Source: Octopus vulgaris
Lineage: Eukaryota
Direction: 5' to 3'
DNA: 64,000 bases
Assembly (NCBI GenBank): GCA_951406725.2
Contig: OX597816.1
Location: 135,656,001-135,720,000 of the forward strand
Shown: piece after piece, positions 1 to 64,000 of the stretch
How the letters are laid out: each line of letters starts with the position of its first letter
Numbering within the stretch: the first letter of the stretch is position 1
Position numbers and translations under genes: made by a program
Notes under the pieces: generated by a model
Seen by the model: the letters and a program-made list of their open reading frames with translations, nothing else
Told to the model about the DNA's origin: nothing
Database searches by the model: none

Positions 1-346
1 AAAAATATCTGAATAGTGTAAAAATAGAATCTCACTTATTGTTGAAATTGGTAAGAATTAAACTGGACATCATGGTCACTCTAATGTGGAGAACTTGGAT
101 TATATCTTGATGGAGATATTGCTGCGGTGGAATTGACTAGAAAGAAAGGGATGGTTGGAGAAACTGGATAAAGTCATCATCTACGTTTTTATGTCTTTTT
201 CTCTGCAAGCAGTAACCTATAGCCAGATGCCCTTTCTGATGTCAACCTGTGCTTGTTTTCAAGTAAAGTTATTTATTCTACTGTTCTTTGCATGTTGAAT
301 TGCTTAGCTGTGAAGCACCACTACTCAAAAACATCTTCTCACACAT

Positions 347-393
<47 letters not shown>

Positions 394-949
394 TGGTGCA
401 GCCCCTCAGCTTACCAGCCCTGGTCAAACCATCCAACTCATGCCAGCATGGACGACAGATGCTAAATGATGATGATCACACACACACACACAAAATGGGC
501 TTCTGTACAGTTTACATCCCACCAAATTTCACTTACAAAACACTGTTTAAGCCAAGGTTATTGTACAGTACTACTTGCTCAAGGTGCTGTGCTATGGGAT
601 TGAACCTGAAACCATGTGGTTATGAATCAAACTTTTTAACCACACAGAGGAAGATGTACAAAAGAGACTGTCTGCTTTTTTTTTTTTTTTGGCATAATTA
701 ATTATATCTCTCACCAATACCCATACCCTGTCTCAGACCTCGTGTTTCCTCACATATTTCTGACATCTTGTGTTGCTAATAAAATTAACTAAATAGTGAA
801 AATATATAGATAAAAAGTTGTCTATGGAGGGAATTTAGAAGCAGAAACTCCTCAACATACTATGTATTTGGTTGTTGTTAGGTTTCAAAAATATCAATGA
901 CTTTCTTTTTCTTTTTGCAATTGACACCTTTATGAGTACAAAATATTTG

Positions 950-3830
950 ATTTAATGATTTGAGGTGAATATTATTTTTAGTTTGATATATTTGACATAA
1001 TTGTTGGAAATTTTCTAAATGGACTGGCTGAAGAAGATCTGCATTGATTTTTACCAACATTGAAGAGCCTATTGCTTTTGTAGGCCATCATAAACTAGTA
1101 AAATCAATGAAATTGATGTTCTTTTACAATTGTAAAGTTAATGGCTGCAGGAATAAATCCTAGACAGAGGGATTTAAAAAGGTTGGCAGAAAAGACTTGG
1201 AAAAGGGATTGATGCAAACTTGGTATGTGAATGCAATATGGCTGATGAGTCAGTCAGATGAGGCTGAGTGGAGGTGGCATAATCTCAGCCAGCTTGGAGG
1301 AGCAGAATCCACTGTAGCAGTAACAGAAAGGCATTGTGAGGAAACACGAGGTCTGTGAGACAGGGTATGGGTATTGGTGAGTGACTTCATGTCAATCAGT
1401 CAAGTGGTCTATTTTAAGTATATACTCCAAGATATCTATGCTGTGGGAGCACTGACTTCAGATTTGGGAACAGCATTCCATTGTGGGTCTCACTAATACT
1501 TTGTATAAAGTTAGTAATTGTTGGAAGCTGAAGTATCTTCTAGCCCTAAAGAAGACCAATCTTTGTGATACCGAGACTATGAGAGTGAAAGCAATAATAG
1601 TGAGGCCTGGCAGTTTTAGCTACTTTGTCGGTTCTAGTTGCATATTATTTGTTTGTTCATGTTTACAAAATTAATTGTCTGTTCCATTAGAGTACAGAAT
1701 TTTGTTTGGCTGTCAGGCCCTAAGTAATGCTTTTAACAGCATTTGAATTTCGACCTAAAGGAGAATGCTGTATTAATTTATTGTTCGTGCAGTAAGCTAT
1801 GAAATTCTTACATTCTCTTTATCTCTAGTAATTCAGATTACCAATTGTTTTCTTGATAATTGTACAAAGATACAATCATAATTGAGTTTTTGAGATCTCT
1901 GCAGGTTTGTTATGAGGTGTCTAGGTTGCATGTGGATGCCACTTAAGTGCAGAAGGTTGGGGGTAAGGTTAAGAATGGTATCATCTGTACAATGGTAAGT
2001 ATTGTCAGAGGTGACAGCAAGCAAGTTGTTTGAAGTATAGGAGGAAGAGTTGATAGAGTGTCGGTTAGAGTGAGCTTCATCAGTACATGGTGCAACATGA
2101 CAGGAGACCTCCAATTTCAGAGAAAGACGAAACTCATTGGCAGCTGTTTTGGTTAGACTATTCACATTTCAGGGATGGTCCAATGTTATATTGAATTAAA
2201 ATGTAACAAGTACTTATTTTCATTAAATTTCATGCAGATAAAATCCACTGCTAAGTGACAAAAGAATGCCAGTCTCTAGTAGATTCAGCTCTATGAAAGC
2301 TGTTAATAATGGTTATTAAGAAAAGAGAAGAATTCAAAGTCTTAGTGAATATGGTTGTTAAATATCTCTATCACTTTTGAAACAGAAGTGAGATCAACAG
2401 TTAGCGTGGTTAGAGAAGAAGCCATTCTTGGAAAATACTAGCAAGATTGGAATTGTATAGAAAGTGAGAGGGAAAGATTAAGTGTTTTGGTAAGGATAGA
2501 GGCTAAGTCTTGAGTACATTCTTTCAGGGCTACAGAAGCAACATTGTCATGCCTATATTGTTGTTGGCATGAAACAACTGAGGAGCTTTAGGCGGACATG
2601 TATGTGGTAGAATGGAGAGGTGGCATCAAATAGGAAATGTTACTCTATAGGAATATTGCTTACAAAGCCTTTGTATTTGGAAAGTGAAGGAAGAATGATT
2701 CTGAAAAGGTGGTAGAGATCTTTTTTAGAAGGGAGAAAAAGAATCAATTGCAGTCTTTTTTTTTTCTGCAGATTCCTTGAGGATCTATAATAATATTTTC
2801 ATAGGAGCTGTAGTAATTTCAACACTCAAACACACACACACACATGCATGCGCACGTGTGTGTGTGTGATTTTTTAAAAAATGATGTAATCTATGCTTTT
2901 TGCTTGAACTGCTGCAGTGTAGCTCAATGAATGACTTAGGTGGTTTGTAGTTAAAGTTTTAGTTGCGTTTTATATGGAAGGAGCTGACTAAGTGTATTAT
3001 TTAAGTTGATTACTCAGCTATCTCATATGTATTGATGCTGAAACACATACACTGACATGGATAGTTTGCAAACAACTGGTAGAGCTTCAATCACTCAGCT
3101 GATATGAGGCACTACAAAGTACAAGATGTGTATGGGGTAGGGGAAGAAGTTTGCATAATGTGTAGATATGTATTGCATAATAGATATAAGGTGGTAGTTA
3201 GACGATCTAATAGCTGCAGAGATGCTGATGTATTGGTAGAGGATGTGCTTGACAATAAGGAGATCAACAGTGTTTGGAGTGACATTCAGTGATATATGCA
3301 AGTGATGAAACTAACTGCAAAGAGTTAAGGATTGCAAAAAGTACAGTTTCTGCATTAATATGTGAGATGAGTGCAAGAACCAAGAATTGTAAAGATTGTG
3401 AACATTTCAGTGAACAGAAATCACACACACACATACACATACTCAATGTAGGAAGAGATATAGTGTTGAGGCATTGTTGATAGTGGTAGTAGTAGTTGTA
3501 GGAGTTCAGAGAACAGCAGAGGAATCAGGTGTATTTAGAGAGGTACAAATGGAAACTTTGAAGTTTGAAAGCCTTTGTTGCTGATATCTAGGTGAGTGTT
3601 AGGAAGAGTAGAATCTACATGTGTGCAGTAACCATGTTATAGAGTAAATGTAAATATAGGTGTAATCTGGATGGCATAGATAGACTAAAGATAAGGCATA
3701 AGAGATTTGTATTTCAGAGAGCACAGAGCTTGTAGCTTGTGTGTTAGTAGGTGCTGTTTGGGGCTCTATGATGGATCAAAGTTTATGAATATTACAGAGG
3801 AAGAGGCAAAAATTGTCCAGATGATAAGTG
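950..3830 (-). mobile_element. Old, heavily degraded APE-type LINE (CR1/Jockey group)
   Basis: Minus-strand remnants resemble an APE N-terminus (FLCNIHKL...LSEIQ, ~3700-3810) and RT motifs (ORF 1833-2165 ...NNLLAVTSDNTYHCTDDT, similar to INDL...FADDT). Many stops. Confidence 0.45.
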
Positions 3831-4117
3831 TTATTTTTCAATTGAGACATTTTGTAAACTGAAGTGGGTGTTGACATGCTGCAAGATCATGATAATACTC
3901 TAGAGAGAATCTGATCCAAATGCTTGCAACAGAACCAACTTCGCCAAAGATATTTATGGGCCAGGAGATAGCATTGAACCAAATGATGCGAAGTGGGCAT
4001 ACCTCTATGTAGTGGCTTATCTACCTGGGGCAGCAGAGCCAATATTCAATAATGTGGTATCAGGCATATGATAACCTGGGATCCAACAGCAAAATTGACA
4101 ATTGGTGAAGCAACAGA

Positions 4118-4860
4118 AACAGCATTAAATTAAAATTGTCTTCTGTTTATCATATTAAATGTTTATACCCATAGAAAGAAAGGCATGATGCTGTAATTTC
4201 TATCAGAGAGGAACTCTCCTCAAAGATATGTTGTGTTAAAAACAAAATATATATAAAAGCAAGGCAAATATCATTGTAGTAGTGACTCATATGAACATTT
4301 TGTTCACCTTTTGTTAAGGCTTATCAATGTTGTGAACCCATTTGTCATTTGCTTAGAAAAAAATCTGCACTTTGATATATAGAAAACAGTGAATAATATA
4401 TTCACTGAAATGGCAGAATGCTTGCTGGGTTTTACAAAACTCAGTGAATGCAATTGAAACAACATTAAATTGAAATACCTATCTATGTATCATGTTAAAT
4501 ATATATTTGCCAGAGAAAAGCATGATACTGAGTTTCTGTCTATATGATACACAGACAGTGATTTTAAATTAATGCAGTTTTAATTGTGTTTACCAAGTTT
4601 TTTACAGCCTGACAAGCAACAAACATTCAGCAACATCAGTGTATGAATTATTCATTGTTTTCTACATATATCAAAAGCACATTTCATCTAAGCATGTGAC
4701 AAATGGGTGCATGCACTGACAAGCCTCAAGAAAGTCAGAATGCATTTGTCATTTTCATGAGTCATTGCTGCAACAGTGATTGACTTGCTTCAATATATAT
4801 TGTGTTTTTAGCACAATCTCTAATGAAAAGATTCTTTCTCAGATGAGAACCACAGCAGAA
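4118..4860. repeat. Ancient partial-tandem plus inverted repeat (~340-bp unit), Penelope pLTR-like arrangement
   Basis: 4118-4205 recurs directly at 4458-4540. 4185-4495 is the diverged reverse complement of 4540-4860. Degenerate hammerhead-like cores in both arms. Confidence 0.6.
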
Positions 4861-5700
4861 TACCTAGTACAGTTTACATATATTTAGTATGATATACATA
4901 TGGCTAAATTGACAGTGTTAAAAACATCAAAAAGTAGACTAGGAGCAAGAAAAAGACAAACACAAGTGAGACACTTTGCCAATAGTAAGATAAGAGTGGG
5001 GGATACAGAGAGTGAGAGATGCAGAGAAATATTTAGAGGTTGTTAAGGAACTATGTTGCAGATATTATTCTACTACCAGCAAATTTTTTTTTTTTTACTT
5101 TTTATTTATTTATTTATTTATATATTTTTGTTAAAGTCAGATTCTTCACTCACATTTACAGTTAATAACTAAAAATCGTTTTTGCAAATTCCTTGAGGAT
5201 CCATAATTATATTTTCATAGGAGCAGTAATGTTCAAGATTTTTTATGGTTAACTTGTTTTATCATGAGAGCTTTCTCTTTTACATGTATAACCCATGCTA
5301 GCATGGAAAACGGACGCTAAACGATGATGATGATGATGTTGATGATATATATCTTAGGTCCTGGTAGAGTATAAAGGTAGGGTATTTCCCCAAGTTCTGG
5401 GATTTCAACACTGTCAGATTCCAGATTAATACTGAAATTCTTCAAGTGTAGAAAATCCTGATTTCACAACAGTAAAACTGTTGTGTAGGTGTAGCAAAGA
5501 GTAAGCTATAATCAAAATAATAAGACAAAGAAATACTCCAACACATCTTTAATTATTTGTTATAATTGTTTCTGTACTAACTCTGCTTGCAACTCCAGTT
5601 TATGTAATATTCAAAGTGAAAATTTACATAGTATTTGCAGTTTTAGACATTAGAGTGGTCATCATACTTACATTAAAGGTGTGCTCTTACATTGTACATC

Positions 5701-6094
5701 TTACTCTTTTACTCTTTACTCTTTTACTTGTTTCAGTCATTTGACTGTGGCCATGCTGGAGCACCGCTTTTAGTCGAGCAAATCAACCCCAGGACTTATT
5801 CTTTGTAAGCCTAGTACTTATTCTATTGGTCTCTTTTGCCAAACTGCTAAGTTACGGGGACGTAAACATACCAGCATCGGTTGTCAAGTGATGTTGGGGG
5901 GACAAACACAGACACACAAACACATACACACACATACATATATACGATGGGCTTCTTTCAGTTTCCGTCTACCAAATCCACTCACAAGGCTTTGGTTGGC
6001 CCGAGGCTATAGTAGAAGACACTTGCCCAAGGTGGCACACAGTGGGATGGAACCTGGAACCATGTGGTTCGTAAGCAAGCTACTTAACACACAA
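5701..6094 (-). mobile_element. tRNA-derived SINE (octopus OK/OR-like main family)
   Basis: tRNA-like head with B-box-like GGTTCC, CCTTGGGCAAGTGTCTT core, internal TA/TG microsatellite and (AAAGAGT)n tail. More than 10 copies in the window. Confidence 0.85.
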
Positions 6095-7359
6095 CCTTTT
6101 AAATCAGAGTATGGTTAAGGAACGAATAACTAGTATAGAGATCATGTGGGAAGGATTTGCATATATGTATGTGTATATGAACATGTATGTACATGTTTAT
6201 GTATGGATATGCATGTGTGTCATCTGTATGCATGCATATCGACTTATGCGCTGACAATATGCACATCTCTGATCATGAGCAGGAGTAGTGGAGGAGCATC
6301 ATAGCTGAGTTGAGAGGGATTCTTTGGGGGTTTGAATAAATATAACAAAAGCAAAGTGTGGAGGAAATATTAGCCATTTTTCATACTTTCTCAGCATAAG
6401 CAAATAAGAAATAACAGTTGCTACCCAAGGACAACAATCATGTTACAGAGTGTTAGTTAAATAAAGAAAGGTTTAGTCAACCTAATGCTATGATAAGAGA
6501 CTCAGTGGGATTGATCTTAAAGCCATGTGCTTAACCATGCTGGCACCAAAGTTAGCAGAGTCAGAGGGTGTCTCTCTTGGGAATGGGATACTGTAACATG
6601 TTTCCATAGACTGGATATATCACCGTAGAAAAGAAATATTGAAGAGTATTTTGTGAAGCTTGTCACTAACTCAGGAGTGTAAACTGAACTTAAAAACTTG
6701 TTTTGCATATTTCTAATCCTGATGTATCTTTAATTATAAGAAACAATTTCACTAAAATTCACAATGTAATTTTTTTGTATGGGAGGAGTTGTCTTACTGG
6801 TACTTACTTGTTATTCTCCTAAGAAGATGAAAAGCAAAGTTAAATCTATTGTAAACTGAGAATAGATATATTCACCACACATCGTAAAGCATTTAGGTTG
6901 GCTTCCTATGTTGCTTGTGCCATATTCACAACACTTATTGAGATAAGAGTTACTATGGTGTCTTAGTGTTGCAATATCTTACAAAATGACTGGTTCTGGG
7001 TCAACAAACAGTGTACTATTTACATGCACGTGTTATTTCATGTGACTATTTTCACAAGTCAGATAATAGTTCTTATTCTCTATCCTATTACTCACAGTGT
7101 ACAGATATAACGTTTTTTATTTGTATATTGTTCAAGTTGACAAAATCTTTTAGAAATATAACAAATAGGTTTCCTTTTCAGTTAATAATGGATAATTAGT
7201 GAATGGTTGTAAATATCATACTCAGCAAAGAAAAATCATATTTAAATTTATCCTCTGAGTTCATCTGACTCAGCTGGTTGACTAGAGCATGGTGTTGACA
7301 GTTATAACAACAGTGAATATTGAACCATATACCTACAGTTACAATGAATTGTCTTCTAT

Positions 7360-7715
7360 TGATGATGATGACAATGATGATGGCTGTGGTGACAGTGTTG
7401 ATGGTGTTGGTGTAGGTGGTGATGGCAGTTGTGTTGTTATTGTTGGTGGTGGTGGTGGTGGTGGTGGTGGTGGTGGCGGCGGCGGCGGTGATGGTGGTGG
7501 TGGTGGTGGGGTGCTGCTGCTGCTGTTGTTGCTATTGCTGTCACTTGTGCTGCTGCTGTTGCTATTACTGCCACTGGTGATGCTGCTGCTGTTGCTATTG
7601 CTGCTGCTGCTGCTGCTGATGATGATGATGATGACGATGACGACGACGACGATGACGACGACGAAGACGTCAACAATGATGATAATGATGATATTATTGT
7701 TGCTGTTGTGCTGTT
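7360..7715. repeat. Compound trinucleotide microsatellite (GAT/GGT/GGC/GCT/GAC)
   Basis: Directly visible successive triplet runs. They explain the low-complexity ORFs 7289-7780 and 7437-7769. Confidence 0.9.
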
Positions 7716-7899
7716 TCTGTTTTCTGCTTCCTCGTGAATCACGAATTTGTGAGAAGATAAGCCAGTCATTATGTTGTTGAAGCTAAAACTGATGGAATAT
7801 ATGCTTTGTTATTTAGTTATGTCTCCACATTCTGATTTGATTTCAAACTATACTGCTCTTGACTTATGGGATAATAATAATAATAATAATAATAATAAT

Positions 7900-8111
7900 T
7901 TCAAATTTTGGCACAAGGCCAGCAATATCAGGCAAGGAGCTAAGTTAATTACATTGACCTCCAATGTTCAGCTGGTACTTATTTTATCGACCCCAAAAGG
8001 ATGAAAGGCAAAGTCTGCTTCGGCAGAATTTGAACTCAGAGCATACAGACATACAAAATGCCACTATGCATCTTGCCCAGCTTGCAAACAATTCTGCCAG
8101 CTCGCGACCTA

Positions 8112-8157
<46 letters not shown>

Positions 8158-8368
8158 CCTTTCTACTGTAGGTACAAGGCCTGAAATTTTGGGTGAGGAG
8201 AAAGTTGATCACGACTCAGTACTTGACTAGTACTTAATTTATTGACCCCCAAAAGGATGAAAAGCAAAGATGACCTTGGCAGAATTTGAACTAAGAATGT
8301 AAAGACAGACGAAATGCCGCAAAGCATTTTTCCTAGTGCACTAACGATTCTGCTAGCTCACTGCCTTC
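7900..8368 (-). mobile_element. Two tandem tRNA-derived SINEs with Nin/Deu-like central domain and (ATT)n tails
   Basis: Minus strand GAGTTCAAATTC B-box followed by GCCTTTCATCCTTTTGGGGTCGATAAAATAAGTACC. Copies at ~7900-8108 and ~8160-8368, separated by (TAA)n. Confidence 0.75.
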
Positions 8369-8391
8369 AATAATAATAATAATAATGATAA

Positions 8392-10257
8392 TACCACTCT
8401 AATGGAGTATTGACCACAAAAAATATTAATATCAACTGCGACATTTTCCAGTCTGACTCACTTCCACCTTTAATTTTTTACATAGCCCTACAAGTGAATT
8501 TAACAGATCAGGGTATGGATATAAAATTGGCAACCAGAAAATAAGTCACCTATTTTATATGAATAATTTAAAGCTCTATAGCAAAGACAACAATACGCTT
8601 GAAGGACTACTGTGTATTGTAAAAGCATTCAGTTATGACATTGGGATGGAATTTCATCTTGATAAATGTGCCAAGGCCACTTTCCAGAAAGGGAAATTGG
8701 AGACCACACATTCAGTGGTATTGGATATTGAGACAGTCATAAAAGAACTCAAGCAGGAACAAACTTGCAAATACTTCAGAATAAATGAGGGCTCTGGCAT
8801 TCAGCATGCAAGTATGAAAGAGAAGATCAGGAAGGAGTGTTACAGGAGAGTTCAAACAGTCTTAAAATCTGAATTAATTGCACGTAACAAGGTATTAGCT
8901 ATAAATTCCTTAGCAGTTCTGGTTGTTAATCCATAATCTGCTGACTTGTAATAAGATGCATCACCCAAAGGCAGACGCAGATGGTCTTTACCTACCCAGA
9001 GCTCAAGGAGGTCGAGGCTTGATCCAGTTTGAAATCTACAAAACCACCACAATTGGACTGGCAAAATATCTTGAAACATCTAATGACTGGATGCTAAAGC
9101 TTATTGAAAACCATGAAAGACGTAAGGAGCTTCATTTTGCTATGAAGAAGAGCAAAAAATTTTCAAGTGAGTTTATGCATAATACCCAGGTTGAACAGTA
9201 TGATGGAAGTGCAGCTACTGTAGTTCCAAAGAAGGTGAAATCAATAGCAAAGCAAAATGCATTTGAACAATTGGTTGATAGGTGGGAACATAAACTTCTG
9301 CATGGCAAATATGTGGCCTGTAGCAAACAAGCTGATGTAGACTAGAAGCACACCCACCAGTGGCTATGGAGCTCAAAGCTAAAGGCAGAAAGTGAAGGCT
9401 TTATCTTGGCTGCCCAAGGTCAGAGCTTATTGATCTGGAACTATCAAGCAAATGCAATGAAAAACGGTGTAGACCCAAAGTGCTGATACTACAACAATGA
9501 GATAAAAACAGTGGACCACCTAATCTCTGGATGTGAGGTTTTAGCACCTGTAGAATACAAATAATGACATGAGAGAGTTGGCCAATATCTACATTGGATA
9601 ATGCCGGCATTATAAAATCAAAACTGCTGACAAATGGTACAAGCACCATCTTTAGGCTAAGGGATAAATTGTAACTATTCTTTGAGACTTCCCAGTATGT
9701 ACAGACCAACCAGCAAAACAAATAAACCAGATATTGTTGTGAAAGACCAAAACAATAAAGTTTGTTTATTGATTGACATGAACATACCTTGTGACCATAA
9801 TATCTCAGCAAAAGAATTTGATAAGCTCAGAAAATATAAAGATTTGCTAATTGAAATTGAAAAGATGTAGCATCTCAAGACGGTTACAATACCAGTGATT
9901 GCAGAAGCACTTGGAATGATCAAAAAAGGAACTGGAAATTATTTAAGATTGATCCCTGGCTTATCATCCATGCAGGAAGTGCATAAGATTGACTTAACTG
10001 GTACATCACACATATTGAGAAGAGCATTATTGCTGTGAATTTTCTTTCCTTTTTTCCCCCCTTTATTTTATTTGTTTACTTTGTATTTTTTTTCTCTTTG
10101 TCTTCCCCCTTTTCTCTATCACATGACTTTGTAAATGAACAATCTGGTGTGTTTATTTTAATGGCCTACCAATGTACACAATATGTTTCTCTGCCCTAGA
10201 TGTCAGGAAGACACTCAGCAAGAAATGGAAACAGAATTGAAGGAAGATGCTAATGAA
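8392..10257 (+). mobile_element. 5'-truncated R4/Dong-type non-LTR retrotransposon (RT, CCHC knuckle, restriction-like endonuclease), pseudogenised
   Basis: RT C-terminal half (SHLFYMNNLKLY; DIGMEFHLDKCAK), LYLPRAQGGRGL, decayed CCHC (PKC..TVDHLISGC) and RLE motif KPDIVV..LID...K..KY. Flanked by (TAA)n on both sides. Confidence 0.85.
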
Positions 10258-10588
10258 AATAATAATTATAATTATTATAAATACTAATAATATACATGGT
10301 TTGGTGCTTTCAATTCTACACTTTCATTATAAATTTGTCACTTTGGAACAATATCAGAAATTATCATTTTGTTGAAGCTAATCCTCTTAAAGGGCAATCA
10401 TACCCCTTGTATTTTTTTTTATATAATTTATTATAGAAGACATTGAGTCATTATTTAGAAGTAAACTGTCATCAAGCTTTGTCTTGAACATTCTATAGCA
10501 GAGGTAAGTTACAACCCTGGTAAGTGTATTACAACCAGCATCATAGTGAGTCTGCTTCAACCAATTCCATAGTATGTCTGCTACAGCC

Positions 10589-11035
10589 AGTGGTGCCTTA
10601 AGACAGGGGTACACCGGGCAGTTGCTTAGGGACTCTAAGGTTCTAGGAACCCTATTCTGATCTATACATGTGACTTGCTGTCAATAAATAAATACTAAAG
10701 AGTCCAGTACATTGGTTTGCTCAGGGACCTATAATGCTACTAAGGGGCACACTTGGTAGTTATCCAAGGGCTCCAAGTATCAAGGCACTCTATTCTAATT
10801 GATGTACACGGTGACTTGCTGTCAATAAATAAATATTATAGGGCCCAGTGCATTGGTTTGCTTGGGGGCCTATTATGCTGTTAAGGGAAACACTGCGAAG
10901 TTGTCCAGGGGCTCCAAGAGTCTAGGGGTCCTATTCTAATTTATGTATGCTGTGGCTTGCTGTCAATAAATAAACAGTATAGAAACCAGTGCATTGATTT
11001 GCTCAGGAGCCTATAATGCTGCTAAGACAACCCTG
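10589..11035. repeat. Three diverged 141-bp tandem units inside a MITE-like element
   Basis: TCAATAAATAAA starts at 10681, 10822 and 10963 (period 141). Imperfect terminal inverted ends CAGTGGTGCCTTAA / CTAAGACAACCCTG. Confidence 0.75.
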
Positions 11036-13059
11036 ACCATAACCATTGTTATATCCATTACCTACTTCCACTTATTTTAAGTTGAACAGTTTTGTAAACT
11101 TCTTTATAGAAGCTCACTTATAAGGTGTTAGTGTCAATGTAAGTGTCTAGGCTAGTTTCTAGCTCACTTACTAAATCATTATCATGATTAAGAGATGAAG
11201 TTTCTTTGGTCACAACAAGTGCATTAAAAAGATCTACAACTATTTCATTGTTTATAAGTTTTTAACTTATGTTCAATGTTGTTTAATAGGTTCAAATACT
11301 ACTGGTTGACTATGGCTAATTATACATAGCAGAACACAGCATACAAAATACTCCACTGTGTGTGTTTAAACATACTTAGTCTTACCATAAAGATTTTTTT
11401 TTTTTTGCAGTTCAAACAAAAGTTAATGAGAACATGTGACTAACAGCCTAGTTATTGTAATTTCAATTCCCTTTTGATTCTCCTCATACCCTGTATGCAT
11501 GGTATCATGAGTATTCTCTTCTTCAGATATACAAAATGTGGGGATGATGTAAGAAAAAGCAATCAACGTCCATTACACATTTCTCCACACAACATATGAC
11601 ATAATAGTTAACTGAGTTTATCAGCATCCACTGAATCAATAAAATAAGTACTTGCCATCTATTGTTATAGGTAATAAAATCATACAATATTTATTATGTT
11701 ATATTTTGGGTAACAGATAAGCTATTTCTGTGCAATAGGTATAGCAGAAAAATTGCCTAATGACTGACAAGTTGGTTTACACAAACAATCTTAATAAAGC
11801 ACTTTCTAAAACTGAATAGTTACATGTATATCCTGCAAGCTATTTGATAACATCAAGGTACTTCATGTAAGGTGTGGAATCACAAAGAAGAATTTTTTCA
11901 CTCTATTGTCTCTTTAGCTTGAAAGTTATGGCCTCATGTCTTGTCATTTAGAACAGTATGAAGCTCTTTTAAAATATTTTAATCTGAATGTAACTATGTG
12001 TTTAAAGAAGCGTGAACTGTACTTCCTTAAAAAAATTATGTTTATTACTTCAGGAAAAACAAGTAAGAGAATAAAATATTCATGTGTGTGTGTGTGTGTG
12101 TGCATGCGTGTGTGTGTGTGCATGCGTGTGTGTGTGTGCACATGTGCACATACACACATGCATGTGTTGGTATTTCATTGAATCTGCAGCACTCCTCTTT
12201 GCTAATCCTGTATTATTCATTTACATTACATATCAATACTAATATAGTTAATTCAGTAACTGTAGCTTCTCAAACCTTTCCTCCCTCTATTTGGTGTGCG
12301 ACCTTTATGTCAACAATAAATATTCAATAAATCATAAACAAGACATTCCTTTGAGATCATAATAATTCATTTCTTTCAAGTAACTGCAAATTCTGAGCAT
12401 TTACATACTGCCCATATATTATAACCATACAACATTAACATCTTATATATTATATCTGTACAACATCAACAACCTAATTTTGCATGATTTTTATAGAAAT
12501 GTTTCTTACACCAACAGTAGTTCTGTAAACTAATCAAATTCCAAAACTAATTACTCTCTAAACTTATGTACTGAGATAACAGAAGAATATACGTTACCTC
12601 AAAAAATGATTTCAAATTTACAATTGTATATGAGTTAGCAGAATTGCAATAATAGTTTAACTTTAAAATGAGAAAACTTATGAAATTTACTTATAATGAA
12701 TTTAATCAAAATAAATGTACGCAAATGAATACAATATATTTTTATATGCTTAGTGCATTTATTTGTTTAAATTTTAAAAAAAAAACACTGACAAATATTT
12801 TGAATCTAATACTTTGAAAGAAGTTTACAAGAAGTTTACTACAAGAAGTTTACAACAGGTATTAAAAAATGCTGCAGTTTATTAGACTTTTGCAAAGATT
12901 GGTTTAATATAAGTGGTTGATAAATTTATGTAATTTTTTAAATTTAAATGCAAAGAAACAAAAAAAAAAGAGAGATCAGAAAGGAAAAGAAAGAAAAGGA
13001 AAAAATGGGGAAGGGTAAAGTAGCAGACGATGGAAGAAGAGGGGATGATAGATCGCATA

Positions 13060-13290
13060 TCTCAGAACAAATGGTGTGATCAGCTGCACCCCACGGTAAT
13101 GACCACAATGGCATTGCTGCGGAGAATGGCCAGCAACACTCATTTTAACAGCCACTCCACCTTATGGGGCTCATTTCTCTGACAGGCCACTCTTATCCCT
13201 ATTTTGAAGAGGTAATCAGTAGTATGGAGCCCTAGAACACATAACATCTTGATGGTAACCAGCCCAAACTGATAGCACTTTTTTCTTGTA
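13060..13290 (-). mobile_element. 3' fragment of a CRE-clade non-LTR element
   Basis: Minus translation VEWLLK*VLLAILRSNAIV resembles the CRE C-terminal WL.QRLSLAI.RGNA motif. Confidence 0.4.
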
Positions 13291-13363
13291 GTTCAATTCA
13301 TTTGTTAAACATCATTATTATCACATTTCAGGATTTTTGCATGATTTACCTCTGATATATAAG

Positions 13364-13427
13364 AGAATGGATTGAGATTTTTTGCAGAATGGATTGAGAT
13401 TTTGCAGAATGGATTGAGATTTTTTGC
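13364..13427. repeat. 3 x 20-22 bp tandem repeat AGAATGGATTGAGATTTT(TT)GC
   Basis: Directly visible. Confidence 0.9.
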
Positions 13428-15125
13428 AGTAACAATGATTAGTAAATGGTAGTGACTGTATGTGTGTGTGTCTACTTGCAAGCACCATAAAGTTGTAGTA
13501 AGCTGTGAACAAACTGAATCCTGAATCTGCAATGCAACTTTGATACTTGGTTGAGCTGTTTCATTTTACTTTCTCCTTGAACCTCTGATTTCCAGTTAAA
13601 TTAAAACAAAAATGTGATACTCTACATCAGAAATATGAAAGTACTTTTGGTAGTGATCCAGCAATGCATCAAGTGTGTGTGTGTACTACATATGTGCAGT
13701 AACTGCAGGTTAGTTGTGTTAAAGAATATTAATTTGTCATGACCTCATTGGCAGATAAGCCCAAGGACCCTGCTCATGGAAGCAATAGAAATTCATGTGA
13801 TGTTGGATGTGAAATGTTGAGGAGAAGCAAAAAGGTGGTATCATATGTACAGGAGTGTGTGTTTGGTCATTAGTAACTATAAGAAGGATCTTAATACTCA
13901 GATAGAAGAGTGTAGGAGACATATAACAGAACTCTTAGATACACCAGACACTGTAAGATAGGGGTTAAAGGACATCTTATCAACACTTTGTAATGGGATA
14001 GTTTAACAGAAAACTTCTCGTAGTTGAATGAAATTCATAGATTGCAACAACAACATTTGAGCCAAAAATCTCAAAGATTAGGACCTTTGGTGTGTTGTGT
14101 AGGAAAGCAAGCCTCCAGAACATCTGGCTCTATGGAAGCTTTAGTGACAGTCATTGAGATGTGACAGATTCTCCATGTGTTAAAGGAAATGGTTGTTTAT
14201 AGCTGTCTCTATCATTAAGATGACGGAAGTGAGAGTGATAAGGAAGTATCTTTCTGGTTACTTCAGTGAGCTGGAGTAATCAAAAGCTTTTGCCCATTGA
14301 TAACTTTTAGCATGTAATAGTGAACCAGGTGGGATTGAGAAGCTGAGATTCAAGGGGCTTTGTTGTGTATGTGGAGCTCCAAAAAAAGTAGACAGGAAAT
14401 GTGGTACTTCATCAGCAATACAGGTTCTTACAAATCTTGATTTCATAGTAGAAGAGGATTTTGTGAAGTTACTAGAGAACCTTCTTGAAGAGGGACATAG
14501 ACCAGTTTAGGAGGCAAAAGGGCTCAAAAATTGTGCAGAGCAAAAGAGTACTATATTGTTAGTATTATATTGTAAGTGCTGTTGTAGGGGATGGAAACTT
14601 TTCAGTAACAACAGTTGACTTTCTCATGGTGTTGTAGGCACTGTTCTTTGTCAATACAGCTGATTGTGAACTACTTGGTGTTGTAGGATTTTTATTGTTG
14701 GGGGATGTCAGTATTAATCAGCCACTTAGCCATCTTCCTTGATGGGCCAAAGATAAAATACATCAGCTGCAAAGGTAGTTATTATATAATTGGCTTAATT
14801 CTACCAGCTAGCTGATTTAAAGTACCAGAGGATTTGCCTTGTTGTTGTTGATGAGTAACTGGAAGTATTTGTTGTTGAGGTGAGTCATGGGAAGTGTGGA
14901 TTCTATGGAAACAACACAGACACCACTATACTGAAAGTAAAACATAGTGTGTAACCTAGACAGTGGAGATGGGTTACAAATAGTGAATAAATTTTTTTAT
15001 TGTTAAAGAGAAATAAGTATGGTTTCTGTGTTGTTGTTGCTGTCTATCCCCAGGCCAGCTTCATTTGAATAGACCTTTAATGAAAAGCATTCTAACCATG
15101 ACCATCCTTTCTTTTCTCCATGCCT

Positions 15126-15660
15126 GCATGGTTGTGCAGTTAAGCAGTTTGCTTTGCAATCATTTGGTTTCAGGAGGGTCTGTCCCACTGCACAGCACTT
15201 GGTCAAGTGTCTTCTACTATAACCCTAGCTCAACCAAAGCCTTGTGAATGAATTTGGTGTATATGGAAACTGTATAGATGTCTATCAAACATATGTATGT
15301 GTGTATGTATGTATGTATGTATGTATGTATGTATGTACATACATAAATACATCCATCTACCCATACATACATATGCATATAAATGTATGTGGTTGTCCTC
15401 CCTCCACCCATCCACCCATCTACCATACAATAATTGACAACCAGTGTTAGTTTTACTCTTTTACTTGTTTCAGTCATTTGACTGCGGCCATGCTGGAGCA
15501 CCGCCTTTAGTCGAGCAACTCGACCCCGGGACTTATTCTTTGTAAGCCTAGTACTTATTCTATCGGTCTCTTTTGCCGAACCGCTAAGTGACGGGGACAT
15601 AAACACACCAGCATCGGTTGTCAAGCAATGCTAGGGGGACATACACAGACACACATACAT

Positions 15661-15745
<85 letters not shown>

Positions 15746-16010
15746 TACGACGGGCTTCTTTCAGTTTCCATCTGCCAAATCCACTCACAAGGCTTTGGTC
15801 AGCCTGAGGCTATAGTAGAAGACACTTGCCCAAAGTGCTACGCACTGGGACTGAACCCAGAACCATATGGTTGGTAAGCAAGCTACTTACCACACAGCCA
15901 CTCCTGCGCCTTGTTTGTTCATGATCCTATAATTTAATGGTTCAGCAAAAGGAAACTGATGGAATAAGTACTAGACTTAAAAATAAGTAATGGGATCAAT
16001 GTGTGGCTGC
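15126..16010 (+). mobile_element. Old main-family SINE interrupted by a younger antisense copy
   Basis: Degenerate 5' half at 15126-15450 and 3' half at 15911-16010. Confidence 0.65.
15451..15910 (-). mobile_element. Young full-length main-family SINE
   Basis: Begins GGCGCAGGAGTGGCTGTGTGG (minus), retains CpGs, ends in an AAGAGTAAAA tail. Confidence 0.9.
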
Positions 16011-16291
16011 AAGTAAGTAAAAGATAAATGATGAAAAATACATAGTGTACCTAGGAATGCATCATCCAATATGTCCTTTTATTAAACCAGATGGAATGTG
16101 ATTTTAGGGTAGATTTGGTACTTTTTCCATGGGGTAAAGTGACATATATACCATACCATGTCTGCCTGAGGATCACATTGCACACTTTAACACAATGGTG
16201 CTCAACCATTTTTTTACCTATGGATACCTTTGATACCTATTTCACTCAGGTGGAACCCCCTATAGCCATTCAATGTTTAAAAAAAATCCTA

Positions 16292-16691
16292 CTCTTACTC
16301 TTTTACTTGTTTCAGTCATTTGACTGTGGCCATGCTGGAGCACCATCTTTAGTCGAGCAAATCGACCCCAGGATTTATTCTTTGTAAGCCTAGTACTTAT
16401 TCTATCAGTCTCTTCTGCCCAACCACTAAGTTATGGGGATGTAAACACACCAGCATCAGTTGTCAAGTGATGTTGTGGGGGACAAACACAAACATATACA
16501 CACCCACACACATGCACATACATATATACGATGGGCTTCTTTCAGTTTCTGTCTACCAAATCCAAAAACAAGGCTTTGGTCGGCCTGAGGCTACAGGAGA
16601 AGACACTTGCCCAAGGTGCCACACAATGGGACTGAACCCAGAACCATGTGGTTCGTAAGCATGCTACTTACCACACAGCCACTCCTACACC
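16292..16691 (-). mobile_element. Main-family SINE
   Basis: Colinear with the 15451-15910 copy. Confidence 0.85.
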
Positions 16692-17649
16692 TATGTATTG
16701 TATTTTTATAATTAAATATTATTAGGAATTGTTATATAAAAAAAAAAAAATGAACTATTTTGTGTATTGTAGAAGTACAACTAATTTATTGCTCATAAAT
16801 TTTAATGGCAAAATCTTATATGGACTCTCAAGGGTCATATGGATCCTAGCTGAGACCACTGCTTTTACATGTAGTATGTATCATATTAGGTGCAGGGATT
16901 CTACCTACCTTCTACATTATCCACAGTTGAACACCAACCACCACTTGTCTCCAGAATTCCCTCTCCAGGAGTGATCTTGGTAGGTCAATCTTCAGTAGAT
17001 CAAAGTCTTCAACCAATTGATCGATGAGTGTCCTAGCAGCATAACCCTTAGGTCACTTTCTGTATTAGTTCCTACTCTGTCTGAGTATATTGCAGTTCCT
17101 CTACTACAATCTGTTATTATATGACTATAAGTTTCAAACAAGCAGGATTGGAGTATGGAAGTTGTTGTTTCTCAGCATCTATCTCTGATGGGAATACTTC
17201 ATGACTAAAATTCTGGAGCTAGTGCAATTATCAATGCTGGTATTATTTGTATGTGTTTATCCTTTTTATGCTTGTCTGAACAGAGTAAGAGATATAGTGT
17301 TTATAGAATGGTGTTGTTAAACTTTCCTATATACTGGATGCTAGAATATGACTAAACATACAATGGCAAAGGGTACAAAGATTTCAACTTGTTACAGTAA
17401 CAAAATTTGCTTCTCACATGTTCAGGTAGCTTTTTTACTTTCAGGTACTTTTCTTTCATTGTGTTGATGGTCTATAGGTGTGGTTTGTGAGAAGCTTGAC
17501 ATGATGCAAGGTGTGCAGTTTTTATTTCTTTTTAGCTTGTTATAATTTATTGTACAGAGATTGGGTGTCAGCCAGGACTAGCATTATTTTAACAATAGAG
17601 CAGTACAATGTCTTCTGTGTTAGAAGTTAGGTAAGGTATGTATTTGTAT

Positions 17650-17687
17650 GCATAAATATATCAAATATAAAATATACACACACATAC

Positions 17688-17718
<31 letters not shown>

Positions 17719-17950
17719 CATACATATACACACACACATATATATATATATACATATATATAGCTAGATACATATAGATGTATATACATACATATAATAT
17801 ATACATATAATATATATATACACATATATATATATATATATACACATACATATATATACAGACATGTATCATATATATATACATATATGTATGCACACAC
17901 ACTCACATATATATGTATATGCATGTATGTATATACACACACATATATGT
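17650..17950. repeat. Degenerate TA/CA microsatellite
   Basis: Directly visible. Confidence 0.9.
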
Positions 17951-18999
17951 TGTTGTATACAATTATATTTAAATATTCAATATTTTTATGTACACTCAGA
18001 CATGGAAAGACCTTTGCTGCAGAAATTGTCTTGAGAGAAAACTCTCCTTGTAAAAACATAGCAATGAGTTTTATGAATGACATCATCAGATCATAGGACA
18101 ACTGTGTTTCTGTGGTATGCTTCACCAGCTACAGACACTGATTTTGTAGATCAAGTAAAAATCATATATCATGATCAGTTAACTAATGTTGGTGAATGGC
18201 TATGTTCAGTGTGACAGTTTGTTACACTAAAAATGCTCTAAATACAATGGATCAAATTATACCAGGTGTGTGTGTGTGTGTGTGTGTGCCTTTGTCCTTC
18301 ACCACCACTTGACAACTGATGTTGTTTGTTTACAGTTCTGTATCTTAGCAATTAAATAACAGGCTTAAAAAAGTAAGTACTGGGGTTGAATTTTTCCTAC
18401 TAAACCCATTGAGGCAGAGCCCCCACCATGGCCACAGTCCAATGACAAAAATAAGTAAAAGATAGAAGACAAAAATAAAAATTATAGTATATCACTACTA
18501 AATAAAAGACAGTAGAATGAGATTTGAGTGAGATTTAGCTGCTAATTCTTATCAGTAATAAAACCATATTAAAACTCCTTCATTAGCTTGAGTTAATTTC
18601 TGTTGCTGAATAATCAGTCGCTAGGATTCTCTCTCCTCTGGAATAGTCTCACACCTAGTTATTTCAAACAGTATCAAAGGTATAATAATTATCCTATAGA
18701 ATGTCTCTATAGCAGTGGCCCTGTGGATCATGTCAGCAGGAAATAAATATCTTATGGCATTGAGTATTAAGCCATTGTGCAGGTATTACTGTCACATAAG
18801 AAAGTACAGTGAGAAAACATGCCATAGATTTGATTTTAATGCTGTTTGTCTCATTTGAAGCTTAGATGTCCTAAACACCAATGTGTAGCCTTCTAAATTT
18901 TCCTTTTCTTTCTTACACTAAAAATGCTCTAAACGCAATGAATCAAATTATACAAGGTGTATGTGTGCGTGTGTGTGTGTATGTGTGATTTTTTTTTTT

Positions 19000-19184
19000 T
19001 TATGGGAAAGGGTTTGTTGATTACATCACCCTCAGTGCTTAGCTGGTACTTATTTTATCAACATTGAAAAGATGAAAGGCAAAGCTGACCTCAATGGAAT
19101 TTGAATGCAAACAGTAAAGCTGAAAGAAATACCACTAAGCATTTTGTCCAGTGTGCTAACAATTCCACCAACTTGTCACCTTTA
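19000..19184 (-). mobile_element. Nin/Deu-like SINE
   Basis: Same core as 7900-8368. Lies within a 13-bp duplication TAGCCTTCTAAAT (18886-18898, 19185-19197). Confidence 0.7.
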
Positions 19185-20093
19185 TAGCCTTCTAAATATA
19201 ATAACTAATCTCCCTTTCTGCACCTTTATCTCCACCTCTGTATTGGTGGGGGTGGCTCCACATCAGACAGAATGTACAAGGTAAGAGACATGTATTCAAG
19301 GTCAGAACAGTAATTTTGCTTATGTACACAACAAATTATGAGCAAGAAGAAGAAAGCAATTTAGACATTGAAGAATGCCTAAGTGTATGCAACAAATTCT
19401 GACTAAATTAACATAGAATAGCTAGTTCAAAACTTTCAGTTTTGTGCAGAGTACAGAAGTAAATAATAAACAACTTTCTGTTATGGTTAATGTGAAACAG
19501 AATATCTTTTTGTCCAAGAAAAGAACAACACAAGGTATAAAAAAAATGACAAAAATTAGGAAGAAGGAACTATAGAATTTGTAATTGTTTATTTAAGAAC
19601 TTAGATCGAGTGGGAAGAACTAATTAAACAATTTTTGATATAAGCTAATGATCAGTTTTGTTTACTGTTTCATATTGAACGAAATTTACCTGTTATTCAT
19701 GATGATCATCATCATCTTTGCCATCATCATCATCATCATCCTCATTGTCACCCCACCACCATCATCAGGAAAATCTACAATTTTGAACTATGTAGTACAA
19801 AATAGTAACTGCATAAAATTGAAAATGAAATTAAAAAATCAAACAAAATTTCCATTGAAGCAACTAACATTTATTTTTTAATATTTGAATGCATTAGACA
19901 GAATACTTGTTATAAGGTTGGGTATAAAATGTCTCCTAGAAACAGGCAGAAAAAGAACTTGTTGCTAGTTGACAATAGGCAGAGCAATGTGCATAGTAAC
20001 ACAGGTGGAAATAAGATATGTTACAATGGGTGGAGTCTTTATATGTGTATGTGTAAATATTATTGCAAGCATGTATATGTTTGAGGGCATATC

Positions 20094-20247
<154 letters not shown>

Positions 20248-20400
20248 GGGAGAGTTTACGAAAAAAACAAAAGACAAAGACAGGTGGTGTACAAAACAAA
20301 CAGATGTATTAGTATAACGCTCAGGAATAGAAAAAGTATTTTACGTTTTGAGCCTACGCTCTTCTACAGAAAGGGACACAGAAAAAACAAGGACAGAAAA
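20248..20400 (-). mobile_element. Penelope-like element terminal fragment with decayed minimal hammerhead
   Basis: Reverse complement of 20248-20300 matches the end (47330-47377) of the GIY-YIG-bearing element. Contains CUGUAGAA-GAGC GUAG GCUC-AAAAC GUA. Confidence 0.6.
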
Positions 20401-20583
20401 AAAAGGTGTATATATATAAACATATATACACCATTTGTAGAAAATATAAATCTGGAGAAGAAGCACACTCTAAGATGTAGAGCAGTATAATCCCATAAAC
20501 TGGCCTTCCCCTGTAATATGCTTGTGTGTGTGTGTGTATTTATGTATATGTAAATATGTATATTATATATATTATATAACTAT

Positions 20584-20646
<63 letters not shown>

Positions 20647-21017
20647 AAGATAGATAGATATTTTCTTTCCTCTTTTTTTTTACTTGTTTCAGTCACTGGA
20701 CTCCAACTATGACATGACACTTTTTTGAAGGGATCAGTTGAACAAGTCTTGTACCTATTCTATTGGTCTCTTTTGCTGAAAAGGTAAGTTACGGAGATGT
20801 AAACAGATCAACAAGCATGTACTGTGGTGGAGGTAATATCAGATTTCTAAACCACAAGTGTTCCTCTATCTAGATAACTCACTAGATTTAGTTACTTTCA
20901 AATTTCTTCTCTGTATTAACTTATGTGCACACTACACATCCTTAACTACTGGATTTGATAGATGGAAATTGAAAGAAGCCTGTCATGTGTGTGTGAGTGT
21001 ATGTGTGTGTATATATA

Positions 21018-21310
21018 TGGTGGCTGCCCCCTCGTTATCGAGTATGGCCATTGCACGAAGCTTAATCAATGTTGTTATCGTGCAATGCCTGTGCAAGAAG
21101 ATTTTTTTTTAAGTGGGGAAAGGCTGAGCACTGAGTCAATCCCACTCACTAAGCAACAGTAGCCATAATCCGAAAAGAAATCAAGTCAACATCATCGGTA
21201 ACCACTGAGCCGCAGGTTTTATGTCGGAGTTATCCCAGTTACCTGAGTTACCTTCTCCTAGAAGGATGCCCCAACAAAGGCTAGGAGTCCTTCACTCCCA
21301 ATGGTTTAAC
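21018..21310 (-). mobile_element. 5'-truncated copy of non-autonomous RTE-derived element
   Basis: Highly similar ~290-bp copy of 21867-22162. Has the RTE leader-like motif GGGCATCCTTCTAGGAGAAGGTAACTC and the stem CATTGCACGA/TCGTGCAATG. Confidence 0.7.
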
Positions 21311-21861
21311 CTGGAAATCGTGATACACAGATATTGTTTTGAGCTGAGTTGGGGTGCTAGATTCCCTTGTTTGAAAATATAAGGACACAGATCATGTCAT
21401 ATAGCCAGCTGGAGACGATGTCTCCTGGGACTAAATTACAGCAACATTCGTCCTAAACCAGGACTGGCATGTTATGTTGGCAAACAATCTTTACTACAAA
21501 GTATTGTTGCTGAATATCTCACGTTGTGAGATTTAAAAATAGTAATTTTCTAAGATATCTTTTAGTTGTTTCTATCACTGGACACCACCTTAAAGGACTT
21601 GCAGGTGTTTTTAATAGATTTTAAGCAGTATTTTAAAGGACTTTGGAAGTTCTTGGTGTGTAAATCTTATCACTTTCATTGGTTTAATTATGTACTTTTG
21701 ATATTTTCAAATTCACCTTTTGTGTGTGTCACTGCTAACTATTCAAAGTGATCATCTTTGATGTCATTCACTTGATGACATGTTCATTTCTTATCAAAAC
21801 CCATGATATAAACTGTACATATATAAAGTATGTGCATATATATATATACACACACACATAC

Positions 21862-22424
21862 ATGGTGGTGGTGGCTGCTCCCTCGTTATCGAGTATGGCC
21901 ATTACACGAAGCTTAATCAATGTTGTTATTGTGCAATGCCTGTGCAAGAAGATTTTTTTTAAAGTGGGGAAAGGCTGTGCACTGAGTTAATTCCACTCAC
22001 TAAGCAACAGCAGCCATAATCCGTAAAGAAGAACAAGTCAACATCATCGGTAACCACTGAGCTGCAGGTTTTATATCGGAATTATCCCAGTCACCTGAGT
22101 TACCTTCTCCTAGAAGGATGCCCTAACAAAGGCTAAGAGTCCTTCACTCCCAATGGTTTAACTGCATGATCGGGTATTCAGTCCGATTATTTCTACGTCC
22201 CCGCGCATGATCCAGCCTTCAGACATTTATTGGATGGCCGTTGACTCTCAAGAGTTCCTCCGACCTTTGACGGGTTTTGTTTTTCATCCCGCAGGGTGTC
22301 CAATAAACACCCTCCTCACCAAGCAAGCTTGGTGGGGCTGCCGGTTTAGTTGCCGATGACCCGACCATGCAACAGGTTGTACTGGGTTACATGTTACCAA
22401 TAGCACTCAAAAGTGACCTGACAC
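21862..22424 (-). mobile_element. Apparently full-length non-autonomous RTE-derived retroposon (~560 bp)
   Basis: CpG-retaining, no ORF, RTE-like leader motifs, short (CAC)n 3' end. Bounded by microsatellites. Confidence 0.65.
22337..22424 (-). ncRNA. Candidate HDV-like self-cleaving ribozyme
   Basis: Nested double-pseudoknot pairing found by eye: P1 GUGUCAGGU/ACCUG(UU)GCAU, P2 GCUAUUGGU/ACCGGCAGC, P3 GUA/UAC with loop ACCCAG, GG, P4 hairpin, J4/2 AACUAA. Confidence 0.5.
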
Positions 22425-22501
22425 TAACATACATACATACATACATACATACATACATACATACATACATACATACATACATACATTCATACATACATAC
22501 A

Positions 22502-22536
<35 letters not shown>

Positions 22537-24739
22537 TAGTATCTTCGATATTATTTTTAAAAATTCATATTTATGATGGACTTCAGTAATACATGCATGA
22601 ACACAAGTAAATTCACATTTGAATTTCTATCTGGCCAATGTTGCATTTTCAAATATCTCTACAACTTCATTTGCTATTTGTGTATGATATAAGCCATTCA
22701 AAAATTTTCATTGCTTTTTTTTCTTACACATTTATTATCATTAATAGTGTATTTTCTTCCTACTTCTTTAATACTATGGATATTTTGTTTTAAACTTGTT
22801 TCAGTTGCTGACAACATTTTGTGTTGAAAACATTTTGGTAGTAGGATTCTATTACAGCTTGTTTTGCTGTCGTTTTTTTTTTTTTTTTTCCAGTTAATAT
22901 TTTTCATTTATTCATCATTGTTTTTTAATATTAAATATTAAATTCATGTTCTGTTAACAACTCCTTTGCAATATTTCACCTTATGGATGTCTGCTTCAAA
23001 TTTTACATTTTCAACTGTTGCTTGCTTTGCTGGTGTTCTACTAAGAATTGATGTTTTAGCTATGATGGATATACTTTTAGTATTTTTCTTTTCGGCATAG
23101 GTAATTCTAAGATTTCATTAACTTGCTTTGCTTCACTTTTATTTTGATTATATAACTGCATGTTATATGTAAACAAACAATAGACTTCTTTCATTTAGTT
23201 TGCATCAAAAGGGTGACAAATAATGTGAATGGGATGGGCTTAATTTTTCAGTAAGCATAAACATAGATAGGATAACAGTATTTACAATGGTATTGTGTTT
23301 AGTAACGAATACTAACTGTATTAAAAATGCATTGAATATATATATATATTAAAATTTATTGCCAATATCTAGGCAATAATTTTCATTGCTTCATAAATGC
23401 ACATTCTTTTAACATGCTTGCATTCTATCTTGTAGTTCTATTTTATATTTTTCAGTTGACATTTGAGCTTCTTTCATGCTGCATTTCTTGCCAGTGTTTT
23501 TCCCACTGGCATGCCATATGTATACTTATGCATATTCACTATAAAAATATATGATACAATGACATCAAATGAAAGTAAAACATGCTACCTTACACACACA
23601 CACACACACACATACATACATGCACACAAACACACATACATTCTCTCTCTCTCTCAAACATGCACATACACATAAATTGAAAAATGAATTAAGTTGAAAA
23701 GAAAAAGATGAAGAAGGAAAATGAATTGAAAATAAGTTAGAATAAGTGGTATATAGAAATTACTGAACATTTCCTAAAATAGATATTAACTAAATAGTAT
23801 AAGAACAAAGAAAATTATTCAAGTTTATAGCAGAAATATGGAAATTTTTAGTTGAATCTTGAGGTTTGGAGGGTCTGCTTTATTACCTTTACAACTGTCA
23901 TGGAGATTTTTATGATAATCTTGGTGGTTTTAATTGCTTTCATTCAATTCATAATAAGATTTTGAACATTGAACACTAAATAACTATTCATTCACAATAT
24001 AACTATTGAAATACATAAAATTATGATTTCATTTCAATCCTAACTGAAACAACTACTGTTCAGTATAAAATCAAACTGCTGTCTTATGTTAACATTCATG
24101 AGAAATGCAAAAAAATTTAAATGAAAGGCTTTGTTAGCTTCACTAATTTGGCAGAAAATCAAATCTGCAGTATTCTAGCTACCAAATCCCTGGTATTGAC
24201 AGATAAATATTACAGAATGAATTTACATCAAATTAAAAGACTATTAAGATCAATAAAAATAAAAAACAAAACAAAACAAAAACACTAAATTATTCATACA
24301 AAACTGTGTGGGAAACGTGATGTTTTACCAAATAAAAATATCCATTATTTCTCTTGCAATCAATGTGAGCTGTCCAATAGTCAGGTTTAACTTTATAAAC
24401 AATGTCTTTCAATTATAATTTGAATATGAAATATAACTGCATTGTTCTCATATGTCTTGTCAAATAGTTACATTGGTAATATTTTTTTTTTATTGTTAGA
24501 CTAAATTAGTCCTTAGAAAATTGAGCTGAAATTAATGTAGACTACTCCAAAATTATGTTGTACATTGATTTTCCATTTGAAAGGAGATAAAAGTAGATGA
24601 AATTTGTACACACACACACACACGTGCATGCATACGTGCGCGTTTGTGTGTTTTTTTTCCCTTTACAATTGAGAGTTAATCTTGACTAGTCATCTGTTTG
24701 GTAGCAAAATAGTGATGGTTGTTAGCATCTTGTTTTATT

Positions 24740-26140
24740 CATCATCCTTTAAATCTTAAGAAGGTCTTGCAGATTACTATTGTCCCAGATATTGCACTCA
24801 TTTGTAGTGTATGAATTAAGGAGTTGCATTTTCTCCCAAAGAACTCAAATTCAGCCATACTTTGCTCCAAGTGGGTCAGTATCTTCACTGTTACTCCAAT
24901 AATTATAGGTACGAAGCTGAAAGTGTATCTTAGAAACTGGACTTTCAAACTGCTTATTAATGATCTATAACTGCTTTCTTTCTCTTGTGTTTTTTCTGAC
25001 CACATCAGTGTCCAGCAGGCAATTGATTTCCATAACAGTGTGTATATTTTTTCTTGTGGCCCCATACAACAATATCTAGTTGGTTTTGTTTTAAATTGGT
25101 GACAGTTTTAACTTCCATGAATATTCTTTTAACCTATCAGACTCAATAAATCCCCTTTATCTGTCAGTATTTTCTTTTTCATGTTCTGTTCCAGACTGAT
25201 CTGGCCACAGCATTATCATCATCATCATCATCATCATCATCATCGTTTAACGTCTGTTTTCCATGCTGGCATGGATTGGATGGTTTGACCGGGGTCTGGG
25301 AAGCCAGGAGGCTGCACCAGGCTCCAGTCTGATCTGGCAGTGTCTCTACAGCTGGATGCCCTTCCTAACGCCAACCACTCCGTGAGTGTAGTGGGTGCTT
25401 TTTACGTGCCAGGGGAGGCTGGCAACGGCCACGATTGGTTGGTGCCTTTTACGTGCCACCGGCACGGAAGCCAGTCAAGGCGGCGCTGGCATCGGCCACG
25501 TTCGGATGGTGCTTTTTACATACCACTGGCACAGGTATCCAACTACAATTTCCATTTGATTTTTATTTGATGTTGATGTACTTGACTCAATAGGTCTCCT
25601 CAAGCACAGCAGGTCGCCGTACAATCCAAGGTAAGCACAGCAGGCTGTTCTGCGATTCAAGGTACTTTTGATGAGCTGGGGCTGCTAAAGTACTTTGGCC
25701 CATCCAAAGTACCTTGGATAGCAGAACGGCCTGCTGTGCTTACCTTGGATCGTAGGGTGACTTGCTGTGAGAAGACATTTTCTTGCTGTCGGTTATAATG
25801 TGGTTGGTATCTTCAGTTTTATTTTTATGCTGCCAATGTTTGTACTCTTGTCAATCTGCTCTGCTTTTTATGCTATAGATACTTGGTGGGGATCTCCTGT
25901 TCTCGAACCGCATGGAGATAGCCTTCAAAGTGAAATGTTATAAACTTGTCAGTGCTCCATGCTGAGCTTTTGATCCGATTTATTCTTTCTATGCGTTGCA
26001 TCTGTCATGCCAAGTACACATGCACTAACTTATCAATGAACTATTCAAAATTTTCATTTTGTTGTTCTGAGCAACAGAATTTCCCAATGTACCCTGGGGA
26101 GTATTCAAGAGTGTATGTATGGTGTCTGTGTCTATGATAT
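24740..26140 (-). mobile_element. Degraded R4/Dong-type RLE LINE 3' part, interrupted by an RTE fragment
   Basis: FVPIIIG...LQMSAISGTIVICKTFL RLE C-terminus (ORF 24742-25065), LDIVVWG, and FEGYLHAVREQEIPTKYL motif near 25880-25930. Confidence 0.65.
25216..25769 (-). mobile_element. RTE 3'UTR fragment with (GAT)n tail and 5' fold-back inversion
   Basis: Homologous to 29337-29800. 72-bp inverted arms at 25605-25676 and 25698-25769. Confidence 0.8.
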
Positions 26141-26514
26141 ACGCACGTATGTATGTATGCTTGCATGTGTGTGTATAAATGCATTTATCTATGTATGTGC
26201 ATATGTATGCATGTATGTATGTGTGTGTATGTATGCATATAAGTATGTAAGTTTAACCTAATGGTATTTCACAGAGATATTGGTAACATAATTAGATTGT
26301 GCAAATAATACTTACTTAACCCAGAAATGAAATCAATGTGACTTTTTTCTTTCTTTTTCTATTCTTAAAAACAGATAAAAATGAGACAATGAAGAGATCT
26401 TTTTGTTTAAGAACACAATTCAAGTAATGACATAAAAGAACAAAAAATATTAAGAAAACAAAGAGTTTCTGTGTTTTAACTTTATTTGGAAACAGCATTT
26501 CAGATTAATTTCGC

Positions 26515-26783
26515 CTGACTGGCATCCGTGTCAGTGACACGTAAAAGCACCAACCGATCATGGCCGTTTGCCAGCCTCCTCTGGCCCCTGTGCCGGTGGC
26601 ACGTAAAAAGCACACACTACACTCACGAAGTGGTTGGTGTTAGGAAGGGCATCCAGCTGTAGAAGCACTGCCAGATCAGATTGGAGCCTGGTGCAGCCTC
26701 CTGACTTCCCAGACCCCAGTCGAACTGTCCAACCTCTGCTAGCATGGAAAACAGATGTTAAACGATGATGATGATGATGACGA
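26515..26783 (+). mobile_element. RTE 3'UTR fragment with (GAT)n tail
   Basis: Reverse complement of the 29337-29600 3' end. Confidence 0.85.
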
Positions 26784-26825
26784 TCATTCTCTATCTTCTT
26801 TCCTTTTAACATTATTAGTGATATC

Positions 26826-27193
26826 CAAAGGTGGGCACCATTAATCAAACAGCTAACTTCATTAACCATTAATCAGTTAATTATTTCCTAATGTAATGGA
26901 AGTTATTGATAAACCATTAACATTAATTTTTATTATAGAAAAAACAAAAAAATCAGTTTTCACTCTAAAACCACCTGAAAAAACACCTTTAAAAAGTGCC
27001 AAAGCTATAAAATCCATTAACTTCAATTGAATTGAAATTAACAGAAGTTGACTTAAACTGACTTGAATTAACGGAAGTTAAATGTAATGGAAGTTAATTA
27101 GTCCAGTAATGATTTCCAAAGTTAACTCAAAAGTTAAATCATTAACAGAAATGTTAACTTTGTTAAATTAATGATTAACAGATTAATGGCTTG
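26826..27193. mobile_element. hAT-type MITE
   Basis: 8-bp TSD GTGATATC (26818-26825, 27194-27201), left end CAAAGGTGGGCAC, many subterminal TTAAC(G/A)GAAGTT repeats. Confidence 0.7.
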
Positions 27194-27321
27194 GTGATAT
27201 CTGAATAAGATGGAACCGCTTTATTTTATATGACAATTTTTAACTTCACAGTAACCCTAAATCAATTGTATCTGCAAAAGGAAACTAAAATCAATCATAT
27301 CAATATTTTTATATATTATTA

Positions 27322-27725
27322 GGCGCAGGAGTGGCTGTGTGGTAAGTAGCTTGCTAACCAACCACATGGTTCCGGGTCCAGTCCCACTGCGTGGCATCTT
27401 GAGCAAGTGTCTTCTGCTATAGCCCCGGGCCGACCAAAGCCTTGTGAGTGGATTTGGTAGATGGAAACTGAAAGAAGCCTGTCGTATATATGTATATATA
27501 TATATGTGTGTGTGTATGTGTTTGTTTGTCTGTGTTTGTTTGTCTGTGTTTGTCCCCCCAGCATTGCTTGACAACCGATGCTGGTGTGTTTACGTCCCAG
27601 TCATTTAGCGGTTCGGCAAAAGAGGACGATAGAATAAGTATTGGGCTTACAAAGAATAAGTCCTGGGGTCGATTTGCTCGACTAAAGGTGGTGCTCCAGC
27701 ATGGCCACAGTCAAAGGACTGAAAT
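27322..27725 (+). mobile_element. Main-family SINE
   Basis: Starts GGCGCAGGAGTGGCTGTGTGG, full body. Confidence 0.9.
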
Positions 27726-28221
27726 GCTTCCTCTATCACTCTCTCTCTCTCTCTCTCTCTCTCTCATACACACTCATGTAAACACATAAACGCACATGTC
27801 CACACACACACACACACACACACACAAACAATAGTACTTCCTTTTCTGATATGATAATATTTTTTATATATTGGTATGGCTGTTTGGTTTGGTTTGGTAG
27901 CCCTGGTCAATCTACACTCATACAACAACAACTTTATTTATGGCAAGGAGATTAAGACTGGTTGTCTGGAAACTTCTGTGTGCTGATGACCTAGTTCTCA
28001 TAGCTGAATCTGTTAAAGAATAAGTAAGGAAATTTCAAAACACAGAACAAAAGTCAACGAAATGAGAAAAGTTTCAGTTAACAAGTAAGACTACAAGAAT
28101 CTATCGCCATGTAGAAAGTGGCCTTGTTAAATATGAAGAAAAGGAATAGACAAAAACATTATACTGTACATCTTAGATAAACTAAGGATACACAAGATAT
28201 GCTGTGGGATCAAATATGGTC

Positions 28222-29080
28222 TTTTACCTTTTACTTTTTGCTTGTTTCAGTCATTAGACTGCGGCCATGCTGGGGCATCACATTGAACACTTCTTTTAGT
28301 TGAAAGAATTGACTTCGGTTAAGCCTGGTATTTATTCTACCAGTCTCTTTTGCTGAACCACTAAGTTACAGGGATATAAACACACCAACACCAGTTGTCA
28401 AGCAGTGGTGAAGAACAAACACAGACACACACATATAGATATAGACATACATACATATATATGATGCGCTTCTTTCAGTTTCCATCTACCAAATCTACTC
28501 ACAAGGCTTTGGTCAGCCCAAGGACAATTACCCAAGCTGTCACGCACTAGTACTGAACCCAGAACCATGTGATTGGGAAATAAGCTTCTTACCACACAAA
28601 AGACTTTTCATGTAGCAGATTCACAGAAATAGTTAGCAATAAGAGCACCCTTCAAATGCCCTAAAGTCTATTTGATAGCTCCTGCTATTTAGGTCAGCAA
28701 TCCCTAACCTTTTTGCATCATGGACTGGTGGCATGCAAAACAATTATTTTTTTAAAGCCAAGTACTTATTGATCAGCATCTTTTGCTGAACTGCTAAGTT
28801 ATGAGAATATAAATAAACCAGCACCGGTTATCAAACAGTGGTGGCAGGATAAACACAGACACAAATATAAACACACACACACACACGCGCACATGCACCC
28901 CCCCCCCCAACACATATGACAGGCTTCTTTCAGTTTCTGTCAACCAAATCCACTCATAAGGCTTTGATTGGCCAGGGGCTATAGCAGAAGACACTTGCCT
29001 AAGGTGCCATGAAGTGGGACTGGATCTGGAACCATGTAGTTAGGAAGCAAGCTTCTTACCACACAGCCATGCCTACACCT
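28222..29080 (-). mobile_element. Two main-family SINE copies (28222-28597; 28760-29080)
   Basis: Colinear with the family consensus seen in this window. Confidence 0.75.
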
Positions 29081-29102
29081 ATACATATGTATGGATTTCA
29101 AA

Positions 29103-29314
29103 TTTTGACACATGGATAGCATTTTTCAGGGGAGGGGACAGGTCAATTACACAGATCACCCCCAGTCCTCAGCTGGTACTTATTTTATCAATCCAGAAAG
29201 ATAAAAAGGCAAAGTTGACCACAGTGGCATATGAACTCAGAATGTCATGAAGATGGATGCAATGTTGCTAAGCATTTTATTTGGTATGCTAACAGTTCTG
29301 CCAACTCACTGCCT
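29103..29314 (-). mobile_element. Nin/Deu-like SINE
   Basis: Same core as 7900-8368. Another copy at ~32570-32780. Confidence 0.7.
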
Positions 29315-29336
29315 TATAACACATATATGTCATGTA

Positions 29337-32190
29337 TCATCATCATCATCATCGTTTAGCATCCGCTTTCCATGCTAGCATGGGTTGGATGGTTCAACTG
29401 GGGTCTGGGAAGCCAGAAGACTGCGCCAGGCCCAGTCTGATCTGGCAATGTTTCTACGGCTGGATGCCCTTCCTAACGCCAACCACTCCATGAGTGTAGT
29501 GGGTGCTTTTTACGTGCCACCGGCACAGGTGCCAGACAAGTCTGTCAAATGGCCACGATCGGATGGTGTTTTTTATGTGCCACCGGCACGGGGGCCAGGC
29601 GAGGCTGGCAACGGCCACGAATGGATGGTGCTTTTTACGTGCCATCGGCACGAGGCCAGTCGGGACGGCGCTGGCAATGGCCACGTTCGGATGGTTTCTC
29701 ACGTGCCACCGGCACTGTATCTCAGCTGCAATTTCCATTGATCGATTTCGATTCTGATTTCTCACTTGCCTCAACAGGTCTTCACAAGTAGAGTTTTGTG
29801 TCCCAAGAAGGGAAGGTATGCATAAGTGGACTGGCTACATCCCGTGTAGAAGGCCACGGGTTATGGTCTCACTTGTCCTGCCGGGTCTTCTCAAGCACAG
29901 CATACTTCCAGAGGTCTCGGTCTCTAGTCATTTCCTCAGTGAGACCTAAAGTTTGAAGGTCATGCTTCACCACCTCGTCCCATGTTTACCTGGGTCTGCC
30001 TCTTCCACAGGTTCCCTCAACCGCTAGGGTGTGGCACTTTTTCACACAACTATCTTCATCCATTCTTGCCACATGACCATACCAGCGCAAACGTCTCTCT
30101 TGCACACCACATCTGATGCTTCTTAGGTCCAGCTTTTCTCTCAAGGTACTTACACTCTGTCGAGTATGAACACTGACATTACACATCCATTGGAGCATAC
30201 TGGCTTCATTTCTTGCGAGCTTACGCCTATCCTCAGCAGTCACGGCCCATGTTTCACAGCCATGTAGCATGGCTGTTCATACACACACGTCATACAGTCT
30301 GCCTTTTACTCTGAGCGAGAGGCCTTTTGTCACCAGCAGAGGTAAGAGCTCTCTGAACTTTGCCCAAGCTATTCTTACTCTAGCAGTTACACTTTCAGCA
30401 CACCCACCCCCGCTACTGACTTGGTCACCTAGGTAATGGAAGCTATTAACTATTTCTAGATTTTCTCCCTGGAAAGTGACAGAAGTTGGTCTCAGAGCAT
30501 TTTCAGTGTTTATTGTTCCTGAGCATCTGCCACATACAAAAACTATCTTCCCAGTTAGCCTTCCTTTGACATTGCTGCACCTCTTATGTGTCCATAGCTT
30601 ACACTTGGTGCATCTTATAGAGTTTCTACCTACACCTTTTCTACAGATCGAGCAGGGCCATCTACCTGAAGGTGTTTGTGATTTGTCTACCTTTACCTTT
30701 AGCTAGATTGACTCTAAGGCCCTTCGATTCTAATCCTTGCTTCCACACCTGAAACTTCTCCTCCAGTTCTGATAGTGACTCAGCAATTAGAGCAAGGTCA
30801 TCAGAATAGAGGAGCTCCCAAGGGCAACCTGTCTTGAATTCCGTCGTTATTGCCTGGAGGACTATGATAAATAGGAGGGGGCTGAGGACTGAGCCTTGGT
30901 GGACCCCTACCTCTACCCGGAATTCCTCACTGTACTTGTTGCCAACCCTCACCTTACTAGCAGCGTCCCTGTACATGGCTTGTACAGCTCTCACTAACCA
31001 TTCATCTATCCCTAGTTTCCTCATTGACCACCAGATAAGGGATCGGGGGACCCTGTCGAAGGCTTTCTCCATGTCAACAAAAGCCAGGTACAGGGGCTTA
31101 TCTTTGGCTAGGTATTTCTCCTGCAGCTGCCTTACCAGGAATATAGCATCAGTGGCACTTTTCCCTGGTACGAACCCAAACTGCATCTCATCTAAACTAA
31201 CTCTCTCTCTAATTAGTTGGGCTCTGACCCTCTCCGTAACCTTCATTACCTGATCCAACAGCTTGATGCCTCTGTAATTATTTGTATCTAGGGCGTCACC
31301 TTTACCTTTGTAGCAGTTGACTATTATGCTGCTACACCAGTCATTGGGTATGACTCCTTTGTGTATCACCTGATTAACTATACGGGTGACTAGGCTATAG
31401 CCGACACTACCAGATATTTTGAGCATCTCTGCAGTAATTCCTGATGGGCCTGGGGCTTTCCCTGTTTTCATGCTTCTAATTGCCTTAACTACCAAGGAAC
31501 TGTCAACTCGAATAGCTGGTCCCTCTGTTGGGTCAATATTCGGCAGACTCTTTTTATCCCATTCATTTTCTTTATTCAGCGACCTTTCATAGTGGCATCT
31601 CCAAACCTCTCTCTTTGCATCCTCATTTAGCGCAAGTGAACCATCTTCCATGTGAACACACTTCTCTCCTACCACATCACAATTCTCTCTCACACACTGT
31701 CTTGCAACATGAAACACCTCCAGTCTTTGGTCCTCACGGCGCAGAACATTGGCAAATTTTTCTTATCTGCTTCCCCTCTGGCTAGATAGACCTGTCTCCT
31801 AGCTTCCCTTTTGGCAGTCTGATACAATTCCCTGCTACCACCATTCTTCCAGTCCTTCCAAGCCTGTCTCGTTTCTCTAATAGCCCTGTCTACAACATTG
31901 TTCCACCACCACGTTACCTTGGGACGAGAGGGGACTTTGCACCAGCCACAGATCTGGTCAGTGGCTCTCAGCAGGTTGTCCCTTAGAAACGTCCAGTTGC
32001 CTTCTACCCCATGTGATACTCTATCCCCTTCTACTTCGTCAAAGGCTTCAAGTAGCATGTCCCTAAATCTCTGTCCATTCGCAGGATCTTTAAGCTCCCA
32101 GATCCTTCTTCTCCATGTTAGTCGTCTTCTGGTTGTCCTCTTAGTCCTGATCCTAAAGTCACTAACTACTAGTCTATGTTGCGGGGTACA
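29337..32190 (-). mobile_element. Young 5'-truncated RTE-clade LINE; RT frameshifted
   Basis: ORFs 31690-32058, 30662-31717 (KAPGPSG, NYRGIKL, QFGF.PG, FVDMEKAFD, GVHQGSVLSP, YSDD) and 29986-30270 (GCETW...RLRWYGHV..RGRPR). (GAT)n tail. Confidence 0.95.
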
Positions 32191-33539
32191 AAAATACTCT
32201 GCAGGCTATGACAAACAATAAAACAGAAATAAAATTTAAAAGTTCGTTCATTCTGTGTGGCCAGGTCCCAAATGATCAATGGCTCCAGTACTGGTCGGCA
32301 GCTTGGTGGTTGGGGTCCCCTGATCTAGGTGACCTAATCAGCAGAAGAGGCAGTTGTTACAAAAGCATGGTAGTCAGCGTAAGTATAGGGTGGAGAAACT
32401 TCAGGGAGCTGTAACTTCAGCTGGCAAAAAAGGGATTCTCTCTTCAAGTGACAAGCAGATTGTATGATGTTATGTAGTGCAATAATGCATGATAGCTAAA
32501 TGTAGGCATTAAATTCAGAGGATGCGGGAAGACTGGATAGAAATGAGGTAAGCATAATATAATATAGGTTTTAAATTTTGGCACGAGGACAGCAATTTTA
32601 GGAGGAGAAGAAGTTGTTTACATCAACCACAGTTGAAAATTGGTACATGTTTTATCAACCCTGAAAGGATGAAAGGCAAAGTTGCCCTCATCAGAATTTG
32701 AACTAAGAATGTAAAGATGGACACAATACTCATAAGCATTCATCCAACATGCTAACAATTCTGCCAGCTTACTACCTTTAACATAAAGACGAACAAAATA
32801 CTGCTAAGTATTTTACCCAGTGTGCTAATGACTCTGCCAGTTCACTGTCTTATGCTGGATCTATAATATTAGCATGTAATGTAACAATAGAGATAGAGCA
32901 CAAAGGAACAGAAGGGATAACTGAGTATAAAAGGAATCAGCTAGGGGTGCAAAAGAGACTATTGTGATAGTATGGACATGTGACATCCACAAAATTTATT
33001 TTTGTTGTGGTATGGTGGCTTGAATACCTCAATGAACCCAAGGGCTATTGCAGCAGAACACAAGCTCCATGTGGGATAGGCCAAAGGTCAGAGGCCAGAC
33101 TAATATGAGTCACTTCTCCTCAGAGGTAAAAAAAAGATTTACACAGGGCCATACCCCTATCTACACAAAAGCAAAGTTACAAAAGCATTGATGAAATTTC
33201 AAAACCAACAAAACTTGGGAGAAGGTTTTTCCCCTCAGGAAAGCATATGATTAAGTGCAGCAAAGGAAAAAGCAAGGATCCACTTGGAGAGAAACAAAAG
33301 AGAGTTGAGAATGGTGGAGAAAAGTCATCGATGGCATACGCTTCATAAAGAGCAAAGGACTTGAGAAGAGTGATAGAAATGTGAAGTATATATAAAGGAA
33401 GGGATGAGTAAAAGTGCTCATGTGATCCAAATGGAAAGCTCATTTGGAAGAGAGATATCAAGAAAGGTGTGGGAATAACAAAGGAATGCAACAAGTATCA
33501 AGACACAATGCCGGAGAAGAGCTACCTAATCCATATACT

Positions 33540-33820
33540 ACTGGCATTCCATTGGTTACAGCAACAAGGATTCCAGTTGATCTTATCAATGGAACAGCCT
33601 GCTCGTGAAATTAACATGCAAGTGGCTGAGCACTCCTCAGACACATGTACCCTTAATGTAGTTAGTTCTCAGGGAGATTCGGCATGATACAGAGTGTGAC
33701 AAGGCTGACCCTTTGAAATACAGGTACTACTCATTTTCTGCAAGCTGAGTGAACTGGAGCAATGTGAAATAAAGTAAACTTGCTCAAGGACACAAAGTGC
33801 CACTGGGAATTGAACTCATT
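33540..33820 (-). mobile_element. tRNA-derived SINE with MetaSINE-like central domain
   Basis: Minus GAGTTCAATTCC B-box followed by GTGTCCTTGAGCAAG...CACTCAGCT..AAATGAGT. Homologue at 56925-57865. Confidence 0.6.
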
Positions 33821-34127
33821 ACCTTACCTAACCCATGTAAGTGGGAAAGTAGAAGTATAATGATGATATGTAGGAAGTCAGATAAACAACTTAGGGTGCT
33901 CAGTGGTGGTAATGATAGTGGTGATAAATGTTAAATTAATTGGTGGTGGTTGTGGTCATCAAGTTTGGTGGAAAAGCAGTATTGGTTGTCAAATTTGGAA
34001 GTGGAGCATTGTCAATTACAGTGATAATGAGGTATTGTTAGGCTTGGTGGTGGTGGTGGAGAGAGGTCAAGTTCAGTGGTAGTGGACTGGTGTTGGTGGT
34101 TATTGAGTTCAGTGGAGGCAGTTGTCA

Positions 34128-34206
34128 AAATTTGTTGGTAGTGAAGGTAATCAAGTTTACTGGTGGTGACAGTGGTCAAGTTTGGCATCATCATCATTAT
34201 CATACA

Positions 34207-34240
<34 letters not shown>

Positions 34241-34321
34241 TGTATGATAATGATGATGATGCCAAACTTGACCACTGTCACCACCAGAGTAAACTTGATT
34301 ACCTTCACTACCAACAAATTT
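34128..34321. repeat. Near-perfect spacer-less palindrome centred on (AT)14
   Basis: ~96-bp arms identical except one 2-bp indel. Centre at 34223/34224. Confidence 0.95.
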
Positions 34322-34335
34322 CAAACCTTCTTTCG

Positions 34336-34370
<35 letters not shown>

Positions 34371-34808
34371 ATATGTGTATATATATCTATACATATATAA
34401 ACATGTATGTATACATATATATACATATATATACACACACACACATATATATATATATGTATGTATGTATATGTATATATATGTATACATATATAAACAT
34501 ATATGTATACACACACATATATATATATATAAATACATACATACATATATATATATATATACATGTATATATATGTATACATATATATATACATATACAC
34601 ATATATATATGCATATATATATATATATATATACAAATATATATACATATATATACATGTATATATATACACACACACACACACATATATACACATACAC
34701 ACACACATATATATATTTTATATATATATGTGTGTGTGTGTGCGTGTGTGTGTCAATATATATGCATACATATATACACACATACACACACACACGCATA
34801 TATATGTA
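34336..34808. repeat. Long degenerate TA/CA microsatellite
   Basis: Directly visible. Source of the Y/I/H-rich spurious ORFs. Confidence 0.95.
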
Positions 34809-35205
34809 GGCGCAGGCGTGGCTGCGTGGTAAGAAGCTTGCTTTCCAACCACATGGTTCCAGGTTCAGTCTGAATGTGTGGCACCTTTAGCAAGTATTTT
34901 CTACTATAGCCTCAGGCTGACCAAAGCTTTGTGAATGGATTTAGTTGATGGAAACTGAAAGAAGCTCCTTGTGTGTGCGTGTGTGTGTGTGTGCACCACT
35001 ATCCACTATTGCTTGACAACTGGTGTTGGTGAGTTTATGTTCATATAACTTAGTACCTTAGCAATAGACATAGATAGAGTTAGTACCAGGTTTAACAAAA
35101 AATAAATATTGAGAAGGCGTCAAGACATTCATGTAAAAATTCTTGAAGGTTGTTTTCCCCAGCATGGCTGAAATCTAACGATTGAAACAAGTAAGAGATA
35201 AGACA
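34809..35205 (+). mobile_element. Main-family SINE (older)
   Basis: GGCGCAGGCGTGGCTGCGTGG head, colinear body. Confidence 0.8.
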
Positions 35206-35384
35206 TAAAGTTACATGCTCATTCATACATATTCACATGGTGTATTTGTGGTCATACATGATATAAAGGCTCTGTAACTTCTTGCTGAAAAACCTACACA
35301 TGGACAAATTATTCATTTATTGTGATCAAATTTGTGCTGAACATGAACACACTCAATCCACCAAATGAACATTATTACCTGTAC

Positions 35385-37136
35385 AGGCGCACAGTGTGTC
35401 ACACATTAGATGTTGAAGATATTACGACGAACCTCGTCTAATATGTGGCACTTGGTGAAGAATGGAGTTTGATATAGCTACTCTCATTTGCACCTCTTGC
35501 CGTGAGGTAGGTTCATCTGGGACTCTTGACAGGAAGATGTCCAGCTTTGATTTAAAAACCGCTACATCTACTTTGTGCAAGTTCCTCAGACTCTTTGGGA
35601 GAATATTAAAAAGCTGTGGGCCCTTGAAACCCAGGCTGTTGCAGAAGCTGGTCTTGAAGCATGATGGCATTGCTGGGATCTTTGGCACTATGCAGTGTCG
35701 TCCCGTTCTAGCATTGGTGTAGCTTACAATGCTAAAATTTGGCACAATTCCTTCCAGGATCTTCCAGACATATATTACTGCATACCTCTCCCGTCTTCTC
35801 TCCAGGGAGTAGAGTCTTAGCTGTTTCAACCTTTCCCAGTAGCTGAGCTGTTGCAAAGAGACGATCTTCTTTTTGAATCTTCTCTGGATTGCTTCAAGGT
35901 CCGCTGTTAATTTCACACTGGTGGGTGATCATAGCTGTGAGCAGTAATCCAGGCGGCTGAGGATGAATGTCCGCCAGAAGACCATCATGGTTTCCTTATC
36001 TCTGGTTCTGAATGTTCTTAGGATCCACCCAGCCAGTCATCTGCACTTTGTCGCCATCCTGGTAATGTGCACTTGGAAAGAGGTATCATCACTCATGTCG
36101 ATACCCAGGTCCCTCACAGACTTAGGCTCTGGGATTGAAATTCCCTGTGGACCGGTGTATCCTGTAAGTTTAATATTCAGTTTTGGATGCTGGTAGCACA
36201 GGGCCTGGAATTTTTCAGCATTAAACTGCATATTATTATCCTCAGCCCATCTGTAGATTGAGTCCAACTCCTGCTGCAGGTGTGAAACTTTGCTGGGGTT
36301 CTGTATTTTCTGCGAGACTTTCGTATCATCTACATAGCTGGCCAGAGTGGCTATCCGAGCATTTGAGGGCATATCTGAGAGCGCTACTATAAAAAGCAGG
36401 GGTCCCAAGACAGTGCCCTGTGGAACACTGCTTACTATTTGTGTGTTCATAGAGGTGGCTCCATTAACCACTACTGCCTGACTCCTATCTTTCAGGAAGT
36501 CATGCAACCACACTCCAAGTTTTCCAGCTATGCCGAGGTCACGCAGTTTGTGGCATATCATACCATGATCCACCTTGTCAAAAGCTTTTGCAAAATCAAG
36601 GTAGATTACGTCCACATTTGATTTGTTGAGTAACTGCCTCAACACCCAGTCATAATGCTGTAAGAGCTGGGTCAGGCAGCTCCTACCTGGTCGAAAACCA
36701 TGCTGGGTATCACTCAGCAAGTTATTTTCCTCAAAGAATGCAATTAGTTTCTTTCTGACTATCATTTCCATGACTTTGCTGATGTGTGAAGTCAGAGAGA
36801 TAGGCCTATAGTTTTTGGCATCTGCTCTACTTCCCCCTTTATGTATTGGGCATATTATTCCCTCCTTCGGCTTGCTTAGCAGTTTGCCATTTGCAAGAAA
36901 GCTCTGGAAGAGAATCTTGAGGGGTTTTGCCAGGGCATGCTTACACGCTTTGAGGAGGATGGCTGGGAAACCATCTGGACCAGCAGCTGAGTTTGTGTCC
37001 ACTTCGTCTATGGCTAGTAGGACATCTTTTTCGCTAATGTCAATACATTCTATTGTAACCGCCTCGCTGGTTATAGGTGAGGTGGCAAAGAAGTCCACTG
37101 GTTTGTTCACTTGTCTGTGTTCCAACGGGGTGGAAC
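35385..37136 (-). mobile_element. 5'-truncated CR1-group LINE (RT and C-terminal domain)
   Basis: [53 protein letters not shown]-terminal LEAIQRR...SYWERLKQLRLYSLERRR (35422-35916). One premature stop. Confidence 0.92.
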
Positions 37137-37139
37137 ATA

Positions 37140-37170
<31 letters not shown>

Positions 37171-37214
37171 GTATATATATGTATACATATATATATATAT
37201 ATGTATATATATGT

Positions 37215-37299
<85 letters not shown>

Positions 37300-38060
37300 A
37301 TACGTCAAAAAACTGATGACGTATTACCTCAGTGGTCAAGCTATTGTCACCCTGCTTGGTCGGTTTCCCCACACGATACAGCTATGGGTCAGACCCGATT
37401 CTGATTGGTCAAAACATTGATGACGTCTTGTTCTGCTGGACTAGCCACCTAACAGGATACAGTCATGGGTCAGATCTAATTCGTCAAAAAAATGATGACG
37501 TATTTTTCTCCCGTGGCCAAACTGTCGTTCCACTTGGTTGGTTTCCTAATAGGATACAGTTAGGAGTCTTTTCACTATATTTGTTGAGACTGGGTTTTGA
37601 TTGGTTTGGAACTATATGCCATCAGTGAAAAGTGCAAGTGACCACAGCTTAGCTGAGCTGATATAAATCCAGCAATCACAAAATTCACCAAAATTATGCG
37701 AGCAGACACCGACCAAAAATCATTACTGTTGCTCCCATTGGAACACAAGGTAAAATCTAAAATGAACTCCTCGCCTTTTCAAGAACATGAATTTTTTATA
37801 TTTGACTCTATTGAATGTATGTCACAATTATGAACTACTACATCATACTCTTTAAACATATAGCATGGACTCTCTTTATTATATATGAATTTTTTATATT
37901 TGACTCTATTGAATATATGTCACAATTATGAACTATTACATTATACTCTTTAAACATATAGCATGGACTCTCTTTATTATATATAATTTTTTTTCTTGAT
38001 AAGGTTCGTCATTTCAAGAACCGAAACATGTTAAATTTAAATTAAAATTTGTCTAATATA
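37300..38060 (+). mobile_element. Putative Penelope-like terminal repeat: TGACGT-rich promoter-like repeats, TATA, 98-bp tandem duplication, hammerhead
   Basis: TGATGACGT x3 (37315-37501), GATATAAAT ~37660, duplication 37787-37884/37885-37982, hammerhead core 37996-38032, ATTAAA 38041. Confidence 0.45.
37991..38040 (+). ncRNA. Minimal hammerhead motif, U3-A8 core variant (stem I weak)
   Basis: UUGAUAA, stem II GGUUC/GAACC, GAA, palindromic stem III ACAUGU, cleavage triplet GUU. Confidence 0.5.
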
Positions 38061-38389
38061 GCAGCATTTTCAAACTTCATTTTTTACAAATATATATATA
38101 TATATGTGTGTGTGCTTATATATGCATGTGTGTATGTGTGAGTGCATATACATATAAATGCATATTTATTTACTATTTACTAGGGCTTCCTATTTTTGTA
38201 AAAATGTCTATTGATGAGTATTGCTGTTTATATCTTTCCTGCTGAGATTGCTGCACAGCTGACCATAATTCTTCCTGTTGGACGCATTTTGAATGCATCC
38301 ATCATAACATATGTAGAAGGTATGAAGATATGTTTTAATAACATCTTGAACATTTGTCTCCTTTTTAAATTTTTCCTATATGCATATAC

Positions 38390-38423
<34 letters not shown>

Positions 38424-38611
38424 GTAGGTGGTTCATCAACTTTTAGACATTATATTATGTCAATTTATTTATTTGTTTACTAAAATGACAATTACAAGAA
38501 TATACATACATGTATAACATGTGCTTTACATATAAAATATATAAAGATACCAGTAATTATTAAAATATAACATACAGGAATATTCCTGTATATATATATA
38601 TATATATATAT

Positions 38612-38765
38612 ACCGGAGTAAACACATAAATGTGAAACAAGGTGGAAAAAAGAGCACTCAAATACTAGTGGTAGAGTAATATGCTTTATTCAAAGCAGCA
38701 GAAAATTCAACAAAACCTGTTACTCTGAGTTTCACATTCCCGTTCGTCGGACAGTTTTTGCTAGA
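38612..38765 (-). mobile_element. Penelope-like terminal fragment inserted in (TA)n
   Basis: Hammerhead followed by AATAAA (38685-38690 minus) and a pyrimidine-rich end abutting (TA)n. Confidence 0.6.
38711..38760 (-). ncRNA. Type I minimal hammerhead ribozyme (U4C variant)
   Basis: CAAAAACUGU CCGACGA ACG-GGAA-UGU GAA ACUC-A-GAGU A^ ACAGGUUUUG: 9/10-bp stem I, stem II, near-palindromic stem III, GUA cleavage site. Confidence 0.7.
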
Positions 38766-38824
38766 ATTCTAGTTTTAAATAAAGTATATATATATATATA
38801 TATATATACAGACACACAAATAAA

Positions 38825-39064
38825 TATATATATCTTTATTAATATTTAACAGAAGTTACAGAGTGACTCAAGTTCTGCCAGTTTCATGTATTCGCACTTA
38901 TCAAAGTAGTCACAGGTCGAAGGCTTGTGAGTTTATATAGCTGTTAGCTATATAAACTCACAGGTCTTTGACCTGTGACTGGCTTGATAAGTGTCAATGC
39001 ACGAAACTCTCAGATCTTAAGTCACTCTGTTACCTCTGCTAAATATTAATAAAAATATGCATAT
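38825..39064. repeat. ~240-bp imperfect palindrome; each arm TATA, degenerate hammerhead, AATAAA
   Basis: Centre TGTGAGTTTATATAGCT-GTT-AGCTATATAAACTCACA. Each arm has GTGACT..TTGATAAGTG..CA(C/T)GAAACT..AGTCAC..TTAATAAA. Confidence 0.85.
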
Positions 39065-39133
39065 ACTCATGTTTTAAGTTCTATTTTACTCTTTTGCACC
39101 AACATACCTTTATACATATATGTATGTATGTAT

Positions 39134-39165
<32 letters not shown>

Positions 39166-39299
39166 ATATATATATACATATATATACATACATACATACA
39201 TATATATATATATATACATACATACATACATATATATACATACACCCCCCCACACATATATATATATATACACCTCATGTTTATTCTTTCATACATATA

Positions 39300-39900
39300 T
39301 CGGGTTGGGTTGTCAAATAAAATCATTTGTTTCTCTCCAACGTTATTTGAATTAACACATTTTTTTTTGTTTTTTGCAGCTCTATTCTTCTGCTACAACT
39401 CTTGTTGATTGTTTTTGAAATTTAAATAAATTTTACCTCTTTTCAGATATATGACAATGGAGCACCAAGTAGGAAAAAGAACAATCATTTTTGACACCTG
39501 CTTCTGTTTGCTTTCATTCAAGGTTTCAAAGTTGCTAAATCTACACGAGACATTTGTGCTGTGTATGGAGAAGGTGCTATGACACCAAACTGCATAATGG
39601 TCTTCATGCTTCAAGGAGATAAACTGGACATCATAGCAGCCGACCTATTTACTCCAATGAATATCAATTCTGCTAGTCCAATAGGAAATTGGCCAAGCTG
39701 ATGGGCTGCTTCCATGATTACAAACACTCGTCACCTTCACTCAATAGTTAAGGTCCAAAAACTTGATGCATGGCACCACAGATTCTGAATGAAAGACAAA
39801 CTCCAGAGCTTCTCTATGACTGGCATTTTGCTCACTTAACATTAGGCCACACATGGGCACAAATTTCTTATTGTTCACTAACTTCCTTTCCAGCTGATGA
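39300..39900 (+). mobile_element. Mariner transposase pseudogene (N-terminal part)
   Basis: MEHQV..NNHF*HLLLFAFIQGFKVAKSTRDICAVYGEGAM from ~39456, and KVQKLDAW (WVPH-motif region) ~39750. Confidence 0.75.
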
Positions 39901-41722
39901 CAGAGATAGAGAGAGAGAGATACTGGTAGATTCTCTCTCTCATGCATTTCTCCACATTTATCAACCTCTCATAGTAGCACTTCTGTGTTGCTTTCTTTTC
40001 AGTATCAGTGAGTGCAAGTGCACCATTATCACTCCATAAACATTTCCACAATCACATTTCAATTCTTTCCAGTAGACTTGTTATTCTGAAAACCTCACAC
40101 CTCTGATTCTCACATGTCAGAACATGTGTAGGCTTCTTTCTTTCCATTTCTCCCATTGTTAATTATACCCAATGCATAGCTTTCCTGGCTACATATTTCT
40201 CTGCAGCATTATCCACTATCATGTCACTGTCTGGGTGAGACCTTGCACCAAACACATATTTGGTTTGCAGCCTTTCAGTATGTTGTGCTTTAGAAATTTC
40301 TAGTTTTTCACTGTCATAAGTCTCAAACTCCTCTTACTTCTTGTCAATGCATCAAATAGTATTTCTCTGAACCTGATGTTTGTTCAGTGGCTCATTGAGC
40401 TTTTATATTTTCCTTCACCGAGCTACCTCTAGCCTCTGGTTTTATCAAGTTTTTATTCTAAAATCAATAACTTATTTTAAGTGGTACATTTTTTACCAGA
40501 AAAAGACTGATACCATTTTCTGGTAAAAATGGAGTGTATCTAGCATTTATGTTCACCTCATTGCTAAATAATTAGCTGGTTTCCTTCAATTGCTAACTGC
40601 TGCAAACGGTTACATCATTTGCATCACAAAATTCCAGAAGCCTTGATTTTTGGCAATGTTGATGTTGGCATGATTTGAGCTCAAAAGTGTAGACAGCTTG
40701 AATACCACATGGCGTTCTGTCTTTTTAACTGTTTGTTACTATGAGACATTTTGCAACCCCAACCTTTCCTAATCTTAAATGGTTGGGTGTAATATGAGGG
40801 AATATTGGTTGCTATATCTAGCAGATTGCACACCAGTGTGGAAGCCTTCCCTCATATGTTCAATGTAAACATAGTTGTCGTGCGGTCCCAGATCAGTCGT
40901 AAATGAAAAAACTGTGAAGAAAAGCACTTCAATCACAACAAATTTGTCATTCATATATTAGGAACTACAATGTTCAATATAGCCTTAATTTAAGAGTGTT
41001 GATTTATAAAATTTGGATACTATTATGAGTAAGTTGAATGACAACTGAACTGTTGTTTACCAAACCCTGACATGTCTGATGATATAAGTGTTTGCTATAA
41101 CTGCAATGTCTTTTTCATTATTTACGCAAATACAGCTTTCAGACAGAACTAAAACACATAGAAGTGTAAAATTATATCAAACCAAAACAAACTTTATATT
41201 TAGAACTGCATCTTGATTGGGAATGAGTTTTTTTCTTCAACTCATCATTTAATGTATTTTGCTTGGTGTACTTTAGCAAAACAGTCTCATTTTTATAATA
41301 GTGAACATCACTATAATTTAACATCTACTTTTCCATGCTTGCATGGATCAAATGGATTTTCTATAGTTGGATATCTTTACCTGCCACTAACCCTCGCCTG
41401 TTTCCAAGCAAAGTAATGTTTTCCTGATAGCCAAATGTTTACGATGGAAGACTAGGAATAAATAACTTCGCTTCCATAATGATGATGCTCATTAAAACCA
41501 TGACATGATGTCAAGACAAGGGTACATACATACATATGCATATACAGGGTTTATTTTCGTTTCTGTCCACTAAATCCAATCACAAAGTGAAAGACATTTA
41601 CCAAAGGTGCTATGTAGTGGGACTGAACCCAAAACCACATAGTCAGGGAGCAAGTTTGTTAACCACAGAGCCATGCAAAGCTATTTGCATATGGTCAAAA
41701 TAACTCAGTTGACAGAGTTTTA

Positions 41723-41943
41723 CCCTTTAAGCATTTAAAGCAGCCATATCTGGTCAAAATATTCAACCTGTTTTATGTTCAAAATGGCCGGATATGGCTT
41801 CTGAAACCAACCCTACAATATCATAGTGAAAATGAACAGTTACCTCACCAAAATCTCAAAGCTACAAGATAATGCATGATTATTTCAAAATAACGTGTAT
41901 AAATAAGCATTACTTTTGATGGAATAATGTGAATGCTAAAGGG
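41723..41943. mobile_element. piggyBac-type MITE
   Basis: TIRs CCCTTT(A)AGCATT / AATGCTAAAGGG followed by TTAA. Relatives at 55999-56872 and 59722-60353. Confidence 0.7.
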
Positions 41944-43529
41944 TTAAACTAGGGCTCCTTGGTTCAATATAAATTGAGTTGAGGGCTCAAGGAATACTTA
42001 GATGTTAATGAGATTCAGTTTTATTCTTGAAATTATTACCAATCCTCATGTCTTGAGTTTGACTTGGGAGGGTGATAGAAGCAGTTTTTCCAAACATGTA
42101 TTGAAATAGACATATAAACATCATTGTATTAAGACTTGGGGAGATAGATTGGCAAAATAGAGCATTGGACAAAATGCCTTGCAGTATTTCTTTAAGCTCT
42201 TTGTATTCTAGGTTCAAATCTCACGAAAGTCAACTTTCCCTTTCATCCCTCAAGTAACGGGGTGCAGATACTACTCAAATAATAAAGGTTTGATAGTATC
42301 AGTAATCACTATCCCACAATTTCCAGGCCTTGTGCCTTTCCTAGAATATTACATTAAGACTCACTCCTCGTCGAAGGAATACATACTTTGAAGATAAGAA
42401 GGTTTCATTTCATAGACTAGATATATGGTAATCAATTATGTCAAACGGAAGTGTCTCAATTTAACAGAATTTGTGATTATGCAACGAAGTCACTCAATTC
42501 AGAATTTACAGAATGTAGTACCTGTAGTGTCAAATGGGAAAAATTAACCATCTGATTCCTAGATCATAATACCTGAATCATCATCATCTTAAATGCTTGC
42601 ATGAAATTTGTTTTATGGCCAGATACCCATCCTGCCATCAACCCTCACTTGTTTCCAAGTTACAGTAATATTTCTCTATGACCAGACACACTCTCCTGAA
42701 GCCTGGAAGTGGGGGTCATAGGATTGCAATTCATTTCCAATTTGTCCTCTTATCATCAACAAAAAAATCTAAGACCAGAACACTATTTAGAATAAAGAGT
42801 AAAGTGAGTTGACAGCTTATAGCTGGCTGCTGGTCATAAATTTCATACTGTCACAAGTAACCCTCGACCCACAAAAAACCCCCACAAAAACTTTAGAAAG
42901 AATCAATTAGATAGGGAAGTGCAGGAGGAGAGTGGGAGATAGCAGGATAGAGATGGTGGCAAAATACTGGACATACTCACAAGGAACGGGGATGAGAGTA
43001 TAAATGGGATGGTTGAGTAAAGGAAGAGAAAGATATAGACAGTGGCAAGTGCCAGGGCATACCCTTGAAGTTCAAATGCCATAATATAAGTGGCAGGATA
43101 TTGCGAAGGGAGTGTAATTAAAGAGTGCGAGTAAGTAGTAAAAGATCTGGGTATATACAGAGTTGGGGGGGGGTAGCAGATAGCAATGATATAGAGGAAC
43201 AGGGGTGTGAGGACATGATTGTGGAGTGTATGAAGGAGGAAATGTGAGAAAGAGGGGAGATGTGGAGGTGTAGATTGGTTTGTTGGAGTAGGGCAAGGGA
43301 AAAGTTGTCTTGTTATGTGTGGGTGGAACACCCAGGTCAGGAGCTAGCAGATAGCAATAATAGAGTGAGACAGGGCATGTGGGTAGAAGGCACAGGGATT
43401 GGGAAGTAATCATAATACATAAAGTGGAAATGCGAGGAAGAAAAGAGATGTAGAGACGTAGTTTGGTTTGTTGTGGTAGATTGTGTGAGAAATTTTCTTA
43501 AGTGTGGGTGGCACACACAGTGCTTCTAG

Positions 43530-45395
43530 AACTCAAGTTTCGCTGATATGGGCGGGTCTTTTCAAAAACTTCATATTGCCAGACATCTCAGTCCATTGTC
43601 ATTTCCTCTGTGAGGCCCAACTTCCTGGGATTGGTCCTTACCACTTCATCCCATGTCTTCCTGGGTTTCCCTCTTCCACGAGTACTATCCACTTTCAGTG
43701 ATCATGCAGCTGTTCTCATTCATATGCATTACATGTCCAAACCAGCAGTCTTCTCTCTAGCATGCTACATTTGATTCCTCTTATGCCCAACTTTTCTCTC
43801 AATACATTTGCACTTTGCTGTCCATGTGCACTGATGTTGCACATCCAACGGAACATACTACCTTTGTTTCTCTCCAGTCTACGCATGTCTTCTGCATTCA
43901 GAGCCCATGTCTCACTACCATGGAGTATAGCCGTTCATACACAAGCATCATATAGGCTATCATTTCTACCTTTCACTCTGAGAGAGTCCTTTTGTTGCCA
44001 ACAGAGGTAATAGCCCTCTGAACTTCCTCCACCCAATTCTTATTCAAGAAACAATACTTTCAGAGCATCCTCCACCATTGCTAATTTGGTCACCTAGGTA
44101 ACAAAAACTATTTACAACCTCAAGAGAGCCTCCTGGGCATTTGAGAGAATCTAATTCCCATGTGCTCTTAGTGCTTATTGTTCCTGCACATATATAAAGA
44201 CTACTTCATCTGTTAATCTACCTGTGATTCCACTGCACCCTTTATCTTCTTTCTTACTAACTTTTGTCTTAGCAAGGTTAATTTTAAGGCTCTTTGATTC
44301 CAGGTCTTGTTCCCATACCTGGAATTTCTTCTCCAATTCTGCAATAAGAGCAAGGTCATCAACATATAGCAGTTCCCACAGGTACCCAGTTTTGAATTCC
44401 CCTGTTATGGTCTGAAGGACTATAAGAGTGGGCTGAGAACCAGGCTCTGATGAACCCCTACCTGAATGCTAAATTCATCACTGTATTCATGGCTGACTCT
44501 CACCTTTCTGACAGCATCACTGTACATGGCTTGGACAGCTCCAACTAGCCACTCCCCTACTCTTAACTTCCTTAGAGACTACCATATAACAGCGGAGAAC
44601 TCTGTTGAAAGCTTCTCCAGGTCAACAAAGGCTTAGAACAATGCCTTCTTACTTTTGGCCATGTATTTCTCCAGCAGCTGTCTCACTAGGGAGACAGCAT
44701 CTGTGGTACTCTTCCCAGGTACAAAACTAAACTGCATCTCATCTAGTTTAATTCTATTTCTAATCAATTGAGCTATAACCTTCTCAGAAATTTTCATGAT
44801 TTGGTCTAGTAGTTTAATACCTCTGTAGTTATTTCTATCTAAGGCATCACCTTTACCCTTGTAGCAGTTAACTCTAAAGCTACTACACCAGTCATTGGGG
44901 ATGGTTCCTTCCTGAATAACCTGATTAACTATATGGTTGACTAAGCTCTATCCTACACTACTGGAAATTTTAATAATCTTGACAGTGATTCCTGGTGGCC
45001 CAGGGGCTTTCCCTGTCTTCATGTCCTTAATTGCTTTATCTAATATACTACCATCAACTCTAATGGCTGGTTTGATATTTGGTAAATTCTCCTTCTCCCA
45101 TTCATTTTCCATGTTTAGTAACCTTTTATAGTGACACTTCTGTGCATCTTTCTGCTCTGAGTCACTAAGTGCAAGCATACCATTATCCATCTGCACACAT
45201 TCCACATCTCTATTTTCTTTGATACACTACTTTGCAATCCCAAACACCTTATGGCACTGATCCTCATGTTGTAGGACATTTGCAAATCTCTTACCTTCAG
45301 CTAGTGCTTTTGCTATGTTTACCTGATGCCAAGCTGCCCTTTTGGCTACCTGATATAATTCTCTGCTTTCATTTTCCAGGCCTGTCTTTTTGCAT
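43530..45395 (-). mobile_element. Older RTE LINE copy, same family as 29337-32190
   Basis: KDMKTGKAPGPPGIT (ORF 44948-45205) and colinear decayed RT. Confidence 0.85.
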
Positions 45396-45465
45396 TTATA
45401 ACACTACGCATATATATATATATATTCATACATACACATATATATATATATATATCCATACACAC

Positions 45466-45993
45466 AGAGTTGTCCTCCAGGCGGGGCCACGGGTTCTGAG
45501 GCTCATGGCTCTCAACATGAGTGGCCTTTGCCTCACCCACAGCTGTTGCGTACTCCTCAACAGGCCCTTCCTCCTCAGGCCAAACAAAAACGTTTTCATC
45601 TTTCATAACGATAAGCAATAACTTGATAAACGAATAACATACACTGCTGTCACTGACACTGTAAGACTGTCTGTAATGTGACATCATCATAAGTGAACAC
45701 AACTCAAAACTACAGAAGTACACAATGCTGCTCAGCTAGCTACTGCTGCATTGACCAATCACATCTTGTCATGTGTGCACGTTGTCAACCAATAGCATGC
45801 CTGATGGACTCTTTGAGACACGCCCGCAACAGACAGGAACAAATGTATGAATTTCGTTAGTGGATTTAAAGTTAGTGGAAGCTAATTGGTTGCTAACAGT
45901 TTCCAAAGTTAGCGAAAATGCTAATCCACTAAGCAGAAAGTTAGCTTCACTAATTAGCTTGTTAGCAGATTAGTGGGACTGAGCCCATCACTA
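45466..45993 (-). mobile_element. hAT transposon 5' half
   Basis: Terminus TAGTGATGGGCTCAG (minus, 45993) with GCTAA subterminal repeats. Start of a transposase-like ORF ending ..EPQNPWPRLED. Confidence 0.55.
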
Positions 45994-46529
45994 TATATAT
46001 ATATGTGTGTGTATGTCCATGCTAGCATAGAACACAGACGTTAAATGATGATGATGATATGAGTGTTTGTGTAGATACACAAATTTATTAATTATTTTCT
46101 TCTTAATGCAATAAAATGTATAATAACTAACTGAAATAAATGTCATAATATATATATATATTCCACTCATAATTAAATCTGTACAGCCAAAACTGCAGTC
46201 TATAATGAAATAACAAATGAATGAAACTGAGTTCTGAACTCATCAAATTCCAACCATCTAGGTTATTCATCCTCACCCAACGCATCACCTATCAAGGTAG
46301 TGTCACTATTTTCAAAAGTTTAATAACAAGACTAAATTATAAGCAATATTTCCATGAATTTAGAACAGGCTAGTAACAAATGTTGGACTACAATTTGAGT
46401 GATTTCTATAAACAAAATATGGTTATAAGATACTGCAATCAAATATCCTGCCTCCTTCCTACCCATGAAAAATTATACAAACCATTGCAACTTACATAGA
46501 GATGTGGATGAGAGTATAGTTTTTTTTTG

Positions 46530-47374
46530 TTTTTAAGTAGGCCTCGATCATACTCCGTGTCAGTTTAAATTCCCAATTCCTCCGTCTGCACAGGCTCTGT
46601 AGTGACGACCATGACTTTGAAACTCAGTCTCAACTCGTTGTTCACCACCTCATTCTATGTGGATATCCCCTCACCACTATCCACACCACCCTTGCCAGAG
46701 CATTTTCCATGGACCTTGCATCTGCTCTCTTCGCCCGAACCTGCCCCGCCGTCTCTTGCCTCCCATTTCCCCTTACCATTCTCCGAGCCTTTTGGCGACT
46801 CCAGTCTGATCCCTCCACTTCGTACATCTTCCCTAACTGACCCTTCCCCTCCTTCAAACAAGCCCACAACCTGAGACCTTCCATAACTGGCTCGTTCTCC
46901 TGCTCCCACACTTGCCCTTACCTCTCCAACACCACCTTCCTCACTGGCACCCATCATTGACCCTATCACATCACCAACTCCTTCACCTGCACTTCTACCA
47001 ATATCATCTACTGCATCTCCTGCTCTCCCCTATACATCAGGGATGCCGCTTGGCTGACCAGTTCGCGGAACACCTCTGAGACATCTGACTTGGCAATGAC
47101 ATCCTGGTCTCATGCCATTTCCGCTCTACTGGTCACTCATCGCAACACCTGTCCGTGTTCGGATTGTCCTTGCACAGGGGCCATCTAGACTCCTGTTTGC
47201 GCTGTGAACAGGAATTAATCTTCTCTTCACGCCACATTCCTCCCACCCATCTCTCCTGCGCTGACTCCTATCCTCTCTTCTATTCACTCCTACCCACTTT
47301 CTCCTTCATCGTCACCCCTCCCATGTTGGGGTTTGTTGTCTACACCAGTCTTTGTCTCGTTTTTTTGTGAATTC

Positions 47375-47377
<3 letters not shown>
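46530..47377 (+). mobile_element. Penelope-like element 3' part (GIY-YIG endonuclease), pseudogenised
   Basis: HITNSFTCTSTNIIYCISCS..YI....RLADQFAEHL*DI...VSCHF....HS..LSVFGL.....RCEQELIFS (46965-47230). Ends at (TA)n. Confidence 0.75.
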
Positions 47378-47412
<35 letters not shown>

Positions 47413-47469
47413 CATGTTTTTAACTTTACAACATATGTCTCTTTACAATTTAACTTTTTTTAATTGTTC

Positions 47470-48784
47470 CCTGGGTGGCGACCACTGACGACTGCTGGCT
47501 GGGGCACAACAGGTCCTACCTGGGGATGACAGCACACAGGTTGGACACAAAACAACATGCTATCCTGGTCTGCTCTCAGCTCAAGAGGACATCACACCTT
47601 TGATGTTTTTTGCCCAGGCCGTGGTGGATACCCATTACAAGTTCCATCTGCAAGACCACAACAGCAATGGCAAAAGTTTTGTGAAGGTATTTATGCAGTT
47701 TGGTACAAAAGCTGAATTCTTGTCAGAAATTCCTGAGGCTGATGCTGATTTGGATGTGGACTTGGATCCTGAGGTTGGAGATGTGGACAAAGTTGAGTAC
47801 ATCTTCACTTATTCTGATGTCAGCTTCCCGAGTACGCCCAGGTGATGTCTAATGTTGCCAAGGCCTTGGATAAAATCCAGGGGAGGACCAAGCCTATCTC
47901 AGGAGCATTCTGCAAACTGTAGTGGCTACCTTCATGAGGTTGAAGGAGGCCAAGTTTAAATATCTCCTGTACTGCAGTTCTCTTGTAGACACAATACTGG
48001 GAGGCATCACAAAAAGGTTTGGGTTCCTCCTAGAAAACCCAGTGTGCCAGTTGACTGCTGCCTTCTCCCCATTTTGGCTGGATCAGTATAACAGCTAGGT
48101 CAGCAGAGTAACAAACATCATAGAGACAGCTCTAATGGAGACCAATGAGGGCAGCAGCACCACCAGCAATGTGAATGAGGAAGATTTCTTCAGCAACATC
48201 GCTAGGTTCCATGAGAGCAGCAGCCACAGGTCACTGAAGTTCAAGGCACAGAACTTGGTAAAGACCTGGCTGGAGGCTGTCTCGAAGGAGGTTCTGACTG
48301 AAGTTGCCTTTTTTTGGGAGGGTGAGCAGGTCTTGATCAACCTGTTCAAGCATAACACCACCATCCCATCCAGTACTGCAGTTGAGCACCTATTCTCTAT
48401 AGGCAAAGATATTTTGAGAGTCAAGAGAGCTACCCTGTCAAAGGGTAACTTTGAGAGGCTGATGTTTATGAAGGGCAACCTGCATCATGTCAAGGCGATG
48501 GAGAAGGCCCAACCAGAGTATTATACCTTGATCATCATCTGATCTTGGCATGCTGTACCTTTTTGGAAAGCTCTATGTCTAAGCTACAACATGAAAATTT
48601 CAGCTCTCTAGGTTTGTTTTTAAGGGGGTTTAGAGCCCAAAACCAAACCGAAACTAAATTCATATGATAAAAGTAAGCGGTTATTAACTTCTGCTAAATT
48701 TTTTTACCTGTTTAGTATTTGTTTGCAATGCTAACTTTAGTGGATTAGCAAAACCAACTTTACTGTTAGCTGTGCCCACCACTG
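47470..48784 (+). mobile_element. hAT transposon 3' half with dimerisation domain
   Basis: ORF 48135-48542 HNTTIPSSTAVEHLFSIGKDILRVKRATLSKGNFERLMFMKGN. Right TIR GTGCCCACCACTG ends at 48784. Confidence 0.85.
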
Positions 48785-51700
48785 TATATATATATATGTG
48801 TGTGTGTGTGTATGTGTGTGTGTATATATACACACCCACACAACAGGCTTCTTTCAGTTTCTGTAAATCCATTTACAAAGCTTTTGCCAGCCTGAGGATA
48901 TAGAGGACACTTGCTCAAATTATCATGTAATGAGACTGATACCCAGACCCATGTGGCCAAGAAGCAAACTTACCACACAGCCATGTCACTTAATATTTTA
49001 TATGTGAAACAAAGAATAAATTATGCTCTACAATCTATGGTATTTGAAACTACAATTTTTCAAACACTTTTAGAAGAGAAATTTTGAAAACTAATGTTCT
49101 AATACATATATTGTCTATACAGCATCACTTAAGATTAGGAGGAAAGCTCTGTACTCCATTATAACTATCAGCCTCTTATTTTTTTTTCTTGAATCCTCCT
49201 TGATTTACCTCCTAGAGACCTCAGATCCATAAATTTTTCTTCATGCATTATTCTGGAGCAATTTAGGAATTATAAGCAAATTTTGGACATCTGTTGAGAA
49301 ATTACTTAAAGATGCTAACAATTCAGAATTAAAGGTCTATAATCTTGGTTCTTTTATCCAAGGAGGTTATCATGATTCTAACTTTAATTTATGAAAGTAA
49401 GAGTAGAGAGGGGGCAAATGTTTTGAATAAATATGTATATAACACAGAATTATTGTAATTCAATGAAGACATTCTCTAAATATTAATTTGTCGATATACA
49501 AAGTGTTTTCAAACAGAACTTTATTCTTTGAAGCTTTGCAACATTTAGGTATCTTACAGCATCATCAACAATATAGGGAACAGGTTAACACAGTTATATT
49601 TACCAATATACAATTTGTGTTGACAGCTAAAATTTTATTGTTACTTGTGGGAAGTTTCTGATAAAATTGGTCAAAAGAAGTTAAAAATTAAGATGTGATG
49701 TTTTTTTTTTTTGTTTTTTTTACAGTATAGTTGGAGGTTTCTGATAAAATTGGTTTGAAAGAAGTTTAAAATGTGATTAGTTCACTTCCTTAGATCAACT
49801 CTGCGTGAAAGGTTTAGTTAGTATGCTGTACTTGCTAAAAGAGGTCAATTAGGTTTATGAAAAAGCAAATATTTTCTTTTGACAGACGTCAAGTCAAACT
49901 ATTAAATACATACTTCACATAATTTTTCAAGAACAAAAATACTGGAAACATTTTAATCTAGTTTAAGTATCAGAATATTGGTTACTATACATCATAGAAA
50001 TACAATTTATATAAATGCCGTAAGATATATTAAAAAAATATATAGGGCATAGAGTATATAATATTTTATTACATCATACACATAAAACTGTTTGTTACAT
50101 GTGTGCACTATACATACATACAAACCTATTCAACAATTACATGAATATATACATACATGCACTATACATACACACAAATGTTTATATACACATAAGTGCT
50201 TAATATTTTTATACACACACAGGAGCATGTGTGTGTGTGTGTGTGTGTATATATACATATATGACTGTATATAATATATATTATAGATATACACAAAATG
50301 TATGTACATAAATGCATGCAATCAAGAACTTCAAACTGCACCGAACTCACTTGGTCTCGGAGGGCCATGCAAAGGCCATAGGTACAGCTCATTCTTCCAC
50401 ATCAGACCAATAAAGAAAATAGATACACACCCACACTATATATATACAAATGTGTATTATATGTATACACCTGTATAAAATGTTATATATACTCTCACAC
50501 ATATATGCACACACAAAAATTGTCTATATTTATATATATATATATATACACACACATTCAGAATGTTTGTGTAGCCATACGTAATATATGCACATACGAT
50601 TATATTTCTAAAATTATGCTCATGTAATACTGTTACAAGGTAAGTTGACAATTACTTTTCATCTCCCTTTAGCTAAATATCCTTTCGAACCAGATACACA
50701 TACTCGCCGAACAAATATAACCCCACACCCCTATATATGTAATGCGTGTGTGTGTGAAAGAGAAGATTGATATTGAAACAATATTAATACAATGTTAACA
50801 CCATGAATAAACAATCATAACAAAACAAAAAATACTTGATTTCCATAACATGTAACATTTATACATTGGGGCGTAGCTGGCGCACCTGTACATACCTGTT
50901 GCATTAGCAGGTGGATATCTTTCTTCGTAAATGGCCGAAATCCTGTTCAAGCTGACGACCAATACGTGAATAAACAATACAGGCATACATATACATATAT
51001 ATTATATATATATATACATATATGATATTCGCGATAGCCAGTTGATGTCTGGATTCAGTACTGTTCATGCGCCCATTTATTTTACTAAAATATACAAATA
51101 CTAAAAGAAAAAAAAAATTCAAACACACATTATGTAATTTACTAAATGATTCCCCAAACCAGAAGACAACTGCGCTTGTTTCATAGTCGCAGACTGGGAT
51201 TTTAATGTCAATATGAGGTTGAATGTGAGAGCAAAAACAATTAGTCACGTCCAACAACGCAAGTTAAACATAAAATCATTTTTATACAATATTAAAAATA
51301 TCAGGAAACAATAACATTAAACAACAGGAAGATTTGTTGTTGGTTTTTTTTTGTCTTTTAATAATATCCTTAACTACTATAGTATTTGTGTATGTCAGTT
51401 TTAGTGTCACGGTGTGAGTGTGAATGAAGTAGGCTTGTGTACATAAAATATAAACATTAAAATACGAAACAGAATTATAAAACGATTAAAATAAAGAGAA
51501 AGGAAAATTTAATCAAGATTTTTGTCACCTACAATTTACATTTCACTTCAAGCTGAAGATTGTTCAGGGTATCACAAAAAATATCTATGAAATGATGCAA
51601 GTAGAAGGATATAAATAAAACATTACACAGAAAAATCAGGTTATACATTAAATGGAGCAGGTTAACACTTTTTTTTCCTTAAAAGGGACAATTTTTTTTT

Positions 51701-52758
51701 AAAGGGGAGAATGAGTCAAAGAAAGAAAGAAAAAGTGAAAGAGCGAAAGTTCAAAACATTCAGCTGGTGCCACCCAACTCCCGCAGTAGGCACCAAAACT
51801 ATTTTAGAACGAAGCAACTTTGATCATATCTAGCTTCTTATTTATATCATTCCACAGACGACTCAGCCTTCTGCTCAAACGAATTATATATATATTTATA
51901 TATATATATATAATCCGTTTGATGCGTATAAAAATTCAACGGTTAAGCCTACACCATCTTAAAAATTATTGCGATCCATCTTCAGTGTGTATATGTACAT
52001 ATGCATTATATATATATACATATATGTATATGAGATGTACGTATACTATTGAAGTTTATTAAATCAGTTTCATCCCTCGCCAGCTTATTACACTCATTGA
52101 ATAATACAATTTACCTTAACAAAAGCATCAAACGAACAAGTAGAAACCCTTAAAATTTATTTCAGTTTGGTTTTCTGCATGAAGGATAAAATCATCTCTT
52201 ATTCTCTAAAATAATATTTCCATTTTATACCTGTAGGAATGATTGCTCAATTAAAATTCCAGCAACCAATTGATTCAAGTCTCAAAGACAGTTTTGGTTT
52301 GATGCTGATACTGGTATCCACAAAAGCATGTTTCACCGATTTTATTATTGTTATAACAAACAATGTGAGTGATCACATCAACTCCTTTGACCATCAAAGC
52401 ACTTATACTGTCTGGTTAAAAATATTTATCAGAGGATGAGTGGGTGGGAGAGAAAGTAAGAATGTATGCGTACATGTAAAAAGAAACAGACGGATAAGAA
52501 GATGGTATTTGTATTTAACCAAGTTAATTCTGTTAGGACTTTTTTCTTTTTATATCCAAAATACATTCCTCCCGATTTGTAATTGATATTTACAAGGAAT
52601 TTTCAACCAGTCTTTGGTTAAATTTTTACAATGGATTAAGCAAGTTTATATTCCAATGTCTTACGTATGACACACGAGACTGGTATTAAAAACAAAGTTG
52701 GTGCTTTTTTTTTAAAAATCAAGACCTCGCTCGGAGCTTTCTCAAAAATAGGCTTTTT

Positions 52759-53730
52759 TTAACGAGCAGCCGAAGCTTGTGTGGCTGTTTGCTGTTGTAC
52801 GTTGCTTGTAGCTTTTTGTTTCAACATTGTCCAGTCAAATGTATAATCGTACTGATAATTGAGAGTACGAAAAAGAATGCGGAAAAGCTGCCTGAGGTAC
52901 ATATAATCAGGAGCTTCCTCAAAACGCAATCCACGGCAGTAATTCAAATACATAGCGAATTCTGTTGGAAAGCCTTTACACAGGGCTTCGACGGGAGTAG
53001 ACATTTTCCTCTCGCTTATCTTCTCATACTTCTGTTTTTTGGTCGCCGCTTTCAGACCTTGCCAAGGAAGGCTACCACGATTGAAATACATCAAAACATA
53101 GCCAAGGGATTCCATATCGTCCCTACGACTCTGTTCGATTCCCAAGTGAGCATTAATGCTAGCATAACGAGCAGTTCCGGTCAAATTTTTATCTTCGCGG
53201 TAGACAATATGTTGTCGTGTCTTACTGTCGCGATATTTTTTAGCCAAACCAAAATCTATTATGAATAACTTATTACAGTGTCGTCCGATTCCCATCAAGA
53301 AATTGTCAGGCTTAATATCTCGGTGAATAAAATTTCTGTTGTGAACATATTCCATTCGTGCAATCATCTGGTCCGCAATCAACAATACAGTTTTCATGGT
53401 AAATCGTCTCGAACAGAAGTTGAACAAATCTTCAAGGCTCGGTCCTAATAAATCCATAACAAGGATATTATAATCTCGCTCTTGATTATACCAACGGACA
53501 TGGGGAATCCCAACACCTCCTTGTAAGATTTTATAGAGCTTACTTTCATAGAGAAGTTGTTGATGTCGAGCTTTAATCGACTCCAATTTAACAGCGACTT
53601 CCTCGCCATTTGTTATGTTGATGCCTAGGTAAATATCACCGAACGACCCACTGCCAATTTTCCGCACTAATCGATACTTTCCAGTGGCAAAGAAGTCTGT
53701 TCGACTAGATCTTTCGCTGCTTACCTCCAT
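52759..53730 (-). CDS. CSNK1A1: Casein kinase I isoform alpha, intronless CDS, 323 aa
   Basis: GSGSFG loop, VAVK48, HRD138IKPDN, D159FG, CK1 signatures [38 protein letters not shown], and alpha-type MGIGRHCNK and short C-tail. Uninterrupted ORF. Confidence 0.97.
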
Positions 53731-53763
53731 ACTTATTTTTTCGTGTACAATACAATTATTCTT

Positions 53764-53814
53764 CTAATGAATTGGTAATAAAGTTAGACTACGCCAGCCA
53801 AATCTGGCTGCCAT
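53764..53814 (-). other. Upstream ORF (MAARFGWRSLTLLPIH*) in the presumed CK1-alpha 5' leader
   Basis: AAAATGG strong Kozak context, 16 codons plus TAG, ending 33 nt before the main ATG. Whether it is transcribed is unknown. Confidence 0.4.
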
Positions 53815-53910
53815 TTTGGTTTATATAGAAAATTTAAGCCCACAATGCCACGCAAAAGCAATATCCCATAATATTAATAGCTAGACAACTGCGCATGCGG
53901 ACAGGAAGTT
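53805..53910 (-). promoter_or_regulatory. Housekeeping-type promoter of CK1-alpha (YY1, TATA-like, NRF1, ETS motifs)
   Basis: GCCATTTT (YY1-like, 53810-53817), TATATAAA minus (53820-53827), TGCGCATGCG (53890-53899), ACAGGAAGT (53901-53909). Local CpG retention. Confidence 0.65.
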
Positions 53911-54616
53911 ATTACTACTTTATCCAACCGAAGCTAACTTTCATTTATCTGGTCTGTCAGCTTTTACAGTCTACTCTCTCACTTCGTAAACGAAGAACTC
54001 GGTAGTCATATTAAAAATCAAAGTAGGAAAGTTACGAGAATCTGGAATAATTTGTGTTCCTAAAAAAAATAAATAAAATTTTAAAAAACCCAAGTGCATT
54101 TATTTACTTCAAATGTAAAAAATTAATGCTGTGAAAAGGTTTATTTATGAGGCGAAAATATTGACTATTTCACTATAGCATATAGAAGTTTTTATTGCCT
54201 GCTCCACCCATAATTTTATTTTATTATTATCATTATTATTTTTTTTTTTGTAGTAAACTTAACATAATTTATGTATCTGCATTTCAAGAGGGCTGTACCC
54301 TGTAATTTATAATTATTTGTAAATCTATATTGTATCCGTCTTACAACATATGTATAGTAGTTATTTATTTATACCTATTTTTTTTTTTTTAAAGAAAATG
54401 CATTTAGTTAAATATATGTTAGAAATGAATCAAGAGAGCAAATTCAAGCAGTTATTTAATAGAGCTCATAAGAAATATTCAAAATAGATTTTTTTATCTA
54501 TTTGAAGACAACCATTAATTCATTACAAAGTTCCATAATTTTTTTAGTCTTTTTAAAATATCTTATTTTACAAGCAAGTGTAAAAAATCAAAAACACATA
54601 TGGTCACTTGTAATAT

Positions 54617-54657
54617 GTCACATGACCTTAACATTAGTTGTATAGAGTCACGTGACT
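54617..54657. promoter_or_regulatory. Paired CLEAR/E-box sites
   Basis: GTCACATGAC 54617-54626 and AGTCACGTGACT 54646-54657. Confidence 0.4.
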
Positions 54658-56018
54658 TAGAACTATGATTCCATTGAATCTATCAGCCAACATAAGTTAG
54701 ACGTTAATTCACAATTGCTTGGATAATATTCTGGGAGTAACTGTAGCACTTATTAGATGTACTGTAGGCATGACCTTAATCAATTACTTGTTCTTTTCAG
54801 TTCAGTTATGAATTATTTATTCTGACTAATGACTTTGACACGTAATCCAGCCTTCAAAGACATATCCATTTATTGAATGCATGTTAATAAGAGGTTTTGT
54901 AGTCAATAGGAAGTCTCGGCTCATTCCCTCATTCTTAAGTTTTAATTTTTGGTGGGAATCAGCTATAAAATACGTGTGATTTCCTTATTCTGCTTTTGAC
55001 ATTAACTGGGAATTAAATCAAGCAGAAGAGTATATGTATTCATAACTTAGTTTTGCAGGGGTTTTCACCTCTAGCCTTATCAAGCCAAGTGGGGAACTTT
55101 ATTTAACACTAAAGGAGTTATTAATTTAGCTCCTAAATTTTCTTGTATGTAAATCACTTTAGTCATGACTGAGGGAAATCTCGCATAGTGTATTAGACTA
55201 ACACCTGACAGTTACAATTGCCATTACCAGAAAACTAGCCAAAGAATAAATAAAGTAAAATGAAACCTCAAATAATATACAATTGACAATGGTCAGTTCC
55301 TGTTGTAATATACCAATCTTTTTTCAGTGTGATAGATTTAGATAAATAGCTAAACATTTGTTGAATCTGCAAAAACTAAACTTATTAGCAATTTTTAATC
55401 AAAGACTCATTTACAATTTTACCAAATGTAATTAATTCTTGTGATCATTTATACAGAACCCAATTATTATATTTTGCATCAACCCTTCCTCCCCCTATTC
55501 TATATGTCTTTTAATTTCACATCCAAATTTCCTTTTACCCAACATACATAATTATTTACATTAAATATCCATACCAACACAACAATCTTGCATAACATTA
55601 ACACTATCTCTGTGTGTTCCTAGTACTTATCTTACTATCTACAAAAATATCCCCTCCTACTTTTTTATTTTGTCTATGTGGTTGGTCAAGGTAGTTGACA
55701 TTTCTCTCTTGCAGTGTCTTCTCATTATGGCATTTAAAAACTCTGTTTTTACCATATTAAGCTTAACTACAGTTAAATAGTGACCCAGAAGAGAACAAAT
55801 AATATTGTCAGAAATGTGGCACAAATAAATGCAAGGATCCAGACTTCGTTGATATACAGTGAAACTAATTGAATTTAATAAAAAGTTAACTTTTTTACTT
55901 TGTCCCAAGTAGACAATAAATTGAAAACATTATTCTCTTATGCTACAAAAAATTTGTGACTATGAGTCAATGGTAGAATTCAGTATAAGGGTTATTGCTT
56001 AAACCTTTAGCATTTAAA

Positions 56019-56640
56019 TAATAATAATAATAATGAAATTATTGTATACAGTGCTCAGGTGCACCACAACTTGTCAGAAAGTGCATATAAAGGACATGCA
56101 GTAATGTAAAAATGTCTGGAAAGCGAACAATGTATGAGTCAGATACATGCTTGTGTGTGTATGGAGGGGAGAAAATCAGGTGTAGTGTTGGCGAATCTCA
56201 GAAAGCATGGAAGTTTTGAAGGATGCAGTGCTCCGACAACTAACAACTGATGCCGGCAGTTTGTTCCATGCTTCAGCAACTCTCAGCCTGAAAAAATGTT
56301 TCCTGAAGTCATGGGAGCTGTGCTGTTTTCTGACTTTGTAAATATGTCCACGGGTGTTAGACAGGTGGAGTTTGGAAAGGTGCTCAGAGTTGTTGTTTGT
56401 ACGATGGTTGATAATTTTATGGGTGTCTGCCAAGTCAGCTGCCAGACATCGGAGTTTCAATGTATCCATGCCCAGGGAAGTAAGGCGTTCAGGATATGGC
56501 AAATGCCTGATGGAGGGTATTCTCTTGGTTGCATGTCGCTGAACAGCTTCCAGACAATTGATATCCTGGGCAAGATAGGGGTTCCAGACCGGTAATGCAA
56601 ATTCCAGGTGAGGTCTTACCATAGCTATATAAAGCCGCAG
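56019..56640 (-). mobile_element. CR1-group LINE 3' fragment (~620 bp) inserted in a piggyBac-type MITE
   Basis: LYIAMVRPHLEF..VWNPY...LEAVQR.ATK...TRGH...FF.LRV..WN.LP, (ATT)n tail, TSD ATTTAAA (56012-56018, 56641-56647). Confidence 0.88.
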
Positions 56641-57032
56641 ATTTAAACTGACCATATCCGGCTTGAATATTCTTGTTGCTTTATTCTCAAACTGGTCAGA
56701 GCCAGCCTCTAACACCTACCCTATAATATCATTCTAAGAAAAAAAAAAAGAAAAAAAACACAAAATACATCATTGAAATCTTAAAGCTATGAGATTATGC
56801 GTGATTTATTCAAAACAATGTGAATAAATAAGCATTACATTTGACAGAATAATCCAAATGTTAAATGTTTAAACCTTATCATTACTAGCACCAATCAGCA
56901 ACATCATTATTCTTTGTTGCTGCATATACTGACACTCTGTCAGTTATGATGAGGGTTCTAGTTGATCCAATCAACAGAGCAGCCTGCTTGTGAAATTAAC
57001 GTGCAAGTGGCTGAGCATTCCACAGACACATC

Positions 57033-57646
57033 GTCAGCTTTATATAGCTATGGTACAACCTCACCTGGAATTTGCATTACTGGTCTGGAACTCCTATCTT
57101 GCCCAGGATATTATTCGTCTGGAAGCCGTTCAGTGACGTACAACCAAGAGAATACCCTCCATCAGGCATTTGCCATATTCTGAATGCCTTACTTCCCTGG
57201 GCATGGATACATTGAAACTCCGACGTCTGGCAGCTGACTTGGCAGACACCCATAAAATTATCAACCATCGTACAAACAACAACTCTGAGCACCTTTCCAA
57301 ACTCCACCTGTCTAACACCCGTGGACATGTTTACAAAGTCAGAAAACAGCACAGCTCCCATGACTTCAGGAAACATTTTTTCACGCTAAGAGTTGCTGAA
57401 GCATGGAACAGACTGCCAGCATCAGTTGTTAGTTGTCGGAGCATTGCATCCTTCAAAACTTCCATGCTTCCTGAGATTCGCCAACACTACACCTGATTTT
57501 CTCCCCTCCATACACACGCAAGCATGTATCTGACTCATACACTGTTCACTTTCCAGACATTTGTGCATTACTACATGTACTTTATATGCACTTTTGACAA
57601 GTGGTGCACCTGAGCACTGTATACAATAATTTCATTATTATTATTT
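57033..57646 (+). mobile_element. Second CR1-group LINE 3' fragment, inverted relative to the first, inserted in a MetaSINE-like SINE
   Basis: ORF 57170-57496 is nearly identical to the end of ORF 56176-56715. The host SINE resumes at ~57648. Confidence 0.88.
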
Positions 57647-58208
57647 TATGTACCTATAATGTAGTTCTTATAGAAATTCAGTGTGACATAGAATGTGACA
57701 AGGCTGGCCCTTTGAAATACAGGTACAACTCATTTTTGCCAGCTGAGTAGAATGGAGCAATGTGAAATAAAGTGTCTTGCTCAAGGGCACAACATGTCAC
57801 TGAGAACTGAACTCACAACCTTACACTCATGAGATAAATGTCCTAACCACTAGGCCACATGCCTTCATACTAATTGGATTTAATAAAAAATTGATTTGTC
57901 CCAAGTAAACTATAAACTGAAAACATTATTCTCCCATGCTACAAAAATTTGTGGCCATGAGCCAATGGTAGAATTCAATAGTCCAAGTGTAAATGAAGCA
58001 GATAGCTGAATGAATAGGATCTTCAGTTACCAACTGAATACTCTGTGGTTTGAACCATATCCGTGGTATGAGCTTATGGCAAAATACTTAACTCTTTACA
58101 ACTCATCTTTTGTAGGTAGGATGTTGCATAAATTGCTGTGAGCAGCATCATATTAACCCTTTCACTGTGAGGTAAATATCGTGGTTATTCCTGTAATGAT
58201 GTTAAATA

Positions 58209-58893
58209 TCTATATATATAAAACTCAACTTGTGTGTCTGTGTGTTTAACTTCCCGGCACATCTCCTCCTAGCCAACAAATCGTAGAACCACCAAAAATG
58301 GGTCACTTAAAGTTTAGGCGAATGAAAATTGAACTGCGCTATTTCTGTTCCGAAATTCATCTTGCAAGGGCAAAAATCGATAATGTGTTTGTTTAGGCCT
58401 TATCCCATGCATTGAATAGTGAACTTTACTCAGTCAGCTGTTTGACGTGAACTGTGTTCACCACACGTGCAAGCATGCGTAAATTCCATGAAAAATAAAA
58501 AATCAAGATATAAAAACGAATCGCCGTAAACATTGTAGAAATTCGACAAAGAAATGAATTTTCAGGATGTAGCCTGGAGGGTTTTTTTGTATTAATCGTT
58601 TGGACTTTGTGAACACATACCAATTGTTTTCATAACATTTTTAACGCTTTGAATTAAATGTGACCATTTTGCATTGAGTCTGCAGTTTGAATCACTTTAA
58701 CCAAATTTTAGCAGGCTGGATTTTTGATCATCACGATACATCGCCAGCGACTCCCAGAAACACTCCCCTGAAATCCTCGTTGAGAAATCTATAAATATAA
58801 AACCCAACTTGTGTATCTGTGTGTGTTTCTGTGTGTTTAACTTTTGGATCTACCAAGTTTCATTATTAAGGATGGAAAGTAGTGTGTAGCAAA
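58209..58893 (+). mobile_element. Non-autonomous Helitron-like heads (starts at 58209 and 58788)
   Basis: A|TCTATATATATAAAACTCAACTTGTGTGTCTGTGTG 5' motif repeated. No 3' CTAG terminus of their own. Confidence 0.55.
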
Positions 58894-59282
58894 TCTCTAT
58901 ATATAAAGCTGAAGTTGTCTGTGTGTGGCAGGTTTGGTAGCCTTCAACTAATACTATCTCCTTTGAGACCCTGCAGCACAAGTTGACCAAAATTGAGAGT
59001 ATGATAGAAGAAGGCTTGCTCTTCCTTCTGTAGAAGATAAAATTCAAATCGGACCTTGTTAACACCAAAAATTATTTACATCAAAAAGGTGCTTTTTTTC
59101 TATGAAAATCCCTATTTTTTATGATTTTTGACTGCTGTGTCACTATTTTTCGGTGTATTTCAACTGGAAAAATGTTCACTTGAAGAGAATAACAAGTTGC
59201 ATAATGCAAAATTTTTACTTTTCAAAAATTCCAATTCTAAAGGGTTGAAACAAACCCAAGCAACACCGAGTGATACTGCTAG
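58894..59282 (+). mobile_element. Non-autonomous Helitron
   Basis: A|TC start, decayed GC hairpin CCCAAGCAACACCGAG, CTAG|T end. Confidence 0.7.
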
Positions 59283-59897
59283 TCTACTATGAAAACAGAA
59301 TTGGTATTCTCTGCAAGTCACACTGCCTCAATAAATTTGACATAAATCAACAGAAAATAGTTTCAAATGTGATATTCTTCAACAAAAAATGGATTAGTAT
59401 TTAAAACTACTTTTGGCAGTTAAAGGTAATGAAATTTGAGTAAAAGGGTTAAAATTGACAAATGCATTATTAACTTATAGCATTAAGTTCAACTCTTCCA
59501 TTAGGTTTATAATTTTAAGTGGGATGGTCTCTGTTAAGCTGACTTACCTTTCATACACAATGTGAAAAAATTTTCAGTTGTGTTTAAGCAAGTGATGAAA
59601 TCCCCATTTGAAATATCAGTCATGAATTGAAGATTATTTTGCGAAACTATTATAATTAAGGCAAAGGTTGTAAATTTTAACAAAAATATTTTTATTATAA
59701 CCATAATAATCATAAATATTAGAATCTTTTAGCATTTAATCTGGCCATATCCAAACTGTTTTATGTTAAAACTGACTAGAGCCAACCTCTCAAACCTACT
59801 CTACAATTTCAGTGCATAAATATACGATTACATTATTGAAAGCTTGAAACTACAAAATAATGCATGATTAATGCAAAAAAAAAAATGTAAATAAATA

Positions 59898-60313
59898 GGC
59901 ACAGGAGTGGCTGTGTGGTAAGTAGCTTGCTAACCAGCCACATGGTATCGGGTTCAGTCCCACTGCGTAGCATCTTGGGCAAGTGTCTTCTGCTATAGCC
60001 CCGGGCCGACCAATGCCTTGTGAGTGGATTTGGTAGACTGAAACTGAAAGAAGCCTGTCGTATATATGTATATATATATAAGTGTGTGTGTATATGTTTG
60101 TGTGTCTGTGTTTGTCCCCCTAGCATTGCTTGACAACCGATGCTGGTGTGTTTACGTCCCCGTTACTTAGCGGTTCGGCAAAAGAGACCGATAGAATAAG
60201 TACTGGGCTTACAAAGAATAAGTCCCGGGGTCGATTTGCTCGACTAAAGGCGGTGCTCCAGCATGGCCGCAGTCAAATGACTGAAACAAGTAAAAGAGTA
60301 GAGTAAAGAGTAA
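59898..60313 (+). mobile_element. Young main-family SINE inserted in a piggyBac-type MITE (59722-60353)
   Basis: Full-length and CpG-retaining. The MITE resumes and ends AATGCTAAAGGG-TTAA. Confidence 0.9.
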
Positions 60314-61182
60314 GCAATACATTTGAGAAGAAATCTGAATGCTAAAGGGTTAATTGTTCACAGAGACAAAACAGATTATTATAAGTTTTTAAAAATAACT
60401 ATTGATAACTATCAAATATTTTGATAGGCATAACTATTCGGGGATATAAGACACTTTTAATAAATTGAAATATCACAGCAGCTGATTACAAAAGTTATAT
60501 ATTTAGTGATAACTATAACTATTACGTAGAGTTGTCTCCCTTAGCCCTATTCGCTGCAAACAAAAACCGAATTGGTATACCATGAGAAATTTAAATCTTT
60601 GGGTGGGGTACAGGTTTTTTTATTTTTCTTCCTTTCTTTTTCCTTTTTTTTTGTTAATATTTCTTATCTCTTCCCACTCATATATAGATCGTCAATAGCC
60701 TACCCACTCTAGTGACTATCCTTATTTCCCAAATAAATTCTTAACATATTACTAATCACCTTAGCCACTTTAGAATTATATTATAGGTTTGTTGTGTTTA
60801 TATGAATATATTTGTGGCATATGGCCTATAGTAACGGAAATATATATGTACGTATGTATGTACTCTTTGGCTTTTAATTATTTGATGACTTCCTATAAGG
60901 AAGGTGCTATTTTTTTTTTTTAACAAAGCTACAAAGCTCTGTGTTTGAAATGTAAATAACAAAAGTAATGTCACATTTTGAACTTGAGAAAACGGTTCTG
61001 CTTACAGAATATGTCAACTGGTTGATTTCCGTTTTTAAAAACTAACTTTTCCACATTGTCATTTAGACCTTTACTCACAAAAGCAAGTGCACTAATTATT
61101 ATTGGTATAAGTGTTAATTAATAATCTAGGCTTAGAATCTGATGTATTCATTTATGTATGTGTGTGTATGTATGCATGTAAT

Positions 61183-61219
<37 letters not shown>

Positions 61220-61223
<4 letters not shown>

Positions 61224-61298
61224 AACTACTAAGTTCTGAGAGGGGGGTAAACACAACACTGGTTGTCAAGCAATGGTGGGGACATTCTCAGACACAAA

Positions 61299-61336
<38 letters not shown>

Positions 61337-61480
61337 GCAGGCTTCTTTCAGTTTCTGTCAACCAAATCCACTCACAAAGTTTGGTAGTTCCGAGGCTATA
61401 GTTGAAGACACGTCCCTAAGGTACCATGCAGTGGGACTGAACCCAGAACCATGTTGTTGGAAAGCAAACTTCTTACCACA
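61220..61480 (-). mobile_element. Partial main-family SINE
   Basis: Colinear with the family. Confidence 0.7.
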
Positions 61481-61579
61481 TGGCCAATGCCAGCAGGTTT
61501 CATTTGGAGAATATTTAAACACCAAATGCAGTGTTGAGCACACATTCTCACTGTTTGATGTTTGTGTGTGTGTGTGTAT

Positions 61580-61995
61580 ATCATCATCATCATCATCGTT
61601 TAACGTCCGTTCTCCATGCTAGCATTGGTTGGACGGTTCGACCGGGGATCTGGGAAGCCAGAAGGCTGCACCAGGCTCCAGTCTTATCTGGCAATGTTTC
61701 TACAGCTGGATGCCCTTCCTAACGCCAACCACTCCGTGAGTGTAGTGGGTGCTTTTTACGTGCCACCTGCACAGGTGCCAGGCAAGGCTGGCAACGGCCA
61801 CTGTCGGATTGGTGTATTTTATGTGCCACCGGCACGGAAGCCAGTCGAGGCGGCGCTGGCATCGGCCACGAGTCGGATAGTGCTTTTTACATACCACCAG
61901 ACCAGGGATCCTGGCTGGTTCAATTCGATTTCGATTTCGATTTCGCTTGCCCCAACATGTCTTTGCAAGCAAAGGGGGTTGGCATGGGTGTCTGT
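61580..61995 (-). mobile_element. RTE 3'UTR fragment with (GAT)n tail
   Basis: Homologous to 29337-29800, with ~3 hairpin repeat units. Confidence 0.85.
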
Positions 61996-62731
61996 CGTAC
62001 ATATATAAATATATTCCATAATTGTTAGTCCAATAAAATATTCTATTTCACCTATGGCTCCTGATGAGCCACAAGCAAAACAATATATTCTATCAAACTA
62101 ATGATTATGGATTAAATAATTTAATTACATGCAAACTTATCTTTGAGTATTTAATACTTAGCGGCCACATATATCTTCTTTATGAACTTGTCACCCACTG
62201 GAATGTGTGTGTGTGTGTGTGTGCATGCGAGCATGTGTGTATTTGGAAAAAGAAAAGTTAAATACAGATAGCATCTAGCAATGCAGAAAGTGATAGGAAA
62301 GCTTTTATATTTCAGGCACAAAAGCCTATCTTCAGACGGAAGCAGTCCAAACAAAACTTTCTGCATTGTGAGAAATTTTCTTTATTTCCCTTTCCTTTTT
62401 CTACATCTGTACCGCAACACTCTTATGTGTGTGTGTGTGTGTATACACTGGTTATATAACTAGTATGTTTTACAACTCTTATATGTTTGCATGAAGTTCT
62501 ATTACTTGATGAGGTGTTTTCTGCAATATTAAATATCACTAGCTTCTAGTGATTTAACAAATCTGATTTTTTTTGTTTAGTTGTTTTTTTTCCTACAAGA
62601 AGAAACAGTGTCCATACACTTTGCCAGTCCTTCTAAATTTATTTAAGAAACTTAATTGTATTTTTGATAATGTAAATAACCATATACAAAAACATTTTAT
62701 TTTTTTAAAGTTTTTATAATTTATTATCATA

Positions 62732-63155
62732 GGTGCAGGTGTGGCTGTGTGGTAAGAAGTTTGCTTCCCAACCACATGGTTCTGAGTTCAGTCCCACTGT
62801 GTGTCATTTTGTGCAGATGTCTTCCATTATAGCCACAGCCCAACCAAAGTCTTGTGAGTGGATTTGGTAGACAAAAACTGAGGGAAGCCCATCATGTATA
62901 TATGTGTGTATGTATGTGTGTGTGTGTGCTTGGGTATGTGTGCATCCTTGTGACTGTGTTTGCCCCCTATTACCACTTGACAACCGATTGTTGGTGTGTT
63001 TACATCCCTGTAACTTAGTGGTTCAGCTAAAGTGACTGATACAATAAGTACTTCAGAAAAAGTGAATACTGGGGTTGATTCATTCAACTAAAATTCCTCA
63101 AGGTGGTGCTGCAGCATGGTCTCAGTCTAATGACTGAAACAAGCAAAAGATAAAA
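62732..63155 (+). mobile_element. Main-family SINE (older)
   Basis: GGTGCAGGTGTGGCTGTGTGG head, colinear body. Confidence 0.8.
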
Positions 63156-63284
63156 AAGAAATATATTTTTCAAACATTGGTACAGTCTTTCATCATGCAT
63201 GTCTATAGAAAAAAGTTACACCATGTTATGTTCTCCTGGGTGCAACCTTGAATAAGGTAATATGGAGGTCTGGCAGTAAGTCCC

Positions 63285-63286
<2 letters not shown>

Positions 63287-63361
<75 letters not shown>

Positions 63362-63386
63362 TCCTCTCTTCCCCCCCTCTCTCTCT
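63287..63386. repeat. (CT)n microsatellite
   Basis: Directly visible. Confidence 0.95.
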
Positions 63387-64000
63387 AATGTTAGAATAAT
63401 CCAAAGTAAAGAAAATCACCAACTGAGATTGGTGCCTATACTGCAACAGGAATTATTAGACCAACAGAATTGTGTAATATGTGCCATACATTAAGACTGT
63501 CTCTGAGTCAAAGACTGAATATCTTTGAAAGTACATTTCTGATAAATAAATCCTGTTAATTTTTTTTCTATTTGGACTTCATATGAATCAAAACATCTTT
63601 CCCAGTGAAATAGAAGGAAAAATTTGCAAGTTGGTGTCAACTGACTGATCTTTTGAAGTATAACATAGTTGTTTTTATTGTTGTTGATGACTATTAATAT
63701 ACCAATCACTGAAAATAATATTCTTGGTAATAATTTGATAATTACCTAGATGTGAATAACAGAATAATAATAAAGCTCTTTTGAAATTTGGCTACCAATG
63801 TAGCATATACCTGAAAAAAAAAAATTATGTCATCATTCTATTATTTGTAATTTTTATCTTCATCAAATCGTCCTTGTTGTTGTCACCATGCAAGATGGAA
63901 AAGTGGATGTTGAAATGATGATAGTCGGATGGAAATTATAGAAACAGATTTTCCATGGCTTGGTTTCAAGCAAGGTAATATTTCCCTATGGCTAGACATG

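What the first reader, a model, noticed from the sequence alone, without database searches (positions are those of the whole stretch)
37991..39064. Cluster of four Penelope-type minimal hammerhead ribozyme motifs in ~1.1 kb, with non-canonical cores
Seen: (a) plus 37996-38032 UUGAUAA-GGUUC/GAACC-GAA-ACAUGU-U; (b) minus 38711-38760, a nearly complete type I fold with 9/10-bp stem I, CCGACGA core and GUA site, followed by AAUAAA; (c,d) both arms of the 38825-39064 palindrome carry UUGAUAA-GUG..CA(C/U)-GAAACU inside a GUGACU/AGUCAC stem. Established: the hammerhead C3-G8 tertiary pair covaries as U3-A8, and Penelope-like elements carry minimal hammerheads with short palindromic stem III that act as dimers. 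Inference: three different non-coding PLE-derived or retrozyme-like families piled into one (TA)n-rich site. Motif (b) and perhaps (a) could still cleave.
Basis: partly seen in the sequence, partly recalled or inferred. Interest (0 to 1): 0.75.

Follow-up and report, generated by a model that had tools for sequence, protein, structure and literature searches.

The report
Three Penelope retroelement ends with hammerheads
The four motifs are real hammerhead-shaped RNA sequences left by three unrelated Penelope-type jumping genes that landed in one TA-rich spot; this is a known arrangement, the copies here carry damage that likely weakens them, and cutting is untested, though one lineage spread to thousands of copies with an unusual core.

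Summary
The four motifs are present and exceed chance. They are truncated 3' ends (pLTRs) of Penelope-like elements (PLEs) inserted in (TA)n, not retrozymes. (a) ends a Neptune/Nematis-type PLE with a 781-aa RT plus GIY-YIG frame. (b) ends a Hydra-clade PLE with intact 727-aa copies. (c,d) are one fold-back insertion of an old family; no protein partner found. All four window copies have lost pairs relative to their families. PLE hammerheads, U3-A8 cores, fold-backs, tails and (TA)n targeting are published. Two side results: a CCGAYGA (U4C) core defines a whole amplified sublineage of family (b) and recurs in an unrelated family; and 0 of 93 family-(b) arms begin at the cut site, while 48 end 30-48 nt upstream, with an edge at an initiator-like A. 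This suggests uncleaved, linear templates. The pile-up did not repeat in family (a). The scan has noted PLE hammerheads, including a CCGAUGA core, elsewhere in this genome. Interest is modest.

The parts
37301..38090 (+). Family A: 5'-truncated 3' UTR/pLTR of a Neptune/Nematis-type PLE, between (TA)n runs, without the optional tail
   Evidence: 93% over 828 nt to L064 and 94% to L067, starting about 250 nt after the stop of their RT/GIY-YIG frame
37787..37992 (+). 2.1 copies of a 98-bp unit inside the family A pLTR
   Evidence: copy number varies among family members
37996..38032 (+). Motif (a): minimal type I hammerhead, U3-A8 core, 5-bp stem II, palindromic CAUG stem III, GUU site; C at 37995 breaks the first stem I pair
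38613..38767 (-). Family B long arm: 3' end of a Hydra-clade PLE, U4C sublineage, with AAUAAA (38690-38685) and a tail of about 70 nt; its 5' end lies 47 nt upstream of the cut site
   Evidence: 152 of 156 nt match L018, 144 of 156 match intact L313
38710..38761 (-). Motif (b): type I hammerhead, CCGACGA core, 3-pair stem II with GGAA loop, palindromic CUC-A-GAG stem III, GUA site after 38721
38768..38784 (+). Remnant of the inverted second arm of the family B insertion, ending at AAAUAAAG
   Evidence: same end point in other copies
38824..38942 (-). Family C inverted arm with motif (d): core 38904-38898, GUC site after 38865; core intact, 7 of 9 tested pairs kept
38946..39108 (+). Family C direct arm with motif (c): core 38984-38990, GUC site after 39023; core intact, 7 of 9 tested pairs kept; followed by AAUAAA and a tail to about 39108

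Best explanation
The cluster is three separate, truncated insertions of Penelope-like retrotransposon ends into TA microsatellite, and each end carries the hammerhead motif that likely helps the intact element cut its RNA, while the damaged copies here are likely passive passengers. Shown: family membership, the link of A and B to RT plus GIY-YIG frames, fold-back and tail structure, (TA)n flanks, lost pairs in the window copies. Inferred from PLE work (PMC11167929): the element's protein nicks AT-rich DNA and starts reverse transcription at one of two internal sites downstream of the hammerhead (giving arms with and without the tail), then copies back across the still uncut ribozyme. Early stops and strand switches leave the short fold-backs. 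In intact elements the hammerhead would trim tandem or read-through transcripts, as a dimer (A, B) or with protein help; C has a stem III long enough for a monomer but also a more stable inactive fold.
For: Each part has many genomic relatives (1151-1536 first-look candidates, 40 scored each; 5462 exact hits of a B 25-mer; 151 of an A 30-mer). At least 9 of 29 other A loci have the end of the 781-aa frame directly upstream, best segments 92-95% identical. Full elements carry the A motif on both sides of the frames; Pfam GIY-YIG above cut-off, RVT_1 at E 1e-6 just under it. All 20 loci fetched around full-length B frames hold a 726-728-aa frame and a CUGAUGA hammerhead; one is a tandem with a 3431-bp period. 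The B motif shares stem I, stem III and the GUA site with the coral Hydra-2 motif in File S2 of PMC8557442. B arms end at two fixed 3' points, 40 with and 53 without tail. 88 of 93 B arms and 30 of 30 A copies run across the cut site.
Against: No cleavage was measured. No protein partner was found for C, and its tail likeness to B is weak (7 and 15 of 1000 shuffles reach the score; A against C does as well, 5 of 1000). Clade names rest on motifs, not on a tree with reference elements. A cut and re-joined circular RNA would also give copies that cross the cut site. Within-family pair counts show decay, not covariation. Sharing a site is uncommon in unbiased samples: 1 of 30 A loci had B within 1.5 kb, and 0 of 30 B loci had A or C.
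Confidence: 0.85

Rival explanations
1. Non-coding retrozyme-like families that spread as small circular RNAs.
For: Family C has no found open frame. Most B copies are under 200 nt. Unchecked earlier notes report a 359-nt retrozyme elsewhere in this genome.
Against: A and B join directly to PLE coding frames. No short head-to-tail arrays among the loci read; the one close direct pair was a local duplication with its flanks. B ends stop 30-48 nt upstream of the cut site, which a circle does not explain.
Confidence: 0.07
2. The cluster is a functional host RNA element: a transcript through the site self-cleaves or forms a long hairpin used by the host.
For: All four cores are intact; (b) keeps 9 of 10 stem I pairs; the C palindrome would form about 115 bp of duplex.
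Against: Motifs lie on both strands, cannot dimerise with each other (different stems III), and show losses at the rate of other old copies: 17 of 45 C arms keep the core, 7 of 45 keep core and 9 pairs.
Confidence: 0.04
3. The motifs are chance matches inside ordinary AT-rich repeats or MITEs.
For: Rfam found no hammerhead; shuffled windows give up to 5 descriptor hits; the hammerhead is not the lowest-energy monomer fold for B or C.
Against: Unrelated stem sequences pair around the same core in families A, B, C and three further families, at the place in the pLTR where PLE hammerheads are published.
Confidence: 0.04

Closest known systems
Minimal hammerheads of metazoan PLEs (Cervera and de la Pena 2014, PMC4209133; parts 1-2 of 4 read, supplements not seen)
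   Same: Type I, in pLTRs, short palindromic stem III (A, B), U3-A8 variant (about 1,300 hits in Schistosoma mansoni), opposite-strand pairs 100-700 bp apart, mostly single truncated copies.
   Different: U4C is not mentioned in the parts read; family C joins U3-A8 to a 4-bp stem III with a 9-nt loop, more like the fungal and protist PLE motifs.
Hydra-clade PLEs (Craig et al. 2021, PMC8557442; section 11, passages and supplement parts read)
   Same: RWK, DKT, CxxC and CxH motifs, C-terminal endonuclease, (TA)n target, hammerhead nearly identical in stems I and III to Hydra-2_aMil.
   Different: Not the listed Hydra-1_Obim (other hammerhead; 0 matches for 3 peptide motifs in the supplement); unit about 3.4 kb; CxCx5C is complete in L250 but C-N-F in the intact copies; one sublineage has U4C.
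Neptune/Nematis PLEs (as described in PMC8557442)
   Same: GLKF, DKG, YLDD, Cx4CxxC linker, C-terminal GIY-YIG, pLTR at both ends, optional 30-40 nt tail.
   Different: Neptune against Nematis not resolved; an upstream 479-aa frame is present; core is U3-A8.
Anolis Poseidon element PAc (Frangieh et al. 2024, PMC11167929; parts 1-2 of 4 read)
   Same: Two internal start sites that define the tail; unprocessed RNA as main template; no RNA-seq reads ending at the cut site.
   Different: Here the evidence is genomic only, and B shows a pile-up of 5' ends just upstream of the ribozyme, not described in the parts read.
Metazoan non-LTR retrozymes (PMC7229834, passages; bioRxiv 2026.07.22.740005, part 1 of 5)
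   Same: Type I hammerhead, PLE-related.
   Different: Retrozymes are short non-coding tandem repeats; these are dispersed truncated ends and fold-backs.

Membership tests
Penelope-like element (family A) | RT and C-terminal GIY-YIG in one frame, linked to this 3' end | tested here: met
Penelope-like element (family A) | pLTR with hammerhead on both sides of the frames; optional tail | tested here: met
   L120, L122, L123, L127; tail in some copies
Neptune clade (family A) | Placement in the RT tree apart from Nematis | not tested
   Linker Cx4CxxC is shared by both clades; no reference sequences in the script box
Hydra clade (family B) | RWK, DKT, CxxC and CxH motifs, C-terminal endonuclease | tested here: met
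   727-aa frame against the definition
Hydra clade (family B) | CxCx5C linker | tested here: inconclusive
   complete in L250, second C replaced by F in intact copies
Hydra clade (family B) | (TA)n insertion and 3' hammerhead | tested here: met
Hydra clade (family B) | Placement in the RT tree | not tested
   motif comparison only
Penelope-like element (family C) | Fold-back with tail at one end, (TA)n or microsatellite flanks, 3' hammerhead | tested here: met
Penelope-like element (family C) | Linked RT and GIY-YIG frame | tested here: inconclusive
   none found in 20 loci of 6-7 kb or in shorter loci; two nearby hits were not contiguous with C; family is old, 85% to majority
Type I hammerhead ribozyme | Core nucleotides and three stems in order | tested here: met
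   family level for A, B, C; variants U3-A8 and U4C are natural active variants per PMC3088659
Type I hammerhead ribozyme | Covarying stems | tested here: inconclusive
   no compensatory changes within C; stems differ and still pair between families and A subfamilies
Type I hammerhead ribozyme | Self-cleavage after NUH | not testable with these tools
   no raw reads available; 0 of 93 B and 0 of 30 A genomic copies begin at the site
Non-LTR retrozyme | Short non-coding unit in head-to-tail tandem | tested here: not met
Non-LTR retrozyme | Abundant circular RNA | not testable with these tools
   contigs only

The most novel reading that the evidence does not exclude
CCGANGA (U4C) is a working, repeatedly evolved hammerhead core of PLE ends in this animal, missed by CUGANGA descriptors; and the thousands of 160-nt family B inserts are strong-stop-like cDNAs, made from an internal start site to the 5' end of a linear, uncut RNA whose start lies 47 nt upstream of the cut site. 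The genome would then record where the PLE transcript starts and show that the ribozyme stays off during insertion.
Probability: 0.3. Interest if true: 0.55.

Novelty: new member of a known kind. Interest (0 to 1): 0.3.

Why it matters
The cluster itself is ordinary transposon debris. Its value is as an entry to a natural experiment on an open question, what PLE hammerheads do. Two sister lineages of one Hydra-clade element, one CUGAUGA and one CCGAYGA, both amplified, and insertion ends show that copies are made across the cut site. Intact 727-aa and 781-aa elements exist for in vitro work. Descriptors limited to CUGANGA would miss most motifs seen here.

Tried and rejected
Rfam: no hammerhead in 35000-42000. 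A Pfam accession recalled from memory was not in the library. Lunse et al. 2017 on PLE hammerhead dimers is not held and may already list U4C or long stem III variants; supplements of PMC4209133 were not opened. Partner for C: two upstream walks and translated searches with three PLE proteins found no contiguous frame. Homology of C to B: seemed visible by eye, not supported above the A-against-C control. Copies starting at the cut site: none in B or A. Pile-up at a start site in A: not seen, ends scatter from about 33 to over 1460 nt upstream (rough chained estimates). Intron in the A pLTR: no joint in contigs of 4 runs. Expression: no RNA holder listed as such, contigs only; contigs on the cluster show family sequence and none spans the stretch, so nothing follows for this locus. 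Full-length frame tied to U4C: of 25 loci from a U4C-seeded search, 2 were U4C (open frames 177 and 334 aa), 16 U4, 7 without a motif in reach; not exhaustive. Earlier scan notes by sequence or words: none. Paper searches for octopus plus hammerhead, U4C or U3-A8, CCGAUGA-type words and strong-stop or uncleaved templates gave, by their listings, nothing on these families.

Full report
Observation. The window lies in a 2.8-Gb genome of 227 contigs; an octopus is likely, by inference from size and from earlier scan notes. A relaxed descriptor finds 4 sites in the region against at most 1 in 1000 shuffles, and 6 in the window against 0-5 in 20 shuffles. Rfam has no hammerhead match.

Three insertions. 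Each part is a dispersed repeat with (TA)n or other microsatellite flanks. Family A spans 37301-38090, family B 38613-38784 and family C 38824-39108. Motifs (c) and (d) are the two arms of one fold-back, 83% alike over 119 nt. Sharing a site recurs but is not the rule: 3 of 29 other best-hit B loci had A or C nearby, against 1 of 30 A loci and 0 of 30 B loci in unbiased samples.

Family A is the end of a coding element. A GIY-YIG search of the genome gave 148 matches, and 21 of the 30 loci fetched carried the A end. Longer stretches show pLTR, a 479-aa frame, a 781-aa frame and a second pLTR. The 781-aa protein has RVT_1 (E 1.1e-6, just under cut-off) and GIY-YIG (over cut-off), with GLKF, DKG, YLDD and a Cx4CxxC linker: Neptune or Nematis type by PMC8557442. 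At least 9 of 29 close relatives of the window copy have the end of this frame upstream, and the window copy starts about 250 nt past the stop. The family motif is U3-A8 core, 4-5 bp stem II, palindromic CAUG, GUU or GUA site and a weak U/A stem I. The window copy alone among 55 has C at the first stem I position.

Family B is the end of a Hydra-clade element. Walking upstream reached an endonuclease and RT. A protein search gave many 727-aa frames; all 20 loci fetched hold one, with RWK, DKT, CxxC and CxH, and a CUGAUGA hammerhead; one is a tandem of 3431 bp. These are the Hydra features of PMC8557442, whose File S2 lists a coral motif with the same stem I, stem III and GUA site. That paper lists another octopus Hydra family, not this one. 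The window copy belongs to a sister lineage with CCGAYGA. A tree of 89 pLTRs, built without core and stem II, splits 25 C4 rows from 64 U4 rows at 99/97 (bootstrap not settled; rows limited to copies with long upstream sequence). In an unbiased sample 37 arms have C4, 35 U4 and 21 no readable core. A pattern for the C4 lineage has 2073 exact hits, 95 of the first 100 with C4. Stem II in that lineage varies (ACG-GCAA-CGG, -CGU, ACG-GGAA-CGU) and keeps a GNRA loop. U4C lowers activity in vitro but supports viroid infection (PMC3088659, passages and section 8). An unrelated family met in the flanks has CCGACGA in 8 of 12 copies, so U4C is not a one-off.

The family is old: 85% to majority, 7 exact hits of a 34-letter pattern. 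17 of 45 arms keep the core and 7 keep core plus 9 pairs; both window arms keep the core and 7 pairs. Fold-back, tail and flanks are those of a PLE, but no coding partner was found.

How the copies were made. I sampled 93 B arms, from 74 loci covering most of the first 100 listed hits of a 25-mer that starts 12 nt past the cut site. None starts at the site and 88 run at least 10 nt past it. 48 end 30-48 nt upstream and 23 go further. The rate of ending per base is 0.076 at 38-48, against 0.008 at 5-29 and 0.006 at 49-160. The outer edge falls on the A of C(C/U)AUUCU, which fits the initiator consensus YYANWYY (recalled), and the window copy ends on that A. Arms of one fold-back are not independent and microhomology shifts ends, but single-arm inserts also cluster there. 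3' ends fall at two points, with and without tail, as for the two internal start sites of the Anolis element, where unprocessed RNA is the main template and the ribozyme needs the protein (PMC11167929). In A, 30 of 30 copies also cross the site, but with no pile-up. The start-site reading is therefore an inference from one family.

Comparison and verdict. Hammerheads in PLE ends, U3-A8, dimer folding, low activity, opposite-strand pairs, tails and (TA)n targeting are all in print. Computed co-folding gives the expected stem III dimer for family-typical A and B, and not for the window copy of (b) in full hammerhead form. Recently active Penelope families are reported for Octopus vulgaris with no mention of ribozymes (PMC13282606, passages). 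The retrozyme reading fails for A and B. I found no paper on these families or on U4C in PLEs, but Lunse et al. 2017 could not be read. This is a new member of a known kind, interest 0.3; the U4C lineage and the end map are the parts worth testing.

Noticed in passing
window 62306-62335, minus strand: A fifth minimal hammerhead-like motif with canonical CUGAAGA core, 4-bp stem II and UA stem III; stem I poor. No relative among the first 119 loci.
   Followed up: partly
L026:1304, L218:1214, L386:2008 and nine more loci: An unrelated repeat family with a complete small hammerhead; core CCGACGA in 8 of 12 copies, CUGACGA in 2.
   Followed up: partly
L108:21 and L132:1719 (one genomic place): Another U3-A8 hammerhead with a perfect 5-bp stem I, CAUG stem III and GUC site.
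   Followed up: partly
L126, L152, L210, L314: A further family with CUGAAGA core and palindromic CAAUUG stem III.
   Followed up: partly
window 37300-37760: Promoter-like words in the family A pLTR: repeated CCAAT boxes, TGACGT motifs, a TATA-like site at 37660 and a possible splice donor near 37750; no splice joint in contigs.
   Followed up: partly
L313:1741-8601: Head-to-tail tandem of two intact Hydra-clade units with three hammerheads, the layout needed for dimer cleavage.
   Followed up: partly
first 100 hits: 5 copies of the C4 lineage read CTG in place of CCG, as CpG decay would give, which returns the canonical core.
   Followed up: no
window 38190-38580: The spacer between families A and B is itself made of other repeats (contig depth); not identified.
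   Followed up: no
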